A stretch of DNA of 64,000 nucleotides from NCBI GenBank assembly GCA_964199315.1, contig OZ116701.1, forward strand, positions 3,844,001 to 3,908,000, in the 5' to 3' direction. Under the pieces are notes generated by a model. That model was not told the DNA's origin. It saw only the letters and a list, made by a program, of their open reading frames with translations, and did no database searches. Of this stretch, positions 1 through 64,000 are shown piece by piece (within the stretch, counting starts at the first letter, position 1; every line of letters starts with the position of its first letter). Both the position numbers and the translations under genes were made by a program. Origin of the DNA: Orbicella franksi (Eukaryota).

Positions 1-100
1 GATGAAACAGGAAGAAAAAGAATTTTGTTACTTCCAATGTGTAGTCTACGAAAGCAGCTGGGTTTTTCACCTGTTGTTATTTTGTCATATGTCAATTTAA

Positions 101-3100
101 GGGGGGGTTCTACCTGAAAAATGTGTATTTTTTCAAATAATTGTAAAATAAAGACTTTTATTCAAAACCATAACAAACTATATATCACTGGAAAGCTCAT
201 GAACCATAGATTTCAAAAACTTATGTTATGGAGTGCCATCGGCAAATGTAACCTGACACCGGGCATTCCAAGAGACCTCATGCTGTGGGTGACACATATG
301 TACTTGAGTAAAGATTTCTACATGCAGATTCGACAACAAAACAACATTTTACTGTCATTCTAAAGCATACAGAATGCTTCTTGGGATGAACGAAGGGTTT
401 TGACAAATTTCAAAATGTGACGTAATTGCACATGTCTCAAGTTACATGTCCAGAAAGTGGTCACTATTCGGTTGACCATTTCTTTACTAAAAGTCCTATG
501 AAAAATTCCTTCGCTCATCCCAATAAACTCATTAACAACTACCATCCCTGAAAATTTTAGGTCCATAGCTGTAATCCTTCTTGAGATATCTTTACTCAAG
601 TGTTAAAAAACTGCGTACTGAGAAAAAGGCCATTAAATTAAGAAAATCAAATTAAACAACAGCTGTATTCAAATAATAGAGTCTCTGAGTAGTAAACAGT
701 CCACATTTAAGTGAAGGAAGCCTTGTGAGCAAATTTAGAAAGCCCCAGCTTCATATGTGACACCTTCTTTCTCACGAAGGGCTTCTTCTCGACGGATACG
801 GACAAGCTGTAACCCTTGGCGACGCTTTTTCTCCTTAGCTGTTGCCTGGCTATCCGCTTTTCGGAGCCGTTTCCTGTCCCTGAGCCTTAATATGTGGTCA
901 GTAAATGCACCACCAGGAATGGAAAGTCTCTCCATCACTCTTTTCCTGCTCTCAGCCCCTCCATGGAAATGACAGACTGCAGATGCTGCAGCACAGCGGA
1001 CAACTTTTACTCCGTGGTGTTTGTGCTTTGGGCACCGCACCCAAACCATAGCGTTGATACTTTCATTTGGGTTCTGGGTTGTCCCAAGTACACATCTTTC
1101 CAGAAGTTTACTGTCGCTCAGAGTCACAAATGTTGGCTTCAGCAGCTCCAGGAAGACTTCAGGTAAACAGTCGTCTCCTTTGTACGTATTAGTTCCAGTT
1201 GCTAAGTCCTGCTGCCATTTACACCACGAACTTTCACCACGAGGGCAGAAGCGGTGTTGCTTAGCAGCATCCTCTGATTTTATGCAATGATGAAGAATGG
1301 CAATTACATTCTTTTTCATTGCATAAACTGCAACATTGACCTCCTTTTCCACAGGATTTGCCTTAGCCAAGGTGTTTTGCCGGATCGCCAGACCATAATA
1401 CTTTTGGAGCTGCTTAATTTTTCCTTCCGTAAGCCTACCACTCCCCCCTACCGGCTTTCCATCCTCCAGTTTACCTTTTGTGCGGGCCTTAAGATTCATC
1501 AAATGTTTACCCATCCTCTTCTGCACATGGCCCACACAATCCAGCTTAATAACTTTGCAGCCATCATACACATTTTCTACTGTGTTAAAAGCCTTGCTGT
1601 CACCATCTGACACCATCCATTTGTATCTTATGTTATGAAGCTCAATTGATCTGTTCCAAAGAACAGAAGCTCCTTCAGCTTCCATAGCTGGTGAACTTCC
1701 ATCAAAATTAATGTCACATTCACCAGCTGCCAAATGCTCCCTTCTCCAGTCTTCAAATTTTTCATCATCCCCTTCACATTGTGACTTCTTCACAGAGCAC
1801 TTATGGCAAGACTTCGACATCACATGGTAGTCTAGTACCTCTCCAGTGTCAACTGATATAACAAAAACAACACCAGTTAATGAAGTGAAGCCTCTCTTGG
1901 CCCATGTGCCATCAAAGCTAACAGCAGCATCAATTATTGCAGTGCTGTCGGACTCGCCGTTTTCCTCCATCACTTGCTGCCGAAGCCGTTGGCCTGCTCT
2001 CACAAGTTCTTCTTTTGCCTCATCTTCCAAGGCCTCCAAAATTACATCCATTTGCTTGTAGTACGCAGCTCTTGAAAGGCAAGGCATGTTCATTATTGCA
2101 CAGAAGGAGGAAAGCCCTTCATATCCAGTTCCCGATTCTATTGAATGATATACAGCTCTCCTGTTGACATCAAAAGATTTTCCTTTTTTGGTGATTTGGG
2201 GTGATGTCTGCCAAGGAGTGCTTTCATCACAAGAACTGCATTGAATGGATAAGTCTGACATTAATCCTGCACGGCTGGAGGCATTTTCTTCCATAGTAAG
2301 ATTTCCTGAATTAATAAAATAACAAGAAAAATATACTAGCAACTACAGCTACGGAACCACACACATAGGCTTATAACATAAACAATACTGAATGCATGAA
2401 TTAGTATTAATTTATTCAATATCAGTGTCAACACATGGAGAGTCTAAACAAGACTCTGGCACAGTAAAATAATTACTTTATATTTACAGCTGATTAAAGT
2501 CCTTCATGATAAGCTGGGAGGTACTTGCATAACAATACATTAACACCACAAAAATGAAAATAATGTACAAATAAAACACGAGTTGTACATGCTTGTTTCA
2601 CCTTTTCTGCATTTGTGTACATTCGAGAACACAGACGACAAACTCTTCAAATCAACAAGCCTGTATCCATTTCCTTCCTCTACTGCTTCTGTTTCCTCGG
2701 CAGAACTTATATAAGATTCATCCTCAGAGCTCTGGAGTTTCATTTTCTTCCTTGAAGAACTAAGTGGCTGGTCACTCTCTTCACCAGAATCTAATAAATC
2801 AGATTGATCGTGCGAAGTACCAGGTCCCGATTCAGAGATTTCACTCTCTTTCGAAGGAGTTTCCTCGCGTGATTGCGGACTTTTAATAGCTCCACCAAAT
2901 CCTTTTCCTTTCCTCGTTTTCCGAAAAATGCTTCTTTTTCTCTTTCCAGTCATTTCAAAGTAAAACTTTCCCAGCACTGTATTTCGAAATAAACAACGTC
3001 CACTCGAAGCAATTTCCAATTCGTCCCCAGTGTCTCTCTTGCATTTTCTCGCATATGGCTTCATGTATGGGGTCACAAATATGACTAAGTTAGTTTCTAC

Positions 3101-3329
3101 CTGGTTTTGGGGGGGCAAACACACTCGTAAAGGAGGAAATAACAAAAAATGCCAGCTTCCGTTGCCATGGTAACGAAATTCCTCTTGTTTACAAACGCTT
3201 ATTTCTCCTTTATTTTTTCAAATATTCGAATAAAAACAATTGCCAAAGTAAAGTCAAGTAGTTGAACTTGTGATTTAAGAAGAAAACAAAAAAACGCTTT
3301 TTCTAGTCAATTTCAGGTAGAACCCCCCC
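101..3329 (-). mobile_element. Full-length DNA transposon, Kolobok-type (TTAA target-site duplication, GG-initiated TIRs)
   Basis: Perfect 19-bp TIRs GGGGGGGTTCTACCTGAAA (101-119) and TTTCAGGTAGAACCCCCCC (3311-3329), flanked by TTAA at 97-100 and 3330-3333. Encloses one spliced DDE transposase gene. TTAA TSD with purine-purine termini fits Kolobok; piggyBac ends start CC and MULEs have 9-11 bp TSDs. Confidence 0.85.
735..2953 (-). CDS. DDE transposase, 2 exons (2953-2602, 2305-735), 640 aa
   Basis: Exon 1 MTGKRKRSIFRK...HKCRK ends at a phase-1 GT donor and joins in frame at TTCAG|GA to the 535-aa ORF. Motifs: SFDGTWAKRGFTSLTG (D1), MVSDGDS (D2), TQNPNESINAMVW (E), LHHC...HRFCP..ESSWC (His/Cys insertion), basic C-terminus. 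No stops or frameshifts. Confidence 0.9.
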
Positions 3330-3911
3330 TTAATGAGGAAACAATCGACAAAGGTCTATTTTGAACACAATGGAAACACTATTAAAACACCTCGGTGTCA
3401 GGAGTTTTAACAACATTGACAGAAATTTGCATCAGCTTACAGTTTCCTTTACATTTCAAATGGTATAAGGGGAAATCGCTATTAACTGTTGGTTTAAACT
3501 ATCTGGCGATGGATAAGCGCGAGAGAATGATATCGTCTTTATACAAGTACGTATTGGGTACCTAGTTTTAATGCGGAAATTAGGAGGGAAAACTGGACTC
3601 TAGTTGACTCGTGCGCATTTTGTGGTGGCGGGCTCAAGAAAATTTTGAATCGCTTGATTATTCGGACACGCATCGGAAATACGAAACGTGTTGTTTTAAA
3701 ACGAGAGAAAAAGGACCTTGATAGGATTATCCGAATGTTATGGAATGCCATTAAATTACTGGATGTTTGAACGTGCCAACAAGTTAGTTTGTCGGTGATA
3801 AAGCAGGGGGAGATGACCGGAAAATCGCGATTGCAACACGCCAACAAGCTGAACTTCGTCGAATGTACACAGTCACCTTTTCATGATAAGATTTAAGTTG
3901 ATCTATTGGAT

Positions 3912-6900
3912 ATGAATCCAGACAGAGCTGGGCGAATTCCGCCGCCTACGAGGAGACTTGTAGTACGGAAAGCGAACAGCCATCGAGACTTGCGTCCTAT
4001 TACAGAAAGGGTAAGTTTTCATGTTGTTTTATCTCGCTTGTTAAATTGCGATAAGCACGTTCTTTCCAGTACCAAAGCCGCGGCTGATGTTGTTTGCTCC
4101 TTACTGTAGTTCGCGGATTAATTAAACCATGGCTTCTGTAGGATTATCTTAAGTCCGTTTTATTTGACTTTTTTTTTCTACAGGCAACGCTCGAGAAAGT
4201 CTTAGGGCTGACAGTGTCCAGAAATGCTTGCCTCGCTTGCGATCCAGTGTCCGGTTTAGTGGCGTATCCGGCTGGGTGAGTGAAGTTGGATATTTACTCG
4301 ACATTTTTGTCTTGTATTTTATGCTGGCATAGAATTTTATTTGGTCTCCAGGAATGACGTGGGTTTTAAACAATGCAATTAAGATGATTTGAGGAACGAT
4401 TTCGTATTCCCATTGATGCATCGAGCATAGAAATAACCTTATTGTCAAAATGTAGAGTGAAAGGTCACGATGAATACGTACGAATGCGTGTTCGAAATTC
4501 GCAAGTACATGAAAATTGTATTTCTGGTCTATACGGCTTTTTAAATGGGCACACTATCTCCTAAATGACTGAGCAATGCTTATCAAAATATTATAAGTTA
4601 TAATAATAAGGTTTTCACAAGCCAGGCTATTCTTGTGAAGTTCTGAAATTGTTAAATTTTAATCGCGGTGTCGCTTTTGCTTGTTCAGTTCATAGCGGTG
4701 GTTCTGGACGATTGCTTTTCGCACGGTGGATGATTTCCGCCGTATAAATATCAACTCGTTTAACGATTATAGCAAATGGCTTTTCCTACGTTGATTAGAT
4801 TCCGTTTGGATGAAGTGAAATGCTGAATTTAGCTGGTAGCCGTGGAGAGACATTTATAATTCATATGTAGAAGTCTGATCTCGGACGTCTTTTTTTCAAA
4901 ACCGACTTCGATGCTGCCAGGCTGAGGTTTAATGAGAGCATTTGGGATGATATATTCAAACAGTTATATTGGCCTTGGTGTGTATGTGTTGATTGAAATC
5001 AGCCGTAAATTTGTTGATACATATTAAACGGACTGAGAGTGAATACACAGGTGAACGAGATTCGGATGCATTCGAAAACTTCGTCGTTGTAAAAATTATC
5101 AGCGCGTGTTTTGTTTTGCGTTGTCAAATACAACGGGCTGAAACGGCGACGGAAATTTTAAACAATCATTTAGACGTTGTTATGAAATTGAATCAATTTT
5201 AATGATCGCTGCGAGGGTCATGTGGAGGGGTTATTATGGTTTCCGAGTTATTCGGGACTTTGTCTTGTATTCATTTGTTATTTTCATTGTATTTACTCGT
5301 ACTGTTGAGTGGGTTGTAATTTACAACCATGGCCCATGCAAGTTAACTTCGATATATAAACTTCTTCCATCCCAACACAGCTTTTCATTTGTAATCTCTT
5401 CGATCTAGAGCCTAGTGGGACAGTTGCACTCGTCATTTCACCAGCTGTTCTTAACAAGATCGCTAAAAATATCTCCATAGCCTGATCACTCTGAAGTTGA
5501 TATTGCAATTTGCATTTCATTTTGCTTGCCTAGAGTAATTAGTAAAATCATTCACATGCGATGAATCAAGGAATATATTATGCTCCAACAAAATCAAATT
5601 AACTTAATCAAACAATAAAAGGTTATTTACTTTTTCGTATAGCCCTTTGGGAAAAGAGTTTTCTTCAAAGTGAGAATCTTTTAAGGAGTCTTGCAATTAA
5701 ATTACCTGCAAATTTGACAGTTTTATCCTCAATATTTGCCCCAAGAATTGCATGTTTTCCTTCATGCCTGTCAGGACATCAACCGTAAACTAATCAGCTT
5801 TTATGAAGATACTTGTATAACAAATTATGATGTTGCCACAGTACATGTAATTCCTGACTTTGCAACATAAAAGTTCAATATTCCACTACAGCTTTCCAGG
5901 TTAAACCTGTCTGGAACTACATGTAAATGTACATTCAGTTGATACCAATACAAATCTGCTGACATTGTGTTCAGTCAAAAATTGGGTTAATTTTGAATCT
6001 CAGTTAAACAGAAATTCAATTTAAAACCAAAGTAGAGAACTTATATTGTTGATGTGAAAGAACACTAATTTTGCTGAAATACATCCAATATGAAATTTTG
6101 TGTATAATGTCATGGAGGACTCGAGAAGACTAATTTATTCCACTTTCTTACCCCATTTGTTCAAAGGAGAAACACTAGTGGATGTAGATTTTGTTTCATC
6201 AACACTTTTAGATAGTGATGTGCAGTGCATAGCATCATCATTTGAATGACTGGGTTCTGGTCTGGTGGCCTCTGGAGTGTCAGTTTCACTAGCTAGTCAA
6301 AATATATTTCTCTAGTCATGTGGTAGCACTGCAGGGGAGAGCCAGTTTTGTCTAGCAGTGGACATTATGTGTTTTTACGAAATACATCATCTGGGCGCTG
6401 AAAAATAGCGGGAAAAATTATAGTGGAGGTTGTTGCACTGAAATATCAGCAGTTGTCAGATATGAGAATTTTCCCTCTACACATGAGACTCCATTTAAAT
6501 CTTTAATAGTTTCAGTTCAAAACAAGAATAAAAGTATGGGCTATTGATTAATGTAATTTGTTTTAAATGCTGATTTGCTAATTTGTTCTTGTAACTGATG
6601 GGTGATTGTTTTCTATCCAAGACCAATGCAACAACTTGAACTCTTCAAGAAAGTTTTCCAAAGTCTTGAACTGCAGATAATTTTTCATGAAAAATCCCAT
6701 GAAATACATGTAGCAATCTATATTACTTAGAACTAAAAGACATCAAATAATCCCAATGTGCTATAAAAATGGCAGCCTCAGAATAGAATATTGACAAGTT
6801 GTTACATATTCAAAGTTTGGATATCCAGGCCTCAATATATTGGCCACATGTAAACACTACGCCTTTCTGTAGGCAGATACCTTTTCAAACTGGAAACTTT

Positions 6901-9900
6901 TTCTTGACTACTCCCAAGGGTGAGTGGTTTTGGATACGAGGCAGGGTTAGCTGCATGTGTAGCTTAAATAGAGAAGGCTTCTGGGATGATGCTACTTGAA
7001 TTTTTTTCTTCCATGCAGTGGTACTAAAATAATCTGGGTTTTTTTTTTTCACAGATGTGTAGTGGTCTTGTTCAACCCCAGGAAAAACAAGCAAAGTTTT
7101 GTTCTCAATACATCCAAGTAAGAAACACTTATTAGCATCTACACTGTATTGTGAGTGTGATCAAAGTACAGTCATGTAATTTACTCTGCCCATGACACAA
7201 TTCTGAGGATAATACCTGAGTGTATTTATACATGTATACATGTATGCTACACTGATTAAGTAGCTTGAAATTATCTGATAGCATTTTGCTATTGAGCCCC
7301 CCAAGTCTATTTGAAACGCAAATTCAGTGACAACAAACTCAACGGACCGAGACTGAGTTTTTTTATGATAGATTACATTCATAGTTAGTTCATCATACTT
7401 GACACTGACATAATTTTTGAACTTAATTAGTACTGTCGCGAGGACGGAGAAATGTTGTTCGCTACTGATTTTGCAAGATCTTGTTTTAGAATATCTTATA
7501 ATTATAGAACTTTATATATATGTTGTTGCTATAAAAGGTTTTTTCTCAATTTGATGTGCTGGGTAGTTGTTACAACAAAGAAATAGCCACTGACTAATCA
7601 TTTGATTTTTACAGAAAAACGATCACTTCAGTAGCCTTTTCTGGTGATGGCAAATATTTGGCAACAGGCGAAGTAAGTTTTTGCAACTTAAATTATTTAA
7701 TGCATATTAACCAACAGTCAATAATAATAATAGATTGTGTTTTAAATTAATCTAATTGTAATCACTTTTTCTCTTTGCCTCACAATGTATGGGTACATTG
7801 TACATTGTGAAATCGTTTTAAATGTGGATTTCATTAGTTGAGACATCACTCTTATCAGTTTAATAAGGAAAATTCAAGCTTCCGTATTTTTCTTCATCTT
7901 TTCAACAGAGTGGTCACATGCCATGTGTGCGAGTCTGGGATATGGAAGATCAGTCCCATCCACAGATATCAGAGATGGCAAAGGGACATAAATTTGGTAT
8001 TGCATGCGTGGTATGTTACATGTTATGAGAAGTAATGGTACTGAATTATTAATTTGAAAAAGATTCCGCATTTTTTGTGGTTTGGGACATTCTGTTGTAC
8101 ATGTATTCTTGGGGAAGGAACTTTACACTTATAGTGTGCCTCTCTCCACCCAAGAACTATTTATCAACTTGTACCAATTAATTCAATGTTGAAAAACCAA
8201 CTGACAAAATGTGGGTAACCTGAGTTGGAGTATTTATACCATCCAGAGAGAATAGCACAGCTCTAGCAAAAATCCGCCAGCTGGCAATGTTGCTGCATAC
8301 AGTGAATTATTGGCTCCCAACTTCTTGCTGAAGTTCACTTATCCTGACAAATAACAAGTCCATCTCTGGTATTTAGGCCTTAAGGCGGGTGATTATCTCT
8401 GGTTTCCATAGCATGAAGCAACTCTAGAGTATTTTCTATTCCCCTCCTGGATGGGATACTTTCATTTATGCTATCCCATCGCAGGGTTACCCCCAGCATT
8501 ATATTTGGGGGTACCCATTTATACACCAGGGTGGAGAGAGACAACACAATGTCCCCGGCCAGGGCTTGAACCTGAACTACTCGATCCTAGGCAAGTGCAC
8601 CAACCGTGAGGCCACCGCACCTCCACATCTCTGGTCTTTACTGCCCATTATTGCTGTTACTTTCTCGTCTGCTATGAAGCATTTTTACAGGGCGGGTAGT
8701 AATACTCTTAATATACACTAAGGGCCAGGCTGCTGAACAATAATTAGGATGGGCTCCAGTGAACAAACTTTGCTTTGAGCCATCTTCTTGAGAGGTTTTA
8801 TTTTATACACATGGAGTACGTTTTTGGGCTGTCCTCTTTATTTGATTTTGTGTGGTGTGATTTATGAGCTTTTTCTTTTCATTCCTTCTCCAAGGCATTT
8901 TCTCCTAATTTAAAATATGTGGCATCTGTTGGATTCCAGCATGATATGATTGTCAATATTTGGAACTGGAAGGTAACATGTATTTTAATCTTCTGGTAAT
9001 AATTGTGTATACATGTACATTATACAGATTAGATGGTCAATCAAAATTTTATTTCATTTTCCAGGCTGAAGTTTAGTTTTAGTGCAGTGTAGCTTGTCAG
9101 GATTTTTCACTTTTCAATTTTTCCAATGCTGTTTCTACCATTTTACCATTACATTTAGTATTTATTTCAATGTTGTTTTAAATTTTTTACTTTTGTACAA
9201 TGCTTTTAATTAATGCTTTTTTTAAAAATTTTGGAACGATGTACATGGCTAACATAGTCCATTTAGGCACCAGGATCACAAAGATTGTGGATGTGAAACT
9301 ATCAAAGCTTAAATTTTTTTCCTTCTTTCTTTGCAGCTACAAAAACTTGCCATTTTACTGCAAAGATACATGTTTTTCATTAATATTTATTTCTTTGTTT
9401 TCATTGTAGACTGGTACAAAGGTTGCGAGCAATAAAGTTTCATCAAAGGTAGGTCAAAACTGATATTATTGTGCAAACGTTGTTATATGTTACTCACTGA
9501 AGTGAAAGAAGAAATGTTGCATCAACTGACACTCAATTAAGATTGGTAAGTTCACACTCTGTCTCATGACTGTCATGTGGCTGTTCTAAAACCCAATTAT
9601 TAAACAAACCATTTCCAGGGTGCTTTTCTTGAGTACTAGTGGAAAACCTTTAATTTATATATTTGGTAGTCTGAGTTCTACTTGCATTTTCATTTTCATG
9701 CAAATCAAACATGTTTTCATATGAATGAAGGTGCAATCAGATTTTGTTTTCAGAAAGAGGGAAAGGGAAACAGGTAAGTGGTCTAATCAGTGCAAACTTT
9801 CCTCTTAATCAGTAGTTTACTCTTTCATTTTCAGGTGTCTGCACTATCATTTTCTGAAAATGGTAGCTTCTTTGTAACTGTTGGTGTCCGTCATGTCAAA

Positions 9901-12900
9901 TTTTGGTATTTTGACACTGAGTCAAATAAATCAAAGGTGAGGAAAACATTTATCATTAAGAAAATGTATTTTTACATGTAAATCAAATAAATAACTGTTC
10001 AAAATTTTTATGACTGATTATTGTTAACAACATATATATGTTACGTATAAGCCCTATTTTCTTTGGGAGAAAGATGGCTCACAAGCTTCTACAAAAAGGT
10101 GTGATTACATTGTAATTAGCAAACACACGCCAAAGACCCAGCATTAGCTAATAATCAGATTCTATCAACTGTACTTAAGGATTTTTCAGAACGGCAAGGA
10201 ACACATGTATCCAGTTCAAAATGTAGAAACTCACTCATAACAGTTTACTTTAGTTAGTTAATGCAGGGTTGTCAATAAGGTATGTAACCTGAACACCTGT
10301 TACGGCTGAGTGTGCTTGATGGTCCCTTGATGTTTCGGGTGAAGTTGCCTGTAGTTGATACAATTCACTCATAAAGTAACAAGTTTGTTACGGGTGTGAA
10401 GTTCAAGGCTGCAGTTGAATCAAAACTTAACAGTTCAGAAAAATGTCAGAGAGCCAAATGTTTTCATTTGATTCCTTTCTTCAGGTCTCCAAGACACTGG
10501 TCATCAATGGCCGAGCTGCACTTTTAGGAGAACAAAGAAACAATACTTTCTGTGATGTTGCTTGTGGCCGCGGTGTAAACTCTGATATAACTTACTGTGT
10601 AACCAATTCAGGGCTGTTGTGCTCTATTAACAGCAAGAGAGTACTTGACACCTGGGTCGAGCTCAAGGTATTGTACTTAAAAAAATTCAGTGACCATTCT
10701 GCTAAGATATTTCTAGCTGCATGTGTTCACTGTGTACTTCTAGCTTTATTTGGACATTCGTCTAATCAATAAACAGGTATCATCTGCGATCAACTGCATG
10801 TAGAATGGCAAGTGAGGTCTTACGTGCCACTTGATATGAAGTAGATAGGTGAAGTGAACAATTACAATGAAAATGCAAAATTTAGTTTTCAGTCTGAATC
10901 CTGTGTTTCTTTTCACAAGTTTTTCACCTGAATTTCTTTGAAAGAAAAAAGTCCCTGGAGATGGTCAAACCAGACAAGCAAAATCATTTTCATAACTGGT
11001 CAATTTGCCAGTTGCCTAGCCCTGCAGGTTTGAAACAAAATTTAAATGTAAGTTATACGTAAGGCTGTCATGTACTGTACATGTATGTAAGTTACAATGT
11101 GTACAATGTATGTCATGAGTCTGTCCCATTGTTTCCCTGTATCTGGCCCTTATTATTGTGTAGCCCCTTCTCTTAAGTCTTGTATCTCTCTTGGTTACAG
11201 TCATCTAAAGCACATGCCTTAGCTGTGAGTGAACATTATATCATATGTGGATGTGCAGATGGAATAATAAGGTAAAAACTGTTAGTACTCACTACTGTCA
11301 CTGGCAAAATTAGCTCCAGTTCCTCTTATGTACTGGTAGACTTAATCTCTGGAAAATAATAAATTAAAGCAGCTTCATGTTGTGAAAAAATTATGGGATG
11401 TGAAAATGGAAGCTGACTTTACAATGTAGTTACAAAAGAATGGGAGCCAATTTATCGTAAGTTTATCTGCTGGATATCCATTGGGTGTCAAGAATATTTG
11501 ACAGTGTATGAATTTATGTGCATTTGTTACGTATTATATTTGATTGACTTATTAAGAATGATTATGCTTTTCTTTCAGAGTATTCAATCCTTTGAAGTTA
11601 CAGTTCATTGTAACTATTCCAAAACCTCATTTTCTGGGTGTTAATGTAGCTGAAGGCATTGACTCCAGGTAAAAATCACAAACTTAAGTTGTATTTTGTT
11701 ATTTGTACTTGCTATCAGATTTTTGTGTTATCTTATTTAAAGCCCTTTAATGTTTGCTTTCAAGGTACATCTAAATTGGTATGAGTACAGTGACGAGGTT
11801 TGCTGACACTCCTTGAAAAGGGTCTTCAGTGAAAATTTCTTCCATTGGCAAGTTTATGAAATTGAATCACAGCAAATGCTGCTTGCTCATGAGGCATCCC
11901 GTGATAAAAAAGGAAACACTTGTCTGACAGATGCCTGCACTTGATAGCCCCTGGCTATTAGAAAAACAACTTTGTTACTCAGCGCAGTTTTTTTCTGAAT
12001 GTCAGATGTGTCTCTTAGGGGATTAAGTGAGTGCGTGATGGGAGATATTTAATATTTAGGCTAGTCAAGTATGAAAGTACTTTCTTGTCCAAAGTGTCCT
12101 TGAAAAATAACTTACGTCCATTTTTGTTACCTTTTGCATTTAGTAATCCATTATCAAAGCCAGAGAAGGCAGTTTATCCAGATGCAATTGCTGTAGCCCT
12201 TGACACTGTTAACCATAGGGTGGGTCAATGCATGTATTGATTTTATATTTTATTTCTTAACTGTATTTATTATAGCTACTGTATTCTTAAACAAGCAGCC
12301 CTCTGTCCTTGCTGATTCCCTCTGGAAATTCCAATAGGTGCCTGCAAATCTCCAATTTTAGTTCTCAGTGTCCCAAGTTAAGTTTCATTTTGAGTTGAGC
12401 ATGATGTGTTTTTATTGTCAGTTTCAAAGTTGAATCTTAGTTAATCCATTGGAAAACAGTTGCATGGCTGTTGCACAATGTAAATGAATTGAAATAAATT
12501 GTACATGTTCAAGCCATTGTTTAAAATCAAATTTATTTTCAGTGGTGATTGATTATATGTTTTTAAGCTAAATTGAACAAGAATATTTTATTTATGTGAA
12601 GGATTCTCTAAGATGAGAGGTGACTGTTGTGTTAATTTGTTCTTGCAGTTGGCTTGTGTTTACAATGACCACAGCTTGTACACATGGGATGTGAAAGACA
12701 TGAAAAAAATTGGAAAAACATGGTCTTCTCTTTATCATAGTACATGTGTGTGGGGAGTGGAGGTAAACACTGTATACACAATTATTAGTATTACTTATTA
12801 CTTATTGCTTATATTAATTATTACTTATTGATATTTATTATTTTTAAGTAATAGTCCAAGAAAATTAAGAATTAAGAGGAAGTCATCTCCCAGCCATAGA

Positions 12901-15900
12901 GTTTGACACAAATCTTCCATTTTGACTGTGAAGCTCTTCTCTCAGAGTCTACATTGTTTGTGATTGTTTCTTGCTTATGCGCGAACCTCTACATTAATAA
13001 AAGAAAAGATAAAAAGAGTACCAACTTTTTGAAATGCATTTTGTAAAAAACTACAGGTATTTTTTTCAATTAACTTTAAGCATTAGGGTTGGATGACACT
13101 TAGAAACGTTTTGTTTTAAACATTCTCCTTTGTACCAACAGATTTGTTGGTAATGCAGACCTGGGGAATTATTTCCTTCTTCAGATCAGGGGTTTTATTT
13201 TAATTAAGTATTTTAGTAATATCATGGTCAAGAATAGCGCACACCATTTTTTTGTTGAAATCGTCCCAACTCAAAAGAAACTTCAGTCTGTAAAAGTCAC
13301 CTTCTTGCTTTTATCTTGTGCCACTGACAATGTTTGATTTGTTAAAATCTGACGTTTTGTTGTAGGTGTACCCTAATGTGTCAGATAATCGCCAGGCAGC
13401 CCTTCCTCCAGGCTCATTCTTAACTTGTTCAGCTGATGATACTGTTAGAGTGTGGAACATTGAAGAAGGTGAGAACTAGTACATTTAGCAGGATCAGTCT
13501 AAGGGACGTTTCCACAAATGTAAAGACATTAGATATCAGAAGTTTGGTGATTGTACCTTGAATCCCTGTCGGTTCAAATCCAAGTGTTTTCTTTTGCATT
13601 CTAATGTGTTGTGTCTTTTCCAGGAACAAGTATCTTATTTGAGAGGAATGTTTACAGCAAGGTAGGTTGAGTCAATGTACAACACCACCACTCAAAAAAG
13701 TCTTCATCTTTTTTTCTTGCTCCTTGTTTAATGACCAAATGTTGTTTCTTTCACTACACGCTTTGCTTCTGGTGAAAATCATAGAACTGGTATTAATAGA
13801 ACGTTCTTCTCGCAAGACGCCAGTGTTGGTGTATTTCTTTCCAAAACCTACTCACTTAGGCCTCGCTGTGCAATGTTTTCATGAAGTTGCTGAGTTAACA
13901 CGTAGTTTACCTGTTATCAGTCATTATGATCAGGCAGATCTCAAGAAATTGTTCTTGCTTGTGGTAAACTTACAGGAGATGATGAGAGTATTGTATATGG
14001 AAGATGCAGTAGCCAACTTGAAAGATACTGACATCAGTCCAGGTAAGTTGATAACTCTTTTTCAAACAACAAACTTCCAAGTAAACTCCTTTAAACCGTT
14101 ACCTTCCTGTTCAGTTCCATAACAACTATTTCCTTTTAGAGAGCATGAGGGTGAACCGTGCGGCCTAAGACAGAGCAAAAAAAAAAAAAAATGTAGGACA
14201 AAAAATGTACTTTGTCCCAAGCTTTCACATGCCTCATTGCACACTCGAAAGGGAAGAGTTTGCTATGCATGTTTCTAAAAAAATATCGATGCCCTTTTTC
14301 TTCACTGCTTCCTCCCTCTCGGAAATCTTCATTTAGTGATTTGTATTTTTTTTTTTCTCACAAGCCATAAAGAACATGCGTGATTCCACCGGTGACACAC
14401 GGAATGCTGGGGTGAGATGTATTCGTATTAGTCCGGATGGACAGGCACTGGCTACTGGAGACAGATCAGGGAATGTCAGGTTTGTATTTCAAAAGAAAAC
14501 ACATTTCACAATTTGTTTTCCGCTGGGTGGACAGACCTAACATAGACTGTTACTCACCGACCTGCCTCTTACAGTGTAATCATCCGAACCCCGGGTCCGA
14601 ACCAGCAGATATTTGTTTTCATCCCCCATGGTTACGCATTCTTGCCCTGCTGCGAAATTCTATGCTAATTTCTTCGCCGTACAGAGATCCGTATAGTCTC
14701 TAATTGGTTGTTAATTGCGCGCGAAAATTCAAAACCTGGAAACTACTAATCAGAAGCATGGCACGGATCTCTATAAATCTACGTCATCAGAATGAAATTT
14801 GTCGGGTCCAGTCCCAGACGTCTATTTTACCGAGGACAAATTTCAAGATATTCCTACTCACCTGGGAGGCTTTCTTTTACCACAAAGTCAGTTTCTCAGT
14901 ATTGCTTATAAATGTTCTTTTCAGGGTGTATGACTTGATGTTCTTTGATGAGACTGCAAAAATTGAGGCACACGAGTCAGAAGTGTTATGTGTAGAGTTT
15001 TCACCCACAGACTCGGGTATGGAATGGAAGTTTGTAAATGTTTTCCAGTGTTACAGTAACTCAAGGTTTGATTATTTGTCAGATTCTGTTTTGAGCAATT
15101 TTCAATCGAGTGACGTGACATTTGTCACTCTGGCCAATCACAAAGGATACTGGTAATCTAATGAACCAATCAAAACTCAAAGCAAATACGTGTAGCTGGC
15201 GTGAAGCGCGGGAAAACATGTGCGAGCGAGTCATTATTGGTTTTGGTTTTTGCTTGTGATTGGTTGAGAAAATTGTGCGAGATTTTTACAACAAATCTCT
15301 AGGCGTAGTAAACAAAACCAAAGCAAATAAATAGTGCTTTTGATACTCAAATGAAAACCGCTCTATGTTTACATTTTGTTAATCCTTTCTCCTTGTAGGT
15401 CATAAATTACTTGCATCAGCCGGGCGAGATCGACTTATTCACGTCTTTGATATGATGAATAACTTCGTTCTTGTTCAGACATTGGATGATCATTCAGCGT
15501 CAATAACCTCCATCAGGTTCAACAGTAAGTAAATCTATGTTTTGTAACGTTTTGCTAACCACACTGGAGTACAGTGTATGTTCATTATGTATGTTTCGTG
15601 TTAACGTTAGAAGTATTTTAGGCGTGCTTGCAGGTATGATGAATCCGTAGGGGCTAATAGGCCATTTAAGATTTTGTAAGTTATAAAAGAGCCACTCGAA
15701 GGCATCTCTTTCAACTTTACTTTTTATTTTTTCTGTTTATTCACTGCTGTATTTTCTTTATGATAATGTAACGCTCGCTGTAATCTGCCTCAATAAACCA
15801 GATGCCCGCTCCTGATGCTGTGTTTATTAATTAAGATTAGTTACAAAATAATTTATTATCGTTTCAGGGTGATTAGAGTGTAACATTCACTTTACACAAA

Positions 15901-18900
15901 GAAAAGCCTTGTTTAGCTTTAGAACCCTCGTGCTGAAATCTTGGCATTTTTGTTTTCAGTGTCTGAATCTGATGAATTACAGCTTTTGAGTTGTGGAGCG
16001 GACAAGTCTATTATATTCAGAACAGCTCAACAGGTATGAGGGCAATTTTAATTATAGAGGGAAACAAGGGGGTCAGAAGTTCTCGCTACCTGAAGTTCTT
16101 CATTCTTTCTGAGATCACTTGATGAAACAACTTCGTACATGTAGCTGTAAGAATCAAAGAAACTGTTGGTAAAAGAATATAAAATACGTTAAAGATATGA
16201 GAACGGCTCGTAACGAATAACGATTTTCATTCCATTTAGACCCCGTCCACCTTAGCACCCTAGATCGGAGGAATTTGAAAACGGAGGCTGGGGCAAACGT
16301 CCACACTAATCCGTCACGAAAACGGAGCTTTTCTAAGACGCTCTTCAAACCGGAGGAATTTGAAAACACCGGCTTTGCGTTTTCGTGTGGATGGAAAACA
16401 TTTTGAAAATGAAGCTTTTCGAAAATGGTGACATCACGATAATCACGTGACTCCCCGGCAGGAATTTTCCTCAAACACAAATGCAAAATGACCGGTGATT
16501 GTTGCGTTTTCAAATTCCTCCTATGATACAGACTAGAAAGCACCGTTAATTAATTAATTGGAATTTTACTTCTTTCTTTTGCTTCCCGCCCTTTTGTGTC
16601 TGGAACCCTCCTTGCCTTCTTTTTTCCAAGTAAACCTTATGGTAATTTTCTTTAACGCAATTTCTTTTAGATTCCATATCTAATCTTGATGTCGTTTTTA
16701 AATTCTTGGATTTTGCAGAACCCAGAATTTCAGTTTGTTAGGACCACAAATTACGTCGGGAAAACAACACTGTATGACATGGATATTGATCCGTCGGGGT
16801 AAGTATTTTCTAATTGCATTTTCTTGCAATGATCTTACTGCAGCCAGCTATGATTCACTTCTTTTTACGTGACGCAAGATTGGTGATTCTCCGTGATGCG
16901 TGTTTGGTACCCCCCACTCCCTAAGCCACCCTCTGCTATGGGTGGAGTTTTTGCATGTAATTAAATGAAACACGAACAGCTTAACGTCTATAACCGTTTT
17001 TTTGCTTTATTTTTTTTTCGTTAGAAAACTTGCGGCGACTGCTTGTCAGGACAGAAATGTCAGGTATCCAGGAGCTGAGTTTAACAGTTGTTTTCCACTC
17101 ATATGACAGTAATTGTATCTGCAATTTGACAAAGTAGATCAATGAAACTAACGCAAAATCTATGAAAGAACAAAGAAGAGAAGTGAGTAAAGTGTTTTCC
17201 ACTTACAAGTGATCATGTTATCATTTTGGATTTGTTTTGCTTCAAGGGTTTATGATGTAAACAGCGGAAAGCAAACAAGAAACTACAAAGGCACACCGGG
17301 AGATGACGGAACATTAGTAAGGGTATGTAACTCGGCTGAATTTCATCAAAGGGCGATGTGATGTAACAAGTCATGTTTTAAGGGTACAATATTACCTTCC
17401 AAGAGAAACACACTTGATAATGTGAGAACACCAAGGAAGTCAAGACTGGGGAGGATTGAGACGGTCTACGACTAAACAAAAGCTTGAAAAATGTCGGGAA
17501 AGTTGTTAAAGATGTCATCTGTGAAGACTTAGTCTCTGTTCATCTGTGAACATAGGGTGTAAAAAGTTATGTTCACGTTGTCGTGGAATTATCAGCTTTG
17601 CTCCAAGAGTCGTTGTACATGCTTACTCTCACTATGTACAGCAGAAACAAGCACTTCTAAATCAAATTAAATTATATCTAGGATGCATAAGATTAATATT
17701 CACGTTATGATAAGATTTGTCGACCCATATTAACCCAAAACTTGGGGATAACAAAATGTTTGCACGAAACCAATTCGTCCCGATATTTGAAAATCTGTTG
17801 AGCTTCTTTGAGCTTCTAGCCCAAAGATAAGGAAATCTTTGGGCTAACAGATCGTAGCGTGTAGTAACTCGGTTTGTGCTGATGTGCTGTTAAATTTTGT
17901 TGACACGAAGCATGCTAACTGGTTTGTTTGTCCTGCTAGATAACTCTGGACTCGTCAGGAACATACGCAGCCACAAGCTGTTCAGATAAGAGTGTGTGTC
18001 TGACAGAGTTTGACTCTGGTGAATGTGTCGCCAGCATGTCCGGTCATTCTGGTAAGTGTAAAGTAGAAGATTTAAGCCAAACAATGCAAGCATTCACAGC
18101 TACTTTTACAGCGACGAAAAGTTCAATAAACCAATCAAATCTGACGCGAAGCCATTTCAAGCGCGGGAAATCGTTCTTGAAATCGGTGTTGAACGCGCGA
18201 AAACGTGCAACCGTCAACCGGTGATAACCAGAGGAAGACGTGACTGAAACCGGTTTAACGCGGAATAACGTGTCACCCGATGGAAGCGCGAAAAAAGCGC
18301 GGGAAAATGGGCGAACATTGAAACGCGCGTGTCAGCCAAATCGCGTTTACACGTCACTGTTTTTTTAACCCGCGGCAATCGCTTAACATTTAGTAGACAC
18401 GAAGCTCATTAGTGTTTTTGTTAAGGCTTATGGTTATTCGCCCGTCACTATTCATTGAAAAGGAATTTTGTTTACAGAGGTGGTGACTGGCTTGAAGTTT
18501 TCTGTTGATTGCAAGAATCTTATTTCTGTTGGAGGGGATGGGTGAGTGATGATACAGAGTACTGAATAAACACACGTTTAGCAATAGTACGTGTAGATGG
18601 AGAGAAGAACAATTTAAGTGTTTTCTTAGTTCTTTTCATGTCTTTTTGTCTGCTAATTTTATTAATTTTAAAATTAATTAATTTTATTAAGAAAATGTAT
18701 GGCATTCATGTTTTTTCTTTGTTTGCAGATGCATCTTTTTGTGGAAAATACCTACAACATATATGCAGGTAACAGGTTTATTGACTTACTACGACTTTGT
18801 TTAATATTGTTTTTAGCCAAACTCCCTGAGCTGTTTTATAGGAATCGAAAACTCTTCATCATATCCTATCCAATGTGGTTATAATGTTAGCAAATTTCGT

Positions 18901-21900
18901 TGCTATCTAATTTTGCACTTAGAATGCAAAGCTTCTATTGGTTGCATGATAGAGTTGAGACATTGGTCCATTGCTGATCATATACTTCTGCTTTCTTGTC
19001 AGAATATGGTGGAGAAACTTCAGGGACTTGGACAAGAACCAGACAACAAAATCCAGTTTGGAACTCCTATCAGGTATTATTTTTAGTTGGCCTGACCAGT
19101 TTCTCAAACCTCCAGAGATAAGTCAAAAAAGACAAAGTAATTCCACAGTGATGAATTACTGTAATTCTGCAAACATCCGTGTGTTGGACACCATTACGAG
19201 ATTCCTTGCGTCGAAATGACACTTGATGTTCTTAGTCTATTCATTATAGCTTCCTTGCGGGGATACATATTTTATTGTAGCGTTCAAGTCTTGTCGAGAG
19301 GATCAATCTCCTGCTGTTGCCTGGCTTGTCGATCTCCTGAGAGGAGCTATTACTAACAGTTTTTTTTTTTCTCATATTGTAACGATTGTTTTTATTTGTT
19401 TAACATCAGGCGCGAGACATACCAAATGACTCATCCATCCATAATTGAATCACCAGAGGAGAACGACTTTGTCCCAGCAGAACCTTCGGCATTTACCAGG
19501 CCAACTAGAGGTATATATAGCTCGTATCTAGCTCAGTCGTGAGTTACAGTAACCGAGGTCAAAAGAAGATTGCGTGCGGTCCCTCATTTCATTGTTGTTT
19601 TACTTTGCACTTTTCTTTTTTTTTCTCTGATATCCTAGAGCCCAGTCCCCCAGTCAAAGATTACCGATTTAGCGTGGGTCAGTTGCCTGCCTGGGCGAAA
19701 AAGCAGGTGGGTTATTTTAATAAACACAAAATGTCTTTACACTTCTCCATCCTTTTCTTACAGAATTATTTGGAAATATATAACTTGTTAATTGTGCTTG
19801 AATTTCAAAGGTAATCACACACCTTTTGTAAACAAGATTGTAACATTTTGGTAAAAGCTTCGTTTATTCCGTTTTAGCTGGTCGCCGAAGGAAATGAAAA
19901 AACTAGTTTATCGCCAGAGCAGGATAACACTGGTCCAATAAGTCAACCTGGAGGGCGCTGGGCACAGGTGAGCTACTTACCCACCCCTCCCTAGTGCTGG
20001 TTCTTAGTTCTTCAGATGTGGAATTGTCTTAGATAGGGGTTCAAGTGTTATAATATACGCGGCTTCCCACATTTACATATGTGCACTGTTTGCTCGAAGG
20101 TGATTGAAGTTTGCGTCTTTTAACTGTTTTCGGTTGAAGTTGCCATTAGAACAAAAGTAATTGCAACTTGGCGTACTCGCGTTTGTCCTCCCTTGGCGCA
20201 CGTGGAATTTATTTATCTTGAGTTCTGACTTGTTGCTTTTTCAGTAGCTACTACAACACCGCTGTGATAAATTATTCTAATGCACCTTTTTGACGACATC
20301 ATGCAGTTACAACATTGTTTCGTTTTTTTTTTTTATAAGAAACCACTTTCATAGATCAATTTACCATGCCGAATTTAGAAAATATGCGAAGCGTCATACG
20401 AATCCCTTGCAAACTCATAAAAACATGGACCCCCGAACTTGCCAATTTTTTTTTTTTTTTTACCAACAAATGTATTTCGAAATTTCGGAACAAAAACAGA
20501 TTGCAAACTCATTACCAAGTGCTCCCAACCGGAAAAAAAACCCCTCCATTTTTTCCCAGAGAGTGTTTGTTTCTATTGAAACCTTTTTTTCCTTTTTTGC
20601 AGCGAGTCCAAAATGGCGGTATTCATGTGGCTGGTGATAATGGCACGATACAACCAATTCCATTCTCATTTGAACCAGCAGGTAAAAACAAAATGCAACA
20701 ATCAAATTGTTGTTGACTTAATAAGGAACAGAGCCATCTCCAAGTAGTGATTAAACACGCCTTTTCATAACTGTTGCTTAGCAATGCAGAAAATATCAGA
20801 TGAAGAGGAAAGGTCAGTTCATAAAAATAATCAGAACTGAACTTCTACTTTTTACACAAATCAACCGAAAAACTGTAGTTTGCTTTGCAGCTTTTGGTCC
20901 CAACTGGCGACAGATAGAACTGTTGTGTGAAGAAAACATGTTCTCTTGTTTTTGAATCGTGTACTCTTTTTGCAGATCGGAAGCGCTATACAATAGAACC
21001 CATCTCACTGCAGGAACAAGTCAGAGCTCTGGCAAACAGCGTATGTAATTGATTCGTTTTAATTTAATGTTAAGTCCTGCTCATGCGACCGTTAGCTTTT
21101 TTCATCACATGTTTGGATTCAAAACCTTTTGCAGTTTGTCCAACTCTTTTCTTACTGATATTTTTTGTTTGTTCTTTGTTATTTTGCAGCCTCTCGAGAG
21201 ACGTTGCTCACTTACACGAGGGGTAAGAAAGAGATAGTGATCTACTTGGCTTGAATTTCTTTTGTCCAGTAAACTCTAGAACCTTGTGAAAACACCTTGT
21301 GGAGACGCGACTGAATTTTGAGTCCCGCGCTTTAAACGAACGTTATTCTTGATCCCAGCGAACAAAGTTTCTCGGAAAGAAATAGGCTTGAAATAAAACT
21401 GCCATTTGGTAAAGCGCATTCGCGTGAAACTCTAGCTATTGAACAGCTACAGTCTGCCGATTGAGGCAGCTTTTCAGATTACAGGAATGAAGCAATGTTG
21501 TTATCGGGGAGCAGGGATGAGGCAGTATTGAGAGCGCTCGCCTCCCAGCAATGTGGCCCGGGTTGGATTCCGGCCCGGTGTCATATGTGGGTTGAGTTTT
21601 TTGTTTGTTCACGCCTCGCTCCGAAGGTTTTTCTCCGGTTTTCCTCCATCCGCAAAAACCAACATCTCTAAATTCCAAATGAACCACGGCAGAGGACCTG
21701 CATTAAAACCAGCTAAGGCTGCTGTGACTTCCTCTCTAAATGTTGTAATTTATTTATGTATATGTGGATTGAGCTCTCATTAATTTCGCAGGAAGATGAT
21801 GATCTGTTTCCCGCGGATGGTCGAGCAGCTTTGGATAAACTGAGCGAGGAGGAAGATTATAATGAGGTTAGTATCTTTACAGTTAAAAAAAAAACGTGGT

Positions 21901-24900
21901 AGCCGTAGAAAGCTCAAGTCACATGACCAAACAATTAACACACCAAAAAGTTACCTGACCAATTTCAGGAGGAGTAAGAAAGTTTGATTGCTTTTGCTTG
22001 TAAGGAAAATTTGAAATCTGCCCGGGCATTTTGTGTCAACTCTAGGCTAAGTAAGGTTAACATCGTGTTGAGGGCGTACCTTTCCTGCCTTACAGGGAAC
22101 CGCTCCACCTGGTGTCACCGTGTCACGTGGCAGTGACGTCATGGCGCAGGTCTCACGGAAAAGTAGTGTTGTGATGTCAGAAGCCGGAGAGCTCAAATTC
22201 GAGGAAGCTGAGGAGCTGGACGAGGGAGAAATGAAAGAAGTGATTATCTACCTTCCTCCAAGCCAGGATGACTTCGACAGTGAAGTTGCCAGGTCAGAAA
22301 AATATCCTTTTTATGTCCCTAATGAGGTCCTTCATCCATGTGGTGCTGGGGCAAGTTGCGTCCTTAAGGACCTACCCCAAGACGTAGGAGTGGAAATGAG
22401 GCCGGCCTGTTACGACTCCAAGAGCCCTTTGTATGCCTATTCGATGCGAGAGTTAGGTTGCAAGGTCGAAAAACGGTCCTTGTTGAATGAGATCTTACTC
22501 AGAGCTCTTCGGGAAATGGAGCCAAGTGTAGGGTCCTTTTCAGACGGCCATGTTATTAAAAGCTTTTATCCAAGGAAAGGAAAGGTTCCCTCGACTAAGC
22601 TTTTCAGCGTTTTAGCGCCTTCTGGACAAGACAAAAAGTTAAATTCCAAACAATTAAATGAAAGTGTTTGTGCAAAGTCATGCTTAAATGAAGTGACTAA
22701 CTCTAACTTAAACCCAACCGTTACTAAAACATGCTTTAAATTGAATTCTTCTACTGTTGATAATATAAAGTTTGAACGCTGTAAAGTCGAGATTAAAAAC
22801 CTATCGGAAAACAAGAATGGTCCTGGCAACAGAAATTCTAACGTCTCCAAACATTCAGAGAGAAGTCTTTGGTTTAATGGCTTATTTAACAAGAAGGTGA
22901 CTTTTGGTGGTCTTGTCTTTATTAGTCTCAGTTTACTTGGGTATTACAACATTACGGGGATACAGTAATTAGATGAAAATGATAAATTAGCCCTCGCCTT
23001 AAACATAAGATTAAATGTTAAAAGGTTACAGTCATTGCACTGCTGTCAGCCACAAAAACATTTTTTTTTAACTTTCCGTTGGCTTTTTATTGGTTTTCTT
23101 GTAAAATTCCCAGTCAATCAAAATTCCAGCAGTGGCACACGCAATTTCTGAGCACGTGAGTTGCACGTGAGTACTTTGTCTTCACCTTCCCTCCCCCCCC
23201 CCCACCCCCCCCCCTCCCTCCTCCCGTCGCGACACTAAAGTTGGATATTGATTGGCTGGGCAATTAGGAAACCAGCAAAAAAAATGTGGAAAAGTTGTAA
23301 AAAAAACCTAACCAACTCTGCAGGGAACGGTTTGAATATTTAAACAACTTCTTGAAATATTAATTAAGCTCTGTAAAAGAAACTTGAATCGGGTCTACTT
23401 AAACTGAAACAATTGGTGTTTATTATTAGTCTATTCTCTGACGCATGAGTCTAACTTTAAATTCTGCGGATGAAACCCTGTTGGTGTGGTCATTACTTTC
23501 ATGTTATGTGGTTTGTCTTTCTAAATTTTGCAAAAGGAAATTAGGGTTTTTTCAATTGTAAACTTTTTCACTCTTGAAAATAAAAGTGAGATTTTACTTT
23601 GCATGGTTATTGTTTTGCCGACATGTTAATTTCAACTTAACTAGAAATAAACACATAGATAAAAAGCTATTTTCGAACTTGTTATGAATAAGGTTTAAAG
23701 TTAGTTCTATTTTAAAATATAAAAAAAGTATTTATATATATAAAAAAAATTATGTTGTTATCTCGAGAGCTAGTCAGAGTTTTTTTGAGAACTTAAACCA
23801 GTATATTTTAAATTTGAAAGTGTAGCAATTCTATTATTTTATGAAGAAATAAATTTTTAAACATGTACTCGATTTCACTTTTGTTTTTAACTTTCAGCTC
23901 TTCTTAACTGAATCGATTGTTTGGTAACAAATAATGTAAGAATGTAAATACTTCGTTTTTGTCTTATGATGTAAAATTATATGCAAGGGTAAAAAGTACC
24001 AAAAGTTAAATCTAAACTTTATTTAACTCTTAAAACCTTAAAAATAATGTTGGATCTGGAGTAAAATGACTAAATGAATAATAATTTTTTTTAAATGTTT
24101 TAATCATGAACACTGACCGCCCAAATAGTAATTATTAAACTCTTACTTGATTGAATTTTAACAAAGTACTTGTACTTAGGGCGTTTTTCTGGTGACATTC
24201 ATAAAATTAATTCCGAAGTAATCACAGAATGAACATTACGGCGGGAAATTTCAATAATCCATATAACACGTGACTGGCTGCTAACGCGAGTGGCGGCAAG
24301 CGCGGGAAAGTTAACGGGTGCAAAGCGCGGGAAACGTAGTGGAAGCTATTATTGATTTAATGGTATTCTTTTTTGGCTGAAAAGGCCATGAAAGGCAGAA
24401 CCTTTGCTGTTGTAGGCTCGAGTACAGTGCGCGACTTTCGTAACTTCAATTCGAATTCACTTGAAAACGCTCTAAACTATGTTTATCTTAAACGTGTGCA
24501 ACACTTTAAACTTCGTTGCAGTCCCTATAACTTAAAAGTTCTTAATATGACATAAAGTCGCATGATAAGTGAGATTAAAATTAATTTAGAGTTAATATCG
24601 TAATATGAATTGTTTCATTACACAGTTCTAACAACAGACCTTCCAGAGGCCATTTCAAGTATATGGCAATTTTCAAGAAGTCTCAAAAAGCTAAGTAAGT
24701 TCTAACAAAAACAAAAAAAATGCGCCATCGTTCATCATGGCCGCCGCAAAATCATCTTCATAACATTCCATATCTTTTTACCAATAATTTTCTAACATTT
24801 CCGAGTAACAAGCCCTAATCCGTGGTCTTTGCTTTATTACAACAGTCCCCCCACTCTCCCCTCCCATTTTATTGCATTTAACAATTAATGTAACTAACAC

Positions 24901-27900
24901 CGACTGTCTTCCTTTTGCACACTCGCTCGACCCAGTGCTCCGCGGGTCCAAGAGATTGTGCACCATTACGAGGCTCTGCAGGTAACTCATCACCAGTCTT
25001 GCCCCAATATCGCTCAGCAAGTCGACAAGAGCCTGCAAGACGATTTGGATGAACAGGATGATCCTGTTAAGCTGGATAATCCGGTTAAACCGGCTCCGCT
25101 TAACAGGTCTCCGTCGTTAGATTATCTGCCTTCACGGCTACAAATGTTTCTCAGGTAACCAAATAAACTCTTAAATTATTTATGGGTTACTGAAAGTAAC
25201 TTAGCAGTAAAACTTTATAAAGTATTACAAAAGATACAGACAGACAAGCACTTTTGAGTTTCTGTGCACTATGAAGACTGTTGACTGTGAAATGTTTAAA
25301 ATAAAATTTTAGTCACGGATAAACAATTTAAGAAAGTCAAAGAGTCTCTGTAAAGTTTCATTCTAAAAGAAACTCGGTCAGTTTTTTTAACTGTCAACTT
25401 TTTCTTTCGTTTGTTTCAGAAGGTCCACTTACAGATAAATTCCAATAAAATGTACATTCATTTGACTTAAATAACAAATTTAAATGTCGTTAATGGAATT
25501 TTTCTAAGGAATAAATGAAGTTAAGAAATTTATCGTTTAATGTAGCCTCTGTTTAACTAAATTTGTCATATATACTTTTAAATTTTTGTCTTGCGGATTT
25601 GTTTGTTGCCACTTAAAACATATTTGTCTGTTTCCACGTTATGAAAATCAAAACTTGCAATCGTTACACGCTTCATAAGTAGAGTTACTTTTTAAATCGT
25701 GGACGTAAAGAATGCTTTGACTAAAGCAATTGACAATCGTTTCATTGCTCGCACCGTGATTAATTCACTCTAGAGCAAACTAAAAACATGCGTCCAGCTT
25801 TCATTGTTTTGCCAGCCAAAAAAAAAACCAGGTAACTGGTGGCTGGCGCAGCAGAATATGTAAGCTGTTACCGGCGTTATCTTGTTTTTCACCATAACAA
25901 AGTCTTGTCTTTCAACAGCTCGTTTCAGCTGTCTGCCGCCCAGCGGCCTAAAAGATTGTCTTTAACAGTAGAGGACCCCAAGGGCGAAGAAGTGGAGGTA
26001 CATATGAAGCTGTTGTCCGCTGTTGATCTTTTTCGCAAATGGTGGCCAGTTTCAAATTCTTTAGTATGCATTTAAATCAACCTCACTAAACTCGTTGGGG
26101 AGTAAAGATTATTTTTAATTGTCAAGTCAAAAACGGGTTAGAGTAGCTAGTTTTGATACAGTACCTACAAAAGAATTTATAATTGGAAACCATTTATGAA
26201 AAGGGTCTATAGTGGTAGATTTTTTGTGATATTTGCGAAAAATTATTTTGAACTGTGTTTGCTTTCGTAGCAATATTATATTAGACTAGTGATGTGTTGA
26301 GTTGATTGCGCATTTATTGTTGTTGATTTTTTTTTTTTGTATTTTAGGGCAAAGATAAAGCGGGAGAAAAGGAAAGAAAATCACGTAAGATGATAGAACG
26401 TTTTATTACCGTTTCCTTTTTAGAGTTCCACAAAAGGCATTCCCAATGTTTAAGTGATCAAAACCCCCTTCATTTCAAAACTTAAGAACAACGCCGCGCG
26501 AAGACAATGCTTCTTAAACACGTTATCTGCTATTACGAATCAGTAAAATTCACTGAATGGTGACAGCGTGATGTGCAAGTCTTGCAGCGTGTTTAAAGCC
26601 CCCACCCCCACCTTCCCCCGTCTTCACCTCCCGTGCGTCCCTGTTGGGGAGATGCGATAACCTTACGGGCCAAAAAACTTCAAATCTGAGGCTGTGGAAT
26701 CTTAAGTTTGTTGTTTTTGTTCAATGCGTAGCTTCCAGTGAAGATGAGGATGACGAAGTTATCAGCCCATCGGAAGACTTGTCAAAGCCTTTTGGCGAAG
26801 ACGAAAACAAGTCTGAGGGAGGGGAAGATGAGGAGCTGGTTGGTCGCTACTTTGAAAGCCTGGGTACCAGCTCTCCGACGCAGAAAGTGGACGAGCAGCC
26901 AGCCGAGCCGCCGCCCCTGGACACGGAAAAACTGATGCGAACCAGGCTGAGTATCTCAGCCAGGTTTTTGTCTCGATCGCATCAACCTGGACGGTATGCA
27001 AATATGTAGGCTACATCTTCGATGTGTTAAAACATTATTAATGTACTATAACTATTAAACAGAAAATACCTAATCAACATAGAGGAATGTTCTCGCCATA
27101 TGACCAAATTCAAAGTGCTAACAACACTGGAGCTATTTGTTTAGGATGTGTAAAAAATTACGTTCAAATAAATGTAAACGGTTGTTTTAGTGTGCTGAAG
27201 CCGAGGTACGCAACTTGAAGTCACCTTAACTAGACAACTGTAACAAAAAAAGTTAGGCTACGTTTTTCAAGGTAAAATAACCGCTTTGATAGAGAGGCTT
27301 TGGTCAACTCAGAAATGGGCTATTTCAAAATTACATGCTTTGGACCAGCCTTTTTTTTTTTTTAGGGTTGGCTCGATATCAACAAACCTGGATGAAGAAA
27401 AAGGCGACCATCGTGCAGATGATGTAAGTTTTCATCTTTTTTCTTTGCAATGTTCAGTGGTGTTTCAAACATTCCTTTAATAAAACATGCAACAAAGCAC
27501 TTCAACTATTTTTGTGACACTGCATAGACCCTTTTCATAAATGGCTGCCAATTATAAATTCTTTTGTAAGTATTAAAATTAGCCTGACTAACCTCGTTCT
27601 TGAGTTGATAATTCAAAAGAATTTTTACTCCCAAACGAGTTTAGTGAGGCTAATTTAAATACTTACAAAAGAATTTTAAATTGGCAGCCATTTATGAAAA
27701 GGGTCTATATTTGTACTTCATTTTGTTTTTAAGCACAGTGTGTATGGCAAATTATACAGTGGACTCTTGAATTTACAAATTTTTTGAGCCCTCGATTATT
27801 TGAATCTCGTGATTACTTGAAGCATTTTAGTCCCTTGGCAAAAGAAATTAAGGAGGAATTTTTTAACTTTCAGGTCTTTCAAATGCCAGGTTGGTTGAAT

Positions 27901-30900
27901 GTTCGGAGTTCTATCCTGTTTAAGACACTTAACTCGACAGGACAAACCAAAGAAACTCGTAAATAGATTAGTTACAGAAAAGCTTGCGTTCTGATTTGTT
28001 TAAAGTGTTGTTCGTTATGCCTTGTTTCAGACCAAACACGATCTTCAAAGGCGAAAGGAAGAAATGGCGCAAGCCGTAGAAGCCACTCGTAAGCGACTAG
28101 AAGCTGTAAGTACAACAGTCCTCTACTGACATGGCTTCATAACTGTCTCAATCATAATGCTCTCTGTTGTGTCTTGAAACAACTAAGAAGTCTCTACTTT
28201 CTTGCAAAGAAGCGAGCGAGAAAAAGAAATGGTCGCGAGAACATTGGGGTGAGAGGCGCCGGAGACCCGCCCAAAGGTTCCTTGTGGCCAGTTTTCCTCT
28301 TGGTTTAAAACGGTCATTGTAATAACCTTTATTTACCCTCAGCAGTGTTTATAGCACAAAGGCTATCGGGGCCGAGCAAAGAACTGAAACAAATATTTCA
28401 ATTTGAACATAACATTGTTGAGAATCCCAACTGGCCGGAGGCAAACCAGTTTGCCTATTTATAAGCGTGGCCGAAGATTTGAACTGGAGACTACCGTGAA
28501 ACAAATCCAGGTATTAATCAGAGCGGAACTCGAACCCGGGACCGCTGGATTGCGAGTCCGCCTCGCTGATCACTTGGCCACGTTGCCTTCATGCTGTGTT
28601 ATTAGTTGTTTCCTCGTTCCTCAGACGATGATCGAAAACAGGAAGCGTAGTGGCTCCATTAGTGATGACTACTTTTTTTTTTTTTTTTTTTTTTTTTTGC
28701 AGCTGGGATGGAAAGCTAAAGAAGACATTCTAAGGAAGATGCCAACCACCACCGTGGCATCTAACACCAACACCGTAACATCAACATCAATCACCACCAC
28801 TGTGTCGTCTTCCTCCACTACATCTGTCACTGTAACTTCTAAAACCTCCGTCTCGATTACACCCACTACTACTGTTACCGCCGCTTCTAAAGCCAGCATC
28901 GTCGCCACGTCTGTCTCGTCGACGCCTACTTCAGCTGTTACTGCAGCTTCCAAGACCAACACCGTCTCTACATCTGTTTCTTTTACCACACCCACTACAG
29001 CTGTTGCTGCCGCTTCTACTGCTGTTAAAGATGGAGACAGCACACCTGTATCAAGCTTAACAGACTCGAATAGCAAGCCAGCCGTCATAACTAACTTACT
29101 TGAGGTAAGGGAGGACGTGTTTAACGAACGCGACTCGAGAAACGTTTGAGACTGGACTGGAAAACTTTCATACTGATGACGTAACCCGACTGAGATCCGT
29201 GATTGGCTGATACTCCGTGCAAAGAAATAGCCAATAAGAGACGCTGCACGGATCTCTGTAGAGCTATGTCATCATATGTTACTTTTTACTGTCGACTTTG
29301 AGTCAGCAGACGTTTATTTAAATCACGGATTATCGACTGACATTCGTTGCAGTAACTGTTCTATACTGTTATCATCTCTTACAGACGCGATTAGCAGGCT
29401 TACAAGAGAATCATAAAGAGAAAGAACGCTCGGAGAAAAGAGAAATCCTTGAAGCTAAGAAAGAGAATGAAGCAAAAGATGATGACTCTGAGAAATCTAA
29501 GCGTTCTGCCTCGCATCTCATTGCGTTCTTTAGTCAGTCAAAGTCGTCCAAGAACAAAGAAAAAGAAAAAGAAAAAGAAAAAGAAAACGCGAAGGAAAAA
29601 GAAAAAACGAAAACTAAGGAAAAAGACAAAGAGAAAGGACGGGCCACACCTCCCCCGGGAAAGCAAACATCCGACGCAAAATCTGCCCCTGGGGGTAAAT
29701 TTGAACGTAGGGGTTCCGAGGGGAAATCGTGGCGGAAGTCTTTAGGGATTCTAGGTGGAAGTTCCAAACATGACAAAGAGGAGAAGCATAAGAGGTACTC
29801 TGATCCTCGAGCTTTCACACTTCAAGATGTGGTCACGAAAAATTCACAAACGACAACCACCAAGCATGAAGACAAGGACGAGAAATCGAAGAAGAAACAA
29901 GCCGAACAACGATCGTCTGCGCCAACTGCGGAATTAGTAACGACGAATTCCAATTCAGCACCAACAAAACATGGTGAAAGCTCATTAAAAACTGTGAAGG
30001 AAGAAAAAGAGAAAAAGCCGACCAAACCCACACAACCTGAGAGACGATCCTCCAATCCCACAGCGGAGCAAGCGCTGAAAAATTCTCAAACCCGCGTTAA
30101 AACCAACGAGACTTCCTCATCGACGAAAAATGTTCCTTTGAGAGAGAAAAAAGGGCGGGTGACCAATGAAGAGAGGCGAGAAAAATCGAGATCTTTAGGT
30201 GATATAGGTAACAGGCTTCACAATATTCAAGAAGTGTCTATTCTAGATCCTAGCGTGCCTCCATCGAGAACAGTCGATACCATGGACATTCCTGATCAAT
30301 TAACAACTGGAGAAAAGCGGCCCAAGTCAAGCGCTGGGCTTCTGGAAACAACTCCAACAAATAAACCATTAGAACGAAAACCTCGCGATGTCAATGGCAC
30401 GCTGAAGGATAATAGTCATCTTTCAAATGGGACCTCGAGTGATGTAGATCCATTCAAAAATACAAGCTTGGAAGCTGCTGCTCTGAACAATAATGACAAT
30501 TTAACCGAACTAAAACCAACTTTGGACAAAAAGCCAGTTCCTGGCTCAGCAGGGTCTGGTAACGAGGTAAGATCGGCTCAAGGCTCTACTCTCGAAAAGA
30601 AACCGAACACTAGGGGCCTGGGCTCCGACGTGGAGACGACCAACAAGACTACGTCACCCGTCAAAAACTCTCGGAGTGGGAATGGGTCGAGTTTCATGCC
30701 AGATCTCAGTGAACTTTCAGCTGAGTTGTCAGCGGCTATTGCGTCACCGCCACCTGAACCAATCAGACTGAGCATGTCTGAGGCGAACCTGTTGAGTGCC
30801 AGTCCTCCTCCTTCCGGTAGCAGACGGTCACCCATTGGTAAGGACCACGGTGAGAAATTCCTTGCTTTATTTTACAGTTTTTGATTTTTTGGTTGGTGTT

Positions 30901-32094
30901 TTGAAGTCTGGGATTTGGGCTCTTAGTAACAACCAATCAGAACAGCACATGATTTGGAGTGATGTCATCAGTGAGGGAGTTTTTCCGGTCTGATCTCAAA
31001 GTCTATTAAATAAGAGCCTGACTTTTTGTCGGGTAACAACGAAATCAGTGAAACCTTGTTTGTCTGCATCTAATTCTTTTTGTTGTTGTTGTTGTTGTTG
31101 TTGTTGGAAAATGCACTCAAGTGTTTTGACTGTGTACCCTTGCAGATAGTGCTAGCGCGACAGATATCGATCAAAGCACATGCCAGGAGACTCTGGAAAA
31201 CCTTGTTCAAGCTTTCCAAAAAGTCGTTGACCTCCAGTCCAGGGTAAGCCCTATAAAGTAATATGTAGCTGCCATAGCAACATAACATCGTGCTTGTTCA
31301 GCTCAGGTTGAGTAATGGTAGTTTTTAGAAAGTACTTACTCTTAAGTTTGAGAATCTTTTTTTTTCGGATGAATCTTCATCATCTTCAGTTTCAAATGAT
31401 GGTGGAACCGCTAGTTGGCGTATATAAATTACAAAGGTCTCAAATAATAATTACTAGCTTACAGCATCAGAATGAGTAAAATGTGTATTGTTCATATATG
31501 CGTAATAGGGATTTAATTTTGGATAAAAATAGGTGTTCGTAGGGGTGCAGAGCCACTTTATTTCCTTACTGAATTTCAGTTGGACCTAAGTGATGTGAAT
31601 CCAACAAGATTCCAGTAAAAGACTGAGAGTTTGAAATCATAAATGGGGGTTGAAATACCAGTTTAAAACGGGAGCAGATGATTCGAACAATTATAACTTT
31701 TTACGAAATCGTTAACAAAAGTTAATCTGCCTGCGTTCATTTGCAGATTCTGAATGACGAACCCTCGGACGAAAGCCATGAGGTGTTGTCGTACATTTCA
31801 AGCACATTTTCAGCCATAGAGGATCAAATACACGAGTCGCGCCTTCGACGGCGGCAGTGGGAACTTTCTTCTCTTCCCAGGGGTAAGCCCGGCTCAGGTT
31901 CCAGGCCTCTGGGCGGCGCGTTAAGTTTCTCCACTGGCAACTTGGACCAACTGTTACCTAAAGGGAATTCTTTGAGAAGAAATTCGGCGTTTTCTATATC
32001 GTCCATACCCGAGGATGTAGAAATACATGAAGTTTTACTGGAAAAATACTCGAACAGATTGTTAGAGATGGTCGCGCAAAAACTTAGTAAATGA
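3912..32094 (+). CDS. WDR62/MAPKBP1: WDR62/MAPKBP1-family WD40 scaffold protein, 46 coding exons, about 2,023 aa
   Basis: Phase-consistent GT-AG exons: 3912-4010, 4184-4275, 7055-7117, 7615-7672, 7909-8010, 8895-8972, 9410-9448, 9835-9936, 10485-10667, 11201-11271, 11579-11668, 12144-12219, 12649-12762, 13366-13468, 13624-13661, 13976-14042, 14365-14479, 14925-15016, 15399-15524, 15960-16033, 16719-16798, 17025-17063, 17247-17322, 17940-18051, 18478-18541, 18729-18768, 19003-19073, 19410-19510, 19639-19706, 19878-19967, 20603-20681, 20976-21040, 21190-21222, 21792-21866, 22096-22292, 24626-24694, 24936-25154, 25919-25997, 26348-26384, 26732-26993, 27366-27423, 28031-28105, 28703-29104, 29385-30837, 31146-31243, 31747-32094 (sum 6072 nt). 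Family motifs: [110 protein letters not shown]-terminal [13 protein letters not shown]. Some 3' low-complexity exons may be alternative. Confidence 0.9.
8390..8624 (-). mobile_element. tRNA-headed SINE, family B (further copies at about 8100-8265 +, 36230-36560 -, 40400-40620 +)
   Basis: Minus-strand head GGAGGTGCGGTGGCCTCACGGTTGGTGCACTTGCCTAGGATCGAGTAGTTCAGGTTCAAGCCCTGG with A/B-box-like motifs. The core CCACCCTGGTGTATAAATGGG is shared with the other copies. Confidence 0.7.
14660..14825. repeat. Palindromic dispersed repeat (GATTGG...CCAATC / CTGATGACGT family); copies at about 29140-29280, 30905-30990, 56085-56240
   Basis: Shared strings such as TTGGTTGTTAMTTGCGCGCGAAAATTCAAAAC, CACGGATYTCT, ACGTCATCAG and GAGACTGGAC/GTCCAGTCCCAGACGT occur in several introns and spacers. 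Confidence 0.65.
15085..15365. repeat. Dispersed repeat containing AAGCGCGGGAAA (related segments at about 18120-18320 and 24270-24340)
   Basis: Recurrent CCAATCAAA...AAGCGCGGGAAA strings; ends with GAAAACCGCTCTA. Confidence 0.55.
16235..16521 (+). mobile_element. Non-autonomous DNA-transposon repeat (CCGTCCACAC / GGAGRAATTTGAAAAC family), truncated
   Basis: Internally repeated GGAGGAATTTGAAAAC, an inverted copy GTTTTCAAATTCCTCC at the end, and extensive similarity to 58391-58758 in the opposite orientation. Confidence 0.7.
21506..21760 (+). mobile_element. tRNA-headed SINE, family A
   Basis: Head GGGGAGCAGGGATGAGGCAGTATTGAGAGCGCTCGCCTCCCAGCAATGTGGCCCGGGTTGGATTCCGG (A/B-box-like), core GGTTTTTCTCCGGTTTTCCTCC, AT-rich tail. 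Confidence 0.7.
22293..22968 (+). CDS. Candidate alternative terminal exon extension of WDR62/MAPKBP1 (read-through of exon-35 donor), ending in a hydrophobic tail
   Basis: The ORF 22120-22968 continues 225 codons past the AG|GTCAGA donor at 22292/22293 and ends [31 protein letters not shown] at 23010-23015. Confidence 0.55.
27524..27708. mobile_element. Hairpin MITE with about 80-bp inverted arms (ATAGACCCTTTTCATAAATGGCTGCCAATT...)
   Basis: Left arm from 27524 and right arm ending 27708 are near-perfect reverse complements. A degenerate partial copy lies at about 26090-26210. Confidence 0.85.
28320..28590 (-). mobile_element. tRNA-headed SINE, family C
   Basis: Minus-strand head GGCAACGTGGCCAAGTGATCAGCGAGGCGGACTCGCAATCCAGCGGTCCCGGGTTCGAGTTCC with A box TGGCCAAGTG and B box GGTTCGAGTTCC, followed by a non-tRNA body. 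Confidence 0.7.
31078..31104. repeat. (TTG)n microsatellite; also (AAAC)n at about 32136-32163
   Basis: Directly visible simple repeats in WDR62 intron 44 and the 3' region. Confidence 0.9.
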
Positions 32095-33571
32095 GTAGTC
32101 TCTACAGCAGCCTGAAATTCGTTTCTCTGTAAAAAAACAAACAAACAAACAAACAAACAAACAGCACAACGTAACAGTTGTCGTTTTGTCCTTCAAAATG
32201 GTTGTGAAAGTAGCTTCACTGGTTCATTTCGAGCTTAGTGTGAATTTGACTGTAGGTTACTTGTCTGTAAATGTAATATGCAGTCTTTTTTTGCTGACCA
32301 GTAGGGGCGTGGAGTTTCAAATCACTCGTTCTATAAAACATGTGAAAAGGTACGTCTTTCAAAGGTGGACGAGTTTTCGTGTCAAATTGTGTTATTTTTG
32401 AATTGATATTTTCTACGTTGATCTACGAATGTAAGAAATCGTTATGAGAGTAGATACTGAGTAACGGACTGATTAAATATGATACTTTATATTTAAAAGG
32501 GAAAAACTATCAAAAGTAGTTGTAAATAAACCCTATGAGGTGAAGTTTGACTTTATTGTTCTGTTTTTGTTGTATTTTCATGTCTTTTGGGCGGCTCGTG
32601 CCAGGTGCACTACGACTGTATAAGATATGATATAGCAAAATTAAAAAAGCTGCGGCCGGATGTCCAGAAAATTTTCTTCTCGCGGCTTCGTCGTTGGCTT
32701 CGTAAAAGTGTAGCAGCTCTCGTATGCTTGTAACTGTTTCGTTTGTTAGCAGCTGTTAGACAGCTGTTATTGTTTCGGGGCTAATGGCTTTGTTTCTGTT
32801 GTTTATTCTTTTGTCATCTTTAATAAAGGGTATCAAGCCATTCATGTGAGACCTGACAAGAGCTGTTACTCGACCCCTTCCCAATCTAACCAGGGCGGGT
32901 TCATTTACACGGCATATTGGCATTTCAGCGTCGTATTAAATCTACCAAGGAAGGAAAATGCGATAATTACGCAAGTGGGGGTTCAACCTGTTCTACTAGA
33001 CTGGAAATCCGAAGAGCAGGGAAAAGGAGCTAGCGTTGGAAGACCACACTCGAGAGACAGGCAGAAATCGAGCCTAAACACGGAATAAGAGCTTTTGTAA
33101 TTATTATTTCTTGGAGTGCATCCTCAGCTAAAAATGTGGTGTTTAGTCATGAACACCCTAAGTGAGTCCAGAATCCTTGATTTATACCCCTAAGCGAGAC
33201 GACGAGCATCCACGACCTTTTCATATAGGAGTCCCCCACCCCCCTCCCCCGGAAAGCAACCGTGAAATTTTAATTAAGCCGGCGAGTTTCGAAACCTCTC
33301 CGCTTCGAAACTGCGGTAATCACACTATTAATGCCAGAAGCTCCTGGTAATGCAGAAAAATGTGAAGTGGAAGAACTGTACCACCAGTTTGACGGACTAC
33401 AGCTTTCATCAACACTAGTTGGAGCCATGAAATAAGAAGAGTGAAATTATTTTTAAAGGATCAAGATTATTTCGGTGCGGCTAATGGGGCATTTCCGCAA
33501 CTGTCACCAACTTCCGGTTCAGGCCTTGCGCTTAGTCACGCTTCGTCACGCGATCTTTTCCCTCTTCCAAG

Positions 33572-34904
33572 ATGGCCGATGAAAGCAAGAAAAAACGTTT
33601 TCGAAACGAACCTCGTAGCACGTTATCCTGCTATGCTCTGCGACTAAAACCTGGACAAGAAGTGAGAAAATGTTTACTAAAGTACGTCAGGGACAAAAAC
33701 CTCGAGGCACCGTTCGTTCTTTCATGTGTAGGCAGTGTGACGCAAGCTACCCTGCGGCTGGCTAATGCAGCGAGAGATACTCCAAATGAGGTGAGAAACT
33801 GCATCCACCTGTCATGTCTAAGAGACTCCTGGTACCTCTGTCGTAAGTTTATCGGCTATTAAGTACAGGATGCAGGGCTACGTTTAATTTTCTAGCAAAG
33901 AATTGAAGTGGCTTGCTTGTTTAGACGCGCTTTAGACACGTGGCTCGCGCGCTCTCGGCGCGCTTCGCGCCCAAATTCCTTTTGTATTAATCTGTTCCCT
34001 TTCTAAACCTACTATGCAAGCTAGCTCGATTAGCTCATTTGTTCCACAATCTTCTACGGCTGGGAGAGATTTCCTTATATCCACATGCTCAATAGCCTGC
34101 GGTCTGGGGTCTCCCATGTAAAAAGGACAGGGTGCTTATTAGAAATTTTGAAAAATCCCCTAAGAGGTACCAAGATCCTGTTTTGTGGGCATGGCTTCAA
34201 GTATTTTTCACCCCTAAGGTGTACCAAGTCTAAAAGAACGTATGATCACCACTGTCCTGTCTTTTTTTTTTCATATCAATACTCTAAAAGGTACCACAGA
34301 AGCTCCAGCCGTGGACCTTTCGAGGCTGAACACTCTAACAGGTGCCAAACCTGCTTTTTAGCCCCTAAAAGGCATGATGAGCATCCCCCTCCTTTATTTA
34401 TGGGAGTCCCCCCTCTCAAGGAGAGGACTCATGCCAGCCTCATTTGTCTTGACTCTCCCAGGAGTGAGTGGTTGGTAAACTCGTCCTGCAACAGAACTAG
34501 GGGATGTGGCGTTGTTATAAGATGAAATTCTCAGAACTAACCAGAAGGAAATGTATGGGATACCTTGGGAGAATTAACTTTCAGATCTTGGGAGTGGAAG
34601 GGTTAAGTGCCATATTACCAATGCTTTCCATGCCTTTATCATTGGACATGTTGTTTCTATTTAGATAATGGAGGTCAAAGGCAGGCATGAGATTGTCTCA
34701 CTTGTTGGAACACTTGCAGACGAAGGGCACCTTCACGCTTCCCTTTCAGACAAGGACGGGCATGTGGTGGGTGGCCACGTTATGGGAAACATGGAAGTTT
34801 TTACTACTGCTGAGGTTGTTATTGGAAACTGTGATATGTTGTCATTTACCAGAGAAATGGATGACGTGACTGGTTTTGATGAGCTTGTCGTAACTGAGAA
34901 ATAG
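33572..34904 (+). CDS. Stand-alone PPC/DUF296-domain protein, 2 exons (33572-33790, 34665-34904), 152 aa
   Basis: Motifs YALRLKPGQE, VLSCVGSV..ATLRLA, GRHEIVSLVGTL, HLHASLSDKDGHVVGGHV, FTTAEVVIG, GFDELVV. Phase-0 intron GAG|GTGAGA...TTTAG|ATA. Confidence 0.9.
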
Positions 34905-35581
34905 TAAACTAAGTAGCCTGCTTAAGTTATGCTGATCACTTGAGCAACTGTAACAACTATCTTAGTCATTATATGTTTACATTCAAACATGTTAATTAAC
35001 GTTGTTTTAAATGAAGGACATTGTATTATTTTGCATATGGTTTGAAGGGCAGTCTTATTATGAAAACAGTTTTCTGTTCAGTTTTATATGTGACTGACCA
35101 AAAAACCTCTATATCCAAGAAAATCTAATTTTTCCAACTTAATTTCTCATACAATTTAGCATTCCCTTGAGGGTTTTTTAATCTTTTCTTTATCCATATT
35201 TTTCACTTTTATGATCATGATAGCTTAGCATTTATACCAAATTTAATGCAAGGTAATGGAAATGTGAGAAAATTTTGCCTCTTCTAACATTGTATTAATA
35301 GTAATTAATGTATTTTTTTTATATAAAATGTCATTTTTATAATTAAAGAGTTTGAAATTCAGTTTTCTTGTCAGCCAATGATCATGTAACTCAGCTATTC
35401 TCGTCTGAAAGTTTAAGTAAACTTTCCAATAAAAAAAGTTTCATTATTGAGTGCACAAAGGCGTATTAGAATGGTCCATGGAAAATAAGCAGATCAGTCT
35501 CAAAAAAATGGCATTGTGGTCTCGGAATCTCTGAATTGAAGCACATCTCAGAATCTTGAAATTATTTTAAGATTTTTTGTA

Positions 35582-35765
35582 CAGTGGAACCCTGTTAATA
35601 CGACCACCTTCAGGCCATGGAAAATTGGTCACATTAACAGGGTGGTCATATTAAAGGGATTCTTTAAATAAGAAAATGACTGACTGAGCTTTTTTCAGGT
35701 CAGATTAAAGTGGCCGTAATAACGTGGTTGCATTAACTGGGTGGTCGCAAGGCGGGGTTCCACTG
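35582..35765. mobile_element. Tc1/mariner-type MITE with TA duplication
   Basis: TA|CAGTGGAACCC ... GGGTTCCACTG|TA (TA at 35580-35581 and 35766-35767). Confidence 0.85.
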
Positions 35766-36325
35766 TAGTGAGATACAGGTTGATAAAATTCCAAATGATA
35801 ACACTATTAAAAAAGAATGCTAACAGATCTGTCAATCTGCACTACTGGAACTATCAGTATATATATTTGAATTAAAGAGAATTAAATTAGAATGAAAGAG
35901 AGTTAAGAATTAAAGAGGTACTAGTTTTGAAAAATTCTAACATATCAAACAGTAATGAAACTGTGACATGGAGGCTGATAAAACAAATAACAAATGGCAT
36001 GACTAGTGTTGAAATTCCAGAAACCAATCCCCTGACCTTTTGAAATTGCACCATGAAAAGGTTTTAAAATCAGACAGGGAACATGCACAACCTTCCTAAT
36101 GGGATCTCAGTGAAAAAAAAATGAGTTGTGTTTAACTTCTGCACCTATGTACCACAACAGGAGAGATTTATATCTCAAGTGCCCAGTATTTGGGACTGGG
36201 GGAATGGGCAGAACTGCAATACAAATTGGTCGTGGAAAGCTAGGCCACATTCGAGCTACTGCCCCAACAGGCCAACACTTAACTCCATTTTTCATAGAAT
36301 TAAACAACTGGGAGTATTCCTATCT

Positions 36326-36410
36326 CCCCTCCCCTCCCCTCCCCTCCCCTCCCCTCCCCTCCCCTCCCCTCCCCTCCCCTCCCCTCCCCTCCCCTCCCCT
36401 CCCCTCCCCC
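36326..36410. repeat. (CCCCT)16 microsatellite inside a SINE copy
   Basis: Sixteen perfect CCCCT units (36326-36405) followed by CCCCC. Confidence 0.98.
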
Positions 36411-36996
36411 ACTGGATGGGGTGTTTGTCCAGTGCTGGGTTTCCCCCAATGTCTGATTCAGTGTTCCCCATTTATACACCTGAAGCAAGAGGCATTTGTC
36501 TAAGAATACAACACCCACAGTCCACTACACTAATGGTTACGCCATCGCACCTCCCATTTATGGCATGGAAAACATGGCAACTATTCTTGAGAGTAAATGA
36601 CAATCAGAGAGTGTCTGTAGTGCTTTCTTGTTATATGGAATTGTTAGGCTTGACGAGACGCCTCTTCCTAAGGAAAACGAAACTAGAGTGCAATGAACAA
36701 CGGCCATTTCCTTTGCTTATATCTTTGCTTTGATCAATATCAAACCTCTCTGAACCCTTACCATATAATACAATGATGGATGTAATGAGAAAAAACCTGC
36801 TGATCTTTTATACAAACAATAGTAAGGTCCCAAGCAAAATTGTACAAAATGTATCGTGAAAATTAAATTACACACCCTCAAAATGCTCTAAAAACTGCCT
36901 GTTCAAGAAAGTCAGTCTTAGACTCAGTTAAAAAGTTCACAAATGTTTTCCCAAGCGTGCGACTATTCAGAAGTTCGGTGAGCGCGGTTTTTACGT

Positions 36997-37326
36997 TTAG
37001 CCATCACACTTTGCGATCGAGTTAGCAGCAGTCTCGATGAAGTTTGCCAGTTTGACATCATTTTCCGACAGGCCGCTGCAGTCATGTGTACTGAGTGTAA
37101 TCTGCACTTTGTTGTACACGTTAAACCATTCGGGGTGATGATCCATTTTCTCGGCTTGCAGAGCAACACGTGTCATGAATCCAAACGCTTGGTTGAAATC
37201 TTTGAAAAGGAATTCCTTGTAAATAGCGTCTCTGCCTTCCACTTCTGTCCACCCAGATTTGCGCAAGGACGGAAGAGTTGTGTTTCTTTCTTCTTCGTCG
37301 AGTTTCTGGCGTTTTGGTGCTGACAT
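36997..37326 (-). CDS. PCBD: Pterin-4-alpha-carbinolamine dehydratase (PCD/DCoH), single exon, 109 aa
   Basis: [54 protein letters not shown] is nearly identical to vertebrate PCBD1/2 as recalled. Kozak-like CCACCATG; in-frame stop upstream. Confidence 0.95.
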
Positions 37327-37750
37327 GGTGGAAAGAAGACAAAGAAGTGTGAAAGATGTTCACTTGCGGTACATTCGAGCGCGGAAACGAAACAGGTAGC
37401 CAGGGAGGGGAGAGTCGAGTATTTGCCTTCATTTCATCGATGGTCAATATTTTATTCTAGATGTACATGGAGATACACTAACAGAAAAACTGTCAAAATT
37501 AATAAAACAAGTTTATACATAGTCCATATTAGAACACGCGATGTGAAATAAAATGAGAACACGTTCATTTGTAAGGAGAAAAATACCGTTCCCCACCCCG
37601 AGAAGAAGAAAAATGCCCCTCGTGCCTGACGAACATTCCACGTGACTTCTACACAAACCAATCACGTAACGAGACAGTGCAGCTTTCCCGCCAAATTTGT
37701 TCTCCCGGGAAGAAACAAGCTGTAGTCAGTTGAGTGAATCCTTCGCGAAA
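37327..37750. promoter_or_regulatory. Bidirectional PCBD/MCM5 promoter with E2F site, CCAAT box and E-box
   Basis: TTTCCCGCCAAA (37684-37695, canonical E2F), CCAAT (37658-37662), CACGTG (37639-37644) and a second E2F-like TTCGCGAAAA (37742-37751) at the MCM5 ATG. E2F control of MCM genes is established in animals. Confidence 0.65.
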
Positions 37751-44735
<6,985 letters not shown>

Positions 44736-47700
44736 TCAAACCATTCCTGTTAACTGTGGCAAAGCTTCAAGTATCCTGCCATATTTGGATCATAATTGGG
44801 ACCAATAGTCTCATCATTTTGTATTATTTGTCTTTGCTCAAAAGCTTTACAGAGTTCCTCATATAATAACTGCATTATAAGACATTAAAATTCACAAGAT
44901 CACTTACATTCTCTGTCTTTGCTAAAATAGTAAGAAACACCTTTGTATACAGCTTGTGTGCCGAACATTAATGTTAATAAAATAGACATTCCAAAAAAAA
45001 AAAAAAGAACGGTGCCAAGTATTTTATCAACTTGCGAGTGTCCTTCCTTTGCTTGCACAGTAACTATTTGGCCTAAATATGTGAATTACAACCAGTTTTT
45101 CACAAGATGAACTAAAAGGGCTCAGTTTCACACAACAGTGTCCCAAAAAAAGTGTTCTGTGTTATGGAGTTGTACATTAAGCAGTGCAACTGACACTTTT
45201 AAGTTTAGCACCATGTTTACACTTATTTCAGCTCTATTTTCCTTTGTTCAAGTCCTTTAATGCTTGCCCAAAAATAGAATGAAAAATATGCCTTTTCTCC
45301 AGTATTAAAACTTAGTGACACTTGTTTTATTTGTGGGAGCATCTGCCAGGTGCAGCAAATTCCACCCTGGCACCTAGCTGTTGCTAAGCTATATTGATCC
45401 AATGTGATCCCCTGAAAACTTTCAGAGACTGAGACACTTTCAAGTTCCAACACTATCCTCATACTGCAATGCCAGTTTCCCCCTATCAGATTGTACTTCC
45501 TAAAACGTATGGGAAATAATTGTAGAAACAGGCCAGTCTTTGTTACTCATCACATGATTATATCACAAATTTAAACATTGCAATCTCCATGCCATTTGGT
45601 TGAATGATATAATCTTTCTTCACCAACTGAACTTGTTGAATCAGTTGATATGTTTTAAGTGACCAAGCCTATGTGCCATCTTTCAATTTTATTCCTGCAC
45701 AGTTGGAAGCAAATTAAACATGCACGCAAGGTGTAATTGCCCCAATGGTCAGCTCACTTTTCCAACCAAGTTAAGAGGAACTGAAATGAAGAATGAAGAG
45801 AGAAGGATCTTTTACAAAGCCTGGAAGCAAGCTATCAGTGGCACTGAAACATGCCTCACATGTGTGAAGCCAATGGAAGCCAATAAAGAAATGATATTTT
45901 GTAAGCTAAATCAAAGGCGAAACCCAACTCCTTCCCAGGGTCGCTCATCTCAGGCTGTACCTTTAGGCCCCGGAGAGGGCAGAAGAAAAGACTGAGAATA
46001 AGACTTCCATCTGGCCTACACCAACAGAACAATCCCAAATAAATACCCACACAAGCTGTTACTAGTTCACAAGTTAGAATTTTATTGTTACCAGCATTAT
46101 CTTCTGGTTGGATCTACAAAAAACAATATTATGTACTGGTTGACATGAAAAAGACAAGAGTCTCAAGCTCAAGTATGCCCAGCCTCTTGTGCAGTCACTC
46201 TTTGACATGCAGCACAATCATCCCTTGGAGGCAAAATGCCATAGACCATTGTACAATATGTCAGAAGAGAGTATGCATAGGAGGTTAAAGTATGCCATGT
46301 ACAAACTTTCTATAAATTGCCTTCAAGATCTTCTAGAATCACACAAACTGGACAACAAAATAAATCATTTATAACGTTCCACCCAATTCACACTCCTTTC
46401 AACTGACCTCTAAGTGATATGAATGGAAAATAGCACCATACATGTACATGCTGTTTTGTGTACTTTGTTAAGGAAATGGAATAGATGCACTCAAAGGGTG
46501 AACATAACGTGAGTACCCTATATTATTCTGTGACATGGTGTTTGATCTTGGTAACTCTTACACTATTGACAATCAAAGCATTTTGCTGTTAGATTATACA
46601 CCTTAAAGTAACTTCATAATGACTATAAAACTAATATGTTTAAGGGTTGAGCATAAAGATTAAACTTACTCTAACAATAATTTTATTTGTTTCAGAAAAT
46701 AAAGATATCAATGAAATTATATTGATTATTAGCTCAGCCGAGAATTGACAGTTGCAAATTATAACAGCATGCACTCTTGTCTCCAGCTGAAAACATCCAG
46801 ACTTGCATAACACACAACTAACATTAATATCTTTCACACATCAGTAATCTCTTCTTCAAAGTAAACTTAATGCAGTTATAAACAATAATCTCTATTGACA
46901 GTGCTATTTTCTATTTCATGTCTAGGGGCAACATCCATGTACATTTATCTCATCCTTTCGAGGGTGAGGGTTGTTTGACGTTCACTCACCCATTTGAGCA
47001 AACAGTGTTCTCTCATTCTCTTCACTGCAGGCTACAACTAGTCAATTTTACATCATACTGTCATCTAAATTGTCCGCTTTCTTAACTTTGCACCCTGATA
47101 TTTGAGGGTAGGTTTTGAAAACATGTTATAATTTAAGTTCAATTATTATGAACCCTCGTTGGGTCCACAATCTAAAATGACTACAAAACAAAACTGTTAC
47201 TTCACTGGAAATATCCAAACACTGGCAGAGTAACGTGAGACTATCTTCTTGAATTTAAAAAGATAAACAGCCAATGATAGTGAGGCAGAGGGCTAGAACT
47301 TGACTGGCTATCTTTTTACAACAGTTGACTTCATTCTAAGGATATAACCATTGTTTAACTCTAAATTTAGCTTGCAGTGGATAAAATACAAAGTGCAGTA
47401 AAATGTGCTACGTACATTGTAAAACTTTGCGATGCACAAAACTTGCTCAAACAGCAACAGTATATATGTTCACTTGAATTTTTAAAAAGGTCATTTGAAA
47501 AAAAAAATCAGACATAACCTATAGATTTCCACATAAATAATTCCAGGCACAAAGAACTCAGAGCATACAAAAGTTTTCATGTTACGCAGTTTGTTCTTAC
47601 TGAAAGTAAGACATTATTCAAGGAACATTGCTATGGGTAAATGGTGGTATCTTTGATACCACAGAAGAGCAGTCTCCTTGTTAAAGAAAACAAAAATATT

Positions 47701-47831
47701 TTAACACCAAGGAGGATTTGATCTTTTGTAAAGACAAAATGCATCACAAACAATGGGTTATATATATATATCAAATATGTTGTACCAACTTGGTACAATA
47801 GCCAGGTTTGGTTCTTAAAGTAATCCACTGC

Positions 47832-53440
<5,609 letters not shown>

Positions 53441-53572
53441 ATCAACTACCAAATAATTTTTGGTCAACGACAGTTTGTGGAGGCATGTTCCTTATAAGGA
53501 ACTCTTTTCCAAATTTGGTACTATCAGTCACATGATCTCATCCAAATCCAAGATGGCGACCAAAATGGCGGC
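53441..53572. promoter_or_regulatory. Very compact bidirectional promoter (112 bp between ATGs) with YY1-type motifs
   Basis: PP1 ATG at 53440 (-) and mitoribosomal gene ATG at 53553 (+). AAGATGGCG (53550-53558) and CAAAATGGCGGC (53561-53572) match the YY1 consensus; CCGCCAT sits at the PP1 ATG. Confidence 0.5.
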
Positions 53573-55826
53573 TTTTATGTGCCAAAATTGCAATCTGTTG
53601 TGGCGGTCATTTTCGCTTCAAAATCTTCCTTATAGACTCATTTTTGGAAGAATGATGACGCAAAGGTTAGTGATTTTAAATCATGAAAGTTATACAATTA
53701 TGTAAAATCATTGTATCGGGTGAATGTGTAAACAAAAGAAGCTTAAAGTCAATAGCTAAGCTAAAAAATTAAGCCAGCTAGTAATCTTAACTAAGCTTAT
53801 AATTCATATTTAATGTATTTCTGGAGTAGTCTCAGTAGGAATTAGCAGGTGGGTGGACATACATCAGTTGTGTTCTTCTTCTTGTATCTGTTTGAATTCA
53901 ATATGAAGGCTATAATTTGAGTGGGTCTTTAATTTAAGGTTGTCCGAGCGAGGTCTAAAACCGACTACAATTACGTGAACGTCTGCTGGGGTCTTGGGAC
54001 AGCTTACTTTGGAGTTTCTAGTCTATTCTTGACTGTTCGATATTAAATCTCTCAGACCCTACGCCATGCCCTTGAAAACCCTTTTAGAGGCTAGGTTCTC
54101 GAGTGGGGAAGAAATAATGCGTGGTTCAATTCCACCAGTTACCACCACCCCCGGGCAACCTCTGGGACAAGTCAGGACCTTTGTGCCCAAGGGTGGGGAA
54201 TTGTTTGAGGCAGTCTTGTCCTGAGGTAAGGGAGGTAGGGCAAATCAAAAAATTGCTTTTTTACGCATGGTTTATTAAACAAAATTTCCTTATTTTTTTA
54301 TTTTTATTTGAATAGGAAGTTATGCAGCAGTGCAACAGAGTCTAAGAAAGCAACAGAAACAGATGAATCAAAGCTTGATCCACCAGCTCATGTGCTACAG
54401 ACTAAAGGAATGGGAACACCAGTTATGGAAGAACACACACCAGGTACAATAATGGAGTTTTGATAGAAGAAGAAGAGTGATTTTGATGGCCCCAGATTTC
54501 ATACATCTTAGCAATCTTAGTACTAATGTTCGTTTTTTATTAACCTTAAACTTCAGTCCATCCCGAAGTGGCAGAGATTTTAAGAAACTCAAGAGGTCGA
54601 TTGGTGGATGGAAAGTGGATAAAACCTCTGTACAATGCCAGAAAATTAGCGAAATTAAGAAATGAATACATAGCCAAAGGTTACTACTGGCCACAGAAGC
54701 CAATGGCTGATAGAGGCCTTGACAGAACTCCAAAAGGACACAAGCGTGTTATGCTGCAGGAAGAGAGGTAAAGAATCATATCAACTGTTCCCTCGATCCT
54801 GTCCCTTGTGCGTGAACAGGGTCCTCAACATTGAAAGAGGGGGGAGGGGAGAACTTGCTTCATGTCCCAAGTCTTTTGTCTGGGATTGCAGGTTTCACCC
54901 CCCCCCCCCCCCCCTCCCCTTGCAATTTCAAGACATTTTGTTGTTCAAATATGAGAATGATTTGCTTCTTTGGATGGGATCTGAAGAGTATGGACAGTAT
55001 AGAGCAGTAGGGTAGTATGGAAATTTAAGTAAAACAGACCTTTACTTGCCTTCCTTTCACTTCATATGCAATTGTTGGCATACTGTCATTGTGCAAACAC
55101 TTAAATATGTTATTGGTCCATTTGCAAATAAAGTCACCACCATTTGCCCCCATTGGATATTTTCGTTAATCAGGTATTTCTTCCAAAAGGCCAGGTTAAA
55201 GTAGTTGCACAGTCACTGTAATAAATTAAAGAACTCAGAGAGTTATCACAATTAGTTGATTGCAATTTGATTGAAATGACCCTGTTAGCCTTGTAAGTTC
55301 CCAGTTGGGGGGGGGGGGTACTCCCATATATTGGCTATATAGGTATGTGCTGTGAGACAGGATATGGTTTTTGGGGTTCCTGATCTTTTTGCCCCTGTTG
55401 ACATTGTGTTCCTGGTGTGATCCTTAGATAGGGTACCTAAATTGTTCAGGTTTTAAAACCCTTTGCGGCACACACCTATCCAACATTTACGGGAGCACTC
55501 CCCCCCCCCTCCCCCCACCCCAATAAGTTCCTTCTGCGCCCTGCTCCAGAAAAGAAATGAAGCTAATATTATTGATTATGTGCTAACTTTACAGACGTAA
55601 AAAAATTGCGGAGAACATGGCGAAGATGCCGCAAATCATCGAGGAGTATAAAACAAGGATGCGAGAAATCAGGGCTAAAAGAAGAGAGGAAAAAGAAAAG
55701 TCGAGACTTCAGGCAATTCAAGCTCAGAGGCTGGGGTATGACATCAGAGATCCGCGAGCTCTGCTGGCAATACAGGGAGAAGCTACAGACGATAAGAAGA
55801 GAAAGAAGGAGAAGGCAAAAAAATAG
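53553..55826 (+). CDS. Mitochondrial large-subunit ribosomal protein of the mL59/mL64(CRIF1) type, 4 exons, 227 aa
   Basis: Exons 53553-53665, 54316-54443, 54557-54767, 55595-55826 (684 nt, phases 2/1/2 consistent). Acid-free Arg-containing N-terminus (presequence-like), GKWIKPLYNARKLAKLR...PKGHKR...RKKIAENMAKMPQIIEEYK (mL59-like) and QRLGYDIRDPR plus Lys-rich tail (CRIF1-like). Confidence 0.8.
55308..55510. repeat. G-run/C-run-bounded MITE-like repeat (GGGGGGTACTCCC ... GGGAGCACTCCCCCC); related copies at about 33120-33250 and 34090-34420
   Basis: Inverted terminal G/C runs with ACTCCC/GGGAG; related termini and internal CCCCTAAG motifs occur in the other copies. Confidence 0.55.
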
Positions 55827-56753
55827 AAAACGAGGACGTAGAGTCTCGCTACAGCTGGTACCGGTTTACTACCCACACGCAAATGAGGAGAGATCTTTCC
55901 TGAAAGGTTCAAGTACTCTTTCATTCTCTTCAGTATCAATTCAATAAACAAAGGTGCACGCAGTTCTTCCAACGCTGTAGTTAGAAGCTTGCGCTACAGG
56001 CGTGAATGGTGAAGGGGTAAAAAAAGTGAAAAACGCTCCTCCCCCTCGTCCCCGTTTTTCGTTTTCTACGCAGGCTACCGTTAATAGGAACGTCTGAGAC
56101 TGGACCCGAAAAAATTCCATACCGATGCCCCACTCTGTTCAGTGTCTCTGATTGGTTGTTACTTGCGCGCGAAAATTCAAAACTGCGCATCAACCAATCA
56201 GTGACACTACACGGATTTCTACATAGCTACGTCATCAGCAAGGAAGCTTCGATACTCTTATCAGACAGGGAAGAAATCCCAGACCGTCATTGAGTTTTGA
56301 CTCGAAAATGTATAAATATTGTAAGAAATATGCGCCCCCAATTAAATAAAGAAAAGTTACAACAGTAGCTATGTTGCCACACTGAAGAATAAAATTAATT
56401 CTCAAACTTGGCTGATTCAGAACGATTCAAGCGGCAAACGTGAGCCTTACTTTCCAACTTTTTCCCCGCGTCGTCCTTAATCCGCCCGCAGGCTAGTGTA
56501 TTGTCATCATTATGTGCTGTCACGGTTTTACAAAATTGAATAAGTGTTTTGATTCCATATGTTTCCAGCTTCTTGTCTGTTGTTCTTTCATGCTGTTTCA
56601 CCTGTTGGTTGTACGTATTAAGCATCTTCCACCGTGGTGTCACGCGAGAATACGCGCAAAACAAATAGATCGACCAAGTGGACGAGTCAACCTTGACGGA
56701 GATCAAGGTAGGACAAATTTCGAGTCACACAGAATCGCCGGCGGAATGAGTTC

Positions 56754-59700
56754 TCAGCGGTCTTTCTTGTCCTTGTGCCCATTTTCAACCAATCCAACCA
56801 TTTGCTTGATTTTGTCCAAACGTTTTGTAATCTCTTCCTCTATGGCACTAAATAACATGATAACCAGGACAAGACCCACAATAATGTACCCGCCAAAGAA
56901 CACCGTGTGGTGCATATTCCGAGGCACATAATCGCCGAGACCTGAGGAAAAAGGACACGGAACGTTACGTGCTGTCGCTAGTGAAAATGTTGGAGCAATG
57001 TTTTTCATAAAATTATTTTTTGTGTGCTAACACTACAACCTCATATTGGTTGTTTTTTTCGCTGTTACTGAATGTTCGTTTTGTTTTTTGCTTTAAAAAG
57101 TATTTTGCCATTTATTTTGTCCCTGCTCTGGAAATGCCCAGTAGTCCTCCTTTATCTTATTTCACAGTTAAACGTGATAGTTTTTGTCAAAAAATTATTT
57201 TCCTCTGCAAACACCCTGCAACTTTTCTTGCATGTCTCCCGTGACATTGCTCATACAAACCAGGCTCGTAGCCGGTCACTATAGGTGTTTATTTTGGGGA
57301 AAAGAAGACTGGATACAAGGGTGGATTATCTGCTGCCTATTACCGTAACTCCCCACGCGCTCCACTCGATCCACTCGATCCAGACCGTTTTCTTCTTCAA
57401 ACAAATATCCAATCTGACCCGTAAATAGCGACTGCAGTGGCGGATCTAGGGAAGGGGCCCGGGGGGGCGCCTTCTCCCCCCCCCCCCGCCCTATTTTGGG
57501 TGAAAAAAGAAGAAATGACTGAAGGAAGACAAGCCGGCAGGGTAAGTAAAACAAACCCCCACCCCCCACCCCCGCACCCTCCTCCTAGCTCAAAGGCTGG
57601 ATCCGCCACTGGACTGGGTACGAGTCTGCATCTAACCTCGCAATAACGACAGGTTAAATTTCGTACACCGCAACTTTTTGAAATGCTTACCTATTGTCGT
57701 TAAAGTCACAAAATAGTAGTAGAACGATTCAAACAACGACCACTCTTCCCACAACGAGAATAACACGGCACCAGCCGCTAAATATGTCGTAACCATGCTA
57801 AATACGTTCTTGAGAGTGAGATGAAACTCTTGGTTGTCGTTTATCGTTTGAAACTGTGACGAATCTTCATCTTTCTTCTCTTTTGCTGCTTCGTGTTGTC
57901 TTTTCCGCCGCAAATTTGCGGAGTGCAAGAATTGAAGGACGCTGAAAATAAAAACAGAATACTTTTTCCGTGTTTACATAGCCTCATCTAAACACGAGGA
58001 GGAGTCGGAGAATTCGAGACATTTATGTAGTGCTTACATACTCTCATCTAAACACATCTATCGACCAATGAGAGCGCGCGCGTAGTAGTTCAGTTATTTC
58101 ATGAAATAACATAGTTCTTAGTAAGATCCCAACTGCAAACCGAAATGTAAGAGAGTTCAATTTTCGGTAACTACAGCCGTAAGATCGACTATTATAACAC
58201 TAGACTAGGCGAGAGTTGACATCTGCCTGGCAGACGAGAAAATTTTTCGTCGAGTTTTGTGACAATTTGAACAAGTTCAAATTTATTGCGAGAGCACGAG
58301 AACCGATGACAGCGAAGGAGAGTTGACAAGAAATTTTAATTAATAATTAACTGTGGATGATTTCTGCCTTTTAACGGCAACTTATCGGCTGAGGCCGCCT
58401 CCACGCTATTCTGGAGAAATTTGAAAACCAAAGGAGCTTTCGCTCTGAAAATGCATCAAATGTTTCCGTCCACATTACGCCGGAGAAATTTGAAAACACA
58501 ACAATCGCTGGTCATTTTGGATTTGTGTTTGAGGAAAACTCGGGCAGGGAAACCACGTGATTATCGTAACGTCATCGCTTCCAAAATGTTTCCCGTCCAA
58601 ACTACAACGCAAAGACTGTGTTTTCAAATTCCTCCGGTTTGAAGAGCGCTTTCGAAAAGCTCTGTTTTCGTGACGGTCCGAGACGGATTAGTGCGGACGG
58701 TAACGGCTACGGTAGGCCTAACCGTAGAAATTAAGCTGCGTTTTCAAATTTCTCCGGCATATCAGCCCGGCTGACTCACCCTGTGATGAGAGATACTAGA
58801 CTGGAAGCAACGACATTAAACAGCGGTATTCCAAGGAACCCATACATGACACAAAGGATACGTCCACACGTGGACACTGGAACAATGCTACCATAACCTG
58901 GAGAAATACACAGGTAATCTGATCATAAATTATGGAATTAAAAATGCATTAAATATGATTAGTGGTGCGTGGTAGGTCAAAATACGTCATGTCATGTAGA
59001 CCGCAAAATTGGAGGAATCCGCGAATAATCTGTTTTTTTTGTTGTTGTTTTTTAGTTTTCATTCTACGATAACTAGTTCAATTGTCCGACAGACCGGTAA
59101 ATTACTTTCGAAAGTTGATTCAGTTAATTTGTTGCACTAGGTCCAGCAAATTGTGAACGTGTCTTGGGATATCGGGTCCTACCAGCGAAATTTCTGAACT
59201 AGCAAACTAATGAAAAGGACACTGTCAAATCTTCAGTGACAAAATAGATGGTCAGGGCTGACGTGGCACTCGTCTCTAAATATTGTAATTTACTTATTAT
59301 TTCATAACTTGCGAAGCAGGAGCTTTTGGTGGAAACTTGGGCACGCGAGTGGAAAACTGAACACACGAGCAAAGGAAACAGCGCGCGTTGCTGCGAGCAA
59401 AAGATAGCGAGAAGAAGGCAAGGCGAAAACATCGCCGGCTTTTCCAACTTCCTTCCCCTCCACTGTCTCTCACTAGTTTTGTTTGTTTGTTATTGTTTTC
59501 GTCTTCAATTAATAACCATTAATTGCTACGTTTTGCTCTGAAAGTGAAAACTTTGCCAGAGTTGCTTTATTCTAAATTGCCGCTGCCTCTAAAGCGATCA
59601 GTGCAAATTTTTCCACACAAATCTGCTGGATACAGTGTATGTTACAGACGGGAAGAAATAACGTTTCGCTCCACCTGTTTCTTAGCTTTGTTATTCTAAG

Positions 59701-62422
59701 TGTTTCATTAAATGATTAATGACTGACAACTATCCTTTCCTTTCAGCCTGCGTCCAACTGAACAAACAGTTCCTAGCTTTGCAATTCACGGCCAGTCAGT
59801 TTGTTGTATGTATAGAAAGCCTAAAAGAAAGCCTATAAGTGTCTGGTTATCTAACGAGGGAAACCCGATTCTTTTTCCTTGCTAGACAATTTAATGCTTT
59901 AAGACAGGCCATCTGCACATTTTAATATCGTTTTACGGTTTTACACTATTTACCGTATGTGACACATTTTTTGGAATACGTCAGCTTCGATATTATTTCG
60001 GTGGCTTTTTATAATTAACTTCAGTGCGTGACGAAGTAAACAACTTGCACGAACACTGCACAGCGCATAGTCTGGCTGCATTTTGCAGATTAATGGCGAT
60101 GACAAACTTCACTAGAGATGAAAACCACCAGCAAACATTTCAACAAGTGTATTGCTTGCAAGCTTCGACAGGAAACATACACAACCAGCTGACGATTTTT
60201 TCCGTGATAATCCTTCTCCTGTCCATTACAGCATTTCTTGGAAACGCTTTGATCCTGGTCGCCCTTCGCAGGGAGTCGTCCCTTCATCCGCCATCGAAGG
60301 TCTTGTATTGCAGCCTGGCAACAACTGATTTCTTTGTTGGTCTTATTTCAGAGCCTCTGTATGCTACATATTTGATTTCTGTGGTGACCAAACGGTGGAA
60401 CATTTGTCCCTATGCATTCACCTCAGCTTTCATCGCAGGATATCTTTTGGGTTCAGTGTCGTTTTTGACAATGACTGCTATAAGCGTGGACAGACTTCTC
60501 GCCCTGCTATTGAGACTCAGATACAGACAAGTTGTAACATTGAAAAGGATGTATGCGACTGTCGTTATCATTTGGGTTGTCTCCATTGCCGCTGCAGCAA
60601 TGTACTTTTGGAATTATCTCATCACGTTATTGTACAGTTACATATTTATACCCCTCTGCTTAGCGACCTCGATATTCTCTTACACAAAGATCTATTGTAA
60701 GCTCCGTTATCTTCAAAACCCAATTCAACCAGAGCAACCGAACCAAGCAGTTCCCGCGCCGAACGTAGCGCGATACAGAAAAGCAGTGTCTAGTAGTCTT
60801 TGGATACAGTCAACTTTAATTATTTGTTATTTACCATTTGTTTTGGATGGCATCGTAGGACGACTGTTGTCGCCTCAAAATGAAGTTTCCTCATCGGAGC
60901 TCCTCGTTAAGGTCTATACGATCACTTTAGTTTACTTAAACTCGTCACTAAACCCGATTCTTTACTGTTGGAAAATTAGAGAACTTAGAGAAGCTGTGAA
61001 GGTTACAGTCAGACAAGTAGTTTGCTGTTTGTAGAAATTATAGTTACTTATATTTTATTAAAGCTCTCTTATATTAAGAATGGTCCTTTTTAGACTCCCA
61101 TCTTGAGATATATAGATATATTTGTGTTTTTTATGGAAAGAGCAACGACATTGCAATTTGGATGTAACAAAGAACTTGTTAAGTGCCATTAAAGTGAATT
61201 TCACAACCATTTCAAATTAACCTCAAAATTATCCTGAACAACTGAATACAAATGCCGTTAAACCTCTATACCTGCCGGGGGAGTATCTTTTACATGAATG
61301 CCGATTTACATGACAAAAAATTTGGCACGGTTCGATCCCATAGAAATGGTTTGCGTACGAAAAATAGCATCGTAGTTCTTCTATTAAAAAAAACGGACTT
61401 ATAATCCATTCTTCTTGAGTTGAAATTTGAGTTGAATTTGAGTTGAATATGAACGATAAAAACACACTAGTGGGACAGTCTGTCTTTTCATGAGTTTTGG
61501 GAGGGGAGGGGAGGAGAGGTATTTTAGAGGGGATTAGTGGAGGATTTACGGTACCCTAGCTCGAAAATGGAAACACTTTTGGCATCGTAATTTTTCTGTA
61601 TAATTCCAGCAAACTTGTCTCTGTTAAAGCTGAGGAACCAAAAGTAATTGCTCGAGTGCTCTTTCAAGCTCTAATCCGTCCCCAACCCCTCTATTTTGTG
61701 ATCGCAATTAGCAAAAGTATTAACCGCGGAGGATTTGAAAAAAGCCCGAACGCAAGCGGGTGGCCGCTCTCAAACGCTAGAACAAAAATAACTCGCAGCA
61801 AAAAATTAACGTCTATGGACAGACTATCAAGTTCGTGTTCCCGACCTGCAAGCAAGCTCTCTCTGGGGGAGGGTGAAAGTAAAGGTAGTTCTCCCTTCCC
61901 TCATCCCCGCGGAAAGTTTCCCAGAAAATAATTTTAAAAAAATAGTTGCATTTAATTATAAAAAAACCCAATAAAATTCAGCCCTAACAATAGCGAATGA
62001 TATAGAACTCTAACAGTAAGACCTGCAGGCTTATCAAGTATGAATCGAGTATTTCATTGAACAAAGTTAAAAATCTGTTTCTTACCAATTGTGGTGAAGA
62101 TTGTGCAAGAAAATAACCATGAATCAGCCAAGCTCCACGCAGCTGTATTCGAACTCTCGAACATGAAATTCTTCTCGTATGAATCCAGTTTGTTTCTCGC
62201 TTGTGTCGACCACTGGTCGAATTCCAGACTGTTTTGATTCCACAGCTCTTTCAGAAGGTTTTCCCTCGAGTCTTCAAGCTGGCCGTCGTTCGTGAATGAA
62301 GCGCTATTCACAGCTTCAAGCTTCCTGAAAACGAGCGCTCCTAACAGCCCGTAAATGATTAAAATCCCAACTAAAACGGCATTATACGTGATGTTCGCTC
62401 TAATTTCCGCCAAATTCTTCAT
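56754..62422 (-). CDS. Two-pore-domain (K2P) potassium channel, 4 exons, at least 297 aa
   Basis: Exons 62422-62086, 58897-58780, 57941-57691, 56941-56754. M1 LVGILIIYGLLGALVFRKLE, P1 SWLFSCTIFTTIGYG, M2 GRILCVMYGFLGIPL, M3 YLAAGAVLFSLWEEW, P2 FVTLTTIGLGDYVP, M4. Both filters are split by phase-1 introns. The frame is open from about 62536 with a possible acceptor at 62533, so the true start may lie further upstream. Confidence 0.9.
57435..57611. mobile_element. MITE with 12-bp TIRs CAGTGGCGGATC, in K2P intron 3
   Basis: CAGTGGCGGATC (57435-57446) and GATCCGCCACTG (57600-57611), flanked by direct GACTG on both sides. Confidence 0.8.
58391..58758 (-). mobile_element. Second copy of the GGAGRAATTTGAAAAC MITE family, in K2P intron 2
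   Basis: GGAGAAATTTGAAAAC near 58412 and 58462; inverted GTTTTCAAATTCCTCCGG and GTTTTCAAATTTCTCCGG; body matches 16235-16521. Confidence 0.7.
60093..61034 (+). CDS. Class A (rhodopsin-like) GPCR, intronless CDS, about 313 aa, nested antisense in K2P intron 1
   Basis: Seven hydrophobic segments with GN (TM1), SLATTDFFVG (TM2), SVDRLLAL (DRY to DRL), ICYLP (TM6), NSSLNPILYCW (NPxxY). First ATG at 60093 is preceded by a TTTTGCAG acceptor, suggesting a 5'-UTR intron; the ORF track opens at 60024 on GTG. Confidence 0.92.
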   Translation: MAMTNFTRDENHQQTFQQVYCLQASTGNIHNQLTIFSVIILLLSITAFLGNALILVALRRESSLHPPSKVLYCSLATTDFFVGLISEPLYATYLISVVTKRWNICPYAFTSAFIAGYLLGSVSFLTMTAISVDRLLALLLRLRYRQVVTLKRMYATVVIIWVVSIAAAAMYFWNYLITLLYSYIFIPLCLATSIFSYTKIYCKLRYLQNPIQPEQPNQAVPAPNVARYRKAVSSSLWIQSTLIICYLPFVLDGIVGRLLSPQNEVSSSELLVKVYTITLVYLNSSLNPILYCWKIRELREAVKVTVRQVVCCL

Positions 62423-64000
62423 GGCTACCTTAAAGCTTGTTCCGAGTTTACATCTATAGCAAGATTCTGTGTGTCGGCGCGGTTTTAGTTTCGCCCCGGG
62501 AGTTTCGCTTTCCACCTTTTTCGAAATGGTCGCTATTCAATAATGCAGTTAATAATTTATGGCTAACCGCTGTGTAAACAGTTAAAAAGGAATGGTCCTG
62601 ATCGAAACAAACCGTACTTGATTTCTCACTTCGGATCGCTGCAAAACAATCGATCGCGGAGCTGCCATCCTGAATCGTTTGGTCACGAAATAGTGAGAGT
62701 AGTAGTTAGTAGTTGTCAACTTTCGAAAACAATCCTTCGATTTCTCTACACCCACAACAGCCTGTACTTTGGTAAAAAAACATAATCGTCAAACCAGACT
62801 CGATATGTCTCGGCACTGGACATGTTTTTTCCATCCTTGATAAGAGAGTCTACCCATGCAAAAGTACCCAGCCATAGTTTACCCATGCAAAAGTTTACAG
62901 CCTGAATCGAGCCATGCTCTGTTAACATAAAAGAAAGAAGCAATTTAAGGCAACCCAAATTTAATTCTTCTGGTAAAGCCAGTTCGGCATCAATGGATTC
63001 TTAAAACTTCCGTATAAAGACTTCGGCCAGAGTCGATACTTAATTAGTTTATATATTTACAGGAAAATTAAAACTTGTTAAAACCACCAAATTGTGTGTA
63101 TACATGGTAAAAATTTAAAACCATCGTCGGGTTGCTGCAAGGTACTTATTAATTTTTCTGGTACCAGCTGATATTTCAGCTTATCCAACACAATCCACCT
63201 AATAACCATTACGTAACCCCACGTTATTTGTATGCCACTGAGTTCTATGAATGTTGTTCCACGGCTTGCTCTAGTAAGTAGGGGTCTTATAAAATCGGAA
63301 AATATTTGCAGTCTACAAAAACCTCTGTAATGACCATAAGTTACTGATTTCCAACACTCTTTACGAACGTTCTTTAAAATGCAACTCATTCACACCAACC
63401 ATTCACACTGGTCTGAAAATTACAGAAAAAAAAAGCCCCCACTCCCATCCCCTCCAGTTGTCATTAAGTTTAGTAACTTCCAATTCAGTCAGTCAGGTTC
63501 GGTGAAACGTCTCTACGCACGAAATATTTTTGCAGCTTTCAGACAAATGCAATATTTGGTATGACTGGGCAATACAGTATAAGTGAACTGTAAGTTAAAG
63601 TCTCTTCTTGATGACCAGCGTTTTTAGCAGTCTTGTCCTTAGTTTCCACAAGGTCAAACCACTTCTCTTAGGGTTTGCTTTGCAAGTGAGCCTTGCTAGT
63701 CATTCCAACACCCATGCATAAAATATCTTTGCCACTCCTGCTTTAAAAAATACTTAAAACTTCCTCCAAACGAGATCTTAACCGCGCGCGATTTCATTCC
63801 CTCGACCAGATGTCACTTCAGATAACCAGCGAGGAGCCTAGGCACTGTCTGTCCAAAACGCAAACATTTTCCTTCAACGAAACCAACAGAACGAGGACTG
63901 GTAATCGCTCCCACCATCCTTTGTGCATATCAGTCCTATCTATCGGTGTCATTTTCACTCAACCAAATCAACAGAGCGAGGACTGGTAACCACTCCCATG

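What the first reader, a model, noticed from the sequence alone, without database searches (positions are those of the whole stretch)
22293..22968. Hidden tail-anchored (membrane) isoform of the WDR62/MAPKBP1 scaffold
Seen: exon 35 has a usable donor (needed for the full-length gene), yet its frame stays open for 225 more codons in AT-rich intron DNA, which is very unlikely by chance. It ends in [25 protein letters not shown]-stop, a basic flank plus a single C-terminal hydrophobic segment, and ATTAAA follows at 23010. Known: WDR62 and MAPKBP1 are soluble JNK scaffolds and spindle-pole proteins whose dimerising helix is at the extreme C-terminus. Inference: intronic polyadenylation would give an approximately 1,215-aa protein keeping all WD40 repeats, losing the dimerisation helix and gaining a tail anchor (ER or mitochondrial outer membrane). 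That would be a splice/poly(A) switch relocating a JNK scaffold to a membrane; I know of no such described isoform.
Basis: partly seen in the sequence, partly recalled or inferred. Interest (0 to 1): 0.78.

Follow-up and report, generated by a model that had tools for sequence, protein, structure and literature searches.

The report
Conserved tail-anchored isoform of coral MAPKBP1/WDR62
In this coral's single MAPKBP1/WDR62-type gene, one exon can be read on past its normal splice site for 225 more codons, ending in a short hydrophobic helix that many coral lineages have kept, so corals most likely also make a shorter, membrane-anchored form of this centrosome, microtubule and JNK scaffold protein.

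Summary
The frame of exon 35 (22096-22292) stays open to a stop at 22966-22968. The stretch is single-copy in this genome and matches no Pfam family. It is real coding sequence and not a chance open frame. ORFs at the orthologous position in at least seven coral lineages run from the same exon, in the same frame, through a fast-evolving linker to a nearly invariant tail: NK(K/R)..FG.L......LGYYNFVW.Q-stop. All 9 indels in the extension are multiples of three, against 12 of 43 in flanking intron. dN/dS is 0.18-0.26 for the tail and about 0.6-1.0 for the linker. AlphaFold gives disorder plus one C-terminal helix of borderline transmembrane hydrophobicity.

RNA contigs from 14 runs hold the stretch. 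In one run the extension continues past the stop and past ATTAAA to a distal donor (23166|GTGAGT) and splices to 24936, so intronic polyadenylation is not shown. A canonical poly(A) signal does follow the stop within 70 nt in 4 of 6 lineages.

The isoform probably lacks both the JNK D-domain and the dimerisation domain. At least two coral lineages lost the extension, and close relatives carry frameshifted alleles. A full-text paper search found no described tail-anchored isoform.

Verdict: a new variant of a known kind, interest about 0.6.

The parts
21792..21866 (+). Upstream constitutive exon ('exon 34'), spliced to exon 35 and in frame with it
   Evidence: Joint 21864(+2)^22094(+2) with GT..AG ends in X23, X1 and X7. 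The spliced translation is continuous.
22096..22292 (+). Exon 35, constitutive part (197 nt, ends in phase 2). It encodes ...[26 protein letters not shown].
   Evidence: It is 95% identical to L015 and about 77% identical to the distant corals L003 and L008. dN/dS is 0.05-0.22.
22293..22294 (+). Proximal 5' splice site (AG|GTCAG) used by the full-length mRNA
   Evidence: Joints 22292^25919 (X1 depth 288, X7 24.6) and 22292^24626 (X7). The residues EVARS are conserved in all orthologues.
22293..22884 (+). Read-through coding extension: a fast-evolving linker of about 197 codons, predicted disordered
   Evidence: The frame is open in at least 7 lineages. All indels are multiples of 3. dN/dS is 0.6-1.0. 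pLDDT is below 50. It is 90% identical to L015, against 81-86% for flanking intron.
22885..22965 (+). Conserved tail [27 protein letters not shown]: a basic flank plus a C-terminal hydrophobic helix (predicted helix 22891-22959), the putative tail anchor
   Evidence: N-K..F-G and L-G-Y-Y-N are invariant across 20 representative ORFs. dN/dS is 0.18 (win-L015) and 0.26 (win-L003). AlphaFold gives a helix at residues 266-288 with pLDDT 53-74. The Kyte-Doolittle 19-residue mean is 1.51 here and 1.83-1.84 in L003 and L008.
22966..22968 (+). TAA stop of the isoform
23010..23015 (+). ATTAAA candidate poly(A) signal, 44 nt after the stop. Its use is not demonstrated.
   Evidence: A canonical signal lies within 70 nt of the stop in 4 of 6 lineages, against 7-19% of random 70-nt windows. 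The X7 contig reads through it.
23167..23172 (+). Distal 5' splice site GTGAGT. The long alternative exon is 22096-23166.
   Evidence: Joint 23166^24936 with GT..AG ends in X7, depth 14.3, on a contig covering 22509-23166. The site is not conserved in L002.
24936..25154 (+). In-frame 219-nt cassette exon, joined to the distal donor in X7. It is 3' UTR in the extension isoform.
   Evidence: Joints 23166^24936 and 25154^25919. Frames are shown. It is conserved in L002, L008, L009 and L011.
25919..25999 (+). Next constitutive exon. Only its start is defined, and it is the acceptor of the main 22292^25919 splice.

Best explanation
The stretch is a conserved alternative C-terminal coding extension of the coral MAPKBP1/WDR62 orthologue.

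Shown: when the proximal donor at 22292|GT is not used, translation from the upstream exons runs on in frame. It passes through a poorly conserved linker of about 197 residues, predicted disordered, into a 27-residue tail and then a stop. The tail has a basic flank (NKK) followed by one hydrophobic helix that reaches the last residue. Selection has kept the frame open and the tail sequence nearly constant in many coral lineages, so the product matters as a protein. RNA carrying the extension exists. In one run it uses a distal donor at 23166.

Inferred: the helix is a tail anchor that is inserted post-translationally into an organelle membrane. ER or mitochondrial outer membrane is most likely, given the short and only moderately hydrophobic segment. 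The result would be a membrane-tethered protein with both WD40 propellers but without the JNK-docking region and the C-terminal dimerisation coiled coil. Stable mRNA for it is probably made by polyadenylation just after the stop.
For: Gene identity: upstream exons match PF24780 and PF24782, the first and second MABP1/WDR62 WD40 domains. The orthologous contig L003 carries PF24782 upstream. No second locus in the genome gives comparable multi-exon matches to PF24780.

The frame is continuous from RNA-supported upstream exons into the extension.

Conservation:
- The representative search found ORFs of 281, 299 and 316 aa running from exon 35 to the same tail.
- The profile search found 67 ORFs, about 60 of them ending in ...LGYYN(F/I)..(I/F)Q.
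- Twenty representatives fall into at least 7 groups that share only 32-60% identity overall but have an invariant NK..FG and LGYYN.
- All are genomic contigs at the orthologous intron position.

Frame selection: 7 of 7 indels against L002 and 2 of 2 against L015 are multiples of three, against 12 of 43 in flanking non-coding alignments.

Constraint: the extension is 90% identical to L015, against 81-86% for neighbouring intron. Tail dN/dS is 0.18 (L015) and 0.26 (L003), with dS saturated between the other deep lineages.

Structure: AlphaFold gives disorder plus a helix at residues 266-288. That helix is the hydrophobicity maximum of each ORF, with a Kyte-Doolittle 19-residue mean of 1.3-1.84.

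The stretch is single-copy, the tail occurs nowhere else in the genome, and it is not derived from a transposable element.

Expression:
- 14 RNA runs from at least 7 studies hold 69-89% of the words of 22050-23100. The same kind of runs hold 23-55% of the intron stretch 23250-24300.
- The X1 contig 22263-22960 has depth 12 against 115 for the exon. In X7 the extension has depth 14-26 against 54 for the exon, and it is spliced 23166^24936.

A poly(A) signal lies within 70 nt after the stop in 4 of 6 lineages.
Against: - No read-level proof was obtained. The raw poly(A)+ runs X23 and X24 were too shallow, with 12 and 32 reads on 6 kb and none in the extension.
- Logan contigs cannot show transcript ends. 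Intron stretches of the same gene also reach depth 8 in X1.
- The only processed transcript seen has the stop 198 nt upstream of an exon junction. That would make it a nonsense-mediated-decay target if the exon-junction rule holds in corals.
- The linker evolves almost neutrally, with dN/dS 0.6-1.0 and no third-position excess.
- The extension has been lost or broken in at least two coral lineages: L009/L010, and L011/L012 where a decayed tail relic remains.
- The X7 contig carries a 1-nt deletion at 22726 that would remove the tail, and P0071 carries a 1-nt insertion.
- In the window's own group the otherwise invariant NFVW has become NITG, NIIR and similar. The hydrophobicity here (Kyte-Doolittle 1.51, approximate dG about +3 kcal/mol) is borderline for a membrane span.
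- No dedicated transmembrane predictor and no experiment were available.
Confidence: 0.7

Rival explanations
1. The extension is a genuine conserved coding C-terminus, but the terminal helix is not a membrane anchor. It would be a hydrophobic and aromatic interaction motif, for example a substitute self-association helix, a partner-binding peptide or a degron.
For: Hydrophobicity is borderline: a Kyte-Doolittle mean of 1.3-1.8 and a positive approximate dG of insertion in all four species. The most conserved residues are polar or aromatic (G-Y-Y-N, W) and not a generic hydrophobic run. The canonical protein ends in a dimerising helix (PMC12347751).
Against: The segment is the only hydrophobic stretch of the ORF. 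It lies at the very C-terminus, is preceded by conserved K/R, and is 16-21 residues long. This is the classic tail-anchor layout. A conserved G or aromatic belt inside a transmembrane segment is common.
Confidence: 0.2
2. The extension is unproductive splicing. Exon 35 extended to the distal donor, like the 22292^24626 variant, would introduce a premature stop and serve only to down-regulate the gene by mRNA decay. No protein would matter.
For: The only processed extension transcript seen is spliced downstream of its stop. A second variant in the same intron (acceptor 24626) also ends in a stop, after 24 codons. Some lineages have lost the extension, and frameshifted alleles exist.
Against: A decay switch needs only a stop codon. 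It does not explain 225-260 stop-free codons in at least 7 lineages, indels that are all multiples of three, or a tail under purifying selection. The distal donor is not conserved in L002.
Confidence: 0.05
3. The stretch is a separate small gene nested in the intron, with its own promoter and start codon. It would encode a tail-anchored protein of about 200 aa unrelated to MAPKBP1/WDR62.
For: The ORF callers start these ORFs at methionines inside exon 35. Short contigs cannot link the extension to the WD40 exons.
Against: The frame is the same as that of exon 35 in every lineage despite many indels. No methionine in the linker is conserved. The X1 extension contig starts exactly at the de Bruijn branch point with exon 35 (22263), and upstream exons splice in frame into exon 35.
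Confidence: 0.04
4. The open frame arose by chance in an intron.
For: The linker shows no codon-position bias.
Against: The chance is about 2e-7 in this species alone, and the open frame is repeated independently in lineages with saturated synonymous divergence.
Confidence: 0.01

Closest known systems
MAPKBP1 (JNKBP1) / WDR62 canonical proteins
   Same: It is the same gene. It has two N-terminal seven-bladed WD40 propellers (PF24780 and PF24782 hits) followed by a long disordered region. The canonical coral mRNA splices 22292^25919 and continues to C-terminal exons.
   Different: The described proteins are soluble. [quoted passage not shown] The isoform here stops before those regions and ends in a hydrophobic helix. 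In the paper search, no listed paper on MAPKBP1 contains 'tail-anchored'; the one listed WDR62-mentioning paper that does is about SMPD4.
Tail-anchored isoforms made from alternative 3' exons of otherwise soluble proteins, for example CASP from the CUX1 gene, LAP2-beta versus LAP2-alpha, and VAMP-1B (from my own knowledge, not checked here)
   Same: One gene gives a soluble product and a product with a single C-terminal membrane span, chosen by alternative splicing or polyadenylation.
   Different: The host gene differs. The anchor here lies in a read-through of an exon into its intron and not in a separate exon. Membrane insertion has not been tested.
Membrane-resident JNK scaffolds such as Sab/SH3BP5 on the mitochondrial outer membrane (from my own knowledge)
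   Same: Both place a component of the JNK pathway on an organelle membrane.
   Different: There is no sequence relationship. The coral isoform probably lacks the JNK-docking D-domain, so it may not scaffold JNK at all.

Membership tests
MAPKBP1/WDR62 family | First WD40 propeller (Pfam PF24780) | tested here: met
   Exon ORFs at 9790, 10443 and 12613 hit PF24780 at profile positions 126-164, 160-241 and 301-328, with E-values of 2e-11 to 2e-24. Further exons were found by the own-genome search. Scores are per exon and therefore below the whole-protein cut-off.
MAPKBP1/WDR62 family | Second WD40 propeller (Pfam PF24782) | tested here: met
   Exon ORFs at 14376, 14704 and 17209 hit PF24782, with E-values of 4e-6 to 2e-9. 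The orthologous contig L003 has the same family upstream.
MAPKBP1/WDR62 family | C-terminal coiled-coil dimerisation domain and JNK D-domain in the full-length product | tested here: inconclusive
   The downstream ORFs at 26644, 29829 and 31741 have no Pfam hit. D-motif-like strings (RPKRLSL in the 25919 exon, RTRLSI in the ORF 26644-27009) were seen by eye only. No alignment to the human protein was possible.
Tail-anchored membrane proteins | A single hydrophobic helix within about 30-50 residues of the C-terminus, with a very short luminal end | tested here: met
   The predicted helix covers residues 266-288 of 290. The hydrophobicity maximum lies there in all four species tested. At most 6 residues follow the GYY belt.
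Tail-anchored membrane proteins | Hydrophobicity sufficient for a membrane span | tested here: inconclusive
   The Kyte-Doolittle 19-residue mean is 1.51 (window), 1.28 (L002), 1.83 (L003) and 1.84 (L008), against the usual threshold of about 1.6. No dedicated predictor was available.
Tail-anchored membrane proteins | No signal peptide or other membrane span in the rest of the protein, and post-translational insertion | not testable with these tools
   The full upstream coding sequence was not assembled. Its domains are soluble WD40 propellers. Insertion needs an experiment.
Intronic-polyadenylation (alternative last exon) isoform | Transcripts that end at a poly(A) site inside the intron, just after the alternative stop | tested here: inconclusive
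   ATTAAA lies 44 nt after the stop, and the signal is enriched across lineages. No transcript ends or poly(A) loose ends were seen, because the raw reads were too shallow, and the X7 contig reads through the site.
Alternative 5' splice-site exon extension | A splice joint from a distal donor, with the extension retained in processed RNA | tested here: met
   Joint 23166^24936 with GT..AG ends, on a contig covering 22509-23166, in X7 (one run, depth 14.3).

The most novel reading that the evidence does not exclude
Stony corals have kept, for a very long time, a dedicated membrane-tethered form of the MAPKBP1/WDR62 double propeller that lacks the JNK-docking and dimerisation modules. It would anchor the propeller region (the part needed for microtubule targeting in human MAPKBP1) on an organelle membrane, and so organise non-centrosomal microtubules or local stress signalling at ER, mitochondria or another endomembrane. 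The conserved G-Y-Y-N and W positions inside the anchor could mediate a specific intramembrane partnership instead of passive anchoring.
Probability: 0.3. Interest if true: 0.75.

Novelty: new variant of a known kind. Interest (0 to 1): 0.6.

Why it matters
MAPKBP1 and WDR62 are studied as soluble centrosome, spindle-pole and JNK scaffold proteins, and they underlie nephronophthisis and microcephaly. Their localisation is thought to depend on the C-terminal dimerisation domain. A naturally selected isoform that swaps that domain for a membrane anchor would show that the WD40 double propeller has a function of its own at a membrane. It would also give a ready-made natural construct for testing what the propellers do when separated from JNK docking and dimerisation. 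For coral genomics, it is an example of a conserved protein-coding exon extension hidden in what looks like an intron.

Tried and rejected
- Pfam on the 282-aa ORF gave no significant family.
- The ESM Atlas feature search on the extension gave no usable hit.
- Transposable-element or repeat origin is rejected. The extension and the tail are single-copy in the 497-Mb genome, and the second tail hit has E = 0.34.
- Logan contigs L014 and L015, fetched in the hope that they were spliced cDNA, are collinear with the genome. They add no transcript structure. L015 was used only for divergence tests.
- Annotated full-length isoforms of about 1,200 aa could not be looked for. The search for homologous proteins only sees proteins of 0.55-1.75 times the query length, no long reference containing the tail exists, and I did not type a spliced protein.
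- Presence outside stony corals could not be decided. The two more distant ORFs (P0012 on contig L013, and P0014) read through the donor into unrelated sequence with no tail motif, and their taxa are unknown.
- The profile search is biased towards intact ORFs by its length filter, so it cannot count losses.
- Chance and a nested gene were considered and rejected (see the rival explanations).
Full report
**1. The observation**

The sequence is as described. The acceptor AG at 22094-95 opens an exon at 22096. A GT lies at 22293-94, so the exon ends at 22292 in phase 2. The same frame continues without a stop to TAA at 22966-68. The product ends ...[27 protein letters not shown], and ATTAAA lies at 23010.

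The stop-to-stop frame of 298 codons is the fourth longest in the window. With the local base composition, the chance of 224 stop-free codons is about 2e-7.

Only the distal half of the extension is AT-rich. The first 300 nt have exon-like GC content of 47-49%.

The stretch is single-copy in the 497-Mb assembly and has no significant Pfam match.

**2. The host gene**

Upstream exon ORFs match the first and second MABP1/WDR62 WD40 domains, PF24780 and PF24782. No second locus in the genome gives comparable multi-exon matches to PF24780.

RNA splice joints define the exons 21190-21222, 21792-21866 and 22096-22292. The spliced sequence reads in one frame straight into exon 35 and the extension.

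The proximal donor is used. The best-supported joint is 22292^25919, with depth 288 in X1 and 24.6 in X7. This splice skips an in-frame 219-nt cassette exon at 24936-25154.

**3. Conservation, the decisive evidence**

An exhaustive HMMER search with the 290-aa frame found ORFs of 281, 299 and 316 aa. Each starts in the same exon and ends in the same tail. They lie on genomic contigs from coral holobiont metagenomes and long-read assemblies, at the orthologous position. One of these contigs has a WD40_MABP1-WDR62 gene fragment upstream, and the flanking exons are alignable.

A profile search then returned 67 ORFs, about 60 of which end in ...LGYYN(F/I)..(I/F)Q. Twenty representatives fall into at least seven groups. 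They share only 32-60% identity overall, yet have invariant N-K..F-G and L-G-Y-Y-N and an almost invariant NFVW.

Three kinds of measurement support selection on the frame and on the tail:

| Test | Extension | Comparison |
|---|---|---|
| Indels that are multiples of three | 7 of 7 vs L002 (3, 12, 12, 18, 12, 3, 9); 2 of 2 vs L015 (21, 3) | 12 of 43 in flanking non-coding alignments |
| Nucleotide identity to the close relative L015 | 90% | 81-86% in neighbouring intron; 93-95% in constitutive exons |
| dN/dS | Linker 0.6-1.0; tail 0.18 (win-L015) and 0.26 (win-L003) | Exon 35: 0.05-0.22 |

For the other deep pairs, tail dN is 0.2-0.4 while dS is saturated.

The pattern is a linker whose sequence is nearly free to vary but whose frame must stay open, leading to a constrained tail. 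This is what is expected if the point of the extension is to attach that tail to the upstream protein.

No methionine in the linker is conserved, and the frame always equals that of exon 35. Both points argue against a separate nested gene.

**4. What the tail looks like**

AlphaFold2 with the four-species alignment predicts disorder throughout (pLDDT below 50), except for one helix at residues 266-288 of 290 with pLDDT 53-74.

That helix is the hydrophobic maximum of every ORF. The Kyte-Doolittle 19-residue means are 1.51 (window), 1.28 (L002), 1.83 (L003) and 1.84 (L008). The segment is therefore short and only moderately hydrophobic.

It is preceded by conserved K/R and followed by almost nothing. 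This is the layout of a tail anchor of the kind usually found on ER or the mitochondrial outer membrane. Membrane insertion is an inference. A non-membrane interaction helix remains a serious rival, at about 0.2.

The tail occurs nowhere else in the genome.

**5. Transcripts**

Fourteen RNA runs from at least seven studies hold 69-89% of the sampled words of 22050-23100. RNA runs hold only 23-55% of the next intron stretch, 23250-24300. For runs seen in both searches, the shares are 0.89 against 0.32 (X1), 0.70 against 0.31 (X12) and 0.69 against 0.31 (X14).

When reads were laid on 21000-26999:

| Run | Exon 35 depth | Extension depth | Note |
|---|---|---|---|
| X1 | 114.7 | 12.1 (contig 22263-22960) | The contig starts exactly at the graph branch with exon 35 |
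| X7 | 53.8 | 14-26 | Contig 22509-23166 crosses the stop and ATTAAA and is spliced 23166^24936 (GTGAGT..AG) |

Parts of the intron have zero depth, but others reach 8, so the contig depths give only moderate support. The two raw-read runs were too shallow, with 12 and 32 reads and none in the extension. They show neither presence nor absence, and no transcript ends.

What is shown is therefore an alternative distal 5' splice site that creates a long exon, 22096-23166. In that mRNA the stop lies 198 nt upstream of a junction, which would make it a decay target under the exon-junction rule.

It is still plausible, because a canonical AATAAA or ATTAAA lies within 70 nt after the stop in 4 of 6 lineages. 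Only 7-19% of random 70-nt windows in these loci contain one, which gives roughly P = 0.006. The distal donor is not conserved in L002.

**6. What the isoform would contain**

It keeps both WD40 propellers and part of the disordered region.

In human MAPKBP1 the JNK D-domain is at residues 1293-1300 of about 1514, just before the dimerising coiled coil. Loss of the coiled coil mislocalises the protein (PMC12347751).

In the coral, at least 800 codons of exons lie downstream of exon 35, including D-motif-like strings. The extension isoform therefore most probably lacks both JNK docking and dimerisation. 'Relocating a JNK scaffold' overstates the evidence. 'A membrane-tethered WD40 double propeller' fits it better.

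The length of about 1,215 aa was not verified.

**7. Evidence that weakens the case**

- The extension is not universal. In the L009/L010 lineage the ORF stops after 106 aa, frameshifted variants exist (P0003, P0007), the intron is about 1.15 kb and there is no tail.
- L011 and L012 share an insertion just after exon 35 and retain only a decayed tail relic behind many stops. A related contig, L018 (ORF P0070), is intact. There were therefore at least two losses.
- Among close relatives of the window species, the X7 contig has a 1-nt deletion at 22726 that would end the protein at residue 215. P0071 has a 1-nt insertion nearby.
- The window's group has replaced NFVW by NITG, NIIR or NIAW. Constraint may therefore be relaxed in this genus, although tail dN/dS against L015 is still 0.18.

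**8. Comparison with what is known, and novelty**

The gene is a member of the MAPKBP1/WDR62 family. The isoform class, a tail-anchored product generated by alternative 3' processing of a gene that also makes a soluble protein, is known from other genes such as CASP/CUX1 and LAP2 (my own knowledge).

A full-text search found 16 papers holding at least two of the three terms MAPKBP1, WDR62 and 'tail-anchored'. In none of the 15 listed does 'tail-anchored' appear together with MAPKBP1. It appears once, beside two mentions of WDR62, in a paper on SMPD4.

I could not check RefSeq isoform annotations, because the protein search has a length filter. I could not establish whether the feature exists outside stony corals.

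I rate it a new variant of a known kind.

**9. Verdict**

| Claim | Probability |
|---|---|
| Real, selected coding extension | about 0.93 |
| Tail is a membrane anchor | about 0.65-0.7 |
| Stable mRNA made by intronic polyadenylation | about 0.5 |

Interest is 0.6. This is a well-supported, previously unremarked isoform of a medically studied scaffold family, with strong evolutionary evidence. It lacks read-level transcript ends and any protein or localisation data.

Noticed in passing
window 24555-24935: The intron stretch just upstream of the cassette exon is 84% identical to L002, while the rest of the intron is 65-69% identical. It is also alignable to L003 and L011. It contains an alternative acceptor (joint 22292^24626 in X7) that gives a stop after 24 codons. 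This is a candidate conserved 'poison' exon extension.
   Followed up: partly
window 24936-25154: This 219-nt in-frame cassette exon is conserved in several corals. The main splice in X1 and X7 (22292^25919) skips it. No 22292^24936 joint was listed.
   Followed up: partly
window 22726; protein P0071: Close relatives carry frameshifted alleles of the extension. The X7 contig has a 1-nt deletion in an A4 run, which gives a stop at residue 215. A JGI contig has a 1-nt insertion nearby, with an ORF ending ...KTCFKIEFFYC*.
   Followed up: partly
proteins P0008, P0011, P0013: These are copies of the window's ORF with systematic S/P/L-to-F-type changes, as expected from C-to-T converted DNA. They are probably ORFs called on assemblies of bisulfite libraries, which would make them artefacts in the protein collection.
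   Followed up: no
window 23189-23225: A poly-C and CCCT tract draws a depth of 1,000-3,000 and many false joints in RNA contigs. This is a low-complexity artefact.
   Followed up: no
window 21400-21700: This stretch inside the intron 21223-21791 has a depth of 166-448 in RNA contigs, with contigs running off into unlike sequence. It also matches L008 on the opposite strand. It is probably a dispersed, transcribed repeat.
   Followed up: no
L011:6226-6900 and L012:196-900: Both loci share an inserted or rearranged segment right after exon 35 (frame-2 peptides FLPGIFGLKIKMAT... and FLPKVFALKSNMAT...). Each keeps only a decayed tail relic (TLLGYYDF..., LLLLTGYQNTL*). This looks like one ancestral loss of the extension in that lineage.
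   Followed up: partly
window 735-2342 (- strand): A 535-aa ORF lies inside the transposon that another first-stage note describes as Kolobok-type. I saw it only in the ORF list.
   Followed up: no
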